Shown: positions 1 to 64,000 of the stretch, in pieces
How the letters are laid out: each line of letters starts with the position of its first letter
How positions within the stretch are numbered: the stretch's first letter is position 1
Assembly (NCBI GenBank): GCA_040766725.1
Contig: JAXGPZ010000001.1
Coordinates: 2,721,529-2,785,528, forward strand
Direction of reading: 5' to 3'
DNA from: Anaerolineae bacterium
GTDB taxonomy: Bacteria; Chloroflexota; Anaerolineae; UBA1429
Length of the DNA stretch: 64,000 nt
Program-made: the position numbers and the translations under genes
The notes under the pieces: generated by a model
What the model saw: only the letters and a program-made list of their open reading frames with translations
Database searches by the model: none
What the model was told of the DNA's origin: nothing

Positions 1-777
1 GCCGTTGCCGTTCGTCTATGTCGGCCGAGGCGTCTTGCAGCACCAACAACGCGCCTTGTGGGTTACCATCATCGGACAGAGGCAACACGGTGACATCTAG
101 CCATCGCACCGCTCCCGTGTCGACGGTGAGCCCGAGCTGTACCTCGGCGGCCAGCTCGCCACGCATCGTCTCCCACAGGTTCGTCAGCTCCTCAGGCGCA
201 AAGGGGACGCCGTCGGGATGCTGCACGGTCTCGATGCGGCGCACGAGCTCATCGATCGCGAGCGCGCCCGGTTCTTTGCCCAGCAGCCGATAGGCCGCCG
301 CGTTGGCCAACACGGGGTCGCCCTCTGCGTCCACGGCGATCACGCCCACCGGGAGCCGCTCCAAGAGCTGGCCGCGCTCGGCCCACGGCAGTTGGGCGCT
401 CGACAGCGGCGCGCCGGCCCCAGGCATAGGGCTGATGCGCACCAGATAGGCCACCAGCGTGTCATCACCGCGGAGCACCGGCTCGACGGTCAGATGCAGT
501 CGTTGCGGCCCGTCGGGCGAGCGCTCAGCCTCGAGGTCCAGGCTCTGCTGCCCCCCCTGCCTGGCCCGCTCCAGCCAAGCCGTCATGTCGGGCAGCCTTG
601 CCGGGCCAGCGACAACCTGCAGCCACTGGCCCAACGGTTGGCCGACTATGCCCTGCACGGCCTCGCCGAACAGGCGCGCAACGGCCAGGCTCTGGCCCAT
701 CACCAGGCCATGAGGAGAGACGATCACCACCGCCTCGGCGGCGAGATCTAGCAGGCGACGTACGACGGGGTCATCCA
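1..777 (-). CDS. PAS-domain sensor protein, N-terminal part (gene continues past the window start)
   Basis: Reverse-strand translation from ATG at 775-777 reads MDDPVVRRLLDLAAEAVVIVSPHG..., and further on ...EELTNLWETMRGELAAEVQLGLTV. There are two PAS-like blocks and a protein-like composition. The ORF is absent from the track because it is open at the window edge. Confidence 0.55.
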
Positions 778-1062
778 TAGAGCAAGAGCCAGAGGTGTTC
801 ACTCGACGCGCCATCACGCCAGGCGCTCCACAAGGCGCCACATGGTTATGCCCATCCCCATCCCCACATCTTGTCCACTGAGCGTGGCTCCAGAGCCCCC
901 CAGCTCTGCCGCCTCACGGCGCGAGCCACGCTTCCGTTCCGATATCGCCATTATATCACAAGATGGACCGAGATCACATTCTCTTTACGCTCTGCGTGCG
1001 ATGGACATAGAAGTACCGGGGCGACCGCTGTAGACGGCCACCCCGGTGCACATGCGACTGTG

Positions 1063-1518
1063 TTAGGCGTAGCTGGGTGACTCGCCCAGGTACTTCTTGA
1101 TGAGGTCGCGCAGCTCGGGCAGGTTCACAAACCGGCTGTAGCCGTGGATGACGCCGAGCACCCGGTTGGGGTCGCTCTTGGCGTGAAAGCTCACGGTGCC
1201 GCCGCCCGCAGTGGTGGCGCGGGCGTACGCCTTGCCCACGTCGGCCCACGCAAAGGAGAAATCCTGGCTCTTGGGGAAATAGCCGGCCGCCGACATGCCG
1301 ACATCGTCGACCTTGATGACCGGATCGCTCAGGTAGTCAACTGTCTGGCGAAACAGCACGTAGAGCAGCGCCAGGCCGATGATCGAAAAGAGCACATCCA
1401 TAAAGCCCGTGACCACGCCACTGAACAGGAAATAGGCGCTGATGACGATGCCTACCAGGCACAGCACGCCGAACAGCACGATCTTGCCACGCTCTTTGCC
1501 CTGACGGAATTCGACCAT
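1063..1518 (-). CDS. hypothetical membrane protein (two N-terminal TM helices, bacterial PH-like C-terminal region)
   Basis: 151-aa ORF with protein-like composition. AGGAGGGGAG precedes the ATG at 1518. Confidence 0.6.
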   Translation of the reverse strand: MVEFRQGKERGKIVLFGVLCLVGIVISAYFLFSGVVTGFMDVLFSIIGLALLYVLFRQTVDYLSDPVIKVDDVGMSAAGYFPKSQDFSFAWADVGKAYARATTAGGGTVSFHAKSDPNRVLGVIHGYSRFVNLPELRDLIKKYLGESPSYA

Positions 1519-1615
1519 CTCCCCTCCTGTTGCACGACTCAGTGCTTTCGATTCTAGCGAACGGGCGCGACGCCTGTCAAGCTACAGCGGCTCAAGCGTG
1601 CCCACGCCAGCGGCC

Positions 1616-2335
1616 TCAGCCGCCCTGGTGGTAGGGCGGCAGGCGCAGCACCATCACGCGGCTGTTGAGCGTGTGCGGGGGGCGCCCCTGCCGCAGCGCC
1701 GCCCGCGCCTCGATCAGCACCTCGGGTGGGGCGTCGCCCTGCGCCCAGCCCGGCAGTGGATCGCCTTCCTGCGGCGGCCTGACTGCCTCAAAGCCGAGGC
1801 GAGCATAGGTGGTGTAGGGCAGCGCTCCCGCCCACACGCAAAAGTTGAACAGCCCGGAGGGCGCCCCCGGCCCGATGATGCCCTCATAGTCGTGGGTGCG
1901 CGCCCAGCGGATCGACTCTTGCAGCAGCGCCGTGCCAATGCCCCGTGAAAAGTAGCGCTGGTCGGTGCCATCAAAGATGGTGCGCGCGCGATCGTGGGTG
2001 GCCAACTCGGCGGCGTAGGTGTCGACGGTGCGCCCGACGTGAAAGCACGCATGGCACCAGGCCACCCCCTCAAAGCCCGCGCTCATGACATACCGAAGGC
2101 GCTCGTCAGGCAGGCGGTCGGGCGTGGTGGGCAGCTCGATGCGAAAGGTGTGCAGCACGCCCACACACCGATCGCCCTCCCAGGCTGCCATGCCGATGGT
2201 CTCTTGGGCGGCAAAGAGCTTGTTGAGCACCTCGACGTCGTCTCCCCAGCAGCGCCAGGGGATCAGATGGATCTGATCGATACTGGCCGGACGTACCTCG
2301 ATGCGAGTGTCGTCAGGAGCGGTAGGTTCCACCAT
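1616..2335 (-). CDS. GNAT family N-acetyltransferase
   Basis: RGIGTALLQ acetyl-CoA-binding motif. The internal ATG at 2335 is preceded by AAGGTGGAGG, and the longer ORF up to 2482 has no RBS. Confidence 0.75.
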   Translation of the reverse strand: MVEPTAPDDTRIEVRPASIDQIHLIPWRCWGDDVEVLNKLFAAQETIGMAAWEGDRCVGVLHTFRIELPTTPDRLPDERLRYVMSAGFEGVAWCHACFHVGRTVDTYAAELATHDRARTIFDGTDQRYFSRGIGTALLQESIRWARTHDYEGIIGPGAPSGLFNFCVWAGALPYTTYARLGFEAVRPPQEGDPLPGWAQGDAPPEVLIEARAALRQGRPPHTLNSRVMVLRLPPYHQGG

Positions 2336-2405
2336 GGCTTGCCTCCACCTTGCGGGTGTGCACCCAGCGCGCAGCAGTCGATCGTTGGCAACCCGGTGCG
2401 CGCTT

Positions 2406-2434
2406 ACTGTAGCGTAAGTATGGCCGGTGGTCAA
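2406..2434 (-). promoter_or_regulatory. sigma70-like promoter for the GNAT gene (TTGACC-N17-TACAGT on minus strand)
   Basis: Minus-strand -35/-10 hexamers with 17-nt spacer, about 70 nt upstream of the GNAT start. Confidence 0.45.
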
Positions 2435-2447
2435 GGCGCCAAAGCAT

Positions 2448-2475
2448 GAGGCCCAGCCATTGCTGGCTGGGCCTC
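2448..2475. repeat. perfect 12-bp inverted repeat with 4-nt spacer (GAGGCCCAGCCA ttgc TGGCTGGGCCTC)
   Basis: Read directly from the sequence. It lies between the divergent GNAT promoter and the AT-rich leader region of the ABC locus. Candidate protein operator or insulating hairpin. Confidence 0.5.
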
Positions 2476-2869
2476 GAGGCAAGGAGAAGTGTGAGTTGGA
2501 AAGGAGATACGATGTACCCGTCTGGAGCCTTTGCGGGTCCCCGTCCGCTCCAGCTCCTATCTGGTTGTCCGTGTCGGCGCCGTCCTCACCGACACCTATA
2601 TATTAGCAAAGTCAATCAAGTTTGTCAAGTATCTACAGGGGGCTTTTTCGGGTTCTCACGTTATCCGCTGAACTCAGGGGCGGCAAACGCACCCAGGCGT
2701 CGGTCGTCCGCTCGCGGTGGCGCCCCAGCCCCGAAAGGCACGGCCGACGTTGGCAGCGTTTGAGCAGCGCCGCGCGCCGCCTGCCAGCGCCAGCGGCATA
2801 GCTGGCAGCACGTCTGGCGCCGCCGGCCATGGTCTCTGGCCTGCTATGCCAAGTTCGCGCCAAAAACCC

Positions 2870-2899
2870 TTGACAAGGCCCCCCCGCATCTGCTATGCT
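2870..2899 (+). promoter_or_regulatory. near-consensus sigma70-like promoter (TTGACA-N18-TATGCT)
   Basis: TTGACA at 2870-2875 and TATGCT at 2894-2899. It sits about 35 nt upstream of the AGGAGG RBS of the small leader ORF. Confidence 0.6.
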
Positions 2900-2933
2900 G
2901 TGGTTCGGCTGACATTCACAGGAGGTCTATCCA

Positions 2934-3020
2934 GTGGTTCACATGCGTCTCATCGCCCATCTCTGCAAGTTCGGCGTCCTGGGCGCCGTCGTGCGTGGGC
3001 GAGGTGCGCCTGAACGCTGA
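2934..3020 (+). CDS. 28-codon leader-type small ORF (VVHMRLIAHLCKFGVLGAVVRGRGAPER)
   Basis: AGGAGG at 2920-2925, then 8 nt, then a GTG start. The stop at 3018-3020 lies 20 nt before the stem of an intrinsic terminator. Too short to appear in the ORF track. Confidence 0.45.
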   Translation: MVHMRLIAHLCKFGVLGAVVRGRGAPER

Positions 3021-3039
3021 GTGACTCGCTTGCATGCGA

Positions 3040-3084
3040 GGCTCGGCCCGGGGCGCCATCAGTCCCGCGGCCGAGCCTTTTTGA
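3040..3084 (+). terminator. rho-independent terminator / candidate attenuator (GGCTCGGCCCGGGG...CCCGCGGCCGAGCC + TTTTTGA)
   Basis: GC-rich stem of 9 bp or more followed by a T5 run. It sits between the leader ORF and the ABC exporter genes. Confidence 0.6.
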
Positions 3085-3209
3085 TTGGCTCACAACGGCC
3101 GTGGGAACCAGCCCCGGCCGTTGACTCTTTATGGCCGTGCAGGCGCCCTTGGGCCTGCCCGACGCAACGCTGTGACCATCCGCCCTATGCGCACACAAGG
3201 AGAAGAGTG

Positions 3210-3278
3210 ATGAACCGCAGTTCGCACATGGCCCGGCAGCATGGCCTCACGTCTCTGGACCCCGAGGCCCCTGGCTAA
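3210..3278 (+). CDS. 22-codon small ORF (MNRSSHMARQHGLTSLDPEAPG) immediately upstream of the ABC exporter
   Basis: AAGGAG at 3196-3201, then 8 nt, then ATG at 3210. TAA stop at 3276-3278, 37 nt before the exporter GTG start. Confidence 0.35.
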   Translation: MNRSSHMARQHGLTSLDPEAPG

Positions 3279-3315
3279 CGCGTTCGCTCTTTTACACCTG
3301 CACGAGGTCGAGACC

Positions 3316-5082
3316 GTGAACACAGCAACTCGAAACAGTCTACGCGCCTATGCTGCGCTGCTGGCGCACTATGTCAAGCCTTACTGGCGCCAGGCCCTGG
3401 CGCTGACCGTCATCCTGCTGGGCAGCATCGGCCTGTCGCTGGTCAGCCCGCAGGTGGTGCGACGCTTCATTGACCTGGCCCAGTCGCAGGCCGACCTGAG
3501 CCTGCTCATCTATGCCGCCCTCACCTACCTGGGCATCGGTTTGGCGGTGCGCGGCATGGACGTGTCTGTTGCCTACCTGGGCACCAACCTGGGCTATGCC
3601 ACCACCAACCGCCTGCGCGAGGACCTGGCGCGACACCTGCTGGGGCTCGACATGGAGTTCCACAACAGCCACACCTCGGGCGAGCTGATCGAGCGCATCG
3701 ACGGCGATGTGACGTCGTTGACGAACTTTTTCAGTCAGTTCGCCGTGCGGCTGGTGGGCGCCTTTTTGCTGATCCTGGGTGTGGTGCTGGTGATGTTCGC
3801 TACCGACTGGCGCGTGGGCCTGGTCATGGGCCTGTTCGCCTTTGGCTCGCTGGGGCTGATGGTCTACCTCAGCCGCTATGCAGTGCACGAGTCTGAAGAG
3901 GAGCGCCAGGCCAACGCCGAGCTGTTCGGCTTTGTCGAGGAGCGTCTCGCGGGGCTGGACGAGATCCGCGCCAACGGCGCCGGCCCCTACACCATGCGGC
4001 GGCTCTATGAGATCGGCCGCTCCTGGTACGAGCGCACCACGCGCGCCTGGAAGCGCCGTGGCTATCTGTGGGTGTTCATGATGGGCTTTTGGGGCATGGC
4101 CGGCGTCCTCTCGCTGAGTCTGGGCATCCTGTTTTACCTGCGAGGCCAGTTCAGCATTGGCACGGTGTTCATGCTCAACCAGTACAGCATGATGCTGGGC
4201 GATCCGATCGAGCGCATCTCGCACCAGATCCAGGATCTGCAGAAGGCTCTGGCCGCCATCGAAAGGGTGCGCGACCTGTTCGCTCTGCAGCCCAGCATCT
4301 CCAACGGGCACGGCGAGCTGCTGCCCGCCGGCGCGTTGCCGGTGCAGTTCGAGGACGTGGTCTTTCACTATGACGACGGCGACCCCAACGAGCCAGTGCT
4401 GCAGCACATCTCGTTCGAGCTCGAGCCCGGCACCACGCTGGGGCTGCTGGGTCGCACCGGCAGCGGCAAGACGACGCTGACGCGGCTGCTGTTTCGCCTT
4501 TGGGACCCCAAGTCGGGCGCCGTGCGTCTGGCCGGACAGGCGCTGCCCCGCGTCAACCTGGAGAACCTGCGCCAGCGCGTGGGCATGGTGACGCAAGAGG
4601 TGCAGCTCTTTGAGGCCAGCGTGCGCGACAACCTGACCTTTTTCGACGAGACGATCCCCGACGAGCGGGTGATCGCCGTGATCCGCGAGCTGGGCATGGG
4701 CGCCTGGTTCGACAGCCTCGAGAAGGGGCTCGACACCATGCTCCCGCCGGGCGGCGGTGGCCTGTCGGCCGGCGAACAGCAACTGCTGGCCTTTGGGCGG
4801 GTGTTCCTGCAAGACCCGGGCCTGGTGGTGCTCGACGAGCCCTCTTCGCGGCTCGACCCGGCCACCGAGCAGCGCCTGGAGCACGCCATGGATCGCCTGT
4901 TGCGGGGCCGTACGGGCATCATCATCGCCCATCGGCTGGCCACGGTGCAGCGTGTCGACGAGATCATGATCATGGATCAGGGCGCCATCCAAGAGCACGG
5001 GCGTCGCGCCGCCCTGGTGGCCGACCACAGCTCACGTTTCCATCAACTGTTGACCACCGGCCTCGAAGAGGCCTTTGCATAG
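3316..5082 (+). CDS. ABC transporter permease/ATP-binding protein (type I exporter half-transporter, MsbA/BmrC-like), first of a pair
   Basis: N-terminal six-TM region plus Walker A GRTGSGKTT, signature LSAGEQQ and Walker B VVLDEPSS. The GTG at 3316 follows GAGG. Confidence 0.85.
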   Translation: MNTATRNSLRAYAALLAHYVKPYWRQALALTVILLGSIGLSLVSPQVVRRFIDLAQSQADLSLLIYAALTYLGIGLAVRGMDVSVAYLGTNLGYATTNRLREDLARHLLGLDMEFHNSHTSGELIERIDGDVTSLTNFFSQFAVRLVGAFLLILGVVLVMFATDWRVGLVMGLFAFGSLGLMVYLSRYAVHESEEERQANAELFGFVEERLAGLDEIRANGAGPYTMRRLYEIGRSWYERTTRAWKRRGYLWVFMMGFWGMAGVLSLSLGILFYLRGQFSIGTVFMLNQYSMMLGDPIERISHQIQDLQKALAAIERVRDLFALQPSISNGHGELLPAGALPVQFEDVVFHYDDGDPNEPVLQHISFELEPGTTLGLLGRTGSGKTTLTRLLFRLWDPKSGAVRLAGQALPRVNLENLRQRVGMVTQEVQLFEASVRDNLTFFDETIPDERVIAVIRELGMGAWFDSLEKGLDTMLPPGGGGLSAGEQQLLAFGRVFLQDPGLVVLDEPSSRLDPATEQRLEHAMDRLLRGRTGIIIAHRLATVQRVDEIMIMDQGAIQEHGRRAALVADHSSRFHQLLTTGLEEAFA

Positions 5083-5096
5083 TGGAGAATCTGACC

Positions 5097-6938
5097 ATGC
5101 ACGTAGAACAGAGCCCCCGGGTGCCCTGGCTCAAGTACACCTGGCGGCTGATCACCTACAAGCCCTGGCTGTTTGCGGCCAACCTGTTGACCTGGGGTGT
5201 CTTCCATGGCCTGCCCGTGCTCACGGGCCTGGCCGGGCGAGAGATCTTTGACGCCCTCGAGGGCGGCTCTCGTTGGGGCTGGAGCCCATGGGCCTTTGTG
5301 GTGGCCCTGTTTGTGGCCGAGATGTTGCGGCTGGGCGCCTTTCGCGTTGCCTTTGGCATTTTCATCGATCAGTGGTTCATCCTCGAGTCGCTGGTGCGAC
5401 GCAACGTGATGGACCACCTGCTCAACGCGGCGGGCGCCCGGCTGCTGCCCGATTCGTCGGGCGCGGCCGTCACCACCCTGCGCGACGACATCCACGACGT
5501 GGGCGACTGGGTCGAGGGGCTCACCGATCTGGGTGGCCTGGTGGTGTTCGTCAGCTCGTCGCTGGCGGTCATGTTCAGCATCAACTGGGTGATCACCCTG
5601 GTGATCATGCTGCCGGTGCTGGGCTCGGCTGTGCTGGGCATCACCATGGCGCAGCGTATCCGCAAGTATCGCCGCGCCAACCGCGCTGCCACCTCACGAG
5701 TGACCGGGTTCATCGGCGAGGTGTTCGGCGCTGCCCAGCCCGTCAAGGTGGCCTGCGCCGAGGACAACACCACGCGCTACTTTCGCAAGCTGAACGAGAG
5801 GCGCCGCGTGGCGGCCGTGCAAGACACCCTGGCCAGCGAGCTGTTCAACTCGGCCACGCACCTGCTGATCGAGCTGAGCATCACGGCGGTGCTGCTGCTC
5901 GGCGCGCAGTCGATGCGCACCGGCGACTTTACCGTCGGCGACTTTGCCCTGTTCGTGAGCTATATCTGGCCGCTGGGCTTTTATATGCGCTATGTGGGCA
6001 ACATCATGGCGCGGCAGAAGCGAGTATCGGTCTCGTTCGACCGGCTGACCAAGCTGATGGTCGACGCGCCCGAAGGCCAGCTCGTGGCTCACGAGGCGGT
6101 CTATCTCAAGGGCGAGCTGCCCGCCGTGCCGCTGCCGCAGCCCACGCCGGCAGACCGTCTGGACAGCCTGGTGGTGTCGGGGCTCACCTACGTGCACCCC
6201 AGCACCGGCCGCGGCATCCACGCTATCGACCTGTCGCTCGAGCGTGGCGAGCTGGTGGTGGTCACCGGGCGCATCGGCGCCGGCAAGACGACGCTGCTGC
6301 GCGCCCTGCTGGGCCTGGTGCCCACGCAGCAGGGGGCCATCCTGTGGAACGGCAAGCCGGTGAGCGACCCGGCCACCTGGTTCCGGCCGCCTCGCACTGC
6401 CTATACGCCGCAGGTGCCGCGCCTCTTTAGCGAGACGCTGCGCGAGAACGTGCTGGCCGGGCTGCCCGAGATGAACGGCAACCTCGAGAGCGCACTCGAC
6501 CGGGCGGTGATGGACTATGACCTGACCGAGCTCGACCGTGGGCTCGACACGCAGGTGGGCCCACGCGGCGTCAAGCTGTCAGGTGGGCAGATGCAGCGCA
6601 CGGCAGCAGCGCGCATGTTCGTGCGCGAGCCCGAGCTGTATGTCTTTGACGACCTCTCCAGCGCGCTCGATGTCGAGACCGAGGCCAAGCTATGGCAGCG
6701 CATCGGCCGGCTGGCCGGCGCCACCTGCCTGGTGGTGAGCCATCGCCGCTCGGTGCTACGTCGGGCCAACCGCATCATCGTGCTCAAAGATGGGCACGTG
6801 GCGGCCCGCGGCAGGCTCGACGAGCTGCTGGTCACTTCGCCCGAGATGCAGGCACTGTGGCACGGAGAGGACGAGAGCAACGGCCACGCCGTCGTAGAGG
6901 CGGCCGCGGCGCTGACGCCGGCGGCTGGCGCCGCCTAG
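5097..6938 (+). CDS. ABC transporter permease/ATP-binding protein, second half of the heterodimeric exporter pair
   Basis: Walker A GRIGAGKTT, signature LSGGQMQ, Walker B YVFDDLSS. GGAG lies 8 nt before the ATG at 5097. The ORF-track start at 5082 overlaps the upstream stop. Confidence 0.85.
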   Translation: MHVEQSPRVPWLKYTWRLITYKPWLFAANLLTWGVFHGLPVLTGLAGREIFDALEGGSRWGWSPWAFVVALFVAEMLRLGAFRVAFGIFIDQWFILESLVRRNVMDHLLNAAGARLLPDSSGAAVTTLRDDIHDVGDWVEGLTDLGGLVVFVSSSLAVMFSINWVITLVIMLPVLGSAVLGITMAQRIRKYRRANRAATSRVTGFIGEVFGAAQPVKVACAEDNTTRYFRKLNERRRVAAVQDTLASELFNSATHLLIELSITAVLLLGAQSMRTGDFTVGDFALFVSYIWPLGFYMRYVGNIMARQKRVSVSFDRLTKLMVDAPEGQLVAHEAVYLKGELPAVPLPQPTPADRLDSLVVSGLTYVHPSTGRGIHAIDLSLERGELVVVTGRIGAGKTTLLRALLGLVPTQQGAILWNGKPVSDPATWFRPPRTAYTPQVPRLFSETLRENVLAGLPEMNGNLESALDRAVMDYDLTELDRGLDTQVGPRGVKLSGGQMQRTAAARMFVREPELYVFDDLSSALDVETEAKLWQRIGRLAGATCLVVSHRRSVLRRANRIIVLKDGHVAARGRLDELLVTSPEMQALWHGEDESNGHAVVEAAAALTPAAGAA

Positions 6939-6996
6939 CAGCGGGCGGCTGCGGGGCGCCTTGTGCACCGTAAGTGCGACAGCAAGGGGACAGAGC

Positions 6997-7025
6997 AAGA
7001 GGGGCGCGCAGTGCGCGCCCCTCTT
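6997..7025. terminator. bidirectional hairpin terminator between convergent genes (AAGAGGGGCGCGCA gt GCGCGCCCCTCTT)
   Basis: Perfect 13-bp GC-rich palindrome between the ABC gene (+) and a membrane-protein gene (-). Confidence 0.5.
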
Positions 7026-7036
7026 CAGGTGTCGGG

Positions 7037-7492
7037 TCAGGTCGATGCTGACGTCCTGAGGCGGTGCGAGGCCAGGTTCAGCGCGCTGCTGATCACGAAC
7101 AGCGCGCCAAGCAGCAGCCACAAGCGTCGGCTGACGGCAGCGAACGGCCACCAGTAGAACATCGCCGTCGCCAGGTAAAGCAGCAGATAGGGCACCAGAA
7201 TCGGCCAACGCGGCGGGCTGCGCCAGGGGATGCGCAGGACGTACTCGACCGTATAGCCCAGGACGGACCACACCAGGTAGAGGAGCCCGCCGGCCCACAG
7301 GGGCCAGGCCAGGCCCCATCGCCGCAGCAAGACGCTCAGGGCGGCCACGGGTATGCTCAGCGCATAGACGATCCAGCCCCAGCGCAGAGCAACAGGCATG
7401 GCCCAACGCCGCACGGCAAAGTGCACCAGCAGCACCGTTTGAAACAGAATCGCGGCGCCCGCAGCCAGCCTCAAAGCCGTGTCTGTTGGCAT
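7037..7492 (-). CDS. hypothetical polytopic membrane protein
   Basis: 151-aa ORF, four hydrophobic helices, Trp-rich. Confidence 0.55.
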   Translation of the reverse strand: MPTDTALRLAAGAAILFQTVLLVHFAVRRWAMPVALRWGWIVYALSIPVAALSVLLRRWGLAWPLWAGGLLYLVWSVLGYTVEYVLRIPWRSPPRWPILVPYLLLYLATAMFYWWPFAAVSRRLWLLLGALFVISSALNLASHRLRTSAST

Positions 7493-7530
7493 CGCACCCC
7501 TCTCAGCGAGCGCGCCTCAGGTGCGCCGCG

Positions 7531-8091
7531 CTATTTGCCGGGACGCACGCTATCGCTGCGGCCACGCGGCGGCGCCGGCTTGAGCTCGTTCTCAGATTTG
7601 ACGTTGCGTTTGGGCTCGACATCATCCTTGTCGCGCGCGCCCATGCGCCGCCACATCGTGCCACCGTTGTCGACCAGAGTGTCCTCTTTGGCGTCGTAGA
7701 CGAACCGAACGGTGGCGTCGTCCTCGAGCGTAAAGGCGGGCTTGCCCAGGCACTTGACGGGCGCCTTGCCCACCAGCCGCCCTTCACCATCGATGGTCAG
7801 CCAGCCCTTGACGAGGCAGGCATAGGGGCCATCGTCATCGTCATCAGAGCACATGCTGGCGGCATCATCGCGCAGGTTAAAGTGATAGCGGCCCTTGGGG
7901 CCCGCCGAGATGCTCAGCCGCATGCGGCTGCCGTCATGATCATTGTCGTCGCGGTCGCCGTCGCCATCGGTGTCGCCATCGATGGCCTGCCAGGCGCCCA
8001 CGAACGGCGCCGCCTTGGGCGCCGCAGCAGCCTCAACGCTCACGGCCAGCGATAGCGCCAACAGGAGCGCAACCATCCACCATCGCTTCAT
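7531..8091 (-). CDS. secreted Asp-rich hypothetical protein (signal peptide MKRWWMVALLLALSLAVSVEAAAA)
   Basis: Signal peptide, then D-rich DGDTDGDGDRDD and DDDDDG runs that resemble calcium-binding loops. Confidence 0.55.
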   Translation of the reverse strand: MKRWWMVALLLALSLAVSVEAAAAPKAAPFVGAWQAIDGDTDGDGDRDDNDHDGSRMRLSISAGPKGRYHFNLRDDAASMCSDDDDDGPYACLVKGWLTIDGEGRLVGKAPVKCLGKPAFTLEDDATVRFVYDAKEDTLVDNGGTMWRRMGARDKDDVEPKRNVKSENELKPAPPRGRSDSVRPGK

Positions 8092-8231
8092 GTTTCAAAC
8101 CTCGCTTCGAGTCTTCAAACCACTGCGGCTACTGTTGCTATTATAGCGCAAACCGGCTCCCGTCTACCGTCTTCTCGCCCCAGTTGTGCTGGCTGCTCTG
8201 CCCGTGCAGAGCGCCCCTGAGGACAGCCTCG

Positions 8232-8853
8232 TCATTCGACACCGGGCTCGAGCCCGCACCAGCTCAGGCACACGAGCCCGCGGTCGCCGGGCTCGGCCAC
8301 CGCCACGTCGGCGTTGCCAAACGGGTGCGCCAGCGCCCAGCGATAGCGCACATTCTCGAACAGCATCGGCAGCAGCGCCAGATAGAGCCCTCCATGACCC
8401 ACCAGCGCCACGCGCAGGTCGCTATCGCGGTGCGCCTCCACCAGGCCATTCACGAACGGCTCGAAACGCCGCCGCATATCATCCATGCTTTCGCCACCCT
8501 CCACGCGTTGGCCCCACTGCTTGTGGATGGTCCACGCCATAAAGAGGGTGCGGTTGGCCTCCCAGCCCACCGGATCCTTGGTGCCCTCGTAGATGCCCAT
8601 GTCGTACTCGCGCAGGGCGTCAGTGACCTCGACCGGCGCGCCGACTGTAGCGGCCAGGATCTCGGCCGTCTGTTGCGCCCGCAACAGTGGGCTGCTATAG
8701 ATCTGGGCGATGCCCTCGGCGCGCAGACGGTCTGCCAGGCCCTGGGCCTGCTCGCGGCCGGCAGCCGTGAGCGCATGCCCTGGAGGCCGGTTGCTAAAGA
8801 CGCCCGTCGTGTTGGCCTCGCTCTCGCCGTGTCGAGCAAAGTAGAGTCGCATG
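8232..8853 (-). CDS. histidine phosphatase family protein (phosphoglycerate mutase-like)
   Basis: RHGESEAN catalytic motif at the N-terminus. ATG at 8853 preceded by GGGAGAGAG. The longer ORF up to 9626 is a GC-rich extension with no RBS. Confidence 0.75.
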
Positions 8854-8999
8854 CTTCTCTCTCCCGCTGTGAAGCTAGGTGCATCATAGCACGGGCAGTC
8901 GCGCGCGCAATTCAGGCCAGAGTATCGACAGAGAGCGACAGCCCTGGGCAAATGCGCTACAATGAGGCTGTGGGCTATTCGGCACTGGAGGAGGTAGAC

Positions 9000-9506
9000 A
9001 TGAAGCTGTGGGGTTCCGTTCGTCAGGGCGCTGCCAAGGTGGCTTTTGAGGCCGACAAGATGGTCAGGGTTCGCAAACAGGAACAGGCCATCGCCGAAGT
9101 GGAAAAACAGGTTCGTGAGCACTTTGTCAGCCTGGGAGAGTCTGTGCTCGATCTTTACCGCAAAGGCATGGTCGACCACCCCACCATCGCCGCCGCGCAT
9201 CAGCAGATGTCGGCCCTGGAGCAGCAGGTGGCCCAACTGCAGCACGAGCTCGAGCTGATCAAAACCGAGGAGTATGAGCCCGAGGCGCCGGTGGGCGCCG
9301 ATGCCTCGGTGACCGAGTCTTCGGGCCAGCCGGCCGCGCCTGCGGCCCCCGTCGCCGCTGCGGCGCCCATCCAACCGGTGGCTCAGAGCGCGCCCGAGCC
9401 GGCGCCCGCCGCTGAGGTGCGCCACTGCACCAACTGTGGGGCCACCTTGCCAGAGAAAAGCGCCTTTTGCCCCGAGTGCGGCCAGCCCGTCAAGACGGCC
9501 GAGTAG
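9000..9506 (+). CDS. zinc-ribbon domain protein with coiled-coil N-terminus
   Basis: GGAGGAGG before ATG at 9000. C-terminal CTNCGATLPEKSAFCPECGQP zinc-ribbon motif. Ala/Pro-rich linker. Confidence 0.65.
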   Translation: MKLWGSVRQGAAKVAFEADKMVRVRKQEQAIAEVEKQVREHFVSLGESVLDLYRKGMVDHPTIAAAHQQMSALEQQVAQLQHELELIKTEEYEPEAPVGADASVTESSGQPAAPAAPVAAAAPIQPVAQSAPEPAPAAEVRHCTNCGATLPEKSAFCPECGQPVKTAE

Positions 9507-9624
9507 CGCGCCAGCACGGTCTATGACGAGGGCAGCCTGAGGGTTGCCCTCGCTCTGTACACCGCCGTGGTTTTGGCAGCCACGGGCCGGCATGCGGAAC
9601 CACACTTTCACGCAGGAGAGCGCC

Positions 9625-10743
9625 ATGCAGCGAGACCCGCGGCCCTATCGGGATTTCGAGTTCAATGTGCGCGAGCTGGCCGGCTCGATGGGGGATTTCG
9701 GCACCCTCTTTCCGCTGGCCATCGGCCTGATCGCCGTCAACCGGATGGACCCGGTGGGCCTCTTTGTGATGCTGGGCCTCACCAACATTGTGACGGGCCT
9801 CATCTACCGCCTGCCGATGCCCGTCGAGCCCAAGAAGGTCGTCTCGGTGGCCGCCATCGGCCAGGGCTGGCCGGCCTCGATGGTGGCGGCCTCGGGCCTG
9901 GGCCTGGGACTGGTCTGGTTTGCACTGGCGACCACGGGCGCCGTGCGCAAGCTGGTTCAGGTGACGCCCGACGGCGTGATCCGCGGCATCCAGCTCGCCC
10001 TGGGCATCACGCTGGCGGTGCAGGGCGTGCATATGAGCCTGCCCGAGTTCTGGTGGGCGCTGATCGCCATCGTTATTATCGTGCTGCAGCGCCAGAGCCG
10101 CTACGCGCCGGCTTCGCTGGTGATCATGGCGCTGGGCGTAGGGCTGATGGCCATCCGCGGCGACCTATTGCCACACCTGCAGTTGCGTGTCAGCCTGCCC
10201 AGGTTCACCGTGCCCACCCTGAGCGACGTGTGGCGGAGCATGGTGCTGGCGGGCTTTGCGCAGATTCCGCTCACCATCACCAACGCCTGCCTGGCCACCG
10301 CTGCCATGATCCGCGACCTCTTTCCCCACAAGGCTGTCAGCGAAGAGCGCCTGCTGGTGAACATGGGTGCCATGAATGTGGCCTCGTCGTTCTTTGGGGG
10401 CATGCCTATGTGCCATGGCTCGGGCGGGCTGGCCGGCCAGTACTATTTCGGGGCGCGCACCGGCGGCACCAACATCCTCGAGGGGCTGATCGAGCTCGCG
10501 CTGGGCATCTTTCTGGGGCACTCGTTGCTGGCCATCCTCAGCGCCTTTCCCATGCCGCTGGTTGGCGGGATGATGTTCATGGTGGGCATCCAGATGGCGC
10601 TGCCGGCCGCGCGGCTCAAGCGCTGGCCACTGGCGCTGGCCGCGCTCACGGCTGGGGTGTCGCTGCTGAGCAACATGGCCATCGGCTTTGCCGTGGCGCT
10701 GGCGGTGGCCTGGGCCGTGCGCCGCAGCGGCGTCGCTCTATAG
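9625..10743 (+). CDS. putative sulfate/molybdate transporter family protein (MOT1-like, MFS superfamily)
   Basis: AGGAGAG before ATG at 9625. Polytopic membrane protein, with a family resemblance in the MGDFGTLFPLAIGLI.. region. Confidence 0.55.
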   Translation: MQRDPRPYRDFEFNVRELAGSMGDFGTLFPLAIGLIAVNRMDPVGLFVMLGLTNIVTGLIYRLPMPVEPKKVVSVAAIGQGWPASMVAASGLGLGLVWFALATTGAVRKLVQVTPDGVIRGIQLALGITLAVQGVHMSLPEFWWALIAIVIIVLQRQSRYAPASLVIMALGVGLMAIRGDLLPHLQLRVSLPRFTVPTLSDVWRSMVLAGFAQIPLTITNACLATAAMIRDLFPHKAVSEERLLVNMGAMNVASSFFGGMPMCHGSGGLAGQYYFGARTGGTNILEGLIELALGIFLGHSLLAILSAFPMPLVGGMMFMVGIQMALPAARLKRWPLALAALTAGVSLLSNMAIGFAVALAVAWAVRRSGVAL

Positions 10744-10828
10744 AGGACGCCGTCGACCAGCAGATGGCGGCCTTCGCCAGCCCCGCTGCACTCGAGTCAC
10801 CAGGCGTAGAGTGCGTCCACCGCCACGG

Positions 10829-11401
10829 TCAGCGTTGTGGCGGGTCTGTCAGCGGCATCTGCCGATGGAGGCGCCAGTCTTGAGGAGTGGGATGCGCACG
10901 TTGGCACACAGCAAGCCCCAGACGGCGAGCGACCATGGTGTGGTCGAGGCGCGGGTGGGCGAGCGCGTCACAGTAGCGGCGATAGAGGCGGTCGGCATCC
11001 AGCGGGCCCATGGCCACCGTCATGTGAAAGCGGTAGGCGTCGCCATCAAAGGGCGCCGAGGGATCGGCCACCACGGCGGCCAGCTCAGCGTTGATGCGGT
11101 TGTGCAGCGCCCTCAAGAAGGGTGTCTCGACGACCTGCAGCCCCACGATGCCCTGGCCCGCGTACTCGCCATAGTAGAGGCAGTCGAGTGCGATCGAGAC
11201 CGGCGGCAGCGAGGCGACCAGGCGCTCGCACCAGGCCTCGACGGGCGCCAGCTCGTCGCACACAAAGGGCTGCTTGAGGCTGATGTGCGCAGGCAATGGC
11301 AGATGTGGCACGGCCGCACCGTGGGCACGCAGGTCGCGCCGCAGCCGGGCGACGAGCCGCTGCGTCGCCTGGTCGGCCAGCAACGCAACACCAACGTACA
11401 T
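10829..11401 (-). CDS. 2H phosphoesterase / 2'-5' RNA ligase (LigT-like) family protein
   Basis: Two H-x-S/T-x motifs (HISL, HMTV) about 80 aa apart. Internal ATG at 11401. Confidence 0.6.
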   Translation of the reverse strand: MYVGVALLADQATQRLVARLRRDLRAHGAAVPHLPLPAHISLKQPFVCDELAPVEAWCERLVASLPPVSIALDCLYYGEYAGQGIVGLQVVETPFLRALHNRINAELAAVVADPSAPFDGDAYRFHMTVAMGPLDADRLYRRYCDALAHPRLDHTMVARRLGLAVCQRAHPTPQDWRLHRQMPLTDPPQR

Positions 11402-11532
11402 GGCGCACCTCGGTGAGACAGGGTGACGCTCCCTATCATAGCCACGCAGAGCTTTGCCGCCAGGGGCTTGCTGAACGGGGGCCAAGGTGGTAGCCTGCAG
11501 CAGCGATCGGCACACCCACCAGGAGGCAAACC

Positions 11533-12051
11533 ATGACCGCACTCAACCCCACGTTGCAGACGATGTGGCAGCGTCAGAGCATCCGCCAGTATCGCGACGA
11601 AGCGGTGCCCGCCGAGCACCTCAAGCTGATCCTCGAGGCGGCGCGTCGCGCGCCCACCGGCTCCAACCGGCAGAACTGGCGGCTGATCGTGGTCACCGAG
11701 TCGGCCCTCAAGAAGCAGGTGGCTGCGCTGTGCATGGACCAGGCCTGGATCGGCGACGCCGGCGCCATCCTCGTGCTGGTCAAGCTGCCCGATCAGGGCG
11801 ACACCAACGGCGCCATCGTGCTCGACCACGCCATTCTGGCGGCCACCAGCCTGGGATATGGCACCTGCTGGGTTGGCGCCATCAATCGCGCAGAGCTGGG
11901 GGCGCTGTTGGGCCTGCCCGAGGGGTACGTGGTGCAGAACGTCACACCGGTGGGCATCGCCGCCGACACGCCGGCCAGGCGGCCACGCAAGGCCCCCGAG
12001 GAGCTCTTTATGGCCGAGCGCTGGGGCCAGCCGTTGAGTTACGAGCCCTAG
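11533..12051 (+). CDS. nitroreductase family protein
   Basis: AGGAGG before the ATG. QSIRQY..RRAPTGSNRQNWRLIVV nitroreductase signature. Confidence 0.8.
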   Translation: MTALNPTLQTMWQRQSIRQYRDEAVPAEHLKLILEAARRAPTGSNRQNWRLIVVTESALKKQVAALCMDQAWIGDAGAILVLVKLPDQGDTNGAIVLDHAILAATSLGYGTCWVGAINRAELGALLGLPEGYVVQNVTPVGIAADTPARRPRKAPEELFMAERWGQPLSYEP

Positions 12052-13292
12052 CCTTGGGCTGACGGCTCGACGCCACGGGCGCGGCCCAGCAACAGGGCCA
12101 GCCAGGCCGCGCCGATGGCGCTGAGCACCATGCCCACGGCAAAGAGCCAGCGGTAGCCCACCGCCGCCACCACAAACCCGCCGCCAAAGCTCAGGGTCGC
12201 AAACGCCGCCCCAAAGGCCATGTTCGAGATGCCCGACACCATGGCGCGCTCATCTTCGGCCACGGCGGCCATCGACCAGCCCTGGTACATCGATAGCCAC
12301 AGACTGTTGCTGGCCAGCAACAGGCAATAGCTGGCCGCAGCCGGCAGCCAGTGGGCCCACAGCGTCACAGGAGCGAGCGCCAGCACCACCACCCACGAGG
12401 CCCACATCACATCGCGACCCGGGCGCCAGCGCCGAGACAGCCGCGGAGCCGCCAACGCCGCCACCATGGCGCCGATCTGCCCCACGCTCACCACCGACCC
12501 GATGGCCTCGGCGCGCAACTGCAGAGCCTGGTCCATGTACGCGGTGCCGAACATCTGGTAGGCGGCAATCCCCGTCTGCGCCAGAAAAGCGATCACCAGC
12601 AGCGGCAACAGCACCGCCGCCGGCGGCCAGGTCCGCGGTTGACCCGCCGGCCTCGCTGCGGGGCGCTCATCGGGCTTCAATAGCAGCAGTGGCAGCAGAG
12701 CGATCGCCAAGAGGCCCACGCTCACCCACAGGCCGGCCGCATAGGCCCCGGGGCCGTCGGGCGCCAGAGACAGCCAGCGGCTCAGCAGCCCGGGCATGAC
12801 GCCGGCCAGCAGGCTGCCCACAAAAGCGCCCAGCCCGAACAGTGCGTTGAACAGCGCATAGGCCTGCATGCGGCGATCGGGGTGTGTCGCGCGCGTCAAA
12901 GCAGGGAGCTGGTTGGTGTTCAAGAACGACCAGGCGCCTGAGGCTATCAGATTCGAGGCAAAGGACAGCACCTGCACCCACGGCCCCGAGACCAACTGGC
13001 ACAACGGCAGAATGGCATAGCCTGCGACCAGGACCGCCCCACCCAGCAACTGACAGCGCCGCACGCCCAGCCGCGTGCCCAGCACACCCGCCAGCAGCGC
13101 AAAGGTCATAAAGGCGAGCGGCCCCATCGACGACCAGATGCCGAACAGCTCGGGGCCATAGCCCACGCGCAGCACATATAACGGGCGCAACAGCGAGCCG
13201 ACGCCGCGGAACCCGACGCCGTAGAGCAACGAGCTGAGCAGAATTAGCCGGGCATCGCGGTTCAGTTCGAGGCGCAGGCGGCGCAGCGGCAT
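12048..13292 (-). CDS. MFS transporter (member of an LRPLYVLR-motif family also present at 50144 and 51466)
   Basis: 12-TM topology. Shares an N-terminal motif with two other MFS genes in the window. Confidence 0.8.
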   Translation of the reverse strand: MPLRRLRLELNRDARLILLSSLLYGVGFRGVGSLLRPLYVLRVGYGPELFGIWSSMGPLAFMTFALLAGVLGTRLGVRRCQLLGGAVLVAGYAILPLCQLVSGPWVQVLSFASNLIASGAWSFLNTNQLPALTRATHPDRRMQAYALFNALFGLGAFVGSLLAGVMPGLLSRWLSLAPDGPGAYAAGLWVSVGLLAIALLPLLLLKPDERPAARPAGQPRTWPPAAVLLPLLVIAFLAQTGIAAYQMFGTAYMDQALQLRAEAIGSVVSVGQIGAMVAALAAPRLSRRWRPGRDVMWASWVVVLALAPVTLWAHWLPAAASYCLLLASNSLWLSMYQGWSMAAVAEDERAMVSGISNMAFGAAFATLSFGGGFVVAAVGYRWLFAVGMVLSAIGAAWLALLLGRARGVEPSAQG

Positions 13293-13361
13293 GGCATCCT
13301 CCAGACCAAGTCTCTGGATTATACCTTAGCCTGTCGGTGCGCAGGAATCAGGCCGGCCCGG

Positions 13362-14663
13362 CTATTGCTGGTTTGGCGGCGTCCTACGTCTCCACAGCCA
13401 TCGCCACAGGGCGCCCACAGCCAAGAGGATCAGGCCGCTCACGATGGTCCGCAGCGGCAGAGTTGTCGCCAGAAGGATGCAGCTAACCAACCCCAGGAGA
13501 GGCACCCCGTCGGGATAGAGCTTGTCCTCGCGAGGCATGCGCCATGCTGCCAGGTTGGCCACGCCATAGTAGAACAGGATGGCGAACGAGGCCGCGGCCA
13601 CGATCGACTCTAGCGTGCCAAAGAGCGCCACGGTGATGGCCACCAGCCCGGTGAGCACGATGGCTCGATCAGGCACACCAAAGCGCGCATCGACGTGGCC
13701 CATCGCGGCGGGCAGGTCGCCACGCCGCGCCATGGCATAGAGCATGCGGCTGATGCCGAGGAGCTGGCTCAGCAGCACGCCCAGCATCGCCACCGTGGCG
13801 CCCGCAGCCACCGCCTGGCCCACGCCTGGCAGCCTGAACGACGCGGCCGCGCGCTGCAGTGGCGCACTGGTGCCCGCCAGGGCCTCGGCGCCGACGCCGC
13901 CAACTGCCACCAGCGACACCAGCACATAGAGCAGCGAGGCGATGCCGAGCGAAATGGCGATGGCTCGCGGGATGGTGCGTCGGGGCGCCTGCACCTCCTC
14001 ACCCAACGTGGCCAGTCGAGCGTAGCCGGTATAGGCGAAAAAGAGCAGGGCCGCCGACCGCAGCACGCCGCGAGCGCCCTGGGGCGCAAAGGGCCTCAGG
14101 TTGGCGACGTCGAACGCCGGCGCCCCGGCGACGATCAGGTAGACGAGCGCGCCCACCGAAACCACCACGATGGCGAGGTTCAGGCGGCCGGCCTTCTTGA
14201 TGCCGACCAGGTTGACGGCCGTGAGCACGACGATGCTGCTCACAGCGACCAGCCGCCCGGGCAGCCCGGGCCAGAGCGCCGATAGGTAGCCGGCAAAGCC
14301 CAGTGCCACGGTGCCGGCCGCCGCCAGCTTGCTGGCCAGAAACATCCAGCCGGCGCCAAAGCCAGCCCATGGGTGCAGCACCTGATAGCCATACTCGTAG
14401 GTGCCACCGGCCTGCGGATAGGTGGCCGCCAGTTGCGCCGAGCTCAGCGCGTTGCACGCCGCCACCAGCCCCGCGATGGCCAGGCCCACCACGAACGCCG
14501 GGCCCGCTACGCCCGCGGCCACACCCGTGACCACATAGATGCCAGCGCCGATGATGGCCCCCAGGCCCACCGCCACGGCATCCAGCAGGGTTAGCTCGCG
14601 CCGCAGCGTGTTGGGCAAGAGGCCCGCCTGGGCGCCTGCACCCGCATCGTTGTGCTCGACCAT
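13362..14663 (-). CDS. APC family amino acid permease
   Basis: Polytopic membrane protein with APC-like blocks GAGIYVVTG and FAYTGY. Internal ATG at 14663. Confidence 0.8.
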   Translation of the reverse strand: MVEHNDAGAGAQAGLLPNTLRRELTLLDAVAVGLGAIIGAGIYVVTGVAAGVAGPAFVVGLAIAGLVAACNALSSAQLAATYPQAGGTYEYGYQVLHPWAGFGAGWMFLASKLAAAGTVALGFAGYLSALWPGLPGRLVAVSSIVVLTAVNLVGIKKAGRLNLAIVVVSVGALVYLIVAGAPAFDVANLRPFAPQGARGVLRSAALLFFAYTGYARLATLGEEVQAPRRTIPRAIAISLGIASLLYVLVSLVAVGGVGAEALAGTSAPLQRAAASFRLPGVGQAVAAGATVAMLGVLLSQLLGISRMLYAMARRGDLPAAMGHVDARFGVPDRAIVLTGLVAITVALFGTLESIVAAASFAILFYYGVANLAAWRMPREDKLYPDGVPLLGLVSCILLATTLPLRTIVSGLILLAVGALWRWLWRRRTPPNQQ

Positions 14664-14825
14664 GCCCTCACCCCCCAGCGCACGGTTGTGTCCAACCGCG
14701 ATCTCCGAACGGCCCTGCCGACGATGGCCGGCGTCGTCGCGGCAAGAGCTCCTAACAGCAAAAGGCGTGGCTTGTACAGCCACGCCTCGAGCATGCGATA
14801 TTACGGCCCGGTTGTTGGCGTGTGC

Positions 14826-15050
14826 CTATTTGAAGCGGTAGACGATGCGCCCCTTGGTCAGGTCATAGGGCGAGAGTTCGACGCGTACGCGATCCCCTTT
14901 GAGGATGCGGATATAGTACTTGCGCATCTTGCCCGAGATATAGGCCAGCACCTCGTGTCCATTGTCCAGCTCCACACGGAACTGGGTGTTGGGCAACGGC
15001 TCGGTGACCGTCCCTTCTACCGCGATCTTTTCCTTCGAGTCCTTGAGCAT
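14826..15050 (-). CDS. infA: translation initiation factor IF-1
   Basis: [15 protein letters not shown]...[45 protein letters not shown] is the S1-like IF-1 sequence. About 74 aa from the internal ATG. Confidence 0.9.
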
Positions 15051-15406
15051 CCGGTGATATAGCTCCCTCTTGTGCCGCAGCCCGGTCTTTCCGCCGAGCC
15101 ACCAGTACATATTATACCTCGTAACGACGTTTGAGTCAACGGCATCGAGGCGGATGTCTTTAGAAACGAGCCAGGATCACGTCGACCATATGCCGTGAGG
15201 TGAGCATGCCCAGCGTGGCGGCGCTGCGTGTCTGCCGGCAGCATGGACGCAGCATGGCATGTGAGAACGGCGCCCTCTGGCGCACTGCTCGGGTGGCAAC
15301 CACCGCTTGCCGGCCGACCGGCCTGGCACCATCAGCACAGGTCGCTACCATCATCGCGGGCGCCACCGCTGGAGATGGCGCCCGCACGAGATCCCTGGCC
15401 GAGACG

Positions 15407-16123
15407 CTAGGCGTCTGGTGGTGCGGGCACCACCAGCAGGTTGTCGCCCGCCAATCCTTGATAGGCTCCGGCCGCTTTGAGCGACGGCACTTCGGGGTGC
15501 GCCAGCAGCCACTTGTTGACGGCAAAGAGCAGCCGATTCTCGCCCACCGGGGGCACCTCAAAGCTCAACGGCTCATTGGTGAACTTGGGCAGATACACCA
15601 GCGTGGCAAAGCTGCCCCCTTGCGCACAGTGGATCGGCGCATAGTGCAGATTCCAAGGCGATAACTCGACCACGGCGCCCGCCGGCGCAAAAAAGGCCGC
15701 CACCTGCGCGGTGTCATAGCTGATCTGGCCGAGCCGCTCATCGTCGCCCCAGCAGATGTCCTGCACATGGCCCACCAGCAGCAGCACATCGGTGAGGCAC
15801 ACATTCACCTCGCTGCCGCGGTGATACTCGAGCGCGTTCAGGACCAGATTCTGCCCATAGCACCAGCCCACCTGTGTGGGCATGCCGCCAAAGACCTCCT
15901 GGATGATGGCGCGGTTGAACAGGCTCGCCGCTTCGAGCGCCTCTACCGATGGCTCGTAGGCCACGCCGTCGACAGCCGGCAGCATCTGGCTGGCCCGCGA
16001 GATCATCTCGCTCGGATCATACGCTGTCAACAGGCGGCCATAGCGCCGAAAGGCAGGGTCGCCCACCGGCAGGATGTCGAGGCCGGGGTTGGCAGCGCGC
16101 AAGCGATGAAACAGCTCGGTCAT
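15407..16123 (-). CDS. conserved hypothetical protein (possibly cupin/DUF4867-like)
   Basis: 238-aa ORF with protein-like composition. No recognisable catalytic motif. Confidence 0.5.
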   Translation of the reverse strand: MTELFHRLRAANPGLDILPVGDPAFRRYGRLLTAYDPSEMISRASQMLPAVDGVAYEPSVEALEAASLFNRAIIQEVFGGMPTQVGWCYGQNLVLNALEYHRGSEVNVCLTDVLLLVGHVQDICWGDDERLGQISYDTAQVAAFFAPAGAVVELSPWNLHYAPIHCAQGGSFATLVYLPKFTNEPLSFEVPPVGENRLLFAVNKWLLAHPEVPSLKAAGAYQGLAGDNLLVVPAPPDA

Positions 16124-16135
16124 TGCAGCTCCTCC

Positions 16136-18442
16136 CTAGCGTTGCTCCAAACGCATCACAGGCGTCAGGGTGATCTCTTCGCCGGGGTGCATGTGCCGGC
16201 GGATGATGCCCGCGCCGATCCAGGTGGCGGGCTGCTCGTCACGGCTGCTGATCATGGCCACGGCGCTGTCGTTGAAGGGCAGCGCCATGCGCAGCTCGGT
16301 TTCGTCGGTGGCCAACACGCGCACCCAGCGCGTCACGCCATCCACCCGCTCAGCCGAGACGATCAGGCCGCCCTCGGCGCGAAAGCGCAGCAGGCGCACC
16401 AGGCGCCAGTCGCCGGGCACCGCGGGAAAGACGCGCAACACGCCACGGCTGGTGTGCAGCATCATTTCTTGCAGCGCCGCGGTGAGGCCCAGGCCACCGT
16501 CGAGCTGCATCGTGACCGCGTCGGGCCCCATGGCGGTCAGCCCCTCGAGCCGCGGAAAGATCAGCGGTCCACCGTTGGGTGTGGTGAACGCGCGTCGAAA
16601 GGCCTCGAGGTTCAGGGCGGCCCCGTTGCCCATGCCCAGACGCGCCATGAGCAGCGCCGCCCAGGGGAACGACCAGCCACACCACTCGCCCTTGCCGGCC
16701 CTCGTCAGCCGGTCGAGGGAACGCGCCACGAGCTGCAGCAACTCACGGCTGCGGCGCAGGTCGAACAGGTCGAGCGGGTAGAGGCCGATGAGGTGTGAAA
16801 AGTGCCGGTGCGAGGTGACGGGCGTGAGCCCCTCCCACACAGCGATCTCTGCTTGCTCCGGGTCGGCGGGCTCGCCTGCCCAGTCGCCCGCTTGCGGCCC
16901 GCCACCCCCCACAGCGAACATGGGCAGGCGGTTGCGCAGGCTCTGGCAGCGCGCCACGATGGGGTCGTCGAGCCCCAGCTCATGCGCCGCATCGGGCACG
17001 GCCCTCGCGAGAGCGTGGATCAGGGCGAGCTGGTAGCTCGCATTGCGGCCCCAGGCATCGGGCGCGCGTCCGCCCCACTCGGCCGATACGCCCAGGGGCA
17101 GCGACAGGCGTCCGTCCGCCTGCTCGACGAGCATTTCCTCATACACCCGTAGCGCTCCCCGCATAAAGGGATAGGCGAGGTCGCGCAGAAACTCGCGGTC
17201 GAGGGTGAACCGATAGTAGCGCCACATCAGATGGCCCAGCCAGGCGGTGCAGCCGTGGTCCACGTGCCCCGTCCAGAACCCGCCCATGGCCACGCCACGG
17301 TCATCCACGGCGTGCGGCAGGCTGTAGCCGTCGTCGATGCCCACCAGGCGCCGGGCATTATCGGCGAGCCGCGGCAGCCAGCCGCGCACCATCGCCCACA
17401 ACGGCTCGAGGCTGCTGGGCCAGTTGCCCGCCAGTGCCGGCCAGTGGCACATCTGCACGTTGATGTTGAAATGATAGTCGCCCTGCCAGGGCGCCAGACG
17501 GTCGTCCTCGATCCACGGGCCCTGCAAGCCCATGGCAGGCCCGCCCGCCATGCTCGCACAGGCCAGGCGATACATGCCCACATCGTACAGCGACTGGTAG
17601 GTGGGATCGTCGAGCTGCAGACGCGCACAGTGGGCCCAGAAGTAGCGCCACCAGGCGGCCTCATCATCGGCCAACTGGTCAAAGCCGCAATCTCGCGCTG
17701 CCGAAACAGCCCTGGTGGCGCGCTCCCAGGCCAGGTCTGCTGTAGAGCCAGGCTCGGCGGCGATGTAGATGGTGACGTGTCCCTCGCCATCGTCGCTTAC
17801 CAGATAGGCCACCGCCATGGCCGGGTCATGTGGCAACGCCTGCACCCAGCCGGTGACATGGTCACCGCTACGCAGCTCGGGGCGGCCGAGGCCGTGGCCG
17901 TCCAGGTAGGTCTGCACTTCGCCGGGCGCTGCACCAGCGGGGCGCAGCTTGGGATTGACCTGCTGAAAGCAGCAGCCGTGCATGCGCAGCGCCAGCAGTG
18001 CACCCTTGCGAGGCACCACCGCTTCTACGTTGACCCGTGACGGCCCCTGTACAATGACCCCTGCGCAGCCGGCGGCCAGGTCCAGGCTGCCGTCGCCCAG
18101 CGTCAGCAGCTCGGGAAAGACCAGCTCGATCCGCCCCATGGGCAGGCGGGTGGGTCGCTCTGGCGTCTGCCCGGCCTCGTCGCGCCCCTCAAACACCCTG
18201 ATGAGCTCGCGCTCGTTGCCCGCCGACGCCCAGGCCAGCAGGTTATCCCAGGTGGCTTCGGGGCCAGGATCAAAGCCGGTCTCGTGATGCCAGTAGTCTG
18301 CACGGTTGATGGTTAGCCGCAGCGTGTTGCCACTGCCCCAGAGCAGGGCTCCAAAGAGACCATTCCCCAGCGGCAAACCGTCATGGGCCGTCGCCACAGG
18401 AAAGCGCCATTCGACCGGCGCTGGCGAACGAAAGACGTCCAT
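16136..18442 (-). CDS. glycoside hydrolase family 95-like protein (alpha-L-fucosidase family)
   Basis: N-terminal LPLGNGLFGALLWG motif typical of GH95. Size about 770 aa. Confidence 0.65.
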   Translation of the reverse strand: MDVFRSPAPVEWRFPVATAHDGLPLGNGLFGALLWGSGNTLRLTINRADYWHHETGFDPGPEATWDNLLAWASAGNERELIRVFEGRDEAGQTPERPTRLPMGRIELVFPELLTLGDGSLDLAAGCAGVIVQGPSRVNVEAVVPRKGALLALRMHGCCFQQVNPKLRPAGAAPGEVQTYLDGHGLGRPELRSGDHVTGWVQALPHDPAMAVAYLVSDDGEGHVTIYIAAEPGSTADLAWERATRAVSAARDCGFDQLADDEAAWWRYFWAHCARLQLDDPTYQSLYDVGMYRLACASMAGGPAMGLQGPWIEDDRLAPWQGDYHFNINVQMCHWPALAGNWPSSLEPLWAMVRGWLPRLADNARRLVGIDDGYSLPHAVDDRGVAMGGFWTGHVDHGCTAWLGHLMWRYYRFTLDREFLRDLAYPFMRGALRVYEEMLVEQADGRLSLPLGVSAEWGGRAPDAWGRNASYQLALIHALARAVPDAAHELGLDDPIVARCQSLRNRLPMFAVGGGGPQAGDWAGEPADPEQAEIAVWEGLTPVTSHRHFSHLIGLYPLDLFDLRRSRELLQLVARSLDRLTRAGKGEWCGWSFPWAALLMARLGMGNGAALNLEAFRRAFTTPNGGPLIFPRLEGLTAMGPDAVTMQLDGGLGLTAALQEMMLHTSRGVLRVFPAVPGDWRLVRLLRFRAEGGLIVSAERVDGVTRWVRVLATDETELRMALPFNDSAVAMISSRDEQPATWIGAGIIRRHMHPGEEITLTPVMRLEQR

Positions 18443-18516
18443 CGTGGCCACCCCTTTCACAGACCGCGCCAATCCTAGCCCAAAACCCACCCACTGTCAC
18501 GGGCGCTCTACTACGA

Positions 18517-19311
18517 CTAGCTCACATGGCGCCGCACGAACTGCAGGGTCAGCGCCACGGTGACCAACGACACCGCCAGCGCTGCCAGCGTGCTCGCCAC
18601 CAACCCCATCTGCGCCGACCAGAACCGAAACGCCGCCACATACACGACGACGTTGATCAGGGCGCTGACCAGCATCGAGGTGGTCATGCCGCGGGCAAAG
18701 GGGGCGCCCGCCTGTCGCGAGGCAATGAGCAGCGTGGAGGTGAAAACCGCCGGAAATGCGCCCATGGCCGCCCCCACCACAGGCCCTCCGACGCGTGCCA
18801 TTCCCACCGTCAGTGCAATGATACTACCTGCCAGCAAACCGCGCCACAGGATCGAGCCCCAGGTGTAGCGCACCTGGTACCCTGCCGCAGCCCGCACGGC
18901 CAGCCCGTGCTCCAGAACCAGATAGCCGCCTACCAGGGCCACCGCCACCACGATCAGGTTGAGGCCAAAGGGCGTGCGGGGCAGCAGCAGCACCGCGCCC
19001 TGCCCCAGCGCCCACGCGCCCACCGCCCCGCCCAGCGCTGCTGCGGCGCCGTAGCGCGCCAGCGCGGCATAGGCGATCAGGTAGAGGGCGTTGACGCTGA
19101 ACGCCAGGGGAAAGGCCGTCGTCGTCTCACGGGCCGTGGCGAGCCCGTCGCTCCAGCCGATGAACAGCAACGCCACCACGATGGTCGACGGCACGCCGCC
19201 CAGGAACCCGCCGATGCGGCTGCCAAAACGCTCTGCCACCACGGTCGTCAGGGTGATCCAGAGCCCGCCCACGAGAAAGCTCAGTCCGAGCTTGTACCAG
19301 AAGGGATCCAA
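18517..19311 (-). CDS. membrane protein (tandem DUF3147-like)
   Basis: Hydrophobic repeated halves. Possible TTG start preceded by AAGGAG. The N-terminal extension of the ORF is low-complexity. Confidence 0.5.
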   Translation of the reverse strand: MDPFWYKLGLSFLVGGLWITLTTVVAERFGSRIGGFLGGVPSTIVVALLFIGWSDGLATARETTTAFPLAFSVNALYLIAYAALARYGAAAALGGAVGAWALGQGAVLLLPRTPFGLNLIVVAVALVGGYLVLEHGLAVRAAAGYQVRYTWGSILWRGLLAGSIIALTVGMARVGGPVVGAAMGAFPAVFTSTLLIASRQAGAPFARGMTTSMLVSALINVVVYVAAFRFWSAQMGLVASTLAALAVSLVTVALTLQFVRRHVS

Positions 19312-19462
19312 GGCGCTCCTTTGCTCAGTTGGTGCGGCCCTGCTCAGAGGTGCGACCGCCGCGCTGGGCCTAGAGGACGCGCGCCACCCGCTCAGAGCGA
19401 TCGATCTCGCCGATGCGGCCAGGCTCCTGGGGGGCCAGCGCACGGTAGGTGATCATCATCTG

Positions 19463-20032
19463 TCAGGTGGCCGCCACGCTGAGATGCTCGATCAGGATGC
19501 GGATGCCAATAGAGATCAGCACCACGCCGCCTACGGCGGGGGTCCACTCGCGCAACCAGTCGCCGGCCCGGCGCCCGAGGTAGACGCCTGCCACCGACAG
19601 CACCAAACACACCACCCCGATGACGGCTGCGGGCACCGCGATACCGACGCCCAAAAAGGCGAGAGAGATGCCCACCGCGAGCGCGTCGATGCTGGTGGCC
19701 AGGCCCAGCAGTGCGAGCACGCGCCAGCTATCGAGCGACAGGAACTCGCACTTGCCGTCGCCGCGTAACGCCTCCCACAACATCTTGCCGCCGATCACAG
19801 CCAGCAGCCCAAAGGCGATCCAGTGGTCGACGTTCTCCACATAGCCCGCCAGCAGCGAGGCCCCTACCCAGCCGATGGCCGGCATCAGCGCCTGAAAGCC
19901 GCCCATGGTGAACCCTACGCGCAGGGCCTGCCTGACGTCGACCCGCCCGTTCAGCGCCCCTGAGCAGACCGAAACCGAGAACGAGTCCATCGCCAGCCCG
20001 AGGGCGATGAGCAAAGTGGTTGCCAGTGTCAT
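19463..20032 (-). CDS. mntP: manganese efflux pump MntP
   Basis: 189 aa, MntP/YebN-like with LAMDSFSVS and IDALAVGISL repeats. Confidence 0.85.
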   Translation of the reverse strand: MTLATTLLIALGLAMDSFSVSVCSGALNGRVDVRQALRVGFTMGGFQALMPAIGWVGASLLAGYVENVDHWIAFGLLAVIGGKMLWEALRGDGKCEFLSLDSWRVLALLGLATSIDALAVGISLAFLGVGIAVPAAVIGVVCLVLSVAGVYLGRRAGDWLREWTPAVGGVVLISIGIRILIEHLSVAAT

Positions 20033-20419
20033 GATCGCATCGATGCTTTTACTTGAGCCCTTTCAGCAGTATCTTGAGGGCGGCACGCAGGCCATGCCCG
20101 CCGTCGGCTCGTCGAGGCCGGTGATCACGTGGGGCCGGCGCCAGCGCGCCAGATCGAGCGCGTTGCGCCGTTGCTCCTCGTTGGGGCCCCGAGGTTCCAG
20201 ACGATAGACGGCATGGCGCAGCAGCGCAAGCCAAAGCCACGCTGCCCTGCACTCTGCCCACCACCAGGCCAACGCCCGCCGTGTCGCGCCTCAGGGCGAT
20301 GGCAGGAGCCACGGTCTGGCGCAAGGGCGCATCCGCTCTCCGTGACAAACACCGTCGAGGATTATATCATGGGCACACTCGACTCTCGCAAACGACGCAG
20401 GGGGCCTGCAGGAGCTGCT

Positions 20420-21880
20420 ATGGCCGTGTACACGTTGCGCATCGACCCAACGCCACGCTTTCCGCTTTCGCCGTACCTCTATATGCAGTTCATGGAGCCG
20501 CTGGGCGCCACCGACAGCTCTGTAGAGGCCGCCTGGGACCTGGCTCACGGCGATTGGCGCGCAGACATGCTGACCGCCACGCGCGCGCTGGCCCCCACGA
20601 TGCTCCGTTGGGGTGGCTGCCTGGCCTCGTACTACCGCTGGCGCGAGGGCGTCGGGCCCATCAGCCAGCGGGCGCCCTATCACAACCTGCTCTGGGGCGG
20701 CATCGAGAGCCACCGCGTGGGCACCCACGAGTTCCTCACGCTCTGCCGCGAGGTGGGCGCAGCGCCCCTCTACTGCGTCAACCTCGAAGGCGACGGCCGT
20801 AGCCACTGGCGGGTCGATCCCGACGGGCGCCTGCGGGCGGGCAGCCCCGAGGAGGCCGCCGCCTGGGTGGCCTATTGCAACGACCCCGACGATGCCCTGC
20901 GGCGCAGCCATGGCGTCGGTGCGCCCTACAACGTGCGTTACTGGCAGCTCGGCAACGAGACCTCGTATGGCCGCGATGGCTGGGATGCTGACACGGCCGC
21001 CAAGCGCACGCTCGCCTTTGCGCGAGCCATGCGCGCCGTCGATGCAGGCATCGCGCTCATCGGCTGGGGCGACCGCCAGCACGACGGCGCGTTCTGGTCG
21101 CGCACCATGCTCGATCTGGCCGGCCAAGAGCTGGACATGCTGGCCTTTCACCATATGTTCGACCTACCCGCCGACGGCTGGGCATGGCCGCGCTGGCGGC
21201 GCGATCCCGGCCGCGCCTATGAGCTGCTGATGGGGGCGAGCGCCCTGCATGATGCGCGCATCCAGCAGATGCGCGCCAGCCTGGGCGGCGCCGACATCCC
21301 TCTGGCGCTGACCGAGTGTCACCTGGCGCTGCCGGGGCGCAACCGCAACGATGTGCTATCCACCTGGGCCGCCGGCGTGGCCAACGCCCGGCTGCTCAAC
21401 GTGCACGAGCGCCACGGCGACGCCCTGGCCATCGCCACCGCAGCCGACTTTTGCGGCAACCGCTGGCTCGTCAACGCCCTGATGCTGCCGACGCCGCCCT
21501 ATGCGGGCCGCGCCTACCTGATGCCGGTGGGCAGCGTGATGGCCCTCTATCGCCACCACGTGGGCTCACAGGCCGTGGCCGTCGAGGCGGCGGGCGGCCT
21601 CGATGTCACCGCCAGCCGCACCGGCAACCGTCTGTTCGTGCATCTGGTCAATCCCAGCGCCAACACGGCCGTCGAGATCGACGTGCAGGCTGCGGAACAC
21701 TCGGTGTCCGACCTGACCGCATGGCAGATCGCCGCGCCACCCTTTGACGAGGTGGACGAGTACCAGCCCGACCAGTTCGCGCCGGTCGAAAGGGCCTGGC
21801 CGGCGGGCGAGCCATTGCGCGTGCCGCCGTGCGCCGTGCTGGCCATCGAGGGCCGGTTGCGCGATGGCATGGCGACCTGA
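20420..21880 (+). CDS. alpha-L-arabinofuranosidase (GH51 family)
   Basis: AGGAG 5 nt before ATG at 20420. SPYLYMQFMEPLG N-terminal GH51 motif. Catalytic WQLGNE block. Confidence 0.8.
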   Translation: MAVYTLRIDPTPRFPLSPYLYMQFMEPLGATDSSVEAAWDLAHGDWRADMLTATRALAPTMLRWGGCLASYYRWREGVGPISQRAPYHNLLWGGIESHRVGTHEFLTLCREVGAAPLYCVNLEGDGRSHWRVDPDGRLRAGSPEEAAAWVAYCNDPDDALRRSHGVGAPYNVRYWQLGNETSYGRDGWDADTAAKRTLAFARAMRAVDAGIALIGWGDRQHDGAFWSRTMLDLAGQELDMLAFHHMFDLPADGWAWPRWRRDPGRAYELLMGASALHDARIQQMRASLGGADIPLALTECHLALPGRNRNDVLSTWAAGVANARLLNVHERHGDALAIATAADFCGNRWLVNALMLPTPPYAGRAYLMPVGSVMALYRHHVGSQAVAVEAAGGLDVTASRTGNRLFVHLVNPSANTAVEIDVQAAEHSVSDLTAWQIAAPPFDEVDEYQPDQFAPVERAWPAGEPLRVPPCAVLAIEGRLRDGMAT

Positions 21881-21949
21881 GCTGCCGGCGGCCGGGGAAC
21901 CTAGCGCGCGGTAGCGGCGTCATTGTCGTAGCTTTTACTGGGAGGCGTC

Positions 21950-22402
21950 ATGCGGCTGACGCGGCGGCCCGACCCGCACGTGCGACGCTGGCAGCTGGCC
22001 TGGCTGACCTTTGCCGGGCTGCTCGCGGGCATCTTTGCACTGGCCTATGTCGGCAGGATACCGAGGATCATCGCTCTGCTGCCCCACTATGACGTCTGGG
22101 GACACCTCGTCCTTTACGGCCTGCTGGCCTATCTCACCCACCGTGGGCTGCAGCGTGCAGGCCTACAGCGCGGCGCACTGACGCTGCCCCTGGCGCTGCC
22201 CTCGGTGTTCACGTTGGCGGCCGTCGAGGAGCTGCTGCAAGGGCTTGCCCCGCTGCGCAGCGCCTCGTGGCGCGACCTGGCCGCCGACCTGGCCGGCATG
22301 CTCATCGCACTTGGCGTCGACGTGCTCTGGTTGCGTTGGCATCAGGAGCAGGCGGCGACTATGCTCGGCGCCATCGATCCGCTAGAGAGGGCTGACCCAT
22401 GA
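21950..22402 (+). CDS. VanZ-like family membrane protein
   Basis: 150-aa ORF with four TM helices and a VanZ-like pattern. Confidence 0.6.
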   Translation: MRLTRRPDPHVRRWQLAWLTFAGLLAGIFALAYVGRIPRIIALLPHYDVWGHLVLYGLLAYLTHRGLQRAGLQRGALTLPLALPSVFTLAAVEELLQGLAPLRSASWRDLAADLAGMLIALGVDVLWLRWHQEQAATMLGAIDPLERADP

Positions 22403-22980
22403 ACGGCGTCGGGCTCTGGGCGCGCGCAGTTGCCACGCCCTTTGGCGAGCTGGTGATCGTCTGGCGACAGGAGCGGCTGCACGAGGGGCACTATCGCGCT
22501 CTGCTGCGACGCATCTACCTGCCGTGCGATGGCGCCTCGCCGTTGCCACAGGCCAGGGCCGACTATGCGGGCCTGCGGCTGGGCGAACATCCGGTCATCG
22601 CTTCGCTCGCCGCTATCCTGAACCGCTACCTGCACGGCGAGCTGGTGGCGCTCAATCTCGCCCTGGCCGACCTGGCCCAGTGCCCCGAGTTTCAGCAGCG
22701 GGTGCTGCTGGCCGAGCATGCCGTGCCGCGCGGGTGCGTCACCACCTACGGGCGCCTGGCGGCCCACCTCGGCGCCCCCAGGGCGGCACGCGCCGTTGGT
22801 GCGGCCTTGGCGCGCAACCCCTATCCGCTGCTGATCCCCTGCCACCGCGCGCTGCGCAGCGACCTGTCGTTGGGCGGCTATCAGGGCGGGCTGGCGATGA
22901 AAGGCGCGCTGCTCGAGCTGGAGGGCCACACGTTCCACGGCGGCCGTGTGCAGGCCCCGGCAGCCAGCGTGTGGTACTGA
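22399..22980 (+). CDS. ogt: methylated-DNA--protein-cysteine methyltransferase
   Basis: PCHR active-site motif and the TYGRLAAHLG helix-turn-helix block. Overlaps the previous stop by 4 nt. Confidence 0.8.
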   Translation: MNGVGLWARAVATPFGELVIVWRQERLHEGHYRALLRRIYLPCDGASPLPQARADYAGLRLGEHPVIASLAAILNRYLHGELVALNLALADLAQCPEFQQRVLLAEHAVPRGCVTTYGRLAAHLGAPRAARAVGAALARNPYPLLIPCHRALRSDLSLGGYQGGLAMKGALLELEGHTFHGGRVQAPAASVWY

Positions 22981-23029
22981 GCATGTCGTCGGCGCCTGCG
23001 CGGCAAGCCTGCCCCGGTCGCGTCTCACG

Positions 23030-24067
23030 ATGAAGCGCCTCGTGCGTTGGTCAGCGCTGCGGCGTCGGCTGGCCGCAGCCATCGGGCTGCTCACCGGGTT
23101 GTACGCCTGCGGGCTGATTGCGTTTGTGGGTTGGCAACTCTGGCTGCCCCGCGAGTTCGCGCCGTTGGCGCTGGCGGCAGCCTTTCTGCCCTTTATGTTC
23201 GCGCCGCTGCTGCTGACGCTGCCGTTGGCCTGGGCGGCCCGGGCCCGCGTGAGCCTGGCGCTGCATGGCGTGGCGCTGGGCCTCTTTGTGGCGCTGTATG
23301 GCCCCCATTTAGTGCCGCCGTCACTGCGTGTGCGTCCACCGCAGGCGCACGAGCAGGCGGTGCCCGTGCTGACGCACAACCTGCACTACCTGGCGCATGA
23401 CCCCGACGAGCTGGCCGCTGCCTTGCTGGCCCAGCCGGCCGATCTGCTGGCGGTGCAAGAGCTGGCGCCCAGCGTCGAGGCGCATCTGGCCGCGGCCTTG
23501 AGCGAGCGCTATCCGCACCAGGTGAGCGACGGTTGGCATTCCGACGTGGCGCTCTATGCCCGTTACCCCATCATCGACCACGAATGGCGCACGCTGGCCC
23601 ACAAACCCGGCGGCGTTCTGCTGACCACGGTGGCGATGCCCGGTGGAGCCTGGCGCGTCATCGTGGTGCACCCCTATTCGCCGCGTACGGTGCGCTTCCT
23701 GGGGATGTCGTTGCCCCTGGGGGTATCGTATCGCGACCTGGAGCACGACCTGGCCGCGCTGCTAGACGAGCAGTTGGCCGCTGGGCTGCCGGTGGTGCTG
23801 CTGGGCGACCTCAACGCCAGCGAACAGTCATTGGCCTATCGCGCGGCACAGGCCAGGCTGCGAGATGCCCACGCCCGCGCCGGTTGGGGCCTGGGGTTTA
23901 CCTTCCCCCGGGGAGGCTCGCTGCGGGGACAATCGATCCCCTGCGCCATCGTGCGCATCGACTATGTGCTCTACTCGGCCCCTCTGCGCGCCACGCGAGC
24001 TCGGGTGCTCTGCGGCGACGTATCGGACCATTGCGCGCTGCTAGCGGAATTGGCCGCACCGCGCTAG
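23030..24067 (+). CDS. endonuclease/exonuclease/phosphatase (EEP) family protein with N-terminal TM anchors
   Basis: LTHNLHY, GDLNAS and SDHCAL blocks typical of the EEP fold. Internal ATG at 23030. Confidence 0.7.
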   Translation: MKRLVRWSALRRRLAAAIGLLTGLYACGLIAFVGWQLWLPREFAPLALAAAFLPFMFAPLLLTLPLAWAARARVSLALHGVALGLFVALYGPHLVPPSLRVRPPQAHEQAVPVLTHNLHYLAHDPDELAAALLAQPADLLAVQELAPSVEAHLAAALSERYPHQVSDGWHSDVALYARYPIIDHEWRTLAHKPGGVLLTTVAMPGGAWRVIVVHPYSPRTVRFLGMSLPLGVSYRDLEHDLAALLDEQLAAGLPVVLLGDLNASEQSLAYRAAQARLRDAHARAGWGLGFTFPRGGSLRGQSIPCAIVRIDYVLYSAPLRATRARVLCGDVSDHCALLAELAAPR

Positions 24068-24154
24068 ACTGGCCTCGTTCGCAAGCGCCACATCCGCTCT
24101 GCCGTCACCCTGGAATCGCCCATCCCAGTCGGCCTGCACTGAAGGAGCCCTGAC

Positions 24155-24904
24155 TTGTACTATCAGCGCGGTTGGCAAGACACCCTGATCGTGATCGACC
24201 TGCAGCCCGGCGACACGCTGTTCTACAGCACCCGCTCGAGCGGCGTGCACGAGATCGATCTGCTGGGCGAGCCGACCGCCCGGGCGCCACTGCGCGTCGA
24301 TGGCCACCTGCTGGCCATCGAGATGGGGCGTGAGACGCCGCTGGCCGTCGACGGCATGCAGCTCTGGCTCGATCGGGCGGTGGGCAGCGGCCTGCGCTTG
24401 GGGCTCTTTGAGGTGGACGGGCGCATCTGCCCCCCGCAGGCGCTCTGGCCGCGAGCCGCGGCGGCGCCCCCCATCCCCATCAGCGATATCCACGAGACGC
24501 CCGACGGTTGGGAAGGCCTCGAGGCCTGGCCAGATGGGTCGTTGTGGCGCCTCAAGGCCAGCGGCAGCGACCTGTCATGGTACGTGTACCAGGCCGAGAG
24601 CGAGTACGCGCTCAACCCGGCGCTGCTGCGTTGGCAAGCCGGGCGTGACGCGCGCCGACGCGAAGGGCTGCCCGTCGCCGAGATGCCGCCCTTTACGCCG
24701 CAACGCGTCGGCGAGCCGATGGCGCTCGTCTACCGCGGGGACGAGCCAGACGTGCTGTGGGCCTGCGACGGCCACGTCGAGCGCTCGCCCTATGCCGAGA
24801 TCGCCTTTGGCGAGCCGGGCGCCTATGCCGTCCAGCTCACCGTGGCGCGTGGCGATGTCAGCGACACCGCCGTGCAGTGGGTGGTGGTGCATCCAGCGCG
24901 CTAG
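24155..24904 (+). CDS. hypothetical protein
   Basis: GAAGGAG, then 7 nt, then TTG start. Protein-like 249-aa ORF. Confidence 0.5.
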   Translation: MYYQRGWQDTLIVIDLQPGDTLFYSTRSSGVHEIDLLGEPTARAPLRVDGHLLAIEMGRETPLAVDGMQLWLDRAVGSGLRLGLFEVDGRICPPQALWPRAAAAPPIPISDIHETPDGWEGLEAWPDGSLWRLKASGSDLSWYVYQAESEYALNPALLRWQAGRDARRREGLPVAEMPPFTPQRVGEPMALVYRGDEPDVLWACDGHVERSPYAEIAFGEPGAYAVQLTVARGDVSDTAVQWVVVHPAR

Positions 24905-24922
24905 AGGGCCATGGGCAGGGGC

Positions 24923-25345
24923 TCAGCCGCTGTACACCGACTCTTCTGGCGCGTCGGTGGGGCTCTCGAACACGAGGTGATAGCCGTCGGGGTCGCGCAG
25001 CTCGACCACCCACATGCCGTTGCCCACAAAGGGCCGGCGAGGAGCGAGGCCCCGTGCTGTGAGCTCGCGATACAGTGCCAGCGCATCACGGCAGATGAAG
25101 CAGATCGAGACGCCGCGCCCCAACGGATCGTCGGTGCGGTTGGCGTCGGGGCCATCGGCCCAGAACTCTTGCAGCATCAGCGCCACGCCGTCGCGCTCCA
25201 GCCAGCACCAACGCGGCTTGCCGTCAGGAGCCCATTGTCTGGTCAGGGCGAACCCCAGGCCATCGCAGAAAAAGCGCGACGAGGCGGCCACGTCGGCCAC
25301 CCAAAGAAAGGGCACCGCCTGCACGAGGTTGGGGATCACGTTCAT
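24923..25345 (-). CDS. VOC family protein (glyoxalase/bleomycin-resistance fold)
   Basis: 140 aa with paired beta-alpha-beta-beta-beta module pattern. Confidence 0.7.
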   Translation of the reverse strand: MNVIPNLVQAVPFLWVADVAASSRFFCDGLGFALTRQWAPDGKPRWCWLERDGVALMLQEFWADGPDANRTDDPLGRGVSICFICRDALALYRELTARGLAPRRPFVGNGMWVVELRDPDGYHLVFESPTDAPEESVYSG

Positions 25346-25473
25346 CCTGCTCCCTCCACCGCTCGACCTGGCAACAGCGCCTAGTCGCGCGCGCTATGCA
25401 CGCAAAGGCGACTCGGTCACGCCCGCATCTGAAGGCCTCGCCCCCACCACCAGCGGGCTGGCGTCTGCGCTGC

Positions 25474-26484
25474 TCATTCGACCAGCAGTCCCGTAGCCTC
25501 TTCGGCCATGGCGCGGATGTTCTCCAGCGGCACGTTGGGCAAGATGGCCTCGTGGCTGGGGCTGATGATCAGGTTAGGGCCCAGCAAGTCGCGCACGCGG
25601 CGCACTTCGGCGCGCACCTCGTCGGGCGTGCCATGGTCGAGCAGTTGCTGTGTGTCGATGCCCCCCAGAAAGGCGATCCGCCCCTTGAACTCGCGCGCCA
25701 ACGTGTCGGCGTCCATGCGCTCGGCCAGGGCCTGCAGGGGGTGCAGGCAATCCACTCCGGCGTCGATGAGCCGATCGATGACCTGATAGATCGAGCCGCA
25801 AGAGTGCAGGATGACCTGATAGCCCCAGCGGTGGCCCTGTTCCGTGAACCGCCTGAACCAGGGCATCACAAACTCGTCGAACTGACGAGGCCCGCAGATC
25901 AGCCCGCGCTGCGTGCCAAAGTCGTTGCCAAAGAAAAAGCCATCCACCAGGTCGCCGGCCTCAGCAAAAAAGCGCTCGTTGGCCTCGTAAAAGAAGGAGC
26001 AGACCCGGTCGGTGACGGCATGCACCACGGCCTTGTTCAGGTACATGTTCATCATATACGTGTCCATGCCGAACAGGTCCATCACGATGTGGTAAAAGGG
26101 CGTCCAGTAGCCGCTGGCGCGGTAGACGTCGCCCAGGCTGCGCAGCCGCTCCAGGGTGGGCTCAAAGTTGAGATAATCGAGGCTGGGCCAGTCGAACGCG
26201 TCCACGTCGGCCATGGTCTCGGCGTGGGCAAGCGGCCCCGCTGCGCCGTGTGACGCCTTCTCGGTATGCCACATCGTGCGCCCTTCGGGGTGAGCATAGT
26301 CGGCGTCGGGGTTGATCCAGCGATAGTCATCATGCAGCTTTTGGCGCAGGCTCTCGTCGTCGTCCACGCCAAAGTGCGCCAGCAGCAGCGGCCAGGTGTC
26401 GGGATAGGGGTTGCCCATCCAAAAGCCGCAGCGATCAGGCACGCCGCCAGCGATGATGGTGCGAATCCGTTCACGGCTGTTCAT
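25474..26484 (-). CDS. uroporphyrinogen decarboxylase (URO-D) family protein
   Basis: URO-D/methyltransferase MtaA-like fold. Internal ATG at 26484 preceded by GAGG. Confidence 0.75.
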   Translation of the reverse strand: MNSRERIRTIIAGGVPDRCGFWMGNPYPDTWPLLLAHFGVDDDESLRQKLHDDYRWINPDADYAHPEGRTMWHTEKASHGAAGPLAHAETMADVDAFDWPSLDYLNFEPTLERLRSLGDVYRASGYWTPFYHIVMDLFGMDTYMMNMYLNKAVVHAVTDRVCSFFYEANERFFAEAGDLVDGFFFGNDFGTQRGLICGPRQFDEFVMPWFRRFTEQGHRWGYQVILHSCGSIYQVIDRLIDAGVDCLHPLQALAERMDADTLAREFKGRIAFLGGIDTQQLLDHGTPDEVRAEVRRVRDLLGPNLIISPSHEAILPNVPLENIRAMAEEATGLLVE

Positions 26485-26593
26485 GGGCGCCTCGCGTGGT
26501 GGGTTTGGCCTGATGTTAGCCCGCTGACGGCCTCTGTCAACCATCTGTGCGGGCGATGCCTGGGCGCCTCCGTAAAGCATTCTTGAGTGGAGA

Positions 26594-26622
26594 TTGACAC
26601 AATAGGGCATAACGGGTATACT
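26594..26622 (+). promoter_or_regulatory. sigma70-like promoter (TTGACA-N17-TATACT) feeding a structured leader about 165 nt long
   Basis: Perfect -35 and a good -10. The downstream leader contains several GC-rich hairpins before the AGGAGG of the Trx-NHL gene. Confidence 0.55.
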
Positions 26623-26787
26623 TGGCTTACAGCCCTCAAGGCTGTGAGTGCTCTGCACTCTGCGCTCCCGGGGTCAGCCTCAGCGTCTCAAGCTGGCGCC
26701 TGGCATGGCTCCTGAAGCGCAACACGCCACACGGTAGTCCCCCGCCTCTGCGGGGGATTGCCGTCTCGGCAGAAGAGGAGGATCGTG

Positions 26788-28683
26788 ATGCCTCTCCATG
26801 CCACAACCGCCACAGTGCGCGCGCCCGAACTCCCGCCCGGCCTCGCCTGGATCAACACCGCTCGGCCCCTGACGCTCGCTGAACTGCGCGGACGACTGGT
26901 GCTGCTCGATTTCTGGACCTATGGTTGCATCAACTGCCTGCACGTCATCCCCGACCTGCAACGCCTCGAGCACGAGTTCGGCGACGCCCTGCTGGTGATC
27001 GGCGTGCACTCGAGCAAGTTCGCCAACGAGGCCCACGTCGAGAATCTGCGTCGTGTGGTGCAGCGCTATGGCATCACCCATCCAGTGGTGGCCGATCCTG
27101 AGTATGCCGTCTGGCAGGCGTATGCCGTGCGGGCCTGGCCCACCACCGTGCTGATCGACCCGACCGGGCGCATCATCGCCCAACGCTCGGGCGAGGGCGT
27201 GTATGAGGCACTGCATGAGCTCCTTGCCGAAACCATCGTTGCGCACGAGCAGCGCGGCACCTTGGTGCGCGGCCCGCTGTCGCTGGCGCCCGAGGCACCC
27301 CCCGAGACGGCGCTGCGCTTTCCCGGCAAGGTGCTTGCCGACGCCAGTCGCGATCGCCTCTTTATCGCCGACAGCGGCCACCACCGTGTGGTGATGGCCA
27401 CCCTGGCCGGTCGGGTGCTGGCGGTCATCGGCAGCGGCGAGGTCGGACTGCGCGACGGCGCCTGGAGCCAGGCGGCGCTGCACCAGCCCCAGGGCATGGC
27501 GCTCGATGGCGATCGCCTGTACATCGCCGACACCGGCAACCACGCTGTGCGCATGGCCGACCTGACGGCGCAGACACTGTCCACCATAGCGGGCGATGGC
27601 AGCCTGGCTTACGGGCAGGCCGCCGGGCCAGCCGCCGAGGCGCGGCTCAACTCGCCGTGGGACCTGGCGCGCGTGGGCCGTATGCTCTTTATCGCTATGG
27701 CAGGCGCACACCAGCTCTGGGCGCTCAACCTGGATACGCGCCAGATCGGCCCCTTTGCAGGCTCGGGGCGCGAGGGCCTGCACGACGGCCCGCGGCCGAG
27801 CGCCTTGCTGGCGCAGCCCTCGGGGCTGGCCACCGACGGCGAGCGGCTCTATGTGGCCGACAGCGAGGCCAGCGCCATCCGCGCGGTGGGCTGGGAGCCC
27901 GACGACCGCGTGCACACCATCATCGGCCAGGGGCTGTTCGTCTTTGGAGATGCCGACGGCGGCTGGAGCGACGCTCGCCTGCAACACCCGCTGGGCGTGG
28001 CCTACTATCGAGGGCAGCTCTATGTTGCCGACACCTACAACCACAAGCTAAAGGCGATCGACGTGGTGGCAGGCACGGTGCGCACTCTGCTGGGTGACGG
28101 CGAGCCGGGCTGGGTCGACGGGCCCAGAGCGCGGTTCTACGAGCCTGCGGGCCTTTCGGGGGCCGATGGGCGGCTGTATGTTGCCGACACCAACAATCAC
28201 GTCGTGCGCCTGGTCGACCTGGCCGAGCATACCGCCTCGACGCTGGCGCTGGCCGATCTCGATGGGCTGTTGGCGCAGGGCGTGCCCGGCGTTGCGCTGC
28301 CCATACTGCAGACGCCGCCGCAGGAGGTGCGGCCGGGTTCGGGACGCATACGGCTGCGGGTGGGCCTGCCCGCGGGCCACAAAGTGAACGCTCAGGCCGC
28401 GTCGCGGCTGGTGTGGCAGCCAGAGGCCACTGGCCCGGTGCACATCGCCGAGGGCGAGCGGGACATCTCACTGCAGGGCAAGGCTTTTCCAGTCGATACG
28501 CCCGCACAGTTCATGGCCGGCAGCGGCACGCTGCGCGGCGAGCTAACGGTCTACTACTGCGAGGATGAGGCCGCCGTGTGTCTGATCCACCGAGTGGCCC
28601 TGGCCGTGCCATTGACGGTGCGCGCTGATAGCGAGCACGCCGACATCTCGGTGCCGGTGACGGTGCCACGCCCCAGCCTCTAG
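26788..28683 (+). CDS. thioredoxin-like (TlpA/AhpC fold, CINC motif) plus NHL-repeat beta-propeller protein
   Basis: FWTYGCINCLHVIP redox motif. Repeated ...LYVAD(T/S)..H.(V/I)R... NHL blades. Confidence 0.8.
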   Translation: MPLHATTATVRAPELPPGLAWINTARPLTLAELRGRLVLLDFWTYGCINCLHVIPDLQRLEHEFGDALLVIGVHSSKFANEAHVENLRRVVQRYGITHPVVADPEYAVWQAYAVRAWPTTVLIDPTGRIIAQRSGEGVYEALHELLAETIVAHEQRGTLVRGPLSLAPEAPPETALRFPGKVLADASRDRLFIADSGHHRVVMATLAGRVLAVIGSGEVGLRDGAWSQAALHQPQGMALDGDRLYIADTGNHAVRMADLTAQTLSTIAGDGSLAYGQAAGPAAEARLNSPWDLARVGRMLFIAMAGAHQLWALNLDTRQIGPFAGSGREGLHDGPRPSALLAQPSGLATDGERLYVADSEASAIRAVGWEPDDRVHTIIGQGLFVFGDADGGWSDARLQHPLGVAYYRGQLYVADTYNHKLKAIDVVAGTVRTLLGDGEPGWVDGPRARFYEPAGLSGADGRLYVADTNNHVVRLVDLAEHTASTLALADLDGLLAQGVPGVALPILQTPPQEVRPGSGRIRLRVGLPAGHKVNAQAASRLVWQPEATGPVHIAEGERDISLQGKAFPVDTPAQFMAGSGTLRGELTVYYCEDEAAVCLIHRVALAVPLTVRADSEHADISVPVTVPRPSL

Positions 28684-29006
28684 ATGCGGCGCAGCCCGCC
28701 CCGCGGGCATCCGCACAGGGGGCACACGTCGTGTTCGGCCGAGACGATCTGGTTGCAGCCCGGGCACAGCCAGTTGAGGCGCGGCGATTCGTCGGCCATG
28801 TTCAGGCGCTCATAGACGAACAGCCCCAGGCCGGCCAACGCGCCCAGCGCGGCCAGAGCCTGCACGCCGCGCAGCGCCAGCAACGGGCGGGCGGTCGCGT
28901 GAGCCAGGCGATACTCGCGCGGATAGCTGGCGATGCGCCAGGTGGCCAGGCCGCCAAGGGCGACCATGACCAGCAGCAGTAGCAGGTACATCCGCCACCG
29001 CGCCAT
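28680..29006 (-). CDS. small membrane protein with C-terminal zinc ribbon
   Basis: GAGGAGG, then 5 nt, then ATG at 29006. Two TM helices, then CPGCNQ...CPLCGC. The rest of the 430-aa ORF upstream is low-complexity and rejected. Confidence 0.5.
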   Translation of the reverse strand: MARWRMYLLLLLVMVALGGLATWRIASYPREYRLAHATARPLLALRGVQALAALGALAGLGLFVYERLNMADESPRLNWLCPGCNQIVSAEHDVCPLCGCPRGGLRRI

Positions 29007-29129
29007 GGACACCTCCTCGTGTCTGCACTCGCCTGAACAAAGTATAGCGCCCCGCCTACCGCCGGGCAACGTTGGCGCACGGCCCTCGCTCGGCCTACAA
29101 TGGCGGCCGTGAGTGGAGGAGCCGTGGAC

Positions 29130-30053
29130 ATGCGCCACCGAGGCGTTGGAGCGGGCTATCGCCTGGCGGGGCTGGGCATGCTGTTGGCCGGCGTGGGCCT
29201 GGCGGCGCTGGCGCTGCTCGAGGTGCGTTGCTTTGCTCTGTTTGCGCCGGGCGGCCGCTTTCACTACCAGGGTTTTGGCTATGGCGCGCTCATGTTCGCC
29301 AACATCACCCTGCAGATCGTGGCCTATGGGCTGCTGGCAACCTTGCTCGTGCCGCTGGGTTATGGGCACCTGCGGCTGCGGCCCTGGTCGCGGACGCTGA
29401 TGTCGGCGGCGCTGCTGGCCTGGCTCGCGCTCGGCCTGCCACTGGCCGTGATGGCGCTGGCTCTGCTCTACGCGCAAAAGAACGTCTCCCTCGCCACGGG
29501 TCTGGCCGCTGCAGCCCTGGCCGTGTTGACCTACCCGGCAGCACCGCTGATGCTCTTGCGGCTGTACCGTTCGCGGGTGCTGGCAAGGCTGCTCGATGTC
29601 GCTGGCCAGGCCACCGACTGGTCTCACAGCGCGCGGGGGCTGGCGGCCGCACTGCTCCTGATCATCGGGTGCGCCTGCTGGGCCGTGCCAGCCCTCTTTC
29701 GCGGCCTTGCGCCCCTGCTGACAAGCTGGCTGACGGGTCCTGTCGCGCTGGCGTTGGATATCGCCTGTGGCGTGGGCAACTGCGGCCTGGCCTGGGCCTG
29801 GCTGGCCGGCCGACGCTGGGCGCGGTTCGCGTCGTGGGCCTGGGTGGGCGGTTGGGGCCTGCTGTGGGCTTTCACGCTGGCGCACACGCCATGGGGCGAG
29901 TTCGTCGGGTTGCTGCGCCTGCCCGCGCTCGAGGCAGTGATCATGACCGGGCTGCCCCTGCATGGCGCCCATCTGGCCGTGCTCGTCGCCCTGCCCACAG
30001 TCCTGACGATGGCGCTCATATGGCGCCGTCGCCCTGCCGTCGGCTCAGCCTAG
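29130..30053 (+). CDS. hypothetical polytopic membrane protein
   Basis: GGAGGAG before ATG at 29130. Multiple hydrophobic helices. Confidence 0.55.
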   Translation: MRHRGVGAGYRLAGLGMLLAGVGLAALALLEVRCFALFAPGGRFHYQGFGYGALMFANITLQIVAYGLLATLLVPLGYGHLRLRPWSRTLMSAALLAWLALGLPLAVMALALLYAQKNVSLATGLAAAALAVLTYPAAPLMLLRLYRSRVLARLLDVAGQATDWSHSARGLAAALLLIIGCACWAVPALFRGLAPLLTSWLTGPVALALDIACGVGNCGLAWAWLAGRRWARFASWAWVGGWGLLWAFTLAHTPWGEFVGLLRLPALEAVIMTGLPLHGAHLAVLVALPTVLTMALIWRRRPAVGSA

Positions 30054-31202
30054 CTGCTCGTGGCTCCTCTGGCGCCAGTCGCAAAAGGCCTGCGCCAGGT
30101 TGGCCGTGCAGCCGCCGTGGGCAGTGCAGAGCAGCTCGACCCCCTCGATGGCCGCCAGCCTGCGGATGGAGGCCAGATGCGCCTCCATGTCCATGATGAA
30201 CACCTTGAGCACCCGACAGGCCCGGCCATTCTTGAGGTTCAGGGCATCGCCCACAAAGAGCATCGTGCCATCGATCAGGTAGGCCAGCGAGCCGGGCGTG
30301 TGGCCCGGCGCAGCGATGACGCGCACCTCGCGGCCGGCGATGGCGAGGGTTTCGCCGTCATCCAGCAGATGGAGCGGTCGTGGAATGGGGGCGTTGTGGT
30401 GGCCCGGCGTGCGTGCCAGCCTGCCATCGAGCAGCGGCAGTTCAGCGCGGCCCAGGTGCACACGCGCCCGAGGAAAGGCCGCCAGACCGCCTACGTGGTC
30501 GGGATCGCAGTGAGTGAGCAGCACATCGCTGACACGCTCGCCGTCGATGCCCAGCCGCGCGAGCTGGCGCCGCAGCAGGTGCGGCTGCTGGCCGGCATCG
30601 ATGGCGAGATAGCCCGTTTCGGTCGCGACGATGAACAGGCTGGCCGTCAGGTTGTGGATGCCCCACACGCCGGACTCCACGCAACCGGTGCGCAGCGGCG
30701 CCGCAAAGGGCAGGCGACCCCGCGATAGTCGCGGTATCAGGCAGGGCGTGCGGGCGGCATAGCGCGCCCAGGCGGCGCCGTACCGCCGCGCCAGCAGCCG
30801 CTCCTCGCGGCGCACCAGCAGGCGCGCCATCGCCAGGGCGAGCAGGGGCACCAACAGCATCACCCACGACCGCCACAAGAGGCACAGGCCGGTCAGGGTA
30901 AAGCAGATCGCATTGCCATACATGGGGTGGCGGCACAGGCGATAGACGCCCTCAGTCAGTAGAATGCCCTGAGGCTGGCAGGCCGCCAGCAGTCGCGCCG
31001 TCGCCAGCCAGAGCGGCAGGCTAACACCGATCAGGGCCCCGCCCAGGGCATAGAGAGGGGCCGCCGGCACCATGCCGATCAGCGAGCGCGGCCAGAGAGC
31101 GACGTGCAGAGCGTGCCCAAGCAACCCGGCCAGGGCCGTGAGCAGGAACAGCGTCGGGCCGACGCCACGTTCGGGCAGCGATCTGGGCATGGACAGTTCC
31201 AT
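30045..31202 (-). CDS. fusion protein: ICMT/phospholipid-methyltransferase-like membrane domain plus MBL-fold metallo-hydrolase domain
   Basis: EGVYRLCRHPMYGNAI (ICMT family) at the N-terminus. THCDPDHVGG and the GHTPGS metal-binding blocks at the C-terminus. Confidence 0.65.
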   Translation of the reverse strand: MELSMPRSLPERGVGPTLFLLTALAGLLGHALHVALWPRSLIGMVPAAPLYALGGALIGVSLPLWLATARLLAACQPQGILLTEGVYRLCRHPMYGNAICFTLTGLCLLWRSWVMLLVPLLALAMARLLVRREERLLARRYGAAWARYAARTPCLIPRLSRGRLPFAAPLRTGCVESGVWGIHNLTASLFIVATETGYLAIDAGQQPHLLRRQLARLGIDGERVSDVLLTHCDPDHVGGLAAFPRARVHLGRAELPLLDGRLARTPGHHNAPIPRPLHLLDDGETLAIAGREVRVIAAPGHTPGSLAYLIDGTMLFVGDALNLKNGRACRVLKVFIMDMEAHLASIRRLAAIEGVELLCTAHGGCTANLAQAFCDWRQRSHEQLG

Positions 31203-31264
31203 GAGGTCAGCCGGAATATCGCCAGCGGGCCGCGCAGACGTGCACGGCCCGCTGGCTCTGCGAT

Positions 31265-32740
31265 CTACTCGCTCTCGGTCGAGGCCGTCTGGTCGTCTGC
31301 CTTTGCCGCGGGCCTGGCATCGCTCGCTGCGGCTGCAGGCTCTTCGCGCACCTTGCCCAGATAGTCGGGCAGCTCCAGCCCGGCCAGACGGGCCACATCA
31401 TGCATAGGCGGCAAGGCCCCGATGACGCGCTTGCCCAGGTTCGACAGGCCACCATCGCCGCTGCCGCTGTCCCACACGATGACCTTGTCGAGCGGCAGGT
31501 TCTTGATAGCCTCGGCCTGCACCCTGGCCACATCCACCAGGCGCTCGACCACCAGGAACGAGGCGGCCTGAGCGGCGCCCTCGCTGGCCTGGACCAGCTC
31601 GCGATAGCCCAGCGCCTTGGCTTCGAGCACGGCTTGGGCGCCCTCGGCCTCGGCCAGCAGCCGCAGCTTGATGGCCTCAGCCTGGCCTTGCGCCACGCGG
31701 ATCTGCCGCTCGCGCTCGGCATCGGCGCTCACCAGAATGCTGCTGCGCTCGGCCTCGGCGGGCACCACCACCTCAGCGCGCAGCCGGGCCTCTTCGCGAG
31801 TGGCCCGGGCCTGTTCAGCAGCGCGCTGGGCGTTCTGCTCGGCCACACGAATGGCGCCGTCAGCCACACGGCCGGCCTCTTCGCCACGCCGGCGCGCCTC
31901 CTGCTCGGCCACGTGCTGGTCGGCCAGATAGGCGGCCCGTTTGGAAAGGTTGACGGTCTCAACCTGCACCGCCTCGGCGTCATACTCGGCTGTGCGGCTA
32001 CGTCGATCGCGCTCGGCTACCTTTTCGCCGATCACGGCCTCGGCCTCAGCGGCTGCCACTGCACGGCGGCGGTCGCGCTCGCGCTCGGCCACGCCGGTCT
32101 CGCCGCGCTTTTCCTGCTCGGCCACATCGACGTTGGCCTGGTTGATCGCCTCGGCGGCGGCCTTGCGGCCCAGCGCCTCGATGTAGCCACTCTCGTCCTG
32201 GATGTCACGGATGTTCACGTTGATCACCGTCACACCGATCTTTTCGAGCTCGGTGGAGACCGCATCGTTCACTTTGGCCATAAAGGCCTGGCGGTCGCGG
32301 TTGATCTCTTCGATGGCCATGGTGGCGATCACCGCGCGCATCTGGCCCAGGATGATATCCTGCACCTGGTTCCTGATCTCGTCCTGCGTCAGCCCCAGCA
32401 GACGCACGGCAGCATTCTGCATGAGCCCCTCGTCGATAGAGATGGCCGCGGTGACGGTGGTGGGCACCGATACGCGGATGTTCTCTTGCGACAGGGCGTT
32501 GGTGAGCTCGATGGGCACCACAAACGGCTCGAGATCGAGGTAGGCATAGTCTTGCAACAAGGGCCACACAAAGGCCGCGCCGCCATGGATGGTCTTGGCA
32601 GCGCCACGGCCGGTCTTGCCATAGATCACCAGAATGCGGTTAGAGGGACAGCGTCGATAGCGCCCCACCAGAGTGGCAAAGAGCGCGACAACGATCAGCG
32701 CCAGAATAAGTGCCAGAATCAGCCAGGTCGCTCCCATCAT
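31265..32740 (-). CDS. flotillin-like SPFH/band-7 protein (YqiK-type)
   Basis: N-terminal TM segment, then an SPFH domain, then a long Ala/Glu/Arg-rich coiled coil. Confidence 0.85.
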   Translation of the reverse strand: MMGATWLILALILALIVVALFATLVGRYRRCPSNRILVIYGKTGRGAAKTIHGGAAFVWPLLQDYAYLDLEPFVVPIELTNALSQENIRVSVPTTVTAAISIDEGLMQNAAVRLLGLTQDEIRNQVQDIILGQMRAVIATMAIEEINRDRQAFMAKVNDAVSTELEKIGVTVINVNIRDIQDESGYIEALGRKAAAEAINQANVDVAEQEKRGETGVAERERDRRRAVAAAEAEAVIGEKVAERDRRSRTAEYDAEAVQVETVNLSKRAAYLADQHVAEQEARRRGEEAGRVADGAIRVAEQNAQRAAEQARATREEARLRAEVVVPAEAERSSILVSADAERERQIRVAQGQAEAIKLRLLAEAEGAQAVLEAKALGYRELVQASEGAAQAASFLVVERLVDVARVQAEAIKNLPLDKVIVWDSGSGDGGLSNLGKRVIGALPPMHDVARLAGLELPDYLGKVREEPAAAASDARPAAKADDQTASTESE

Positions 32741-32745
32741 GCCTC

Positions 32746-33354
32746 CTATGCAGTCTCTTGCACCAACAGTGTGGCGCCATCGGCCACGCCAACGACCTTG
32801 ACCGCGCAGCCAACGGCGAGGGCAGCGCCGTCAACGCTACGGGCCTTGACGAACCGCACCTGCCCGCCCAGCAGCACGCGCACCTGGCCCGTGCCGCCGG
32901 CGGGGATGGCGATATAGACCTCGCCGCTCTGCCCCACAGCGCTATGCGCCCGACCGGTGCCCTCTTCGGTAAGCCGCGGCAGCATCCAAAAGAACGCACC
33001 CACCACCACCATTCCGGCCAGGCCCCACAGCAGCGCTCGGCCCAGCGCAGCGCCGACGGCCAGCCCCTGACCCAGGTAAAGCGCGCCGGCCCAGCTAAAA
33101 AGCAGCGCAAAGGCGAGCAGCGAGCGAATCGATAGCAGGCGAAAGACGTCCAACCCGTGGACGTCGCTGATGAGGTCGGTGTGAGGGGTGGAGCCCACCT
33201 CAAACTGGTGGGCGGCATCGATCGAGTGGCCGCCGTCGCCGCCCACACCCGACAGGGCCGCGAAGAACTGCCACAGAAAGACGACGCTGAAGAAGAGCGC
33301 CACGGCGACAAAGGTCTGCGCCAACGCCGACAGGCTCGACCACCAGGCGATCAT
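32746..33354 (-). CDS. NfeD-like membrane protein (YqiJ-type partner of flotillin)
   Basis: Membrane N-terminus plus a C-terminal OB-like beta domain. Lies immediately upstream of the flotillin gene. Confidence 0.7.
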   Translation of the reverse strand: MIAWWSSLSALAQTFVAVALFFSVVFLWQFFAALSGVGGDGGHSIDAAHQFEVGSTPHTDLISDVHGLDVFRLLSIRSLLAFALLFSWAGALYLGQGLAVGAALGRALLWGLAGMVVVGAFFWMLPRLTEEGTGRAHSAVGQSGEVYIAIPAGGTGQVRVLLGGQVRFVKARSVDGAALAVGCAVKVVGVADGATLLVQETA

Positions 33355-33429
33355 GGCTTCCTCCAGATGGCATCTCGCCAGCAGCCATTATACCGCCAGG
33401 CGTGGAGAGGATCAACCGTTGCGGGGCTG

Positions 33430-34710
33430 CTACCGCCCGACCAGGCGTATCCAGACATGCTGCAGGCTTCGCTTCAGCCCCTGCCAGGCGCCGGCATGTT
33501 CGGGCTGCAGCTCAAAGGCGCCCAGATCGCCTGGCCCCCTCTTGCCGGCCAGGCTGAGATAGGGCGCAAAGCGGGGCTGGCCGCGAGCGTCGGTCTGCGG
33601 CGCCGTGTTATCATGGGGCACGCGGTCGATGGCCGCGCTGCCGGGCAAGAGCGCCACCACCGGCACCTGGCCGCCCATGTCGCCGAACTCGCCGAGATGC
33701 GCCGCCCCATACAGCGCCCCCGCAACCCGTCCATCGGCCACCAGGTTGGGGCCGTCGAGCAGCAGGTCGAGCTCTTCGTCGGCGCCACTGCGGGGCGCCA
33801 TCACCAGGTCGCCGCCCTGATTCTCTGCAAAGAGGCCGGCGCCCGTCTTGAGCAGGCCAGCGACATAGGCGCCGCCCGCGGCTGCGACGCGGTTGCGCGC
33901 CACCGTGCAGTGATCCAGATGCGCTTCGCCATACACAACCAAGCCGCCGCCCCTGGCGCGCGCCTCGTTGTCGGTCAGAGTGACGTTGCTGAGCCACGCC
34001 TTGGCGGCCCTGGCCAGATGGATGCCGCCGCCCGAAAGCTGGGCGCGGTTGTTCGACAGGGTACAGTCGCGCATGCTGAGGCTGCTGCCGTCCACGCTGA
34101 GCACGCCCCCGCCCGAACCGGCCAGCTCAGCGCCTGCCGCCCCGTCAGCGGCGTTGTCGTCGAGCCAGCAGCGGGTCAGGAGCGCCTCGCCGCGGTTGAG
34201 CAGGGCGCCGCCCATCCAGGCCAACCCGTCGCGCAGCTCACAGTCATGGGCTGCGAGGCGTCCCTCGTTGAGCACCAGCCCGCCTCCCTCGCCGGCCGTT
34301 ACACGGCCGTGCTGCAAGGTCAGGCCATGCAGAATGAGCTGCCCGCCAGAACGCACCCAAAAGAGCCGGTCGCTGGCCACGGCTGCGCGGTCGCCAGCCT
34401 GCAGGGCAGTGCCTCCTGCGCTCGGCCCGTGGATGACCACTCGCCGGTCGATGATCAGGCCCGCCGCCTCATACAGGGGGTCGCTCAACAGCAGCTCATC
34501 GGCGCCGGCCGACAGGGCCGCAGCCAGCGTCGCATAGTCGCAGCCTGTGGCGCACACGGTCACGCTATGAGTGGGCGTCGGCGTGGGCGGCGGGTCTTGC
34601 GCGGCGACGGGCGCAACGCCGATCGTCGCCAGCGCGAGCCAGCCGCTCAGCAGAGCGCCAGATAGCAGAATGCGACCGAACCGGCCCGAGTGTCTGCACT
34701 CTTTAGCCAT
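33430..34710 (-). CDS. secreted right-handed parallel beta-helix repeat protein
   Basis: Signal peptide, a Pro/Thr linker, and a repetitive GGG/L..N beta-helix rung pattern. Confidence 0.6.
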   Translation of the reverse strand: MAKECRHSGRFGRILLSGALLSGWLALATIGVAPVAAQDPPPTPTPTHSVTVCATGCDYATLAAALSAGADELLLSDPLYEAAGLIIDRRVVIHGPSAGGTALQAGDRAAVASDRLFWVRSGGQLILHGLTLQHGRVTAGEGGGLVLNEGRLAAHDCELRDGLAWMGGALLNRGEALLTRCWLDDNAADGAAGAELAGSGGGVLSVDGSSLSMRDCTLSNNRAQLSGGGIHLARAAKAWLSNVTLTDNEARARGGGLVVYGEAHLDHCTVARNRVAAAGGAYVAGLLKTGAGLFAENQGGDLVMAPRSGADEELDLLLDGPNLVADGRVAGALYGAAHLGEFGDMGGQVPVVALLPGSAAIDRVPHDNTAPQTDARGQPRFAPYLSLAGKRGPGDLGAFELQPEHAGAWQGLKRSLQHVWIRLVGR

Positions 34711-34850
34711 ATGGCGCCATGGTAGGCGCACTGGGCGACCTCGGCAAGCGCAGCCCCTCTGTGGCAGCCCTGCATTTGCTTTTCCGGCTGGTGCATCGTG
34801 AACATGCTGTGTAGAATAGCGCGCGTCGACACCCATTGCAGGAGGATGAC

Positions 34851-35519
34851 ATGAAGGACCCGTTTCGTCAGGCCGAAGCGCACTACCAGCAGCTCACCAA
34901 CGCGCTGACGGCCGGACAGATCAGCCCCGAGGAGTTCACCAGCCGCCTGGCCGCAATCCGCGTGACCGACGCCCAGGGCCGCATCTGGATGCTGCAGCAG
35001 GGCAGCGGCCGCTGGTTCGTGTGGCAAGATGGCCAGTGGCAGGCGGCTTCGCCCTACCCGGCGGCGCCCAGTGCGCCGACTCGGGCGCAAGTGGCGGGCT
35101 ACCCGCAGGCGCTGCCCCCGCTAGAGGGCGGCTGGGGCAAGCTCTGGGCCGGCACCATCAAGGCGTTGCTCATCGCGGTGGTGATCTTTGCCGTCATCGG
35201 CGTGCTCATCGCCACTTTTGCCGACGACTTTGCCTACGGCGATATCCCCAAGGTGATGATCGCGCCGGTGCTGTTGGCGACCGTGATCAGCTTTTGCACG
35301 CTGAGCGGCCAGTGGCGCGGGCGCATCGTCGAGTTCGGCACCAAGCGCGTGCGCGAGACCGACGACGATGACGGAACGGTGAGCTATCGCCACGTCGCCT
35401 ACGCCCGGCTGCAGTTGGAGAACGGCCGCACCAAAGATGTCAGTCCATCCAACGACTGGGAAGTGGGCGACATCATCGAAAAGCGCCGCGGTGAGATGCA
35501 CACCAAAAAGGTGGGTTGA
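34851..35519 (+). CDS. hypothetical protein with one TM segment
   Basis: AGGAGG before ATG at 34851. Confidence 0.5.
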   Translation: MKDPFRQAEAHYQQLTNALTAGQISPEEFTSRLAAIRVTDAQGRIWMLQQGSGRWFVWQDGQWQAASPYPAAPSAPTRAQVAGYPQALPPLEGGWGKLWAGTIKALLIAVVIFAVIGVLIATFADDFAYGDIPKVMIAPVLLATVISFCTLSGQWRGRIVEFGTKRVRETDDDDGTVSYRHVAYARLQLENGRTKDVSPSNDWEVGDIIEKRRGEMHTKKVG

Positions 35520-35638
35520 CATCGCCGGCGCCACTGCCAACCGCGCGGGGTAGCGGCAATTGGGCGCCCACCTCAGGCACCCAACGTGGCCGCCAGCGAG
35601 TCTCTGGCGGCCACCACCCTCGATAGGGCGCACGCCCG

Positions 35639-36133
35639 CTAGGCCCCTGCCACCACCTGTCGCGCCCAGGCCGCGGCGCGATCGAGTTCGCCCTCTTTGA
35701 GCGGCCCTTCGGATGCGGCCACGAAAAAGCCCATCGCGGGCGCCGCCTCGTGTCCGCCCCGGGCTGCCAGCCCTTTGGCGATCTTTTCAGCCGCCCAGCC
35801 GAACAACTTGACCATAAAGCGCAGCACGGCCGAGTTGGCGTCTTGAGGCGAGATGCGCGTGTCAAAGGCGGCCACGGCCACGCCGCCCAGGGCGCCCGCC
35901 GGTAGGTCCCGCAGCCATTGCGCCACCCCCGGCGAAGGCCGAAAGGCGCGTGTGGGCGCGCCCACCACCAGCAACTGCAGCCCTGCCAGGTCGGCCGGCG
36001 ACACCTCACTCACCTTGCGAACGGCCACGGCCCCTGGCTCGCCGACGGCCGCCGCGCCTATGGCGACGCCCACGGCGTTGGCCACCCGCTCGGTGTTGCC
36101 AAAGAAGGACTCGTAGACCACCAGTGCCTGCAT
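35639..36133 (-). CDS. flavodoxin-like fold protein
   Basis: GAGGAGTG before ATG at 36133. MQALVVYESFFGNTERVA flavodoxin-like N-terminus. Confidence 0.65.
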   Translation of the reverse strand: MQALVVYESFFGNTERVANAVGVAIGAAAVGEPGAVAVRKVSEVSPADLAGLQLLVVGAPTRAFRPSPGVAQWLRDLPAGALGGVAVAAFDTRISPQDANSAVLRFMVKLFGWAAEKIAKGLAARGGHEAAPAMGFFVAASEGPLKEGELDRAAAWARQVVAGA

Positions 36134-36326
36134 CTCATTCACTCCTCTGCGCTGCCCCGCCATGCTGCCGGGCTTTCGCTCCAAAAGGCCGCACGCAGAC
36201 ACTGTACTGCGACCTGAGCGCGGTGTAAAGATGCCTGCAGGCGCGCCGGCTTTACGCGCGAATCTTTGTAGGCACCGCAGTTTCGCAGTATGCTCATGTC
36301 GGTGTGGTGGTTGGTGGAGGTGTGTC

Positions 36327-37460
36327 ATGTCGACGAACGAGTCGTCGCGATGCGTCCTCGAGGGAGTGCCGCCCGTCGCCTTTTACCCGCAGATCAGGGC
36401 GCTCGACAAGGTCGAACGCTGCCCCGAGGACATCCCCTATCCCTCGTGCCTGCGAGCTGCCCTGGAATACATGGGCGATCCGGTGGGCTGCGAACATCTG
36501 GCCTTTGACACCCCCTGTCGCACCCAGTGCGGCTATGCCCATCTGGTGGGGGTGTGCGGCGCCGCCTTCAAGCTCAACTGGGCGCCGGGCTGGCAGGGCG
36601 ACAACGTCGAAATCATGTACATGTCTGATGACCCCTGGGCGCCCTTTGAGCGCAGCGCACGCCACATCGGCTGGCAGATGCGCTACTTCGATCGGCGCAC
36701 AGACGATGAGGCGAGTTTTCGCACGGCGATCGTAAGCAGTATCCGCGGCCTGGGTCGGCCGTTGATCGCCTTTGGCCCCATCGGGCCGCCCGAGGCCAGC
36801 CTGGTGTGTGGCTATGATGAAGGTGGCGACGTGCTCATCGGTTGGAGCTACTTTCAGCGTGACTTTGGGAACGTGCCCCCGGTCGACACCGAGCCCAACG
36901 GCATGTACCGCCTGCGCGACTGGTACGCCGGCACCCAGGCCCTGGCGGTGTTCCAGGGGCAAGTCGCCAGGCCAGCGCTGCGCGAGACCTACATCGACAG
37001 CCTGCGCTTTGGGCTCGAGGTGATGCGCAGCGCCATCACCTGGGGCAACAAGGCCAACGGCATCGCCGCGTTCGATGCCTGGATGGCCGACCTGCTGGAC
37101 GACGCCATCTTTGGCGCCGCCGACGCCGCCCTGCAGTGGCGGCTCTACGATGCCCACAACAACAACGTGGGCTGGCTGGCCGAAGCGCGCTGGTACGGCT
37201 CTCTGTTCCTGCGCGAGGCGGCTGTGGCCGCGCCCGAGCTCATCGGCCTCGAAGAGGCCGCCGACTGCTTCAAGCACGAGCATGATCTGATGTGGGATGT
37301 CTGGGGAGCGGTGGGCGGCAATGGCCGCGATCAGGACAAGGTGGCCATGCTGATGCAGCCGCGCGTGCGGCGGCAGGTTGTGGCGCTGCTCGAGCAGAGC
37401 CGCGAATGGGACGTGCGCGCCGCTCGGCTCATCGCCGGGGCGCTCGCAAGGGTGGCCTAG
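36327..37460 (+). CDS. hypothetical protein (possibly BtrH-N/DUF4872-like)
   Basis: GGAGG before ATG at 36327. 378 aa. No firm family call. Confidence 0.5.
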   Translation: MSTNESSRCVLEGVPPVAFYPQIRALDKVERCPEDIPYPSCLRAALEYMGDPVGCEHLAFDTPCRTQCGYAHLVGVCGAAFKLNWAPGWQGDNVEIMYMSDDPWAPFERSARHIGWQMRYFDRRTDDEASFRTAIVSSIRGLGRPLIAFGPIGPPEASLVCGYDEGGDVLIGWSYFQRDFGNVPPVDTEPNGMYRLRDWYAGTQALAVFQGQVARPALRETYIDSLRFGLEVMRSAITWGNKANGIAAFDAWMADLLDDAIFGAADAALQWRLYDAHNNNVGWLAEARWYGSLFLREAAVAAPELIGLEEAADCFKHEHDLMWDVWGAVGGNGRDQDKVAMLMQPRVRRQVVALLEQSREWDVRAARLIAGALARVA

Positions 37461-37514
37461 CGCCACACGTGCCAGGGGCCGGGCATAGCCGGCCCCTGGC
37501 CGCGGTCTGCGACC

Positions 37515-37976
37515 CTACTGGGCGATAGGCAGAAACAGGTCGAGCACGAACTGATCGTCGTTCCAGATGTCGATGTGCTCTTCGAGCCACTGGTGGCTGC
37601 CAAAGCGATAGTGCGTGCCGTTGCGCCAGGCCCCCAGGCGCTCCCACACCTCACCGATGATGGCGACACCCACGCAGCGCGTGACGGCATAGAGGCCACC
37701 GCCGAACTGCTTGACCTGAACGCCCTCGCCCGGGTCCTCGCCGGGGTCCAGCGTCATCCAGAACTCGTAGCCATAGTTCGGGCTGCCCGGTGACGGACTG
37801 GGGTTGTTGAACCCGAACACGAGCCGGCCCGAGTTCGGCTGCAGCAGGCCTCGTGGGCGCGCCCAGGCAGCCAGTTTTTCATGGGCAACGCCCTCGGGCG
37901 CTGCGCCATAGCCGTAAAAGCTCGCCACCCGCATGGGCGACAGGGTTACGATGCGGACGTTGAACTGCATAGACAT
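37515..37976 (-). CDS. GyrI-like small-molecule-binding domain protein
   Basis: 153 aa, AraC-effector/GyrI-like fold pattern. Divergent from the WYL regulator. Confidence 0.7.
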   Translation of the reverse strand: MSMQFNVRIVTLSPMRVASFYGYGAAPEGVAHEKLAAWARPRGLLQPNSGRLVFGFNNPSPSPGSPNYGYEFWMTLDPGEDPGEGVQVKQFGGGLYAVTRCVGVAIIGEVWERLGAWRNGTHYRFGSHQWLEEHIDIWNDDQFVLDLFLPIAQ

Positions 37977-37989
37977 GGCGTCCTCCTCG

Positions 37990-38110
37990 CGAACATAACG
38001 CGACCGTTACCTCGTTGCGCAACATCTGCATGATGTCACATCATACCTGACATCTACTGTCATGATTTTGTGCTATGATGGCCATGCATCGAGATCGTCG
38101 CATACTTGAG
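37990..38110. promoter_or_regulatory. AT-rich divergent promoter region with inverted repeats (ATGATG-tca-CATCAT, TGACA-tctac-TGTCA, TCATGA) and an extended -10 (TGcTATGAT)
   Basis: Local GC drop between the GyrI-like and WYL genes. The palindromes are candidate operator sites. Confidence 0.45.
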
Positions 38111-38118
38111 GAGGGCCC

Positions 38119-39102
38119 GTGCGCGCCGACCGCCTGCTGGCACTGCTGATGCTCCTGCAGTCGCGCGGCAAGATGACCGCCGCGGCGCTCGCGCAAGAGC
38201 TGGAGGTGTCAGAGCGCACGATCTACCGCGACGTCGACGCACTGAGCATGGCGGGCGTGCCGGTGGTGGCCGAGCGTGGCCCGGGCGGGGGCTGCAGCCT
38301 GCTCGAGGGCTACCGCAGCGACCTGACCGGCCTCACCGCCACCGAGGCGAGCGCGCTGGCCGTGCTGGCGGTGCCTGCGCCGCTCGAGCAGCTCGGCCTG
38401 GGCGGCGCCCTGCGACAGGCGTTGCTCAAGGTGGTGGCCTCACAGAGCACCGGCCGGCCGCCGGCGCGGCTCTATCTCGACCCGGAGCCGTGGGGCAACG
38501 AGGCACAGCCGGCCGTGCCGCTGCTGGCCGAAGTCTATGGCGCCGTGAACGCCGGCCAGCGCCTGCGCGTGGCCCGACCTGGCCCGCGTGGCGAACGCCT
38601 GTGGCTCGACCTGGACCCCTATGGGCTGGTGTCCAAGGAGGGGCGCTGGTATCTGCTGGCGGGCATCGTGGCGCCCCGGGCTGACAGCGCCGCCGCTGGC
38701 CCGGCCACCGTGGTGTTGCGCGTCGACCATCTGCTGGCCGCCGAGCCGTTAGGCGTGCGCGCCATTCTGCCCGCTGATTTCGACCTCAAGGCATACTGGG
38801 AGCGGTCGTGGCGCGCATTGGTGGCCGACCAGCAGCCCTACTGGGCCAGCCTGCGCGTGCACACGGCGCTGATCGAGGGCTTGCGGCGCGAGTTTCGCGG
38901 GCAGCGCGCCGCCCTGGACAGAGCGCTGGCCGCCCAGGCCGACGGCTGGCTGACCGTCACGCTGCCCTTTGGCAGCCTCGAAGCCGCCCGAGCGCGCATC
39001 CTGCCGTGGGGCGGCGCCGCCGTGGTGCTGGCGCCCGAGTCGCTACGCCAGAGCGTCGCCGACTTTGCTCGTCAGGCCGCGGCAGCATATGAGCACGCGT
39101 GA
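38119..39102 (+). CDS. WYL-domain transcriptional regulator (HTH-WYL-WCX, YafY/BrxR-like)
   Basis: N-terminal HTH (MTAAALAQELEVSERTIYRDVDAL), WYL region (GRWYLLAG), and a C-terminal extension. Confidence 0.85.
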   Translation: MRADRLLALLMLLQSRGKMTAAALAQELEVSERTIYRDVDALSMAGVPVVAERGPGGGCSLLEGYRSDLTGLTATEASALAVLAVPAPLEQLGLGGALRQALLKVVASQSTGRPPARLYLDPEPWGNEAQPAVPLLAEVYGAVNAGQRLRVARPGPRGERLWLDLDPYGLVSKEGRWYLLAGIVAPRADSAAAGPATVVLRVDHLLAAEPLGVRAILPADFDLKAYWERSWRALVADQQPYWASLRVHTALIEGLRREFRGQRAALDRALAAQADGWLTVTLPFGSLEAARARILPWGGAAVVLAPESLRQSVADFARQAAAAYEHA

Positions 39103-39113
39103 GGCCGAGGCGC

Positions 39114-39740
39114 CTATTGGCCCACGCCGAGCACGTTGCGGGCATGGGCATCGACGGCGATGAACAGCTCGGGCAGGCGGTGGGCCTGTGCTGGGTCGGC
39201 CTCGTCTAGCGCGGCCCTGATGATGACGTTGCGATAGCGCCACATGACGCGCACATAGCCGCCGTTAGCCAGATTCTGGCAGGCGAAGAGCTCATCGGCC
39301 CAGTTCGAGCCCGATAGCAGGTCGCGCGCAGACTCGGGCTGGCAGCCGTGGCTCCGCAGCGATCGCTCGAGCCGGCGCGCGTCTTGCCGTGCCACTCCTG
39401 CGGTCGTGTAGCGCAGGGCCGCAATGCCGACGGCGCCGGTGATGGCCTGCGGGTCGTCCGCAGCCCGGACCGCATTGCCGACGTCCGGGATCAAGAGCTG
39501 TGCGCTGCCAGCAGGGCTGCCAGGCCGGTGATAGTGCGTGGTTTGCGCCTCGACCATCTGCGCCTGATCGCCATCGAGCTCCCAGGGCACGGTCTCGGTC
39601 ACATAGTCGGCAGGCGTCGGCAGGCCGGGCACCTGGGTGAGCGTCGCGACGTCGACGTCCACCACGGCGGGCTGACAGCCTGCCAGCGGCCATGTCGATA
39701 GCGCCGCCAGCAGCGCGATTGCGATCAGTCTGCGATGCAT
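39114..39740 (-). CDS. lipoprotein (signal peptide with lipobox LAGC)
   Basis: GGAGAG before ATG at 39740. MHRRLIAIALLAALSTWPLAGC. The upstream part of the 355-aa ORF is low-complexity. Confidence 0.55.
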   Translation of the reverse strand: MHRRLIAIALLAALSTWPLAGCQPAVVDVDVATLTQVPGLPTPADYVTETVPWELDGDQAQMVEAQTTHYHRPGSPAGSAQLLIPDVGNAVRAADDPQAITGAVGIAALRYTTAGVARQDARRLERSLRSHGCQPESARDLLSGSNWADELFACQNLANGGYVRVMWRYRNVIIRAALDEADPAQAHRLPELFIAVDAHARNVLGVGQ

Positions 39741-40017
39741 CGCTCTCCATCCTACGCAGTGTTGTGGCCGTCGGCCTTGCTCCATCGTATCGCCAACGGC
39801 CCCGGGCAGACTCGGCATGCTGCGCCGCCCGCGTGGGCTCAGCGCGCGTCGCGGCGCGACGATGCCCTGCTGCGCACACAGGCCGATGGCGCCTGGCCGT
39901 GGCAGGGCATGGATGTCCCCCAAGAGCAGCCGGTGAGCACCGGCAGGCCTGACTGGCCGCACGGACACGATCGCCCCACCTGGCCCGTTGCGGCCAGAGT
40001 GAGCGGTCGGCCCGCTG

Positions 40018-41445
40018 TCAACGCTGAGACGCCGCCCCCACGCGGCGGGCTTGCATGGGGCGGCCGATCCGCTCGGGCGTGGCTGACGAAGGCCGGCCCG
40101 CGAGCCGATTCTTGACCTCGATGATCTGCTGCCGAATGGTGTCATCCTCGTCATAGAGGGCGGCCAGTTTGTCGCAGGCATAGAGCGCCGTGGTGTGATC
40201 GCGCCCGCCGAACGACTGCCCGATCTGCGGATAGGAAAGGCCCAGCAGATCGCGCACCAGGTACATGGCCACCTGCCGGCAGAGGGCGATGTTCTGGCTG
40301 CGCCTGCGGCCCAAGAGCTGCTCGCGTGTCACCCCGAAATACTCGCACGCCACTCGTTGCACGTCATCGACGGTCACGCGCGGAGCAGGCATCGCCGTTT
40401 CGCCCAGGGCGCGTTCGACGGTGGCGAGCGTGAGTGGCTCGCCCAGCATGCTCGCGTAGGCCGTCACCCGGGTGAGGGCGCCCTCGAGCTCGCGGATGTT
40501 GGACTCGATCTGGCTGGCAATGGCCTCGAACACTTCGTTGGGCACGAACAAGCCCTGGGTCTCGGCCTTGGTGGCCAGGATGGCCATGCGCGTCTCGAAA
40601 TCGGGCGCCTTGACGTCGGCGATCAGCCCCCACTCAAAGCGCGAGCGCAGCCGCTCTTCGAGGCTGATGAACGCCTTGGGCGGTCGATCGCTCGACAGCA
40701 CGATCTGACGGTTCTCTTGATAGAGATCGTTAAAGGTGTGAAAGAACTCTTCTTGAGTGGCGTCCTTGCTGATCAGGAACTGGACGTCATCGAGCAGCAA
40801 CAGCTCGATGGTGCGGTACTTGGCACGGAACTCGTCGGTGGTCCGCAGGCGGATGGCGTTGATAAGGTCGTTGGTAAAAGTCTCGGTCGAGACATAGAGC
40901 GTGCGCAGACCGCGCGAAACCGCGCGGTTGCCGATGGCGTGCAGCAGGTGGGTCTTGCCCAGCCCGGCGCCGCCGTAAATGAACAGCGGGTTATAGGCCT
41001 GGCCGGGCTTTTCGGCCACAGCGAGGCTGCCGGCGTGCGCCAACCGGTTCGACTGTCCGACGACAAAGTCGTCAAAGGTGTAGCGCGGGTTGAGGTGGCT
41101 ATCTTTGGGATCGGTGCCGCCCAGGGCCGGGTTCTCGATGAGCTCCTGTTGCCCCGCCCAGATGGGCCCCGAGAGCGGCTCGGCCTCGTCGACGGGGCCA
41201 TTGCGCTGCACCACAAAGCGGAGCGTGACGGTGCGTCGGGCCACAGCCGAGGCGGTGCGCTGGATGTCGCCATACATGCGGCCCTCGAGGTAGCTCTGGG
41301 CGAACGCGTTGTGCACCCCCACCACCAGCACGCCGTCCTCGTACGATAGCGCGCGCGTGTCGCGCACCCAGGTATCGAACGTAGGACGTTCGAGCTGTAG
41401 TTGCAGTTGGCCCAGCGTCGCCTGCCAGACCTGGTATGCATCCAT
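40018..41445 (-). CDS. dnaA: chromosomal replication initiator protein DnaA
   Basis: Walker A GGAGLGKTHLL, Walker B LLLLDDVQF, sensor/arginine finger and C-terminal HTH (GGRDHTTALYA). Confidence 0.95.
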   Translation of the reverse strand: MDAYQVWQATLGQLQLQLERPTFDTWVRDTRALSYEDGVLVVGVHNAFAQSYLEGRMYGDIQRTASAVARRTVTLRFVVQRNGPVDEAEPLSGPIWAGQQELIENPALGGTDPKDSHLNPRYTFDDFVVGQSNRLAHAGSLAVAEKPGQAYNPLFIYGGAGLGKTHLLHAIGNRAVSRGLRTLYVSTETFTNDLINAIRLRTTDEFRAKYRTIELLLLDDVQFLISKDATQEEFFHTFNDLYQENRQIVLSSDRPPKAFISLEERLRSRFEWGLIADVKAPDFETRMAILATKAETQGLFVPNEVFEAIASQIESNIRELEGALTRVTAYASMLGEPLTLATVERALGETAMPAPRVTVDDVQRVACEYFGVTREQLLGRRRSQNIALCRQVAMYLVRDLLGLSYPQIGQSFGGRDHTTALYACDKLAALYDEDDTIRQQIIEVKNRLAGRPSSATPERIGRPMQARRVGAASQR

Positions 41446-41860
41446 CGGTCATCATCCCCCACTATGGTGCCGCAGTGACCTCGACCTGCCACATCGGCGT
41501 ACACTCCAGACCGACGGTGACCAGGGCCGGGTGCGTGAGGGCTCCGGCCTCGAAACCGTCTCATCTGGACACGGCCTTCGCAGCAGTCTGGCAGGTAGGC
41601 CAGGGCTGTGCCGATGGCGCCGACAGGGTGTACGTAAAGAGCACCTGCTCGCGGTCAGAGACGCCCAACCGCGAGCCGTTGCGGTGTTCTCTTCCCACAG
41701 CCCAGAGATAGGCTGTTGGTGGCGGTCGGCCTGCGATGAGACGTCCGCCACCGAATCGCCCTGATCATACCAGGAGCCAGCCGAGATGACAAGGGGTGCG
41801 CCTAACGACCGTCAGATTGTCGAGCGGTGCGGTAGGCAATACCACAACGCCTAGGCGGCC

Positions 41861-41896
41861 GCGCGCGCCCCGCCCACAAGGCGTGGGCGCGCGCGT
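41861..41896. repeat. long GC palindrome (GCGCGCGCCCCGCCCAC aag GCGTGGGCGCGCGC)
   Basis: Imperfect hairpin of about 16 bp in the 530-bp ORF-free region between the TspO-like gene end and the dnaA start. Confidence 0.45.
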
Positions 41897-41975
41897 GACG
41901 CCGACGGGACCGACCTACGAAAAGAAAGTGCCTTCGGAAATTTACGCAGCGGCCAAACTAAACGTCTTGTTCATG

Positions 41976-42761
41976 CTACTCTGCAGCCAGCGGCGCAGGC
42001 TTGGGGCGCTTGCCCCAAACGAGCCCCGCCACCAGCCCGGCGGCAGCGAGCGCCGCGCACACCAGGGCCACAATGGCCGCAGCCGTACGCCCCTCCACAC
42101 CTCTGTTCTGCATAAAAACGCCGACAAAGGCCCAGACGATTACCAGGTTGAACAGCCAATCGCGCCGCAGCAGCGAGACGGCCGCCGACAGCCCGGTGCC
42201 CACCAGCAGCATGATCACGGCCCAGTCGGTGTCGCGCAGGCCCCAGCGGGCCCAGTCCAGATCGATCAGCAGCGCCGAGGCGTTGGCGATGGTGGCCACG
42301 CAGATCCAGCCGAGATAGATACTGAACGGCGCCCGCACCAACCATTGCACCAGCGGCCTGACGCGCCTCATGCCGGTGCCCAGGCGCACATAGATCAGCA
42401 ACAGCGTCACCAGGATGACGACCATCAACACCATGGCTGCGCTGATCCACTCCATGTGCCAGCAGGGCATCCAGATGGCGTTGGCCACCAAGTTGATGGC
42501 AAAAAGCAGGCCGATCTGCCGCTGAAAGGGCTCCTCAGCGGTCGAGGCCAGCGCCTGGTAGACGACATAGATCAGCAACCAGAGATAGATGACGCCCCAG
42601 ATGCGGAACACGTAGGGCGCTGGCGTGAACACGGCATTGATCGCGTTCGACACATCGCCGGTAGTGTTGCCGCCAAAGCGCAACACGTTCGCCAGACCAT
42701 TGACCACCAACGCCAGCACGAACGCACCCACATTGATCCATCGTCTCGTCGTCGGTTTCAT
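41976..42761 (-). CDS. Trp-rich polytopic membrane protein, TspO/MBR-like (putative)
   Basis: GGGAGGAG before ATG at 42761. 261 aa, many Trp, and a PAPYVFRIWGVIYLWLL block reminiscent of TspO. Confidence 0.5.
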   Translation of the reverse strand: MKPTTRRWINVGAFVLALVVNGLANVLRFGGNTTGDVSNAINAVFTPAPYVFRIWGVIYLWLLIYVVYQALASTAEEPFQRQIGLLFAINLVANAIWMPCWHMEWISAAMVLMVVILVTLLLIYVRLGTGMRRVRPLVQWLVRAPFSIYLGWICVATIANASALLIDLDWARWGLRDTDWAVIMLLVGTGLSAAVSLLRRDWLFNLVIVWAFVGVFMQNRGVEGRTAAAIVALVCAALAAAGLVAGLVWGKRPKPAPLAAE

Positions 42762-42914
42762 GGCCGCTCCTCCCACCGCAGCATCTCGTCCGTGGCCACT
42801 TGTTCGTTGAGCATACCGTGATCGCGCCCGGGGTGCAACGGCCTCGTGCAAATGCCCGTGGGGAACCTTCTTCTCTTGACTCCCGTCTAGAGTGAAACAC
42901 AAATGGGAGGAGCT

Positions 42915-44336
42915 ATGAAGAATTCCCTCTGTCTCGTTATTGCTCTCATCTTGCTGACGATCACCCCGCTGGCCGTGGCCGCTGATACGCCTACGGCCGT
43001 CTCGGCCCCAGTTGACACTGCAGGCGCCGTGTATGTCGTTCAGCCAGGCGACTGGCTCAGCAAGATCGCCGCATCTCTGCTCGGCGACCCGCTGCGCTTT
43101 ACCGAGATCGTCACCGCCACCAACGAGCGCGCCCAGACCGCGGGCGATGTGGACGCCATCGCCGACCCCAACCGCATCGAGGTTGGCCAGCGCCTGTGGG
43201 CGCCGGGAGACAGTGTGGCGCTGTGGGCGCAGCTCCAAAAGGCCACGCTCAACAGCGAATGGGTCGAGCAGCCCGTCAGCCTGGTGAACGGCGCGGCCAG
43301 CGTCGCGGCCGTTCCGGGCTCGGCGAGCAAGGTCGAGATCAGACTGATCGGCGCTACCTATGCCGATCTTGACGGCGATAGCCACAGCGACGTTGCGGCT
43401 GTGGTGGCCACCGATCCAGGAGGCAGCGGCACCTTTTACACGCTCGAGGCCTTTCTGAGCCAGGGCGACGCGCTGGTGCACACCGCGACGCACCTGTTGG
43501 GCGACCGTATTCGCCTGCAGAGCCTCTCGGCCGGAGGGGGCATCGTCAGCGTGAACATGCTGACCGCGGGGCCCGACGACCCGCTCTGTTGCCCGAGCGC
43601 GCCGGCCACCAAGACGCTGCGCCTGGAGAGCGGCGCCTGGACAGAGGCGGTGGCCGACTGGGCCTACAAGGGCGCTGCGCCTTCGGCGGGCTGCTGCGGG
43701 CGCGACCTCTCGCTCTATCTGGACGTTGACGGGCAGGCTCACCTCAAGACCGACTTTATGAATGGCGAACCGCCTGTCGTCGTCGATGGCACCTGGGAGT
43801 ATGCGGGGGATGCTGTCAAAGTTGTGCTCACCACTCAGGATGGCAAGCCCCTGGCCGAGCCGCAGACCCATAGCCTGGCGATCAAGGGCAACGCGCTCCT
43901 CTCGCAAGATGGCGCACTGCCGACGCTGACAGCCTTCGCGTCAATGGCGTGGGATCGCCTCGACCCGCCGTATGACGCCACGGCGATGGCGTCGCGGTTC
44001 AAGGCGGGTGAGTACACGGGAGCCTACAAGGCCTATCTGCCGGCGGCGTCGTGCTGCGGGCAGGACATCACTCTCTACCTGAACCAGGATGGCACGGCGC
44101 GCGAGGTGACCGACTATATGAACGGCGATGAGCCGATCGCCGACCTTGGCACGTGGCAGAAAGACGCCCAGGGCGTGACCGTCACATTCACCTCGATGGA
44201 GGGCGGCCAGGCGTTCGCCGATCCGGTGGTGAAGCGGCTGCTGCCTCACGATGGAGTGCTCGTGTCGCAAGAGACGGTGCCCGAGGCCTGGGGCTATCGC
44301 TTTTACGCCTTTGAGGGCCTGGCCGCTGCGCGGTAG
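42915..44336 (+). CDS. secreted LysM-domain protein with cysteine-motif repeat domains
   Basis: GGGAGGAG before ATG. Signal peptide. LysM (YVVQPGDWLSKIA...). Repeated CC(G/P) motifs. Confidence 0.7.
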   Translation: MKNSLCLVIALILLTITPLAVAADTPTAVSAPVDTAGAVYVVQPGDWLSKIAASLLGDPLRFTEIVTATNERAQTAGDVDAIADPNRIEVGQRLWAPGDSVALWAQLQKATLNSEWVEQPVSLVNGAASVAAVPGSASKVEIRLIGATYADLDGDSHSDVAAVVATDPGGSGTFYTLEAFLSQGDALVHTATHLLGDRIRLQSLSAGGGIVSVNMLTAGPDDPLCCPSAPATKTLRLESGAWTEAVADWAYKGAAPSAGCCGRDLSLYLDVDGQAHLKTDFMNGEPPVVVDGTWEYAGDAVKVVLTTQDGKPLAEPQTHSLAIKGNALLSQDGALPTLTAFASMAWDRLDPPYDATAMASRFKAGEYTGAYKAYLPAASCCGQDITLYLNQDGTAREVTDYMNGDEPIADLGTWQKDAQGVTVTFTSMEGGQAFADPVVKRLLPHDGVLVSQETVPEAWGYRFYAFEGLAAAR

Positions 44337-44551
44337 CACTGACGGGCGCCGTCATATGACGCTGGTCACGGGCGATAGGTGACTGTTGCTACCTGCCCAG
44401 CCTGGGCAGACAGTGTATCATGCAAGTGTGAGGGAACCCGGGCGACAGACAATGCCCGCAACCACACATCTTCTCCTCAGTGCTAGCCCCTGCAGAGCTT
44501 GTGCCTGCAGGGGCTATGCATAGAAAGCACTCGGCGCTACAGGCATCTTTA

Positions 44552-44580
44552 TTGTGCCTGAACAGATCCCGGTGTATAAT
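44552..44580 (+). promoter_or_regulatory. sigma70-like promoter (TTGTGC-N17-TATAAT)
   Basis: Perfect -10. The downstream 5'UTR carries an 8-bp hairpin (GGTGGCCC tcg GGGCCACC) before AGAGGAGG. Confidence 0.55.
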
Positions 44581-44639
44581 GAGGACGCGTTTGCGGTGGC
44601 CCTCGGGCCACCAGGTAGAACGGCAAAGAGGAGGTTCTT

Positions 44640-45590
44640 ATGTTGAGGTTCGCAGACAAGCAAGTGTTGCCCGGCCTTCGTCGGGCACTGCCAGTGGTCC
44701 TATCGCTGGCGCTGGTGTTGAGTGGCCTGGGCGGCCTGGTGGCCCTGGCCGAGGAGGCCGCCGTCGAGGTGGCCGAAGTCGGAACGTTCAGTGGCACGCT
44801 GCCTGGCAACCGTGACACCGGCTCGTTTGCGGTGTATGAGGTTTCCTACGCGGGCGCCGAGCTGTTGACGGCTACGGTGACGCCGCTCTATCGCGATGCC
44901 AGCCAGGGCCCTGCCTTTGGCATGAAGCTCTATCTGCCTGATGGCAGCGCCGTCAAGGACATCACCCGTGCCGATGGCGCCTACAAAGAGGTGCTCTACA
45001 CCGGTGACGCCGCCACGCTCTTCCTGCAGGTGTTCAACTACAGCGCCGATGCCGTGTCGTTCGACCTCAAGGTCGACGGCGCCACGGCCGTGACGCCGGT
45101 GGTGGCTGAGGAGCCGGCGGCTGAGCAGCCGGCGACTGAGCAGCCAGCGGCTGAAGAAGCGGCGGCTGAGGAGCCGGCGGCTGAGCAGCCGGCCGCTGAA
45201 GAAGCCGTCGCTGAGGAAGAGGTCGCTGCTGAGGAGCCGGCCGCCCCAGTAGCCGAAGAGGCCACTGAGCTGCCCGAGGGTGTTCTCGCCACGGGCGTGC
45301 TGGTGGGCGAGAGCAACGGCGCCTATGTTGAGGCCACTGTGGTTTCCACGAGCGCCGACGAGGACCTGACGATCACTCTCGAGACCGTGCCTCTGGATCC
45401 GTCCTTTGGCAAGGCCTCTGGGTTTGTGGTCTATGGCGCCGAGGGTAGCCTCGTCGCGCGCGGCATCTCTGACGGCAAGGGCGGCTTTAGCGCCACCTTC
45501 TCTGGTGACGTCGACGAGTCGTTCCTGGTGCAGGTGTACAACTATGCCGCCGGCCAGCCGCTGGCCTACACCCTGAAGGTAGCCCAGTAG
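44640..45590 (+). CDS. secreted two-domain protein with acidic (PAAEE)n linker; paralog of the next gene
   Basis: Signal peptide. Two homologous domains of about 100 aa, each ending in a (V/L)(Q)(V/L)(F/Y)NY motif. E/A/P-rich repeat linker. Confidence 0.6.
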   Translation: MLRFADKQVLPGLRRALPVVLSLALVLSGLGGLVALAEEAAVEVAEVGTFSGTLPGNRDTGSFAVYEVSYAGAELLTATVTPLYRDASQGPAFGMKLYLPDGSAVKDITRADGAYKEVLYTGDAATLFLQVFNYSADAVSFDLKVDGATAVTPVVAEEPAAEQPATEQPAAEEAAAEEPAAEQPAAEEAVAEEEVAAEEPAAPVAEEATELPEGVLATGVLVGESNGAYVEATVVSTSADEDLTITLETVPLDPSFGKASGFVVYGAEGSLVARGISDGKGGFSATFSGDVDESFLVQVYNYAAGQPLAYTLKVAQ

Positions 45591-45729
45591 TCACCTGCGG
45601 CCGCCTCAGCAGAGGCGCCATAGTACAAGCTGTTTCGGAGAGAGAGACGGCGCCTGTGCACAGGCGCCGTCTTGCGTATGATAGGAGGGCCATGGCTGGC
45701 CTGTGTCGGCTCCATCGAAAGGAGTGCAT

Positions 45730-46542
45730 ATGCCATCGCTACGATGTCGCTGGGTGTTGGCAGCGCTGATGCTGTTGACGGTGGTGTTCGTCACCCCCGT
45801 CGCATCCGCCGAAGAGACGCACCCTCTGGGAGCAGCGCCCATCAGCGCCACGCTGCGCGGCAATCCCTATGCGGGCGCCTATCACCTCTATGAGATCCAG
45901 TACCCCGGTGGGAATGTCGACCTGCTCATCCGCGTGCGCAGCCTGACGGGCGATGTGGTGGCCGAGCAGGCCTTTGGCCTTGTGCTCTACCGGCCCTACG
46001 CCGGCCCCCTCGAGGCGGGCGTGACGGCCGGCGGCGCCTATCGTGAGGTGGGCTACTCGAGCCCCGATGCCGGCGTGCTGACGGTGCAGCTCTACAACTT
46101 TTCGCGCATGGCCATCACCTACGAGCTGGCGGTCGTCGGCCTGGAGCCCGCCGATGGCAGCGCTGCGCTGTTGACCGAGCCCACCGCTCCCGAGGCGCCG
46201 GCCCCGGCTGAGGTGATCGCTGACGAGGGCGGCGTGACCACCCTGCAGGGCGCGCTGGTGGGCGACCGCGCCGGCAGCTTTGCCGCATACCGCCTCGAGG
46301 CCGTGGCCGGCGAACAGCTCACCATCACCATGGAGAACCTGCCCATCGACCCTGCCTTTGGGCAATCGATCGGCTTTCGCATGTATGGGCCCGATGGCAA
46401 GCTGGCGGCCAAGGGCGTCGAGATGCGCCCATTCTACTGGTGGGATACCCTGATGGCGCCGCTCACCGGCGAGTATACGCTGCAGGTGCACAACTATGCG
46501 CCGGGTGTCACGCTGACCTACAACCTCAACATCGAACGCTAG
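45730..46542 (+). CDS. secreted two-domain protein, paralog of 44640..45590
   Basis: AAAGGAG before ATG. Same two-domain layout (LTVQLYNF..., LQVHNYAPG...) and an Ala/Pro/Glu linker. Confidence 0.6.
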   Translation: MPSLRCRWVLAALMLLTVVFVTPVASAEETHPLGAAPISATLRGNPYAGAYHLYEIQYPGGNVDLLIRVRSLTGDVVAEQAFGLVLYRPYAGPLEAGVTAGGAYREVGYSSPDAGVLTVQLYNFSRMAITYELAVVGLEPADGSAALLTEPTAPEAPAPAEVIADEGGVTTLQGALVGDRAGSFAAYRLEAVAGEQLTITMENLPIDPAFGQSIGFRMYGPDGKLAAKGVEMRPFYWWDTLMAPLTGEYTLQVHNYAPGVTLTYNLNIER

Positions 46543-46556
46543 CAGCTCACGACGTC

Positions 46557-46596
46557 CTCGGGGCGCGCTCGGGCGCTGTGGGGGGCGGGCCCCGAG
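46557..46596 (+). terminator. hairpin terminator candidate (CTCGGGGC...GCCCCGAG)
   Basis: 8-bp GC stem after the paralog stop. The T-tract is weak. Confidence 0.3.
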
Positions 46597-46606
46597 CTCG
46601 GCCCTG

Positions 46607-46636
46607 TTGCCTTGGCCGACCCTCTCACGCTACAAT
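46607..46636 (+). promoter_or_regulatory. sigma70-like promoter (TTGCCT-N18-TACAAT)
   Basis: Upstream of the GH38 gene, and followed by AGGAGGAG. Confidence 0.45.
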
Positions 46637-46663
46637 GCGGACAGAGCCCGCAGGAGGAGCAGC

Positions 46664-49468
46664 ATGGTCGAGCCGCGCGTGTTGATGTTCGTCTCGCACA
46701 CTCACTGGGATCGCGAGTGGTACGAGCCCTTTGAGGGCTTTCGTCTGCGGCTGGTGCGCCTGGTGGACCGTCTGCTCGACCTGCTCGAGGGCGACCCGGC
46801 CTACCGCTACTTTATGCTCGACGGCCAGACGGTCGTGCTCGATGACTATCTCGAGGTGCGGCCCGAGAACGAGGGCCGCCTGCGCGCCCTGGTCATGGCC
46901 GGACGGCTACTGATCGGCCCTTTCCACATCTCGCCTGACGAGTTTCTGGTGTCGCCCGAATCCACCGTGCGCAACCTGTTGCGCGGGCGCGCCACGGCGG
47001 CCCGCTTTGGCGGCGAGATGCGGCTGGGCAACATCGCCGACCCCTTTGGGCACATCAGTCAGATGCCGCAGATCATGCGCGGCTTTGGCATGGACACGAT
47101 GGCGTTCTGGCGCGGTGTGGCCGACCTGCCCAACGAGTTCACCTGGCGCAGCCCCGATGGCAGCGAGGTGCTGGTGCTGTTCGAGCGCGACGGCTACAGC
47201 AACGCCAGCGAGATGCCTCCCGACCCCGACGCTTTTGTGGCGCGCACACGGCGGATCATCGCCAGCCTGGCGCCTACGGCCACCACGCCCTACTTGCTGG
47301 CCATGAACGGCTCGGACCATGTGGAGCCGATGCCCGCGCTCCCCACTCTGCTGGCCCATGCGCAGACCGCCCTGCCCGAGATCGAACTGGTGCATGGCAC
47401 GCTGCCGCAGTTTGTGGCTGCCGTGCGCGCGGCGGGGCCCGAGCTGGTGACGGTCGAGGGCGAGCTGCGCTCGGGCAAGGCCGCGCCGCTCTTGCCCGGG
47501 GTGCTCTCGGCGCGCGTGTGGCTCAAGCAGCGCAATGCCGCCTGCGAGCACCTGCTCACTCACTGGGCCGAGCCGTACTCAGCGCTCGCGGATGCGCTGG
47601 GCGCCGACACGCCCCTCAAGCACCAGGCCGGCGTCGTGCGTTCGATCTGGAAGACGCTGCTGCTCAACCATCCCCACGATTCGATCTGCGGCTGCAGCCT
47701 CGATCAGGTCCACAAAGAGATGGACGTGCGCTTTGACCGGGTGGAGCAGGCGGCCGAGCGCCTCGTGGGCCAGAACCTGAGCGCGCTGGCAGGCCTGTTG
47801 GATACGCGCCATGCCGGGCCCCTGTCGGTGGCGGTGTTCAACCCTTCGACCTGCGCCCGCACCGACTGTGTCGAGGTGGCCGTGCCGCTGCCGGCCGATC
47901 TCGCCACGGTCGCCATGCGCTGCGACGACGAGATCCAGTTGGTGACGCTGCTGGGCACGCTCCAGGAGCCGGTATGGGATGGCCCCGTGACGCCAGGGGT
48001 GGCCGAGTTTGTGATGGGCATGATCACCGCCGGCTGGCGCGGCCTACAGGTGCAGCGTGTCGACGTGCAGCCCGAGGGCAACCCACCGCGCGTGGATGCC
48101 TGGCTGGGGCTGGCGGCCCCGACCGATCCCGCCGTCGTGCAGGCGCAACTCGAGGCCGCGCAGGCGCTGTTGGCCACCCAGCCCCCAGCGCTCTACATGC
48201 ACGTCGAGCAAGAGCCGCAAGCGGTGGTGCGCTTTGTCGCTCGCGACGTGCCGGGCATGGGCTGGAAGACCTACGAGGTGCTGCCTCAGACCAGCAGCTC
48301 GCGCCCGCCGTATGAGCGTCAGGGCGTGGCCGAGAACGAGTTCGTGCGCATCGAGCTGGCCGGCGACGGCACACTGACGCTCACCGACCTGCAGAGCGGG
48401 CAGGCATATGGCGGCCTCAACCGCATCGTCGATGAGGGCGACCGCGGCGACACCTACAACTATTGCCCCGTCGAGCACGGCTATGCCGTGACCGCCAGCG
48501 CGGTGACGGGGGCGCGCGTCCAGGTAGAGCCCTGTGGCCGCCAGACCCTCTCGTACGAGCTGAGCTGCCGGGTGCCGGCCAGCCTGGGCGCCACTCGCAA
48601 GCAGCGCTCCAACGAATGGGTCGAGCTCCCCATCCGCTGCCGCGCCACGGTCGCGCCGGGCGTGCGCCGCGTCGACATCGAGACGGTGCTGGCCAACGAC
48701 GCCCGCGATCACCGCGTGCGCGCTCACTTTCCCGTGCCGGTCGAGGCGGACACGTTCGAGACCGAGGGCCACTGGGATGTGATTGTTCGCCCGCTCGAGC
48801 TGCCGGCCGAGACCGACGACTGGGTCGAGCAGCCCATCGGCACCCACCCACAGCGCCGCTGGAGCCGCCTGGCGGTGGATGGCGTGGGCCTGGTGCTGGG
48901 CAACAACGGCCTGCCCGAGATCGAAGCGCTGCCCACACCCGAGGGCGCCGAGCTAGCCCTGACCCTGCTGCGGTCGGTGGGCTGGCTCTCGCGCGATGAC
49001 CTGGCCTCGCGCCCCACCCACGTGGGCCCCGAAGTGCCCACGCCGGCGGCGCAGTGCCTGGGGCCCATCACCTGTCGCTACTGCCTGGCGCCGGTGAGCG
49101 CCTGTGCTGACGGCGATGTGGAGCTGGCCCTGGGCCATGCATTGCCGCTGCGGGCGGCGCTGGCCACCGCCTTCCCCGGCGTCCTGCCGCTACAGGGCGC
49201 CTTTGTGCGGCTCGAGCCGCTCGGCCTCGAGCTCTCGGCCCTCAAGGCCGCCGAGGATGGCGACGGGCTGATCGTGCGCTTTTGGAATCGCGGCGACACC
49301 CCCACCACAGCGCGCCTCACCTTCTGGCAGACGCCGCTATCGGCCGACCGCTGCCGGCTCGACGAGACCGTCATCGCTCCGCTAGAGATCGATGCCCAGG
49401 GCGCGCTCGCCATCGCGGCGGGCCCCAAAGAGGCCATCACCGTTCGCGTGCGCGTGCAGGCAGCCTGA
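46664..49468 (+). CDS. glycoside hydrolase family 38 alpha-mannosidase-like protein
   Basis: N-terminal FVSHTHWDREW (GH38 metal/catalytic block). About 935 aa. Confidence 0.85.
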   Translation: MVEPRVLMFVSHTHWDREWYEPFEGFRLRLVRLVDRLLDLLEGDPAYRYFMLDGQTVVLDDYLEVRPENEGRLRALVMAGRLLIGPFHISPDEFLVSPESTVRNLLRGRATAARFGGEMRLGNIADPFGHISQMPQIMRGFGMDTMAFWRGVADLPNEFTWRSPDGSEVLVLFERDGYSNASEMPPDPDAFVARTRRIIASLAPTATTPYLLAMNGSDHVEPMPALPTLLAHAQTALPEIELVHGTLPQFVAAVRAAGPELVTVEGELRSGKAAPLLPGVLSARVWLKQRNAACEHLLTHWAEPYSALADALGADTPLKHQAGVVRSIWKTLLLNHPHDSICGCSLDQVHKEMDVRFDRVEQAAERLVGQNLSALAGLLDTRHAGPLSVAVFNPSTCARTDCVEVAVPLPADLATVAMRCDDEIQLVTLLGTLQEPVWDGPVTPGVAEFVMGMITAGWRGLQVQRVDVQPEGNPPRVDAWLGLAAPTDPAVVQAQLEAAQALLATQPPALYMHVEQEPQAVVRFVARDVPGMGWKTYEVLPQTSSSRPPYERQGVAENEFVRIELAGDGTLTLTDLQSGQAYGGLNRIVDEGDRGDTYNYCPVEHGYAVTASAVTGARVQVEPCGRQTLSYELSCRVPASLGATRKQRSNEWVELPIRCRATVAPGVRRVDIETVLANDARDHRVRAHFPVPVEADTFETEGHWDVIVRPLELPAETDDWVEQPIGTHPQRRWSRLAVDGVGLVLGNNGLPEIEALPTPEGAELALTLLRSVGWLSRDDLASRPTHVGPEVPTPAAQCLGPITCRYCLAPVSACADGDVELALGHALPLRAALATAFPGVLPLQGAFVRLEPLGLELSALKAAEDGDGLIVRFWNRGDTPTTARLTFWQTPLSADRCRLDETVIAPLEIDAQGALAIAAGPKEAITVRVRVQAA

Positions 49469-49470
49469 TC

Positions 49471-50076
49471 GTGCCCGATCACTTTGATCTGCTGGCCCCG
49501 CTCTACGAGCGAGTGATACGCCCGCCCGACGCCGAGGCGCTGCGGAGCGTGTTGCGGCTGCCGCCCCGCGAGGCGCCCTGCGAGGACTGCTGGCTGCTCG
49601 ACGCCGGCGGCGGCACGGGCCGCGTGGCGGCGCGCCTGCAGCCCTACGTGGGCCACTATGTGGTCTGCGATGTGGCCCACGGCATGCTGCTCCAGTCTGC
49701 CCAAAAGGGCGGGCTGCTGCCGGTGCGCTCCCGTGTACAACGCCTCCCCTTTGCCGACGGCGCCTTTCACCGTATCGTCGTGGTAGACGCGCTGCACCAC
49801 TTTGGCGACCAGGAGGCGGCCATCGACGAGCTGCTACGCGTGCTGCGGCCGGGTGGCCGCCTGGTGATCGAGGAGCCAGACATCGGAGCGCGCCGCGTCA
49901 AACTGATCGCCCTGGCCGAGAAACTGGCGCTCATGCGCAGTCGCTTCTGGTCGCCTGAGCAGATCATGGCCGCCTTGCGCGCGCGAGGCTGCCATCCCTG
50001 GATGCGACGCCGTGACGCCCTGACCGTGTGGGTGGGCGTCGACAAGCCCGGGCCGCACCTGGCCGAGTCGGGCTGA
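49471..50076 (+). CDS. class I SAM-dependent methyltransferase
   Basis: LLDAGGGTG SAM-binding motif. The GTG start lies 2 nt after the GH38 stop. Confidence 0.65.
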   Translation: MPDHFDLLAPLYERVIRPPDAEALRSVLRLPPREAPCEDCWLLDAGGGTGRVAARLQPYVGHYVVCDVAHGMLLQSAQKGGLLPVRSRVQRLPFADGAFHRIVVVDALHHFGDQEAAIDELLRVLRPGGRLVIEEPDIGARRVKLIALAEKLALMRSRFWSPEQIMAALRARGCHPWMRRRDALTVWVGVDKPGPHLAESG

Positions 50077-50143
50077 ACCGGCCCGGCCGGCTCGGGCCTG
50101 CGGTCGCAATCTTGGGCCGCGACACACCTCAAGGAGCTGCGAC

Positions 50144-51397
50144 ATGACGACTCTGCGCGCCCGGCTGGCGGGCTGGCGCTCGCTGCCTGGTGACGCACGA
50201 CGTTTGCTGACCATCGGCTTGCTCTTTGCCCTGGGCTATAACGGCGTTGGCCTGATGCTGCGGCCGCTCTATGTGCTGCGTTTGGGCCTGGGGGCCGGCC
50301 ACTATGGCCTGTACGCGGCCGCGGGGTCGTTCGCCTACATGCTGGCCAGCCTGGTGGCGGGCTGGCTGGGCATGCATCTGGGCGAGCGCAGGACGATGCT
50401 CGTTGGCGCGTTCGGCTGCCTGGCCGGGAGCGCCCTCATGCCCATGGTTGAGTGGTTCGACCCGGCGTGGTGGAGGCCCTTGCCCATCGTCTCCAACGTG
50501 GTGCTGTCGGTGTTCTGGGCGCTGGCGATTGTGCCCATGGTGCCAGCGCTGATCGGCCTCACCGATGAGGCTCATCGCGAGCGGATCATCGGCCTGTCGA
50601 GCACACTCAGCGGCCTTGGCATTCTGGCGGGCAACCTGGTGGGCGGCCTGCTGCCCAGGGCCTTTTCGTCTCTGCTGGGCAGCAGCACGACCACCAACGC
50701 GGGCTTCCGTCTGGCCATCAGCGTGGTGTTGCTGTCGGGCGCGGCGCCGACGGTGCTGCTGTGGCGTCTGCCCGACCGGCCCGCGGTTGAACGGCAGGCG
50801 ACCGTCACCCAGGCGCCGCTGGAGTTGCCGCTGTTGCTGCTCATCGGCCTGTTCTCGATGCTGATCCAGGCCGCTCCCGCCGCCATGGCCACCTTTGCCT
50901 CGCCCTACTTGAGCCAGGACCTGCAGCTCAGCACCGAGGCGATCGGGCTGGTGACCACGGCGGGGCAGGCGCTGGCGGTGTTCGGCATGGGCATCACGCC
51001 GTGGGTGGCGCGGCGCGTCACCAGCCGCGGCGGCACGATATGGGTGGGCCTGGGCGCATCGGTGGCCCTGCTGCCGATGGCCGCCATCCCGCACTGGCTG
51101 GCCGCAGTGGCCAGCCGCATCGTGCTGGGCGTGTTCAACATGATGCGCATGCCCCTCATGCAGATGTTCGCCATGGCCCAGGTGCCACAGAGCCGTCGCT
51201 CGTTGATGTCGGGCATCTTGCTCACCGGTGGCGGGCTATGCCTCACCCTGATGGGCTATCTGGGCGGCCAGGTAGCTGCGGTGCATGGCTATCGCGCCGT
51301 GTTCTGGATTTCAGCGGCGGTGACGGCCGCTGCCGTGGCGCTGTTTGCCACCACCACGCGGGCCCTCATCGCGCACGGCCTGCTAGAGCGGGCCTGA
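50144..51397 (+). CDS. MFS transporter (LRPLYVLR family, tandem copy 1)
   Basis: 12 TM. Shares its N-terminal motif with 51466 and 12048. Confidence 0.8.
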   Translation: MTTLRARLAGWRSLPGDARRLLTIGLLFALGYNGVGLMLRPLYVLRLGLGAGHYGLYAAAGSFAYMLASLVAGWLGMHLGERRTMLVGAFGCLAGSALMPMVEWFDPAWWRPLPIVSNVVLSVFWALAIVPMVPALIGLTDEAHRERIIGLSSTLSGLGILAGNLVGGLLPRAFSSLLGSSTTTNAGFRLAISVVLLSGAAPTVLLWRLPDRPAVERQATVTQAPLELPLLLLIGLFSMLIQAAPAAMATFASPYLSQDLQLSTEAIGLVTTAGQALAVFGMGITPWVARRVTSRGGTIWVGLGASVALLPMAAIPHWLAAVASRIVLGVFNMMRMPLMQMFAMAQVPQSRRSLMSGILLTGGGLCLTLMGYLGGQVAAVHGYRAVFWISAAVTAAAVALFATTTRALIAHGLLERA

Positions 51398-51465
51398 CCG
51401 CCTGCCGAAATGGGTGCGCTGCTAAAAGCCGCTATACTGTCGACACTACATCGCGGAGGCCGGGC

Positions 51466-52719
51466 TTGACCTTTCTGCGTGCACGCCTGAGCGGCATGGC
51501 GGCCCTATCGCGCGAATCGCGCCTGCTGCTGTTGATGACCACCCTGTTCGGCTTTGGCTATGGCGGCATCGGCCTGATGCTGCGCCCCCTGTATGTCTTG
51601 CGGTTGGGCCTGGGGCCGGCCTACTATGGCGTCTATTCGGCGCTGGGCTCGCTGGCGTTTATGGCGGGCAGTCTAGGAGCGGGCTGGCTGGGCATGCGCC
51701 TGGGGGCGCGGCGCAGCCTGATGCTGGGCACTATCGGTTGCCTGCTGGGCTCGGGCCTCATGCCGCTCACCGAGTTCTTTGACGCCTCGCTCTGGCCCTA
51801 CTGGCCCATCGCGTCCAACCTGCTGCTGTCTTGGGCGTGGGCCTTTGTCAGCGTCAACACGGTCCCGGCGCTCACCGGCGTTACCGCAGAGGAGAACCGC
51901 GACCGCGCCATCGGCCTGGCGAATACGCTGAACGGCCTGGGCATTTTGCTGGGCAACCTGCTGGGCGGCGCCCTGCCGCGCGCGTTCTCGGCGCTGCTGG
52001 GCGCCACTGTAGTGACCAACGACGGCTTTCGCCTCGCTATCAGCACGGCGCTGCTCTTTGGCGTCGTCGTCATCGGCCTGGTGTTGGCCCTGCCCGATCG
52101 GCCAACCGTCATCGCGCCCAGGTTGGCCGGCGGCGCACCGCAGAGTGCCACGCCGTTGCTGGTCGTGGGGCTGTTCGGGCTGTTCATACCGGCGGCATCG
52201 AGCGCGGTGAGCACCTTTGCAGCGCCCTACCTCGATCAGGAGCTGCATCTCAGCACCGAGGCCATCGGCCTGGTGACGACCATCAGTCAGGCCCTGGCCG
52301 TGCTGGGCACGGGCGCCACGCCCTGGCTGGCCCGTCGGCTGACGAGCCGCCGCGGCGATATCCTCGCCGGCCTCGGCATGACGCTCACACTCTTGCCTAT
52401 GGCTGCCTTTGCTCACTGGTCGGCAGCGGTGTTCAGCCGCATCGTCTCGTCGGCGCTCTACACCATCCGCTTTCCGCTCACGCAGATGTTCGCCATGGCG
52501 CAGGTGCGCCAGCACGAGCGGCCGTTGCTGTCGGCGGTGCTGTTCACCAGTGCAGGCCTGTGCGGCACCGCTCTCAGTTTCGTGGGCGGCCGTTTGGCGG
52601 CCAGTCACGGCTACCAGGCGGTCTTTTGGCTATCGGCTGCCGTCTCGGGTGTGGCCGTGCTGCTATATGCCGTCACCACGCGCGTATTGATCGCTCGCGG
52701 GCGGCTGCGGCGCGCCTGA
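51466..52719 (+). CDS. MFS transporter (tandem paralog copy 2)
   Basis: TTG start preceded by GGAGG. Colinear homology to copy 1 throughout. Confidence 0.75.
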   Translation: MTFLRARLSGMAALSRESRLLLLMTTLFGFGYGGIGLMLRPLYVLRLGLGPAYYGVYSALGSLAFMAGSLGAGWLGMRLGARRSLMLGTIGCLLGSGLMPLTEFFDASLWPYWPIASNLLLSWAWAFVSVNTVPALTGVTAEENRDRAIGLANTLNGLGILLGNLLGGALPRAFSALLGATVVTNDGFRLAISTALLFGVVVIGLVLALPDRPTVIAPRLAGGAPQSATPLLVVGLFGLFIPAASSAVSTFAAPYLDQELHLSTEAIGLVTTISQALAVLGTGATPWLARRLTSRRGDILAGLGMTLTLLPMAAFAHWSAAVFSRIVSSALYTIRFPLTQMFAMAQVRQHERPLLSAVLFTSAGLCGTALSFVGGRLAASHGYQAVFWLSAAVSGVAVLLYAVTTRVLIARGRLRRA

Positions 52720-52791
52720 CGAGGCCATTGACACCTCGCACGCACCATGTAGACTGATGGTGGATCCTGGACGCCGTGGGGACGCGTCGCG

Positions 52792-54048
52792 ATGAACGTG
52801 CTCATTCCGCTCTTTTCACCGGCCACCGGCACCTGGGGCGGCCTTACGCGGGCCGTGGCGGTGGCGCACGCGGCCGAGGCGGCGGGGCATCGCGTGGCCT
52901 TTTGCGCCTCGGGCTACCTGGCCGGCAATCTGCGGGGACGCGGCTATCGCGTCTACCCCATGCCAGCGCCCACCCTGTTCGGCCTGCCCCGCTGGTGCGC
53001 CGCGCTCGTCGCGAGGGCCATGGCGCAAATGACGGCAACGGCCTGGCTGGGCCGCCTGCTGGGGTCGATCTGGGGCGTGCTCTTTTTCTCGGGGGTCATC
53101 GCTCCGCGCTATCTTGGCCGCCTCGTCTCTGCCGAACTGCGGGCCGCCCGCGACTATCACACCGACGCCATCTTCACCGACCTCGACCCCGCAGCATTCA
53201 TCGTGGCGCGTTCGCTCAACGTGCCCGTCGCCACGGCCTACGCCACCCCGATGGCCGCTGACAGCGGCAGTTGGGCCTGGCGTCGCACCCGGCGAGCCAT
53301 TGCGCCGTTGCTGGCTCGCTGCGGCCTGGCCGACCTCGACCCGGATGCCCTCTTTTTCGGGCCCGATGTGCTCAAGCTGGTGCCGTCGATCCCCGAGCTG
53401 GACGGCGCCGACGCCGTCAGCGATGACATCCGCTATGTGGGGCCGCTGCTCGGCGCCATCGAGCCAGGCCCGGCCGACGCCTTTCAGCCCGAGCCAGGAC
53501 GGCGCTATGTGTTCTGCTATATGGGCAGCGGCTCGGTGTCGGCGGCTGCGTTGCGGCGCGTGCTGCCCGAGGTCTTTGCCGACGGCGACCTGACCTGCAT
53601 TGTGTCGGGGCCGGCTGTTGGCCGACGGCAAGACGCCGGCAACGTGCGCTACTGCACCTTTGTCGATGTGCGCGTGCTGCTGCCACAGTGCGTGTGGACT
53701 ATCTGCCATGGCGGGCAGAGCACCATCGTGCAGTCGCTGCAGGCCGGTGTGCCGCTGCTCATCTTTCCGGGCAGCAACGCCGAGCGGCGCCACAATGCCG
53801 CCAGTGTGCAAGCCCAGGGGGCAGGCTTTGTAGGCGAGCCGGACGACTGGCAGGCCGCCTGGCTGCGGGCGCACCTGGCGCAGGCCGACGAGCCAGCCAG
53901 ACAGGCCGCCCGTCTGGGTGCGCGGCTCCGGGCCATGGGCGGCCCGAGCGCAGCGGTGCACGGCATCGAAGAGTGGGTGCGGCGCGCCGCCTGGCGTCGC
54001 GAGAGCGACGGCGCCTATGCCTGGACGCCGCCGGCGCGGCCATACTAG
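52792..54048 (+). CDS. GT1-family glycosyltransferase (UDP-glycosyltransferase/MGT-like)
   Basis: N-terminal G-rich loop (SPATGTWGGL) and the C-terminal GGQST..G.P donor-binding block. Confidence 0.75.
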   Translation: MNVLIPLFSPATGTWGGLTRAVAVAHAAEAAGHRVAFCASGYLAGNLRGRGYRVYPMPAPTLFGLPRWCAALVARAMAQMTATAWLGRLLGSIWGVLFFSGVIAPRYLGRLVSAELRAARDYHTDAIFTDLDPAAFIVARSLNVPVATAYATPMAADSGSWAWRRTRRAIAPLLARCGLADLDPDALFFGPDVLKLVPSIPELDGADAVSDDIRYVGPLLGAIEPGPADAFQPEPGRRYVFCYMGSGSVSAAALRRVLPEVFADGDLTCIVSGPAVGRRQDAGNVRYCTFVDVRVLLPQCVWTICHGGQSTIVQSLQAGVPLLIFPGSNAERRHNAASVQAQGAGFVGEPDDWQAAWLRAHLAQADEPARQAARLGARLRAMGGPSAAVHGIEEWVRRAAWRRESDGAYAWTPPARPY

Positions 54049-54150
54049 GGCGTGCCTTCGCTCAGGGCTTGATGCCCGCCCCAGCGCCGCAGCGCGCCAG
54101 TCGCGGCGCCGTCTTGCCCTGGCCACCCTCGCAGACCTATACTGGCGCCC

Positions 54151-55080
54151 ATGCAATATGAACGCTCTGAACAGCGCTATCAGGCCGTGCCCGAGGCGCA
54201 GCGCGAACGCCTGCGCGCCTTTTGGTGGGCGCACCCCTATCGCCGTGCGCAGGTGGGCGCCACGGCCTGGCGCTATCTCGAGGGCGGCCAGGGGCAGCGG
54301 CTGGTGCTGCTGGTGCCCGGGGGGCATCTCCCCGCCCAGTTCTGGTTTGGGTTGAGCGAGGAGCTGGAGCGCGAGCACCGCGTGGTGGCCATCGACGCGC
54401 CAGCCCGGTTGGGGCTGCTCGATCCGCGCGCGGCGGCCGAGGGGCTGGTCGGCCTGCTGGACGCGCTGGGCGCCCTGGGTGCGGCGGTGGTGGCGCACGG
54501 CGAGGCGGGCCTGGCAGCTCAATACCTGCTGCAGAGCTATCCGCATCGCGTGCAGGCGCTGGCGCTGATCAACAGCCCGCTGCTCGATGCTCGCACCGGC
54601 GTTGACCGCTTGACCCGCGCAGCACGCTGGCTGGCCGAGCATCTGCCGTGGCGCTGGCTCGGCGCGGCCCTGAGCAGCGTGGGCCCCAGGCGCCTGCCGC
54701 GCACGCCCTGGGCGGCCTACACCCAGGCGCTGCTCGAGGCGCCCGGCGTCATCGCCCCCCGCAAGGCCTGGCTGGCTCTCAGCGACGCCACGGCCAAAGC
54801 CTGTCGGCAGGCGCGCTTTGAACGGCGCGTCCTGGCCGGGTGGCAGGGGCGCAGTCTGGTGGTCACCGCCTCGGACGACTGGCGCACGGCCCACGACGCC
54901 GCTCTGCTGGCCGAGCGGCTGGGCGCGCGCATCGAATGGTTCACCGATGGCGGCCAGGCGCTGCCCTTGCTCTATCCCGAGGCGCTGGCCCATGCGGTGC
55001 GCGGGCTGCTCGACGAGGCCTGGGCCAGCGACGATCTATCGCTGGCCGCGCCCTATCTACAGGGCGCTGATGCGCCGTGA
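54151..55080 (+). CDS. alpha/beta hydrolase fold protein
   Basis: GHLP..FW and a nucleophile-elbow-like HGEAG block. Confidence 0.65.
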   Translation: MQYERSEQRYQAVPEAQRERLRAFWWAHPYRRAQVGATAWRYLEGGQGQRLVLLVPGGHLPAQFWFGLSEELEREHRVVAIDAPARLGLLDPRAAAEGLVGLLDALGALGAAVVAHGEAGLAAQYLLQSYPHRVQALALINSPLLDARTGVDRLTRAARWLAEHLPWRWLGAALSSVGPRRLPRTPWAAYTQALLEAPGVIAPRKAWLALSDATAKACRQARFERRVLAGWQGRSLVVTASDDWRTAHDAALLAERLGARIEWFTDGGQALPLLYPEALAHAVRGLLDEAWASDDLSLAAPYLQGADAP

Positions 55081-55120
55081 CAGGCCTCGAGGTGGCGACC
55101 ATGGCGTTGGGGGGCGCACG

Positions 55121-56110
55121 ATGACGCCAGCATTGCGTGTGGCAGTGCGCGCGGTGATCGTGCGCGACGGCATGGTGGCCCTGGCGGCCTTTGATGACGA
55201 GTCGGGGTACCACTATAACCTGCCCGGAGGCGGGCTCGAGCCAGGTGAGGGCCTCTACGAGGGGCTGCGGCGCGAGGTGCGCGAGGAGCTGGGCTGCGAG
55301 GTTGAGATCGGGCCACTGCTGCTGGCCTACGAGAACCGTCCCGCGCCGGCGCTGCAGGTGCCGCCCTATGCCATCCACGGCCTGGGCCTGTTCTTTCTGT
55401 GCGCACTGCCCTGGGGCCAAGAGCCTCGCCTGCCGCCCACCGCCGACGAGCACCAGATCGATGTCTGCTGGGTGCCGTTGGGTGAGCTCGAGCGCGCGCC
55501 CCTGATGCCGCAGGTGGGCGCCCAGATCCGGCGGGCGCTGGCCGAGCGCGCCGTCATCGGCCAGGCGCAGGACCCCTTTGTCGTCGAGGACGTGGATACC
55601 TTTCCGCCGCGCCTGCCCAACTGGAGCCCGTTGCCGCCGTTCGTGGTCTCGACCGAGGCGCAACAGGGCAGGCCCAGTGCGACGACGTTCAACTGCCGCC
55701 AGCTCAGCCCCACGCTGTGGACGGGCGGCATGCCCAACGCGAGCCAGTTGCAGGCCCTCAGGCGGGTGGGCTGCGGCGCGGTGATCAACCTGGCGACAGC
55801 CGGGGGCGAGCCGTGCCTGGCCGACGAGGCCGACATCTGCTCGCGACTCGGCCTGCGCTATCAGCATCTGCCGGTGAACTATGAGCGCCCCACGGTGGGA
55901 GACTATGCCATCTTTGAGCAGCGACTCGCCGCGCTGGCCGGGGCGCGGGTGCTGGTGCACTGTCGCAAGAACTATCGCGCCAGCGTGTTCGCCTATCTGT
56001 GGCGCGTGCGGCATGGAGAACCAGAGCCCGTGGCGCGCGCCGATATGCTGGCCGTGTGGCGCCCCGACGCGGCCTGGTCGGCGCTGATCGAGGCGGTGCT
56101 GTCGCAGTAG
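55121..56110 (+). CDS. fusion protein: NUDIX hydrolase domain plus Cys-based phosphatase-like domain
   Basis: NUDIX box GGGLEPGEGLYEGLRREVREELG. C-terminal HCRKNYRAS loop resembling a PTP/arsenate-reductase P-loop. Confidence 0.6.
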   Translation: MTPALRVAVRAVIVRDGMVALAAFDDESGYHYNLPGGGLEPGEGLYEGLRREVREELGCEVEIGPLLLAYENRPAPALQVPPYAIHGLGLFFLCALPWGQEPRLPPTADEHQIDVCWVPLGELERAPLMPQVGAQIRRALAERAVIGQAQDPFVVEDVDTFPPRLPNWSPLPPFVVSTEAQQGRPSATTFNCRQLSPTLWTGGMPNASQLQALRRVGCGAVINLATAGGEPCLADEADICSRLGLRYQHLPVNYERPTVGDYAIFEQRLAALAGARVLVHCRKNYRASVFAYLWRVRHGEPEPVARADMLAVWRPDAAWSALIEAVLSQ

Positions 56111-56128
56111 TGGTTGAGCGGCGGAGTG

Positions 56129-56689
56129 CTAGGCGCGAATGCCCGGCTTGAGGGTGGCCACAAAGGGCAGATTACGATAGTACTCGTCGGCGTCGAGACC
56201 ATAGCCCACCACGAACTGGTCGGGCAAGGTGAGGCCCACATAGTCGATAGGCACCTCGAGCAGCCGCATGTAGGGTCGCTCAAAGAGCGTGCAGACCTTG
56301 AGACTGGCCGGCCGCCGCGTGCGCAGCGTGCGCAAGAGATAGTCGCAGGTCAGGCCGGTGTCGATGACATCCTCGACAAAGAGCACGTGCCGGTCGGTGA
56401 TGAGCAGGTCCAGGTCCTTGGTGATGCGCACGGTGCCGCTGTGTTCGCTGGCGGCATAGTGCGAGATGGCCATGAAATCGACCGCCACCGGCACGGTGAT
56501 ATGGCGCAGCAGATCGGCCATAAAGATCACCACACCGGTGAGCGAGCCCACCAGCAGGGGGTTGAGGCCGACATAGTCGGCGGAGATGGCCGCGCCCAGG
56601 CGGGCCACCGTCTGCTGGATCGTCTCGGCATCAAAGACGACCTGGCCGATGTCGTCGAACAGCGAGCTAGACGGCGTGCTCATGGTCAT
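56129..56689 (-). CDS. hpt: hypoxanthine phosphoribosyltransferase
   Basis: PRPP-binding VLFVEDVIDTGLT motif. About 180 aa. Confidence 0.9.
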   Translation of the reverse strand: MTMSTPSSSLFDDIGQVVFDAETIQQTVARLGAAISADYVGLNPLLVGSLTGVVIFMADLLRHITVPVAVDFMAISHYAASEHSGTVRITKDLDLLITDRHVLFVEDVIDTGLTCDYLLRTLRTRRPASLKVCTLFERPYMRLLEVPIDYVGLTLPDQFVVGYGLDADEYYRNLPFVATLKPGIRA

Positions 56690-57095
56690 TGGTCAGTGCA
56701 TCCTGCCCCACCAGTTGCGAGCGGCGGCTGGCCAGGCCGTACTTGGATAGCAGGCGCTCGAAATCGCGCCGGTTCCACAGCCTGATGCGCACTTCGGGAT
56801 AGAGTGACTGCAACCGCTGGATCTTGCGGCGCTTGGTCCGCGTGAGGCTTTGCCGCATGGTGGTGAGCTCGATATAGCAGTCTTGAGCGACCAGATAAAA
56901 ATCGGGCGTAAAGGCCTCGCTGACGGCGCCTGCGCCGTCCCAGTCGATGGGGAAGACCATCGGTTCATAGCGCCATTCGATGCCGTAAAAGTCGAGCAGT
57001 CGAGCGAACTCGGCCTCACTGGGGTGAGAGAAGGCGATCTCCTCACGGGCCACGAACGGGTTGGCAATCGGTCGTAGACGTTGGGCAGTCGTCAA
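56667..57095 (-). CDS. conserved hypothetical protein, first gene of the hpt operon
   Basis: 142 aa. TTG start with GGGGAG 10 nt upstream. Driven by promoter P1. Confidence 0.5.
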   Translation of the reverse strand: MTTAQRLRPIANPFVAREEIAFSHPSEAEFARLLDFYGIEWRYEPMVFPIDWDGAGAVSEAFTPDFYLVAQDCYIELTTMRQSLTRTKRRKIQRLQSLYPEVRIRLWNRRDFERLLSKYGLASRRSQLVGQDALTNDHEHAV

Positions 57096-57136
57096 CAGGC
57101 TATTACTCCCCGGTTGTCGTCGGAAGACTTGGCACC

Positions 57137-57164
57137 ATTATAGACTCCGCAGCCGCTGTGTCAA
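57137..57164 (-). promoter_or_regulatory. P1: consensus sigma70-like promoter on the minus strand (TTGACA-N16-TATAAT) for the hypothetical-hpt operon
   Basis: Reverse complement of 57131-57170 reads ttgacgTTGACAcagcggctgcggagtcTATAATgg. Confidence 0.6.
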
Positions 57165-57170
57165 CGTCAA

Positions 57171-57206
57171 AGAACAGCAAAAAGGGCACGCTCATCGAGC
57201 ATGCCC
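57171..57206 (-). terminator. rho-independent terminator on the minus strand (GGGCATGCTCgatGAGCGTGCCC + TTTTTGCTGTTCTTT)
   Basis: Perfect-stem hairpin followed by a U-rich tract. It ends 7 nt before the P1 -35. Confidence 0.65.
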
Positions 57207-57470
57207 GCTGTACACAATAAGCAAAGCCTCAAGTGACCTGCCAACTCTCGGTGCGCATCGTTGTTATGGAGTGTCTTCTCCAGAGTCTCGTCAGCTCGCT
57301 TTCGCCTGTCTCCAAGCTACTCACTCGGCGGCTCTCAATCGACCGCTCTCGCCGCCTCTTGCTACCGCTGTCGGTTACGCCGACTGATCCTCACGTTTCA
57401 GGCGACTCACCGCTCGCTGACGACGCTTTCTGCGTCTCCCGAAGAGTCTCATCAACCCCTCGAGGCTTTG
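57171..57470 (-). ncRNA. candidate sRNA A (about 300 nt, purine-rich), from P2 to the intrinsic terminator
   Basis: Bounded by a consensus promoter and a terminator. No conserved ORF. Homologous to unit B. Conserved hairpin GGAGaagacaCUCC. Confidence 0.45.
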
Positions 57471-57477
57471 CACCTGT

Positions 57478-57506
57478 ATAGTAGCACAGAGGTGCAAGGG
57501 TGTCAA
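57478..57506 (-). promoter_or_regulatory. P2: consensus sigma70-like promoter on the minus strand (TTGACA-N17-TGcTACTAT)
   Basis: Reverse complement of 57471-57510 reads acccTTGACAcccttgcacctctgtgcTACTATacagg. Confidence 0.6.
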
Positions 57507-57846
57507 GGGTTTTTGGGCGCTTCTGGGGCCAACACGGCAAATCGGCCACCCAGCGTGTGGACGGCCGATTCCGAGACAGGTAACAGGGCCACAAGTGACC
57601 TGTTCTTCCTTCCCTCCAACCTGGCGTCGTTGTGGTGGAGTGTCTCCTCCGCAGACGACCTCTTGGATCGCTTTCGACCAGCCTTGACCGATCTACTTGC
57701 TAGGCGCCGTTCCCGTTGAGCTTGCGCTCTCTGTTCCCTTTGCCGTGGGCTCCTCGGGCTTGCTTTCGCGACCTCTGGCTCCCCACTCCCCGGCCATCTA
57801 TCCACCAGATGTCTGGGTCGGATCACATCAATCTCTCGTGACCCTG
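57507..57846 (-). ncRNA. candidate sRNA B (diverged paralog of A); weak hairpin-U terminator near 57530-57570
   Basis: Shares conserved blocks with unit A (caggtcacttg; ggag-gagaca-ctcc; cgaaagcga). Driven by P3. Confidence 0.35.
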
Positions 57847-57853
57847 TGCCAGT

Positions 57854-57882
57854 ATAGTAGCAGATCGGGTTGCCGATGTCAA
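57854..57882 (-). promoter_or_regulatory. P3: consensus sigma70-like promoter on the minus strand (TTGACA-N17-TGcTACTAT)
   Basis: Reverse complement of 57851-57890 reads gggTTGACAtcggcaacccgatctgcTACTATact. Confidence 0.6.
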
Positions 57883-57909
57883 CCCTTCTGACGGGCCTCT
57901 GCGGCGAAA

Positions 57910-58740
57910 TCAGCCAAATTGCCTACGCGCTGAGGCGGCCAGGCGTTCCAGTTCCACGAGCCAGTGGTCGCCCAGCGCCGCCCAGGGCCAACGCGTCGCT
58001 AGCCGCGCCTCGCAGGGCTGCAAACTTGCCACCAGCCAGGGATGGCGCTGCCAGACCCCAGCCAGATAGGGGGGCGGCAGCAGCAGCGGCAGCGCACGGC
58101 TGCTCTGCACGCGGAACCAGGGCCGTGCGGCGCGCCGTAGTGCGGCCAGACTGTGGTAGTGAGTGCACATTTGCTGCACCACCGCCCTAGAGACAGACGC
58201 CCGGGCTGTGCTCCACCTTCTGAACGCCTGGCGCACCTGGCCATGCGCCAGAAGCCAGCACACCTCGAGCGGGTAGCAGCGGTTCATCACCGAGAGCACC
58301 ACCCGCCCGCCAGGCCGCACCAGGCCGGCCAACGTCTGGACGAATGGCTCCAGGTCGGCCAGGGCGTTGAGGGGCCCAAAAGAGGAATAGGCGCCATCAA
58401 AGAGCGAGCCGGCCGACAGACGGCTCAGCTCCGCTGCGCTCAGCAACAGGGTCTGCACCTGTGACGCCACGCCGGCTCCAGCGGCCCTGGCCTCAGTCAG
58501 CGCGAGCATGGCCGGCGAGACGTCGGTGGCAAGCACGCAGCAGCCCAGCCGCGCCAGCGCTACCGCCTCCTCGCCGGTGCCGCAGCCGATCTCGAGCAAG
58601 CGCTGCCCGGGCCCAAAGGCGCGCTTGAGGGTGGCCAGGCTGACCGCACGCATATAGACCATCGCCGGGTTGGCCCGTGCCTCGGCGTCGTAAGTGGCGG
58701 CGGCGCGCTCGAAGGCCGGCGCCCCATTATCGCCGGACAT
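57910..58740 (-). CDS. class I SAM-dependent methyltransferase (last gene of the envelope glycan operon)
   Basis: LEIGCGTGE motif. Confidence 0.7.
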   Translation of the reverse strand: MSGDNGAPAFERAAATYDAEARANPAMVYMRAVSLATLKRAFGPGQRLLEIGCGTGEEAVALARLGCCVLATDVSPAMLALTEARAAGAGVASQVQTLLLSAAELSRLSAGSLFDGAYSSFGPLNALADLEPFVQTLAGLVRPGGRVVLSVMNRCYPLEVCWLLAHGQVRQAFRRWSTARASVSRAVVQQMCTHYHSLAALRRAARPWFRVQSSRALPLLLPPPYLAGVWQRHPWLVASLQPCEARLATRWPWAALGDHWLVELERLAASARRQFG

Positions 58741-60082
58741 CGTCGCACCCCTGGGACCCATGCCGCGACCAGGCCCCCAGCATGGCCCCGAGGATCAGCG
58801 CCGGCCACCAGGCGACCGGTAGATAGAGATAGACATCGACCAGCGTCGCCAGAAAACCCGCCAGCAGCGCCACGCAGAGTCCGACCAGCTCCCAATCATG
58901 CCCCGTGGCGCCTCGGTGCAGACCCACGACGGCCGGGCCCACCAGCAGCGCCACCCAGAGCAGCGCGCCGCCGACGCCGAGCTCGGCCGCCGTGAGCAGC
59001 GGAATGCTATGCACCGTGCGAAAGCCGGGGAACTTGGGGCCCATCTGGCTACCCACGGTCGCCCACAGCGCCCTGACATAGTAACCAGACCCTACCCCCA
59101 GCCATGGCCGAGCGCGGATCAGCGTCCACGCCAGCCGATAGTCCTCGAGGCGCTCGCGCAGCGAGTTCTGCTCGAGAAGATTGCCCAGCCCGCACAGCCG
59201 CAGAGACAGCGCGGCCCCTAACAGCAGTATGCACGCTCCGAGCCCGCCCAACAGCCAGCGCCGCATCGCGGGCTGGAGTTCGCCCCAGTAAGCGCGCCGC
59301 AGCACCAGCCCGCAGCCCGCCATGCTCAGGAGCAGCGCCAACAGCGCCGAGCGCGAGAAGGACAGCAGCAGCCCGGCCATGCCCGGCGCCATGCTGCCCA
59401 GCAGCAGAGCACGTTCGACGCGGTCGCGCGTGGCTTGTGCCCTCCCCGCCACCACCAGAAGGCCCATCGTCATCTGTCCGCCGAGGACGTTGGGGTGTGG
59501 CGCCATCCCCTGAGCGCGGAGCCAGCGTCGGCCACCCACGACCAGAACATAAGCGCCCAGTTCGCTAGGCGCCTTGGCGGCCTCGCCCAACGCTTCGAGG
59601 CCCACCGGCCCCTGCAAGGCGAACTGCCCCACCGCCACCAGCCCCTGGAGCACCAGCACGGCCGCCATAGCAGCGGCCAGATAGCGGATCGGCAACTCGG
59701 TGTGCGCAAAGAGGCCAATGGCCCAGAAAAAGCCGATCGACGTCACTGTCACAAAAGCGGCGCGCGCAACGTGGACGGGCCACACGCGCACCAACGCCAG
59801 AGTTCCCAGGCCCAACGCCGGGCCTACCGCCCACCAGGCCGGACGCGCCCAGTGGCGCCAGCGTTGCCCTGCCAGCGTGCCCCACAACCACGTCACGGCC
59901 ACCGCCAGGGGTACAAGCATCAGTGCCCCCGGCGCATAGTCATGCCCCAGCAGCCGCACCGTGCCCAGAGGCCAGAGCGCAAAGGCGCCGTGCTGCCACG
60001 AAGGCGTCAGGCAAGCCAACACCAGCGCGGCGCAGAAGAGCGCCCGCGAAGCATAGATGACGACCCGCGCACCGGCCTTCAC
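58727..60082 (-). CDS. O-antigen ligase/polymerase-like (Wzy_C/WaaL family) membrane protein
   Basis: Polytopic membrane protein with a large periplasmic loop. SRSALLALLLS and PWLGVGSGYY blocks. Confidence 0.7.
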   Translation of the reverse strand: MKAGARVVIYASRALFCAALVLACLTPSWQHGAFALWPLGTVRLLGHDYAPGALMLVPLAVAVTWLWGTLAGQRWRHWARPAWWAVGPALGLGTLALVRVWPVHVARAAFVTVTSIGFFWAIGLFAHTELPIRYLAAAMAAVLVLQGLVAVGQFALQGPVGLEALGEAAKAPSELGAYVLVVGGRRWLRAQGMAPHPNVLGGQMTMGLLVVAGRAQATRDRVERALLLGSMAPGMAGLLLSFSRSALLALLLSMAGCGLVLRRAYWGELQPAMRRWLLGGLGACILLLGAALSLRLCGLGNLLEQNSLRERLEDYRLAWTLIRARPWLGVGSGYYVRALWATVGSQMGPKFPGFRTVHSIPLLTAAELGVGGALLWVALLVGPAVVGLHRGATGHDWELVGLCVALLAGFLATLVDVYLYLPVAWWPALILGAMLGAWSRHGSQGCDDVRR

Positions 60083-61377
60083 TGTGCTGCATCTCCACCA
60101 ATATGCGGCTGGCCGACCGCCTGCCGCACCATCGAGCGCAGCAGCAGCAACAGCACCAGCTCTGACAGCAGCGCCACCGACACCGTCCCCCAGTGGCCAA
60201 ACCGAGGCGCGAGCAGCAGATTGAGCGCACCATTAAGGACTGTAGCCACCAGCATGGCGTGCGACACCCGCCGCTGCCGGTTGAGCACGATCAGCAGGTG
60301 CCCGGCGAGCAGATAGCCCGCCGCCAGCGGCAGTGCCAAGGCCAGCAGGCGCAGCAGGATGGCGCTGTCGCTGGCCAGGGCGCCCGCCCCATAGACGATC
60401 TGCACGGCCAGCGGCGCCAGCGCCAGCGTCGCCAATGTGATGAGGCCCGACAGAATCAGTAGCACACGCTGCCCCAGCCGATAGGCGGCCAACAGGGCCG
60501 CCCGCGTTGCATCGGCCACCGCCCGGCGCGCCAACTCGGGGAAAAGCGCATCGAGGAGCGCCACTGTGGGCAAAGTGAGCAGCTCGTACATGCGATAGGC
60601 GGCGCCATAGGCGCCCGCCTCAGCGTCGCCCCGGAAGAACGATAGCACCAGCAGGTCGAGCCGTCGGTAGAGCATGGCCGAGATGCTGGTGACCGCAAAG
60701 GGCGCCGCCCCACGCAGCAACCGCAGCGCTGCACCTTGGGCCAGCCGCCATTGCGGCCGCACGCCGCGACGCGCCAGCAGCCACCATGCCCAGAACGCCC
60801 CCAGCAGATTCGCGCCCGGCCAACAGGCGATGGCGGCACGTTCATCGAACCCGAGCAGCAGCAAGGCGATGCCCGCCCCGGCGAACAGCCACCGCAGCGC
60901 GAGCTGCGCCGCGCTCGATATGTGCATCTCCTGACGCGCCTTGAGCCATACGATCACCACTGCGATGCAAGACTCGAACGGCAGGGCCACTGCTGCAATG
61001 GCCACCCCGGCCCAGCGTTGAGGGCCAAAGGCGGCGCCCACCAGCGTGGCCACCAGCAGCATCGCTCCCAAGCCCGTCAGCAGCTTGACGGGCAAGGCCA
61101 CGCCGATCAGCCGCTGGGCTGAGCCAGGATCGCGCGCCAGTTCGCGCATCAGGTAGGTGCTCAGGCCTACATCGGCAACGGCCGCAGCGATCGCCTCGGC
61201 GCTCAGAGCCAGCAGAGCGCGGTTGAGCCCCGACAGCCCCACCCGACGCGTCAACACGGCCGCCAGCGCCATGGTGGCCAGGCTGCCGCCCACCTGTAGC
61301 GCCCCCAGGGCGAGGGCATTGCGCCCAATGCGCCGTACGCCGCCGCGCCCTGCCGACAACGATCGCAAGGTGTTCAC
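60079..61377 (-). CDS. Wzx-like oligosaccharide flippase (MOP/polysaccharide biosynthesis protein family)
   Basis: 12-14 TM. The GTG start at 61377 forms a GTGA overlap with the upstream stop. The longer ORF up to 61464 is a low-complexity extension. Confidence 0.7.
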   Translation of the reverse strand: MNTLRSLSAGRGGVRRIGRNALALGALQVGGSLATMALAAVLTRRVGLSGLNRALLALSAEAIAAAVADVGLSTYLMRELARDPGSAQRLIGVALPVKLLTGLGAMLLVATLVGAAFGPQRWAGVAIAAVALPFESCIAVVIVWLKARQEMHISSAAQLALRWLFAGAGIALLLLGFDERAAIACWPGANLLGAFWAWWLLARRGVRPQWRLAQGAALRLLRGAAPFAVTSISAMLYRRLDLLVLSFFRGDAEAGAYGAAYRMYELLTLPTVALLDALFPELARRAVADATRAALLAAYRLGQRVLLILSGLITLATLALAPLAVQIVYGAGALASDSAILLRLLALALPLAAGYLLAGHLLIVLNRQRRVSHAMLVATVLNGALNLLLAPRFGHWGTVSVALLSELVLLLLLRSMVRQAVGQPHIGGDAAQ

Positions 61378-62834
61378 CGGACACAGCCTTCGGCAGCCAG
61401 ACGCAGCAGATCCAGCCGCGCCAGCAGTTCGCCTGGCGGCAACGCAGGCCGTTCGGCGCGCCACGTGTCAAAAGTGCGCTTGTCAATCGCCAGCGACTCG
61501 GGCAACGACACCTGGTCATAGGCCTCGGCGAGGGCTCGGCCTGCGCAGACGTCGTCGAGATAGCCTGCTGAGACCACGCGTACGCGCTCGATCGGCGGCA
61601 GCGGCCACTCCAAGTATTGTGGCCAGCTTGTGACGGCAGGCCGGCCCAGGTAGTAGGTGAACTGTGCGGCCAGCGAATAGTCCAGGCACAGGATCGTCTC
61701 GTCGTCATCCAGGCGCGACCCGGCCAGGGCGCGCAGGCCTTGCGCGTCGAGCGCCATGCGTCGTTCGAGAGCGCCACTCCAGGGACAGGGGCGTTCGTCG
61801 AGCTGGCGATAGACCGTGGCTGCCGACAGGCCGCCGCCCAGCGCCGCCAGCGTCGCCAGCCCCAGCACTGCAGTGAGCGGCAGGACCATGGCGTGTCGCT
61901 CGGCCAGGCGCCACAGCCCCTCGATGCCCGGCCCCAATAGCAGTGGCAGCGCCACCACCAGGCTGCGCGGGGTGTTGGCCGGGCTGAGCAGCACCGGCAA
62001 CGCCAGCGCCACGCCCACCACACTCAGCAGGCGGGCGCGCGGCCACCGCCAGAAGAGCACGCCGCAGCCGGCCAGCAGCGCCAGTGGCCAGCTCACATAA
62101 TCGAGCAGGTTGCCCAGCCGCGCCCATGGCCCCACGGGCGTTAGCACGCCGTGGCTCAGGTGACCCAGTTGCCAGCGGAATGAGGCCCAATCGCGCTGCG
62201 CATTCCACACCAACGTGGGCGCCAGGCCCAGCGCCGCCACAGCGATCGCGAGCCAGAAGCGCGGCTCGCGGGCGAGACGGGGGCGCAGCAGTAGCCCATA
62301 GAGCAGCGCCACGCCGGCCAAGACATAGGCCGTGTACTTGGCGGCGAACGCCAAAGCCATGGCCACGCCCAGGCTCAGCGCCAGCGTCAACGACGGACGC
62401 TCGTCGACCGACAGCCAGCGGTCGATCGACAGCAGCACCACCAGCAGCATGACCAGCAACAGCCCGTCGGGATAGACGTGCCGCGAGATGATCACGAACG
62501 GCTTGCCCACCGCCACGAGCGCGGCCGTGGTCCAGGCGGCACGTGCGCTCACCAGGCGCCTGGAGAGTCGCCAGGCCAGCGGCACAGCCCCGACGCCCAG
62601 CATTGCGTTGAGCCAGCGAATGCCCGCCTCGCTTTGCCCGCCCAGCAGCGTGGAAAGGCGCACCAGCAGCGCCACGCCGGCGGGATGATCATAGTACGAC
62701 AGCGCCAGGTGCCGCGACCAGGCCCAGTAGTAGGCCTCATCGCCCACCAGCGCCAGCGCCCCCAGCCGCCAGCAGCGCAGAGCGGCCGCCAGCAGCGTCA
62801 ATAGCGCCAGCGCCAACCTCTCGCGTCGCACCAT
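61374..62834 (-). CDS. GT39-family glycosyltransferase (ArnT/PMT-like, dolichyl-phosphate-mannose-protein mannosyltransferase family)
   Basis: LVGDEAYYWAWSRHLALSYYDHPAGVALLVRL N-terminal motif. The internal ATG at 62834 shares one nt with the upstream stop (TGATG). Confidence 0.75.
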   Translation of the reverse strand: MVRRERLALALLTLLAAALRCWRLGALALVGDEAYYWAWSRHLALSYYDHPAGVALLVRLSTLLGGQSEAGIRWLNAMLGVGAVPLAWRLSRRLVSARAAWTTAALVAVGKPFVIISRHVYPDGLLLVMLLVVLLSIDRWLSVDERPSLTLALSLGVAMALAFAAKYTAYVLAGVALLYGLLLRPRLAREPRFWLAIAVAALGLAPTLVWNAQRDWASFRWQLGHLSHGVLTPVGPWARLGNLLDYVSWPLALLAGCGVLFWRWPRARLLSVVGVALALPVLLSPANTPRSLVVALPLLLGPGIEGLWRLAERHAMVLPLTAVLGLATLAALGGGLSAATVYRQLDERPCPWSGALERRMALDAQGLRALAGSRLDDDETILCLDYSLAAQFTYYLGRPAVTSWPQYLEWPLPPIERVRVVSAGYLDDVCAGRALAEAYDQVSLPESLAIDKRTFDTWRAERPALPPGELLARLDLLRLAAEGCVR

Positions 62835-63745
62835 CAGCGCAGAGCCCCCGCATCGTGGAGCGTGATCTGGTAGCCGTAACTGTCGACCGGGCCATCGACC
62901 TCGATCTCCACCCCGGCCCACGAGAGGCTGTAGCAGCCCCGCCAGTTCCACTGCAGGTAGCGTTCGCGCCCATACAGCAGACGACCGCCGGGCTCGGCAG
63001 CCACACAGAATCGGACCTGCGGCGCCTCGCTGAGCATGCAGCCGCTCATGGCCGCGGTCTCGCTCCAGATCCCGATCTCGTCGTCGCACAGCGACAGCCT
63101 GGCGGCATCGCGGTAGCACCGAAAGCGCTTCGCCCCCTGCTCGTTGGCCAGATAGGCGCGCTCCCAGGGCACGGTGAGCCCGCCAAAGTCCACCTCGACC
63201 GCGATGACGCCGTCGCGCAGCAGTCGATAGGTGACCGCCACCTCACCGATCGGCTCGACGGGGCGGTATTTGCGGCGCATGAACTGCGCGGGTGTGTCGA
63301 TGGTGTCCATCACAAACACCTTGCGCATCACGAACGCCTCGGCGCTGGGCTCGAACGCGATCGACGCCCGCCGAGAGTTGTAGGCCTGGCCCTGCGCCAC
63401 AATGATGGGCGCGCCAAAGCCATAGCCCTCTTCGATCAGCTCGTGCCCGGCGACCTTCCATACGAGGCCCTTTTGCAGAGAGGCTATCTTGCCGTTGTGG
63501 GGGCGTGGCTCTTCATAGAGGATTAGGCTGCTACCGGGCCCAGTGGCCACCTCGATGCCCGCCTTGCTCGCAGTCAGCCGGCCGTAGAGCTGCAGCGTCC
63601 AGTAGGGCTCGACGATCTCGGCCGCTGCCTGCCACACCAAAAGGAGCCCGCCGACGACGACCGCGCTCAACGCCGCCGCAACGAGCAGCACGATGAGCGC
63701 CCACCAGGGTCGGGGTGCACGGCGCGTTGCTGACACTGGGCTCAC
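62834..63745 (-). CDS. hypothetical membrane-anchored protein
   Basis: N-terminal TM helix, then a 270-aa soluble domain. Overlaps the upstream stop by 4 nt. Confidence 0.5.
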   Translation of the reverse strand: MSPVSATRRAPRPWWALIVLLVAAALSAVVVGGLLLVWQAAAEIVEPYWTLQLYGRLTASKAGIEVATGPGSSLILYEEPRPHNGKIASLQKGLVWKVAGHELIEEGYGFGAPIIVAQGQAYNSRRASIAFEPSAEAFVMRKVFVMDTIDTPAQFMRRKYRPVEPIGEVAVTYRLLRDGVIAVEVDFGGLTVPWERAYLANEQGAKRFRCYRDAARLSLCDDEIGIWSETAAMSGCMLSEAPQVRFCVAAEPGGRLLYGRERYLQWNWRGCYSLSWAGVEIEVDGPVDSYGYQITLHDAGALR

Positions 63746-64000
63746 GGCACAAAGCCCGTGTTGTGCAGATCGCGGTGAAAGCGCGGCCAGGGCGCCTCGC
63801 CCATGCTGCCCACATCGCGTAGCAGGTGGATGCCGTTGTTGGCCCCCACCACCATGTCAGCGCGGCCGTCACCCTCCAGATCGCCCACCCACGGCGACGA
63901 GAAGACGTGGTGCCCCAAGTCGATGGGAAAGCCGGGCAACGCCTCACCGCGAGCGGTCCAGCCATAGACCTGGCCATCTTTGGAGCCCGCGATGATATCG
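63742..64000 (-). CDS. FG-GAP repeat protein, C-terminal part (gene continues past the window end)
   Basis: ...SPWVGDLEGDGRADMVVGANNG... FG-GAP/calcium-loop repeats. Stop at 63742. Confidence 0.55.
   Translation of the reverse strand, partial: DIIAGSKDGQVYGWTARGEALPGFPIDLGHHVFSSPWVGDLEGDGRADMVVGANNGIHLLRDVGSMGEAPWPRFHRDLHNTGFVP

Follow-up and report, generated by a model that had tools for sequence, protein, structure and literature searches.

In Bacillus subtilis the heterodimeric ABC exporter BmrCD is preceded by the 162-nt bmrB ORF, which contains the terminator within it, and experiments showed that the bmrB leader senses translation speed in general (Reilman et al. 2014, PMC4191407). 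In the trp, his, leu and pheA attenuators the leader RNA forms the exclusive pairings 1:2, 2:3 and 3:4, of which 3:4 is followed by a U-tract. Because the stop codon is part of segment 2 or adjacent to it, a ribosome that terminates there leaves 3:4 as the only outcome, while a stall on segment 1 leads to 2:3 and read-through, and the lack of translation leads to 1:2 together with 3:4. Short leader ORFs followed by a terminator upstream of a resistance or transport operon are also known from mef(A)/msr(D) with msrDL, from vmlR and from ermB with ermBL/ermBL2; in some of these antibiotic-responsive systems two leader ORFs follow one another, or attenuation acts at both the transcriptional and the translational level. 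A literature search found no paper in which Chloroflexi, 'leader peptide' and 'transcription attenuation' occurred together.

Analysis of the window, which is the whole stretch of 64,000 nucleotides, indicated that positions 2870-3082 are probably a four-segment, ribosome-mediated transcription attenuator (trp/BmrB type), which would control the operon sORF2-ABC1-ABC2 (Table 1). As in bmrB-bmrCD, a leader ORF, an intrinsic terminator and predicted antiterminator and anti-antiterminator folds precede a heterodimeric ABC exporter in which one ATP site is degenerate, and for both the proposal is that the antiterminator is favoured when translation slows. Unlike the situation in B. subtilis, terminator T1 starts 19 nt after the 28-codon ORF and not inside it, the gene order is reversed with the BmrD-like ABC1 first and the BmrC-like ABC2 second, the relationship of the two ABC proteins to BmrCD is no closer than that of generic family members (E about 1e-60 and 1e-44), a further hairpin (T2) and a further conserved ORF (sORF2) are present, and the host belongs to the Chloroflexota rather than the Bacillota. 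The earlier note had described a BmrB-BmrCD-like layout with the same parts in the same order; the parts were confirmed and the attenuation reading was supported, while the order of the genes and the position of the terminator relative to the ORF differ from those in B. subtilis, and the resemblance is one of mechanism and not of membership. The pairings, stop codon position and predicted outcomes given above for the trp-type attenuators apply here as well, but the leader has no run of regulatory codons and the target is an exporter instead of a biosynthetic pathway. The msrDL, vmlR and ermBL types use defined drug-dependent arrest peptides, whereas the sORF1 peptide is not conserved.

Organization of the locus

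Table 1. Features of the leader region and exporter operon (positions in the window)
Feature	Position	Strand	Description
Sigma-70-type promoter (predicted)	2870..2899	+	-35 TTGACA 2870-2875, 18-nt spacer, extended -10 TGcTATGCT 2891-2899
Shine-Dalgarno of sORF1	2920..2925	+	AGGAGG, 8 nt 5' of GTG start
sORF1	2934..3020	+	GTG to TGA, 28 codons; predicted product VVHMRLIAHLCKFGVLGAVVRGRGAPER
P1, predicted anti-antiterminator	2937..3015	+	Long imperfect hairpin, codons 2-9 (2937-2960) : codons 21-27 (2995-3015)
P1 apical stem	2972-2978:2982-2988	+	Predicted fold
Conserved RNA motif GGGCGAGGUGCGCC	2997..3010	+	Family pattern GGGNGRRGUGYGYC; common to P1 and antiterminator
Predicted antiterminator	3003..3057	+	Helices 3003-3007:3053-3057, 3009-3012:3049-3052, 3016-3022:3041-3047
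P2 hairpin	3025..3040	+	CUCGC/GCGAG, between stop codon and T1; dG -7.0
T1, intrinsic terminator	3040..3082	+	Stem 3040-3048:3069-3077 and 3049-3054:3062-3067, then U5 3078-3082
T2, second GC-rich hairpin	3095..3121	+	3' of T1; U-tail poor here, good in several orthologs
Shine-Dalgarno of sORF2	3197..3202	+	AAGGAG, 7 nt 5' of ATG
sORF2	3210..3278	+	ATG to TAA, 22 codons; predicted product MNRSSHMARQHGLTSLDPEAPG
Hairpin within sORF2	3243..3269	+	GGCCUC 3243-3248 : GAGGCC 3264-3269
ABC1 half-transporter (TMD+NBD)	3316..5082	+	GTG start; ABC_membrane and ABC_tran
ABC2 half-transporter	5097..6938	+	ATG start after GGAG site; ABC_membrane and ABC_tran
Perfect 13-bp hairpin	6997..7025	.	Between ABC2 and convergent gene 7037-7492 (-); read from sequence

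The promoter, the AGGAGG site, the 28-codon sORF1, T1, the 22-codon sORF2 and the two ABC genes were all recovered at the coordinates that the earlier note had assigned to them. The promoter scan gave 10/12 matches and an extended -10 (TG present) for the promoter, from which transcription would start at about position 2906; five promoter-like sites were found in 6.5 kb versus 0.8 expected. The combination TTGACA and TGnTAnnnT is kept in position at the orthologous loci L001, L002, L141, L144 and L147-L153. The scan of positions 3083-3315 found no promoter-like site, hence none between T2 and sORF2. The leader was more stably folded than its shuffled versions (z = -3.8), and the hairpin downstream of ABC2 is the probable end of the operon. 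Rfam gave nothing at the gathering score in the window and nothing usable at permissive thresholds; the best sub-threshold match was a weak, full-length one to the Caulobacter sRNA CC2171 (14.9 bits versus a gathering score of 75, E = 1.4).

Pfam identified PF00664 and PF00005 in both ABC1 and ABC2. ABC1 harbors a catalytic Walker B motif LDEPSS (VLDEPSS) and a degenerate signature LSAGE, while ABC2 harbors the Walker B motif FDDLSS (VFDDLSS), which is devoid of the catalytic Glu, and the canonical signature LSGGQ; judged by these sequences, the pair is a heterodimeric exporter of type IV (ABCB-like) in which one ATP site is degenerate. ABC1 resembles BmrD, TM288 and EfrD, with BmrD/YheH as best match, and ABC2 resembles BmrC, with BmrC/YheI as best match; the best bacterial PDB relatives of the pair were EfrCD, TM287/288, TmrAB and BmrCD. 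The start of ABC1 in public databases, ATG 3241 (613 aa, overlapping sORF2), was rejected since the orthologs, of 588 aa, begin at the equivalent of GTG 3316, and the annotated start is corrected to GTG 3316.

Conservation of the leader and terminators

Each of the 15 orthologous loci that had an ABC1 identity of at least 51% and enough upstream DNA possessed a promoter and a short ORF with a terminator 18-29 nt past its stop. The absence of the small ORF and terminator from orthologous exporter loci would have spoken against the cassette; both the leader ORF and the terminator were found in every one of them. The recurrence of the layout at independent orthologous loci indicates that the cassette is not due to chance.

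T1 has a predicted dG of -32.4 kcal/mol, and terminators at the same site in all orthologs ranged from -17 to -32. A simple terminator scan missed T1 because its stem has a bulge. The second hairpin was found in 12/12 orthologs (dG -20 to -38), and T2 may act as a back-up terminator or have a stabilising function. T2 lies outside the reach of any antiterminator, and its read-through is a weak point of the model.

Two strong hairpins in succession after sORF1, the 88 nt that separate T2 from the sORF2 Shine-Dalgarno in the window and the weak CC2171 match would fit an independent small gene or sRNA made up of sORF1, T1 and T2, with a separate exporter promoter between 3122 and 3200. We consider this very unlikely. 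The region 3083-3315, in which the scan detected no promoter, is poorly conserved among orthologs, and at L144 and L147 the ABC1 start follows T2 after just about 30-35 nt, which is too short for a promoter, so that transcripts of the exporter genes must come through the terminators. The genes located 5' of the cassette vary between orthologs (PMT, MFS, amidohydrolase, TusA and others), and in no case is the leader tied to them; its partner is always the exporter, with which it therefore travels. A conserved antiterminator would, moreover, be without purpose in a stand-alone gene.

Mutually exclusive folds

The mutually exclusive folds that had been suspected around 3000-3090 were recovered, as the 3' end of sORF1 is predicted to pair either with the 5' part of sORF1 or with the 5' arm of T1. 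The P1 region has a dG of -44.4, and compensatory pairs across lineages were observed at motif positions 4 (C:G, A:U, U:A) and 11 (C:G, U:A). The motif pattern had a single match in the window and exactly one in each of 16 orthologous loci, versus 0/137 other loci.

The antiterminator segment has a dG of -35.5; its innermost helix contains the TGA stop (3018-3020), and P2, an equivalent of which was found in most orthologs, is placed at its tip. An antiterminator was predicted in 12/12 ortholog representatives, with the 3' end of sORF1 and 7-18 nt of the T1 5' arm as the paired strands (z between -1.2 and -4.1 over the 12 lineage representatives), and transcripts ending before the T1 3' arm adopted the antiterminator fold in 5/5 close orthologs. 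The sequence of the outer helix varies by lineage while its complementarity is kept (GGUGC:GCGCC, GAGUGCGCC:GGCGCACUC, GUGGAG:CUCCAC), and cognate antiterminator strands had a mean of -14.0 kcal/mol versus -8.7 when strands were swapped between lineages. Alignment-based covariation of the inner helix was not above controls because this helix is nearly invariant; with the T1 columns in register, pairing in the alignment reached 90.6%.

Several results count against the model. L148 and L149 have a weak antiterminator, many alternative pairings are possible in GC-rich RNA, and an equilibrium stall scan in which a ribosome mask was placed at each codon gave T1 as the winning structure at every position. 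Thermodynamics alone therefore cannot show the switch, and the model depends on co-transcriptional kinetics. Masked folds of the shortened transcript gave spurious GC-rich pairings.

Proposed switch

In the proposed mechanism, RNA would be made from about 2906 and a ribosome would load at sORF1. Segment 2 (2995-3022, stop included) could pair back with segment 1 (codons 2-9), forming P1, or forward with segment 3 (the T1 5' arm, 3041-3057), forming the antiterminator. During normal translation the ribosome at the stop codon would cover segment 2, so that T1 (3:4) forms and transcription ends at 3078-3082; when the leader is not translated P1 would hold segment 2 and T1 would form again. A ribosome stalled within approximately the first 18 codons would keep P1 open and leave segment 2 free for the antiterminator, and the polymerase would then read past T1 and also past T2, the weaker of the two, to reach sORF2 and the exporter genes. 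Such a stall-dependent antiterminator leads us to propose that the switch reports slowed translation elongation, as caused for example by ribosome-targeting compounds. All close relatives retain the leader and the switchable terminator, so that slowing of ribosomes is most likely what turns the exporter on. The sequences show the parts and their conservation, the alternative pairings, the covariation in P1 and the coding signature of sORF2; which way the switch works, what induces it and what part sORF2 might play are inferred. The exclusive folds and the presence of leader and terminator at all orthologous loci together support the attenuation cassette that the earlier note had placed before the exporter.

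sORF1 is conserved as an ORF and not as a peptide

Every ortholog has a Shine-Dalgarno site followed by an ORF of 25-30 codons whose stop is 18-29 nt upstream of the terminator, and GGAGG was retained in 12/12 orthologous leaders. sORF1 is presumably translated, and its role would be to place a ribosome on the switch. A 28-codon open frame alone is not improbable at 65% GC, which counts against the attenuator model.

Comparison of the leader peptides revealed no sequence conservation beyond the close clade. The 12 leader peptides had no enriched amino acid in common and no run of regulatory codons, which speaks for a sensor of translation speed in general and against one of a particular amino acid; the lack of a common enriched codon likewise led to the rejection of an amino-acid starvation sensor. 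Within the close clade, the variable sites of sORF1 numbered 10, 11 and 13 per codon position, showing no codon periodicity, and in L150 and L019 the conserved motif is read in a different frame. Conservation of sORF1 is thus mainly at the level of RNA and as an ORF.

These properties, together with the covariation in P1 and the replacement of RGR by PGW or TGW in L152/L153, would also fit a factor- or ligand-controlled RNA switch (riboswitch-like or protein-binding), with P1, the antiterminator and T1 as the expression platform and an ORF that overlaps them by accident or in a secondary role. This is unlikely, given that Rfam provided no match and that the conserved core of only about 14 nt is the switching strand and not an aptamer-like fold. 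All lineages, furthermore, keep GGAGG, a start codon and a frame of 25-30 codons whose end falls in the antiterminator strand and keeps a constant distance to T1, and a ligand switch would not need an ORF of such fixed geometry.

Motifs of the '+x+' type arrest macrolide-bound ribosomes, as known from the erm leader literature. R21-G22-R23 was invariant in eight leaders, with the second Arg encoded by four different codons and a constant five codons from RGR to the stop, and V-R-G-R could accordingly be such a stalling motif, with sORF1 as a drug-specific arrest peptide whose nascent chain is the sensor. We regard this as distinctly improbable. RGR is missing from L150 and L019 (other frame), L152/L153, L074, L084 and L029, the Arg codon changes are matched by compensation in P1 and are therefore explained by RNA pairing, and the outer antiterminator strand (3003-3012) would be covered by the ribosome if G22 were in the P site. 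The motif was thus rejected as a general sensor.

sORF2, a second conserved small ORF

sORF2 is confined to the clade with an ABC1 identity of at least 82%, in which its length is exactly 22 codons in 6/6 orthologs and the sequence A[AG]GGAGA at its ribosome-binding site is invariant among the six. Third codon positions of sORF2 varied in 19 of its 23 codons, versus 11 at position 1 and 13 at position 2, and the C-terminus [DE]PEAPG-stop was invariant in the six orthologs, with synonymous changes. sORF2 is therefore a real coding sequence, translated and under selection at the peptide level. The earlier note had left open whether the small ORFs are conserved as amino acids or as RNA structure, and the answer differs between them: sORF1 is kept as ORF and RNA only, while sORF2 carries a coding signature. 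The hairpin within sORF2 derives from an RNAalifold consensus of the six sequences and is weakly supported, with one compensatory A:U pair (L082).

Erm-type translational attenuation through sORF2 was not supported: when a ribosome was placed in silico at the sORF2 stop, the unpaired probability of the ABC1 ribosome-binding site did not rise consistently, and the site was thus not consistently unmasked.

The conserved residues of sORF2 lie within its last 10 amino acids, and a pyrimidine-rich, G-poor spacer follows in 5/6 orthologs. As in TnaC and in ToiL of topAI (PMC12121999), these residues precede the stop codon and would occupy the exit tunnel of a terminating ribosome; unlike TnaC and ToiL, sORF2 has no sequence similarity to them and the spacer is only 37-50 nt. 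We tentatively put forward, as a rather doubtful possibility, that sORF2 is a nascent-peptide sensor at its own stop, where the invariant ending L-x-x-x-[DE]-P-E-A-P-G-stop would stall the ribosome at termination as TnaC or ToiL does and form a second checkpoint after sORF1 and T1. If this were true, sORF2 could keep Rho from loading on the pyrimidine-rich spacer or govern re-initiation at ABC1, whose GUG start is weak, and the exporter would need two independent translation-linked signals, one of them perhaps its substrate. In two Trueperaceae orthologs a peptide that starts with MNR/MER and has the related ending PPEASAG-stop is the sole leader before the terminator, which hints that the peptide module has been reused across phyla.

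The peptide-level selection on sORF2, its invariant C-terminus and its position next to an ABC exporter might also suggest that the small ORFs encode substrates or partners of the exporter, namely an exported or modified peptide. The probability of this is minimal, as the ABC proteins have no peptidase (C39) domain, no modification enzyme was recognised in the neighbouring ORFs, orthologs below 82% identity keep the exporter in the absence of sORF2, and the sORF1 peptides are not conserved.

Significance

The switch is of a known kind, here in a little-studied phylum (Chloroflexota) and with an extra conserved mini-gene. The locus is a clean case of a leader ORF kept as 'an ORF in the right place', its RNA motif being read in various frames, which bears on the annotation of small ORFs, and the conserved C-terminus of sORF2 is a candidate new regulatory peptide. 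For the Anaerolineae-type bacteria of wastewater and sediment the locus provides a concrete, conserved and testable attenuator family, and the link between a heterodimeric ABC exporter and translation stress suggests a role in tolerance to ribosome-targeting compounds.

The leader cassette and its linkage to the exporter genes

Reading of the nucleotide sequence from 2400 to 3500 and the ORF list confirmed that all elements of the BmrB-BmrCD-like attenuation layout, which an earlier note had proposed from the sequence alone, are present upstream of the two ABC half-transporter genes, ABC1 and ABC2. These comprise a promoter, a 28-codon leader ORF (sORF1), an intrinsic terminator (T1) and a 22-codon second ORF (sORF2); a second hairpin (T2) follows T1. 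The GC content of the window is about 65%, and the promoter scan over 6.5 kb returned five promoter-like sites where 0.8 were expected.

Features of the leader cassette and the exporter genes (window positions)
Feature	Position	Strand	Remarks
Promoter -35, TTGACA	2870-2875	+	18-nt spacer to -10
Extended -10, TGcTATGCT	2891-2899	+	promoter scan; 10/12 matches for the whole promoter
sORF1 Shine-Dalgarno, AGGAGG	2920-2925	+	sequence reading 2400-3500
sORF1	GTG 2934 to TGA 3020	+	peptide VVHMRLIAHLCKFGVLGAVVRGRGAPER; sequence reading and ORF list
P1 (anti-antiterminator)	2937-2960:2995-3015		sORF1 codons 2-9 with codons 21-27; full-length fold
P2 (small hairpin)	3025-3040		full-length fold
Antiterminator helices	3003-3007:3053-3057, 3009-3012:3049-3052, 3016-3022:3041-3047	+	P2 at tip; predicted fold
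T1	hairpin 3040-3077, U5 3078-3082	+	bulged, GC-rich; dG -32.4 kcal/mol
T2	3095-3121	+	GC-rich hairpin after T1
sORF2 Shine-Dalgarno, AAGGAG	3197-3202	+	
sORF2	ATG 3210 to TAA 3278	+	
ABC1	GTG 3316 to 5082	+	
ABC2	ATG 5097 to 6938	+	GGAG ahead of start

Orthologs were gathered by ABC1 scans of genome and metagenome collections, protein search and look-ups of the encoding contigs, giving 12 distinct leaders (ABC1 identity 56-100%) plus more distant loci. The nearest genomes in the ABC1 scans were Chloroflexota/Anaerolineales MAGs. The window sequence recurs in a Danish wastewater metagenome and a Logan assembly (JGI 3300000506 'Soeholt'; SRR27558881), and protein search showed that an NCBI record with identical ABC1 protein exists.

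All 15 orthologs with at least 51% ABC1 identity and enough upstream DNA carried a TTGACA/extended -10 promoter and, behind GGAGG, a short ORF, which is 25-30 codons long in the 12 motif-bearing leaders and 23-30 codons long overall; an intrinsic terminator follows, its stem starting 18-29 nt past the ORF stop. The absence of small ORFs and terminator from orthologous loci, which the earlier note had named as refuting its proposal, was thus not observed. Since the genes upstream of the cassette vary between loci, the leader belongs to the exporter. The second hairpin and the ABC1 start lie so close together at loci L144 and L147 (about 30-35 nt apart) that a separate exporter promoter would not fit between them.

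Upstream of the cassette, a strong promoter-like site on the minus strand (2600-2628, TTGACA-17-TAATAT with TG) is directed away from it, and the spacer 2480-2870 is therefore a divergent promoter region. A perfect palindromic hairpin at 2446-2471, GGCCCAGCCATTGCTGGCTGGGCC, belongs to the 5' part of the minus-strand ORF 1616-2482, which is divergent from the cassette. Its match to CRISPR-DR16 is weak (E = 0.46, far below threshold) and there is no repeat array; a structural or terminator function is probable.

Alternative folds of the leader RNA

Folding of the full-length leader gave P1, P2 and T1 in that order. If the transcript was truncated ahead of the T1 3' arm, the T1 5' arm was instead taken up by the sORF1 stop and the codons just before it, forming an antiterminator. 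The mutually exclusive folds that the earlier note had suggested looking for were thus recovered, the sORF1 3' end pairing with either its own 5' codons or the T1 5' arm. The antiterminator was predicted in 5/5 close orthologs cut in the same way and in 12/12 lineage representatives; in the latter, 7-18 nt of the T1 5' arm are paired with upstream sequence, and stability exceeded that of shuffled controls (z -1.2 to -4.1).

The sequence of the outer antiterminator helix changes between lineages while complementarity is kept. Mean pairing of cognate strands was -14.0 kcal/mol versus -8.7 kcal/mol for lineage-swapped strands, with L148 and L149 as exceptions. Column-wise covariation of the inner helix was not above controls because this helix is nearly invariant. 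Compensatory changes were identified in P1 at motif positions 4 (C:G, A:U, U:A) and 11 (C:G, U:A). The strand common to P1 and the antiterminator is the motif GGGNGRRGUGYGYC. It gave a single hit in the window and a single hit at every one of 16 orthologous loci, while 137 other loci had no hit.

A covariance model of the 12 leader sequences also recovered weaker versions ahead of ABC1 in L074 (E = 0.0015), the Trueperaceae loci L060 (E = 0.05) and L064 (E = 0.19), L029 (E = 0.88) and L019/L094 (E = 0.96). No Rfam family corresponds to the sORF1/T1 leader RNA. The stretch 2909-3078 aligned weakly, over its full length, to RF01867 (Caulobacter sRNA CC2171; 14.9 bits against a gathering threshold of 75, E = 1.4), with AGGAGGU...CCAGUG and a terminal hairpin in common. 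It is no member of that family; CC2171 itself might be a leader-ORF-plus-terminator element.

Conservation of sORF1

Selection on the sORF1 peptide was apparent at first, as in eight leaders the motif codes for V-R-G-R-(G/S)-(A/V)-(P/S), the second Arg being specified by four different codons. Three findings argue against this reading. L150 and L019 translate the same motif nucleotides in another frame, RGR is replaced by PGW and TGW in L152 and L153, and the Arg codon changes are offset by compensatory changes on the 5' side of P1. Variable sites in the close clade numbered 10, 11 and 13 by codon position, with no third-position excess. It follows that what is conserved in sORF1 is the RNA, together with an ORF of set length and location, rather than any particular peptide. 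No amino acid was enriched in common among the leader peptides, which argues against an amino-acid sensor and a universal arrest motif.

Proposed attenuation mechanism

The sORF1/T1 region is likely a ribosome-mediated transcription attenuator ahead of a heterodimeric ABC exporter, and its predicted geometry corresponds to the four-segment type of attenuator. A ribosome at the sORF1 stop would cover the antiterminator strand, and T1 would form; T1 would also form when there is no translation, P1 then sequestering this strand. Delay of the ribosome within roughly the first 18 codons would break P1 and free the strand, and the resulting antiterminator would allow RNA polymerase to read through. 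Both the direction in which the switch acts and the signal that triggers it are inferred. Equilibrium folding always favoured T1, so the model depends on co-transcriptional kinetics.

T2 and sORF2

A GC-rich hairpin of the T2 type (dG -20 to -38) was found 5-28 nt after T1 in 12/12 orthologs (the window, L001, L002, L081, L141, L144, L147-L150, L152 and L153). It is a proper U-tailed terminator in some of them, the U-tail being good in L001, L147, L148 and L152 and poor in the window, and it is covered by no antiterminator. In L081 and L119 the second hairpin contains a 15-nt unit, GGGGTGGACCCCGAG, three times in tandem; the sister locus L141 has a single copy.

sORF2 is limited to the clade of at least 82% identity, in which six distinct sequences were found, all of exactly 22 codons. 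Third positions varied in 19/23 codons, positions 1 and 2 in 11 and 13, and the C-terminus [DE]PEAPG-stop is invariant, with all nucleotide changes there at third positions. Translation of sORF2 and selection on its peptide are therefore very likely; amino-acid conservation, which the earlier note had proposed checking for both small ORFs, holds for sORF2, while sORF1 is conserved at the RNA level.

A hairpin within sORF2, GGCCUC:GAGGCC, is conserved with one compensatory change. An erm-type mechanism was unsupported, as a ribosome placed in silico at the sORF2 stop gave no consistent unmasking of the ABC1 ribosome-binding site. The sORF2-ABC1 spacer is pyrimidine-rich and G-poor in 5/6 orthologs, a composition that is compatible with, though no proof of, a Rho-linked or re-initiation role.

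In the Trueperaceae MAGs L060 (~2730-2830) and L064 (~2750-2850), an apparently leaderless leader ORF coding for MERHAVMTPLNRRVVLAALAAACLPPEASAG or MNRVVFVTPLSPPIALAALDGACLPPEASAG directly follows a TTGACA/TACATT promoter, with a terminator and then the ABC pair downstream. These leaders start with MER or MNR and end with PPEASAG-stop, resembling sORF2 (MNR..., PEAPG-stop); the likeness may be due to chance.

The exporter pair

ABC1 and ABC2 each carry ABC_membrane plus ABC_tran domains. The Walker B motif is catalytic in ABC1 (LDEPSS), while that of ABC2 (FDDLSS) lacks the catalytic Glu; the signature is degenerate in ABC1 (LSAGE) and canonical in ABC2 (LSGGQ). Judged from these motifs, the pair shows the pattern of heterodimeric exporters in which one ATP site is degenerate. 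The nearest solved bacterial structures were EfrCD chain B, TM_0288, TmrA and BmrD/YheH for ABC1 and BmrC/YheI for ABC2, so that the gene order is reversed relative to bmrC-bmrD; both proteins are generic relatives of BmrCD, with E about 1e-60 and 1e-44.

Public databases start ABC1 at ATG 3241 (613 aa; P0001 and P0002), overlapping sORF2. In all orthologs the start corresponds to GTG 3316 (588 aa); annotation from the upstream ATG is probably an error, and one that hides sORF2. Between ABC2 and a convergent membrane-protein ORF, 7037-7492(-), lies a perfect 13-bp hairpin (6997-7025, AAGAGGGGCGCGC AGU GCGCGCCCCUCUU), likely a bidirectional terminator.

Relation to known attenuators

The proposed logic agrees with that demonstrated by experiment in bmrB-bmrCD, in which drugs that target the ribosome bring about read-through (PMC4191407). 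However, the bmrB terminator lies inside the 162-nt leader ORF (PMC4191407), whereas T1 lies past the sORF1 stop. Besides the bmrB paper, a full-text literature search brought up several antibiotic-responsive leaders: vmlR, msrD/mef, ermB with two leaders, lmrC, whiB7-related systems and toiL. It found no paper combining Chloroflexi, 'leader peptide' and 'transcription attenuation'. A ribosome-mediated transcription attenuator before a heterodimeric ABC exporter is of a known kind; T2 and sORF2 are two additions to it.

Upstream of ABC1 in the low-GC lineage L107/L118 (45-46% ABC1 identity), the leader VIRFFHTKVGIDPVPRKYAFSAPLDS retains the core AGUGCGCC, to which the terminator loop GGCGCGCU is complementary. 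Members of the attenuator family may therefore occur far outside Anaerolineae.

What the first reader, a model, noticed from the sequence alone, without database searches (positions are those of the whole stretch)
57130..57890. Three tandem consensus promoters driving two paralogous non-coding units (candidate sRNA pair) upstream of the hpt operon
In a window of about 68 % GC, this region of about 0.8 kb is lower in GC and strongly pyrimidine-rich on the plus strand. It contains three near-perfect sigma70-type promoters, all on the minus strand, at 57137-57164, 57478-57506 and 57854-57882. The hexamers are TTGACA-N16-TATAAT, TTGACA-N17-TGcTACTAT and TTGACA-N17-TGcTACTAT. Between them lie two homologous units of roughly 330-380 bp at about 60-70 % identity. 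The proximal unit ends in a clean intrinsic terminator (GGGCATGCTCgatGAGCGTGCCC + U-tract, 57171-57206) placed 7 nt before the -35 of P1. P1 drives a 142-aa ORF and hpt. Neither unit carries a conserved ORF. In unit A an ATG after GAGGGG opens a 25-codon Arg-rich frame. The homologous ATG in unit B is followed at once by TGA. Conservation is in RNA-like blocks, for example the hairpin GGAG-a/gagaca-CUCC and the 3' block caggtcacttg. This looks like a duplicated, independently transcribed structured sRNA locus that I cannot assign to any known RNA family.
Basis: seen in the sequence. Interest (0 to 1): 0.8.

Follow-up and report, generated by a model that had tools for sequence, protein, structure and literature searches.

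The report
Paired genes for new structured RNAs
Two neighbouring, independently transcribed genes encode related, intricately folded non-coding RNAs of about 260 nt that match no known RNA family; they are conserved in a small group of uncultured Anaerolineales (Chloroflexota) bacteria and their function is unknown.

Summary
Three minus-strand sigma-70 promoters lie at the stated coordinates. Two of them each drive a promoter–RNA–terminator unit: A (RNA 57472→57217) and B (57848→57580). The third drives a PDDEXK-like ORF plus hpt.

Both units recur in related Chloroflexota/Anaerolineales contigs: 7 distinct A-type and 4 distinct B-type sequences, found in tandem in 4 lineages. All have the same promoter, TTGAC(A/T)-N17-TGCTAnTAT, and all have their own terminator.

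A common fold is well supported by compensatory changes. On a MAFFT alignment, 15 of 74 pairs change on both sides, against 4.6±1.5 in shuffles. On the covariance-model alignment of A and B together, 35 of 74 do. The fold is a terminal rod closed by the 5′ and 3′ ends, an invariant rod base, a loop-E-like AGUA/GAA hairpin, GNRA loops and a multibranched centre.

No conserved ORF exists. No Rfam 15 family matches, including 6S, Y RNA, hammerhead and riboswitches.

I conclude this is a new family of stand-alone structured ncRNA with two old paralogues. That they are abundant protein-binding scaffolds recognised at the rod base is my inference and was not tested. One related contig places the A core beside a MISL RNA; this is unexplained and may be a misassembly.

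The parts
57854..57882 (-). Promoter of unit B: TTGACA-N17-(TG)cTACTAT
   Evidence: The same architecture, TTGAC(A/T)-N17-TGCTAnTAT, precedes all four B orthologues.
57580..57848 (-). Unit B RNA body (B-type, about 269 nt). The closing helix P1 pairs 57847-57835 with 57595-57583.
   Evidence: Model R1, built from A-type sequences only, matches 57579-57848 full length at 38.4 bits, E 1e-11. Orthologues are in L001, L004 and L006.
57539..57570 (-). Unit B terminator hairpin (AAUCGGCC…GGCCGAUUU) with a weak U tract
   Evidence: (inverted repeat I3). B orthologues have different stems followed by clear U tracts.
57478..57517 (-). Promoter of unit A: A-tract CCCAAAAACCC, then TTGACA-N17-(TG)cTACTAT
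   Evidence: The promoter is present before all seven A orthologues. The distance from TAT to CGAG is a fixed 15 nt in every unit read (L016A).
57217..57472 (-). Unit A RNA body (A-type, about 256 nt). The closing helix P1 pairs 57471-57459 with 57233-57221.
   Evidence: R1 scores 292 bits. The fold z-score is -5.4. Covariation is shown.
57450..57462 (-). Invariant 5′ rod-base block CGAG-RGRU-UGAUG in unit A; the same block in unit B is at 57826-57838
   Evidence: It is identical in all 11 distinct sequences apart from the two R positions.
57230..57240 (-). Invariant 3′ rod-base block CAGGUCACUUG in unit A; the same block in unit B is at 57592-57602
   Evidence: It is invariant in all 11 sequences.
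57297..57322 (-). AGUA / GAA (loop-E / sarcin-ricin-like) motif flanking a covarying hairpin in unit A; the unit B equivalent is at 57669-57698
   Evidence: Four of the five hairpin pairs change on both sides, and 100 % of cells are paired (helix 12). Calling this a loop-E motif rests on my own knowledge of the AGUA/GAA consensus.
57258..57281 (-). Hairpin GGAG-RAGACA-CUCC followed by the single-stranded A-rich tract AUAAMAACGA in unit A; the unit B equivalent is at 57627-57650
   Evidence: (repeat family D1), helix 13.
57179..57206 (-). Unit A intrinsic terminator (10-bp stem, U5)
   Evidence: Orthologues have different stems in the same place.
57137..57164 (-). Promoter P1 of the downstream operon (TTGACA-N16-TATAAT). 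This is a neighbour, not part of the RNA genes.
   Evidence: It is conserved in relatives, and a TTGACA-N17-TATAAT site is also present in L017, which lacks the RNAs.
56129..57095 (-). Downstream operon: 142-aa PDDEXK-like protein (57095-56667) and hpt (56689-56129). This is context only.
   Evidence: The pair is widespread in Anaerolineae without the RNAs.

Best explanation
The region holds two paralogous, stand-alone genes (A and B) for a previously undescribed class of highly structured non-coding RNA.

Shown:
- Each gene has a near-consensus sigma-70 promoter with an extended -10 element.
- The 5′ strand of P1 lies a fixed distance downstream of the -10 hexamer, and an intrinsic terminator follows about 10-13 nt after the 3′ strand of P1.
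- Both RNAs share one architecture, with the features below.
  - A long irregular rod is closed by pairing of the 5′ and 3′ ends (P1 covaries).
  - The base of the rod is invariant: 5′ CGAG-RGRU-UGAUG-GNRA opposite 3′ RRCAG-GUCA-CUUG.
  - The rod ends in a junction. The junction carries a GGAG-RAGACA-CUCC hairpin with an A-rich single strand, and a multibranched central domain.
  - That central domain contains an AGUA/GAA loop-E-like hairpin and GNRA loops.
- The central domain differs between A and B.

Inferred, not shown:
- The RNAs are abundant and stable, and act in trans as protein-binding scaffolds.
- The sequence-invariant rod base is a recognition site common to both paralogues. The divergent central domains give each paralogue its own partner or activity.
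- This is the modular logic of Y RNAs, but I do not claim they are Y RNAs.
- Their position upstream of the PDDEXK-hpt operon is most simply a historical insertion site, not a regulatory link.
For: Gene structure:
- Promoter, fixed spacing and terminator recur in 11 distinct orthologous units.

Conservation:
- There are 7 distinct A and 4 distinct B sequences from Chloroflexota/Anaerolineales MAGs and from bioreactor or sediment contigs.
- The B-A tandem is kept in the window, L004/L005, L006 and L013/L015.
- In L001 the two genes are 5.5 kb apart on opposite strands, so they are separate genes.

Structure:
- The fold z-score of A is -5.4.
- On MAFFT alignment A6, 94 % of cells are paired and 15/74 pairs change on both sides, against 4.6±1.5 in shuffles (0/500 reach it) and 2-5 in slid controls.
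- On model alignment A8 (A and B together), 93.9 % are paired and 35/74 pairs are compensatory, against 16.3±2.4 in shuffles (0/500) and 3-9 in slid controls.
- A model built from A alone finds all B copies full length at E 1e-8 to 1e-13.

Invariant rod base.

Non-coding:
- The longest sense ORFs are at most 36 codons, in inconsistent frames.
- All B copies read AUG-UGA.

Not a known family:
- Searches give nothing.
- There is no similarity to plasmids or phages.
Against: - There is no expression data, so transcript ends and abundance are inferred from sequence only.
- No partner protein is identified. No RNA-binding gene is consistently adjacent. The neighbours are a methyltransferase upstream of B in three lineages and PDDEXK-hpt downstream of A in all lineages.
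- The rod-base nucleotides never vary, so their pairing (UGAU:GUCA versus the RNAalifold register) cannot be tested by covariation. Their invariance would equally fit a catalytic, processing or RNA-RNA contact role.
- The data set is small (11 distinct sequences from one narrow clade).
- A8 was fitted to the model's structure, which inflates its pair counts.
- In L023 the A core occurs without the rod. This weakens the idea that the rod base is the essential part.
Confidence: 0.5

Rival explanations
1. The RNAs work without protein. They would be ornate RNAs that form homo- or A/B hetero-oligomeric assemblies, or act as ribozymes, as recently shown for ROOL, GOLLD, OLE and raiA. The invariant nucleotides would then be tertiary, quaternary or catalytic contacts.
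For: - The RNAs are large and multibranched, with many GNRA tetraloops, a loop-E-like motif and invariant internal loops.
- A and B co-occur as a pair in most lineages.
- The A core was found beside another large ornate RNA, MISL, in L023.
- Precedents for RNA-only assemblies exist (PMC12286853, PMC12968392; abstracts only, listed).
Against: - No conserved pseudoknot or loop-loop complementarity emerged from an all-against-all column scan.
- RNAduplex of A against B was uninformative, because the homologous rods cross-pair.
- No ribozyme family matches at E≤10.
- The hammerhead-like strings fail the core requirements (U in place of C3; stems II and III do not fit).
Confidence: 0.2
2. The RNAs are 6S- or Ms1-like regulators that bind RNA polymerase. 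This would be a lineage-specific replacement of 6S RNA with two paralogues, like 6S-1 and 6S-2.
For: - Each is an abundant-looking stand-alone RNA closed by its 5′ and 3′ ends.
- The paralogues are in tandem, as are the tandem 6S genes of the Bacillus cereus group (PMC7726162 abstract).
Against: - Rfam 6S and related models give no hit even at E≤10.
- The predicted and covariation-supported fold is multibranched. It has no large central bubble flanked by two long helices.
- I could not check whether these genomes lack a canonical 6S RNA.
Confidence: 0.08
3. The RNAs are trans-acting base-pairing sRNAs, a redundant paralogue pair like PrrF1/2 or the Qrr RNAs. They would use the conserved single strand AUAAMAACGA or the RAGACA loop as a seed.
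For: - They are independent promoter-terminator units.
- They are a tandem paralogue pair.
- A conserved unpaired A-rich tract follows the GGAG hairpin.
Against: - At 260-360 nt with about 74 conserved base pairs and tertiary-type motifs, they are far more structured than a seed-plus-terminator sRNA needs to be.
- Most of the invariant sequence is in the paired rod base, not in an accessible seed.
- L006A lacks the AACGA tract.
Confidence: 0.08
4. The RNAs are cis-regulatory leaders, such as a purine- or PRPP-sensing riboswitch with a terminator platform, that control read-through into PDDEXK-hpt.
For: - Unit A always lies directly upstream of PDDEXK-hpt, a purine-salvage operon, in all 7 lineages. 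This includes L015, which was found by DNA pattern alone.
- A terminator lies between the RNA and the operon.
Against: - A perfect-consensus promoter (P1) sits between the terminator and the ORF, and it is conserved.
- L017, a relative that lacks the RNAs, has a similar promoter before the same operon.
- Unit B is followed by another RNA gene or by unrelated DNA, not by a regulated ORF.
- No riboswitch family matches.
Confidence: 0.04
5. The RNAs are true Y RNAs, meaning partners of Ro60/Rsr.
For: - A terminal stem is formed by the 5′ and 3′ ends.
- 5′ YCGAGRG and 3′ CACUUG loosely resemble the vertebrate GGUCCGA…CUUGAC helix and the bacterial motif GNCGAAN0-1G (PMC4201824).
- There are several paralogues with a shared stem and different upper parts.
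Against: - The motif is not matched exactly: it departs from GNCGAAN0-1G at two of the six specified positions.
- The size is 2-3 times that of Y RNAs.
- No tRNA-like module was found.
- No TROVE/Rsr protein is among the 28 ORFs of ≥400 aa in the window or in the gene tables of the related loci.
- No Rfam Y RNA or YrlA hit was found.
Confidence: 0.04

Closest known systems
Orphan large structured bacterial ncRNAs (raiA motif, OLE, ROOL/GOLLD, MISL)
   Same: - They are stand-alone genes with strong expression signals.
- Length is at least 200 nt, with multibranched folds supported by covariation.
- They are rich in GNRA loops and E-loop-type motifs. raiA often carries an E-loop (PMC10861870).
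- Function cannot be deduced from gene neighbours.
- One contig (L023) even places the A core 44 nt upstream of a MISL RNA.
   Different: - There is no sequence or structure match to any of them (Rfam 15).
- The distribution is much narrower: one Anaerolineales subclade, with only 5 stretches in the metagenome scan.
- The RNAs come as two diverged paralogues that share a rod but not the central domain.
Y RNAs (vertebrate Y1-Y5; bacterial Yrn1, YrlA/YrlB)
   Same: - The layout is modular: a conserved stem made from the 5′ and 3′ ends is shared by paralogues, and the upper domain is variable.
- Several paralogues are clustered in the genome.
- The stem sequence (CGAG…CUUG) is loosely similar.
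   Different: - The RNAs are 2-3 times larger.
- The Ro-binding motif is not matched.
- There is no tRNA-like domain.
- No rsr gene is nearby.
6S RNA paralogue pairs (6S-1/6S-2; tandem 6S genes in the Bacillus cereus group)
   Same: There are two tandem, independently transcribed, end-paired, probably abundant RNAs.
   Different: The RNAs lack the rod-bubble-rod shape and give no RF00013 hit.
Hammerhead ribozyme (type I topology)
   Same: The strings UUGAUGAG (next to the 5′ strand of P1), CGAAA, and GUC-A (next to the 3′ strand of P1) occur in the hammerhead order.
   Different: - Position C3 is an invariant U.
- The CGAAA belongs to the AGUA/GAA hairpin.
- No stems II or III fit.
- No hammerhead model hits at E≤10.
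- I judge the resemblance to be coincidental.

Membership tests
Any Rfam 15 family (4227 models) | Covariance-model score at or above the family's gathering score | tested here: not met
   There were 0 hits in the whole window and 0 in 19 related loci. At E≤10 only noise and terminator look-alikes appeared.
6S RNA | A rod of about 150-200 nt with a large central bubble between a closing stem and a terminal stem | tested here: not met
   The covariation-supported fold is multibranched: a rod, a junction, and a three-hairpin central domain.
6S RNA | Binds the sigma-70 RNA polymerase holoenzyme and templates pRNA | not testable with these tools
   This needs biochemistry.
Y RNA / YrlA | Ro60/Rsr-binding motif in the 5′ strand of the terminal stem (GGUCCGA; bacterial GNCGAAN0-1G) | tested here: not met
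   The sequences read CUCGAGGG (A) and CACGAGAG (B). They depart from the motif at two of its six specified positions. The motif is from PMC4201824; the sequences are.
Y RNA / YrlA | Encoded near rsr (a TROVE-domain protein) | tested here: not met
   No TROVE hit was found among the 28 window ORFs of ≥400 aa scanned, nor in the two further ORFs of ≥400 aa next to the locus, nor in the Pfam tables of the loci. The rest of the genome was not seen.
Y RNA / YrlA | tRNA-like T/D module (YrlA) and a size of 80-130 nt | tested here: not met
   ARAGORN found nothing. The RNAs are 248-364 nt.
Hammerhead ribozyme | Core C3-U4-G5-A6-N7-G8-A9 and G12-A13-A14 between three helices, with cleavage after NUH | tested here: not met
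   Position 3 is U in all 11 sequences. The GAAA lies next to a different, covarying hairpin. No hammerhead model hits.
Riboswitch / cis-acting leader | The aptamer and expression platform lie in the 5′ UTR of the regulated gene, with no intervening promoter | tested here: not met
   The consensus promoter P1 lies between the unit A terminator and the ORF. Unit B is followed by unit A or by unrelated DNA.
MISL RNA (RF03079) | Match to the 751-position MISL model | tested here: not met
   The window and all related chromosomal loci are negative. MISL lies next to an A core only in contig L023.
New family proposed here (A/B-type RNAs) | Closing helix P1, plus the invariant blocks 5′ CGAGRGRUUGAUG and 3′ CAGGUCACUUG, plus the AGUA/GAA hairpin and the GGAG hairpin, under its own TTGAC(A/T)-N17-TGCTAnTAT promoter and terminator | tested here: met
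   Both window units and 9 further distinct sequences meet this. One exception: L006A has a variant hairpin and lacks the AACGA tract.

The most novel reading that the evidence does not exclude
A and B are the two RNA subunits, or alternative specificity modules, of a previously unknown RNA-based machine specific to a lineage of Anaerolineales. It would be either an RNA-only hetero-oligomer or ribozyme, or a new ribonucleoprotein. It would be built from exchangeable ornate domains. The 195-nt A core can also be found next to, or built into, a larger transcript that carries a MISL RNA (L023). This would suggest domain shuffling among large bacterial RNAs.
Probability: 0.2. Interest if true: 0.85.

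Novelty: new member of a known kind. Interest (0 to 1): 0.6.

Why it matters
Bacterial RNAs longer than about 200 nt with complex conserved folds are rare. The ones that have been solved have repeatedly turned out to be ribozymes, ribonucleoprotein cores or, recently, RNA-only assemblies.

This locus adds a new such class, well supported by covariation, in a poorly studied and mostly uncultured phylum.

It has an unusual feature. Two old paralogues share an invariant terminal module but carry different central domains. That gives a built-in comparison for finding what each part binds.

There are practical consequences too. Public gene callers place spurious proteins over these genes, and the family is missing from Rfam. 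A model of the family would improve annotation of Chloroflexota MAGs.

Tried and rejected
- **Rfam.** I scanned at gathering score (window and 19 loci) and at E≤10 (four regions). Only C/D-box-like noise caused by UGAUGA, and terminator look-alikes, appeared.
- **tRNA/tmRNA.** None in the window.
- **Hammerhead idea.** It was prompted by UUGAUGAG…CGAAA…GUC|A. I rejected it because C3 is U, the stems do not fit and no model hits.
- **K-turn at the rod base.** Rejected. The 3′ strand reads CA or AG where a GA is needed (read from the sequence; my own knowledge of the motif).
- **Y RNA.** See the membership test; not met.
- **A:B heterodimer by RNAduplex.** Uninformative, because the homologous rods cross-pair.
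- **Pseudoknot scan.** I scanned all column pairs for extra covarying helices. Only the modelled helices appeared, plus one possible alternative 3′ hairpin.
- **Antisense-ORF trick with the window's own ORF.** No hits. With the L004 ORF it gave L023.
- **More distant PDDEXK-hpt loci.** L003, L007-L010 and L017-L022 have no RNA copy by nhmmer or the covariance model.
- **Plasmid and phage collections.** No similarity.
- **Viral contigs.** Neither the promoter-anchored pattern nor the A-core pattern is found.
- **Literature.** Sequence strings returned only unrelated primers. I found no description of MISL beyond its use as an Rfam example.
- **PDDEXK protein.** No Pfam or NCBIfam family. Only a weak PDB hit to T7 endonuclease I, E 0.04.
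- **Mis-spaced pattern.** My promoter pattern had the wrong spacing, and its zero result should be ignored.
Full report
**1. Observation**

- 57164-57137, TTGACA-N16-TATAAT, 12/12.
- 57506-57478, TTGACA-N17-TACTAT with an upstream TG.
- 57882-57854, the same pattern as the second.

That is 3 sites in 5 kb against 0.7±0.9 expected. They are also the best three sites in the 40-60 kb stretch. GC falls to 0.56-0.60 from about 0.70. The transcribed strand is 61-63 % purine, against 50 % for the window. The unit A terminator is confirmed. Unit B also ends in a hairpin (57570-57539) whose U tract is weak in the window.

**2. Anatomy**

In each unit the first nucleotides after the predicted start pair with the last nucleotides before the terminator:
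- A: GCAAAGCCUCGAG pairs with CUUGAGGCUUUGC.
- B: ACAGGGUCACGAG pairs with CUUGUGGCCCUGU.

This already shows compensatory differences between the paralogues. Unit A folds much better than shuffled sequence (z = -5.4); unit B less clearly (z = -1.7).

**3. Relatives**

- The 142-aa ORF downstream has no Pfam or NCBIfam family. NCBI names some homologues "PDDEXK family nuclease". It is widespread in Anaerolineae next to hpt.
- Fetching the DNA around its homologues, plus one metagenome scan for the two invariant blocks, gave 7 distinct A-type sequences (window, L001, L002, L004, L006, L013/L015, L016).
- It also gave 4 distinct B-type sequences (window, L001, L004, L006), plus partial B copies in L013/L015.
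- The organism labels are "Chloroflexota bacterium" and "Anaerolineales bacterium" MAGs. The sources are bioreactor and sediment metagenomes.
- B-A tandems occur in the window, L004/L005, L006 and L013/L015.
- In L001, B lies 5.5 kb away on the other strand, still just downstream of the methyltransferase gene that precedes it in the window and in L004.
- Every unit read has TTGAC(A/T)-N17-TGCTAnTAT, exactly 15 nt from TAT to CGAG, and a terminator hairpin of different sequence followed by U's. Most also have an A-tract upstream.
- More distant PDDEXK-hpt loci (L003, L007-L010, L017-L022) have no copy.
- The metagenome scan returned only 5 stretches. The family is therefore confined to a narrow clade.

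**4. Structure**

- RNAalifold on a MAFFT alignment of the 7 A-type sequences gives 74 pairs, 15 of them with changes on both sides.
- Counted with controls, 94 % of cells are paired. The 15 compensatory pairs compare with 4.6±1.5 in shuffles (0/500 reach it) and 2-5 when partners are slid.
- A covariance model built from A only detects all four B-type RNAs full length (28-45 bits, E 1e-8 to 1e-13). It finds nothing else credible in 169 kb.
- On the resulting alignment of A and B, 93.9 % of cells are paired and 35/74 pairs are compensatory. Shuffles give 16.3±2.4 (0/500) and slid controls give 3-9. This alignment is fitted to the model, so the MAFFT result is the more conservative figure.

The shared architecture has five parts:
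- P1, 13 bp, covarying in its outer part.
- An invariant rod base: 5′ CGAG-RGRU-UGAUG-GNRA opposite 3′ RRCAG-GUCA-CUUG. The pairing here cannot be tested because nothing varies.
- Further covarying rod helices.
- A junction that bears the GGAG-RAGACA-CUCC hairpin followed by the unpaired tract AUAAMAACGA.
- A stem that leads to the central domain.

In both types a covarying hairpin is flanked by AGUA on one side and GAA on the other. From my own knowledge this is the consensus of loop-E/sarcin-ricin motifs. Otherwise the central domains of A and B are not alignable, and L004B carries an extra insertion of about 100 nt.

**5. Not coding, not a known RNA**

- Sense ORFs are at most 36 codons and fall in different frames in different genomes.
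- The AUG after GAGGGG is followed by a stop codon at once in all B copies and in L006A.
- Rfam 15 gives no hit at gathering score in the window or in 19 loci, and only noise at E≤10.
- ARAGORN finds nothing.
- There is no similarity to plasmid or phage records.

**6. What it most likely is**

Shown: two separate, conserved, structured, non-coding genes with very strong promoter signals. The closing helix starts a fixed distance after the -10 element and ends about 10-13 nt before a terminator hairpin.

Inferred: abundant stable RNAs that act in trans. The pattern is sequence invariance at the rod base while the rest of the rod covaries, with the central domain free to diverge and even to accept 100 nt. 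To me this suggests a common recognition site plus paralogue-specific modules. This resembles how Y RNAs are organised, but these RNAs are not Y RNAs:
- The Ro-binding motif is not matched (PMC4201824).
- No TROVE protein is encoded among the large ORFs of the window or in the related loci.
- The size is wrong, and there is no tRNA-like module.

I give the gene-level statement about 0.9 and the scaffold mechanism about 0.3.

The main rival is an RNA-only assembly or ribozyme. The lesser rivals are a 6S-like regulator, base-pairing sRNAs, a cis-acting leader and a true Y RNA. A hammerhead was considered and rejected as a membership test. All are listed with their tests in the rival-explanation and membership sections. 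The cis-leader idea is weak for three reasons:
- A perfect promoter separates unit A from the operon.
- L017, a relative without the RNAs, has a similar promoter before the same operon.
- Unit B is not followed by a regulated gene.

The constant A→PDDEXK-hpt adjacency holds in 7 of 7 lineages, including one found by DNA pattern only. It is noted, but it can be explained by inheritance within a narrow clade.

**7. Unexplained lead**

I searched the protein database with the spurious antisense ORF that a gene caller placed over the L004 RNAs. This led to contig L023 (1285 nt), which has no credible gene.
- Its minus strand carries 195 nt that are 100 % identical to the L004 A core (model positions 34-223). 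The rod, promoter and terminator are absent, and both flanks are unrelated to L004.
- A full-length MISL RNA (RF03079, 583 bits) begins 44 nt downstream.
- MISL also occurs in three short IMG/VR contigs. Two of them share an identical RdRp-like segment, but it is joined to different MISL copies in opposite relative orientations. At least one of those contigs must therefore be chimeric.
- L023 may therefore be an assembly artefact among abundant RNAs. If the sample is a metatranscriptome, that would hint that the A RNA is expressed. Alternatively it may be a real second context for the A core.

I could not decide between these.

**8. Verdict**

It is a new family of structured ncRNA with two old paralogues. 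It falls within the known category of orphan ornate bacterial RNAs, and its function is unknown.

Noticed in passing
L023 1-1285 (minus strand): A core 1012-823, MISL 779-22: This 1285-nt contig has no credible gene. It carries 195 nt that are 100 % identical to the L004 A-type core, but without the rod, promoter or terminator. A full-length MISL RNA (RF03079, 583 bits) begins 44 nt downstream. The 270 nt upstream also look like structured RNA. It is either a real second context for the A core or a chimeric assembly.
   Followed up: partly
L024 8-2403 (minus strand); L025 123-2217; L026: MISL RNA lies directly after an ORF with RdRp-like motifs (DYHRMDGT, SGCSATSLFQT, HLGDDGL; no Pfam hit) in short IMG/VR contigs. 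L024 and L025 share 1664 identical nt, but these are joined at the same point to different MISL copies in opposite relative orientation. At least one of the two junctions is therefore an artefact.
   Followed up: partly
window 57230-57245 with 57221-57225 (unit A); 57592-57607 with 57583-57587 (unit B): The internal RCAGG just 5′ of GUCACUUG can pair with the last five nucleotides of the P1 3′ strand: GCAGG/UUUGC in most A copies, ACAGG/CCUGU in B and ACAGG/UCUGU in L006A. It covaries with them. This could be an alternative 3′ hairpin that competes with P1, or it could be a side effect of resemblance to the 5′ end.
   Followed up: partly
L004 3205-3828 (minus); L006 3336-3566; L023 714-1277; window 57261-57719 (+): The RNA strand is purine-rich, so its antisense strand has few stop codons. 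Public gene callers have placed hypothetical proteins of 76-207 aa over these RNA genes. These are very probably annotation artefacts.
   Followed up: yes
L004 about 3225-3350: The B-type RNA of L004/L005 has an insertion of about 100 nt, rich in GNRA-capped hairpins, in its central domain (364 nt against 266-279 nt in the other B copies).
   Followed up: no
window 40018-41445 (minus): A dnaA gene (Bac_DnaA, DnaA_N and DnaA_C domains) has a promoter-like site at 41792-41764. The window therefore probably lies near the replication origin, about 16 kb from the RNA genes.
   Followed up: no
window 56667-56689: The PDDEXK-like ORF and hpt overlap by 23 nt, which suggests translational coupling. 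The gene pair is conserved across many Anaerolineae, and some sources mislabel the small protein as hypoxanthine phosphoribosyltransferase.
   Followed up: partly
window 57910-58761 (minus); L004 2213-3040; L001 11695-12408 (minus): A class I SAM-dependent methyltransferase, with a weak hit to tRNA U5-methyltransferase (E 0.002), lies immediately upstream of the B-type RNA in three lineages, though not in L006. A functional link was not tested.
   Followed up: no
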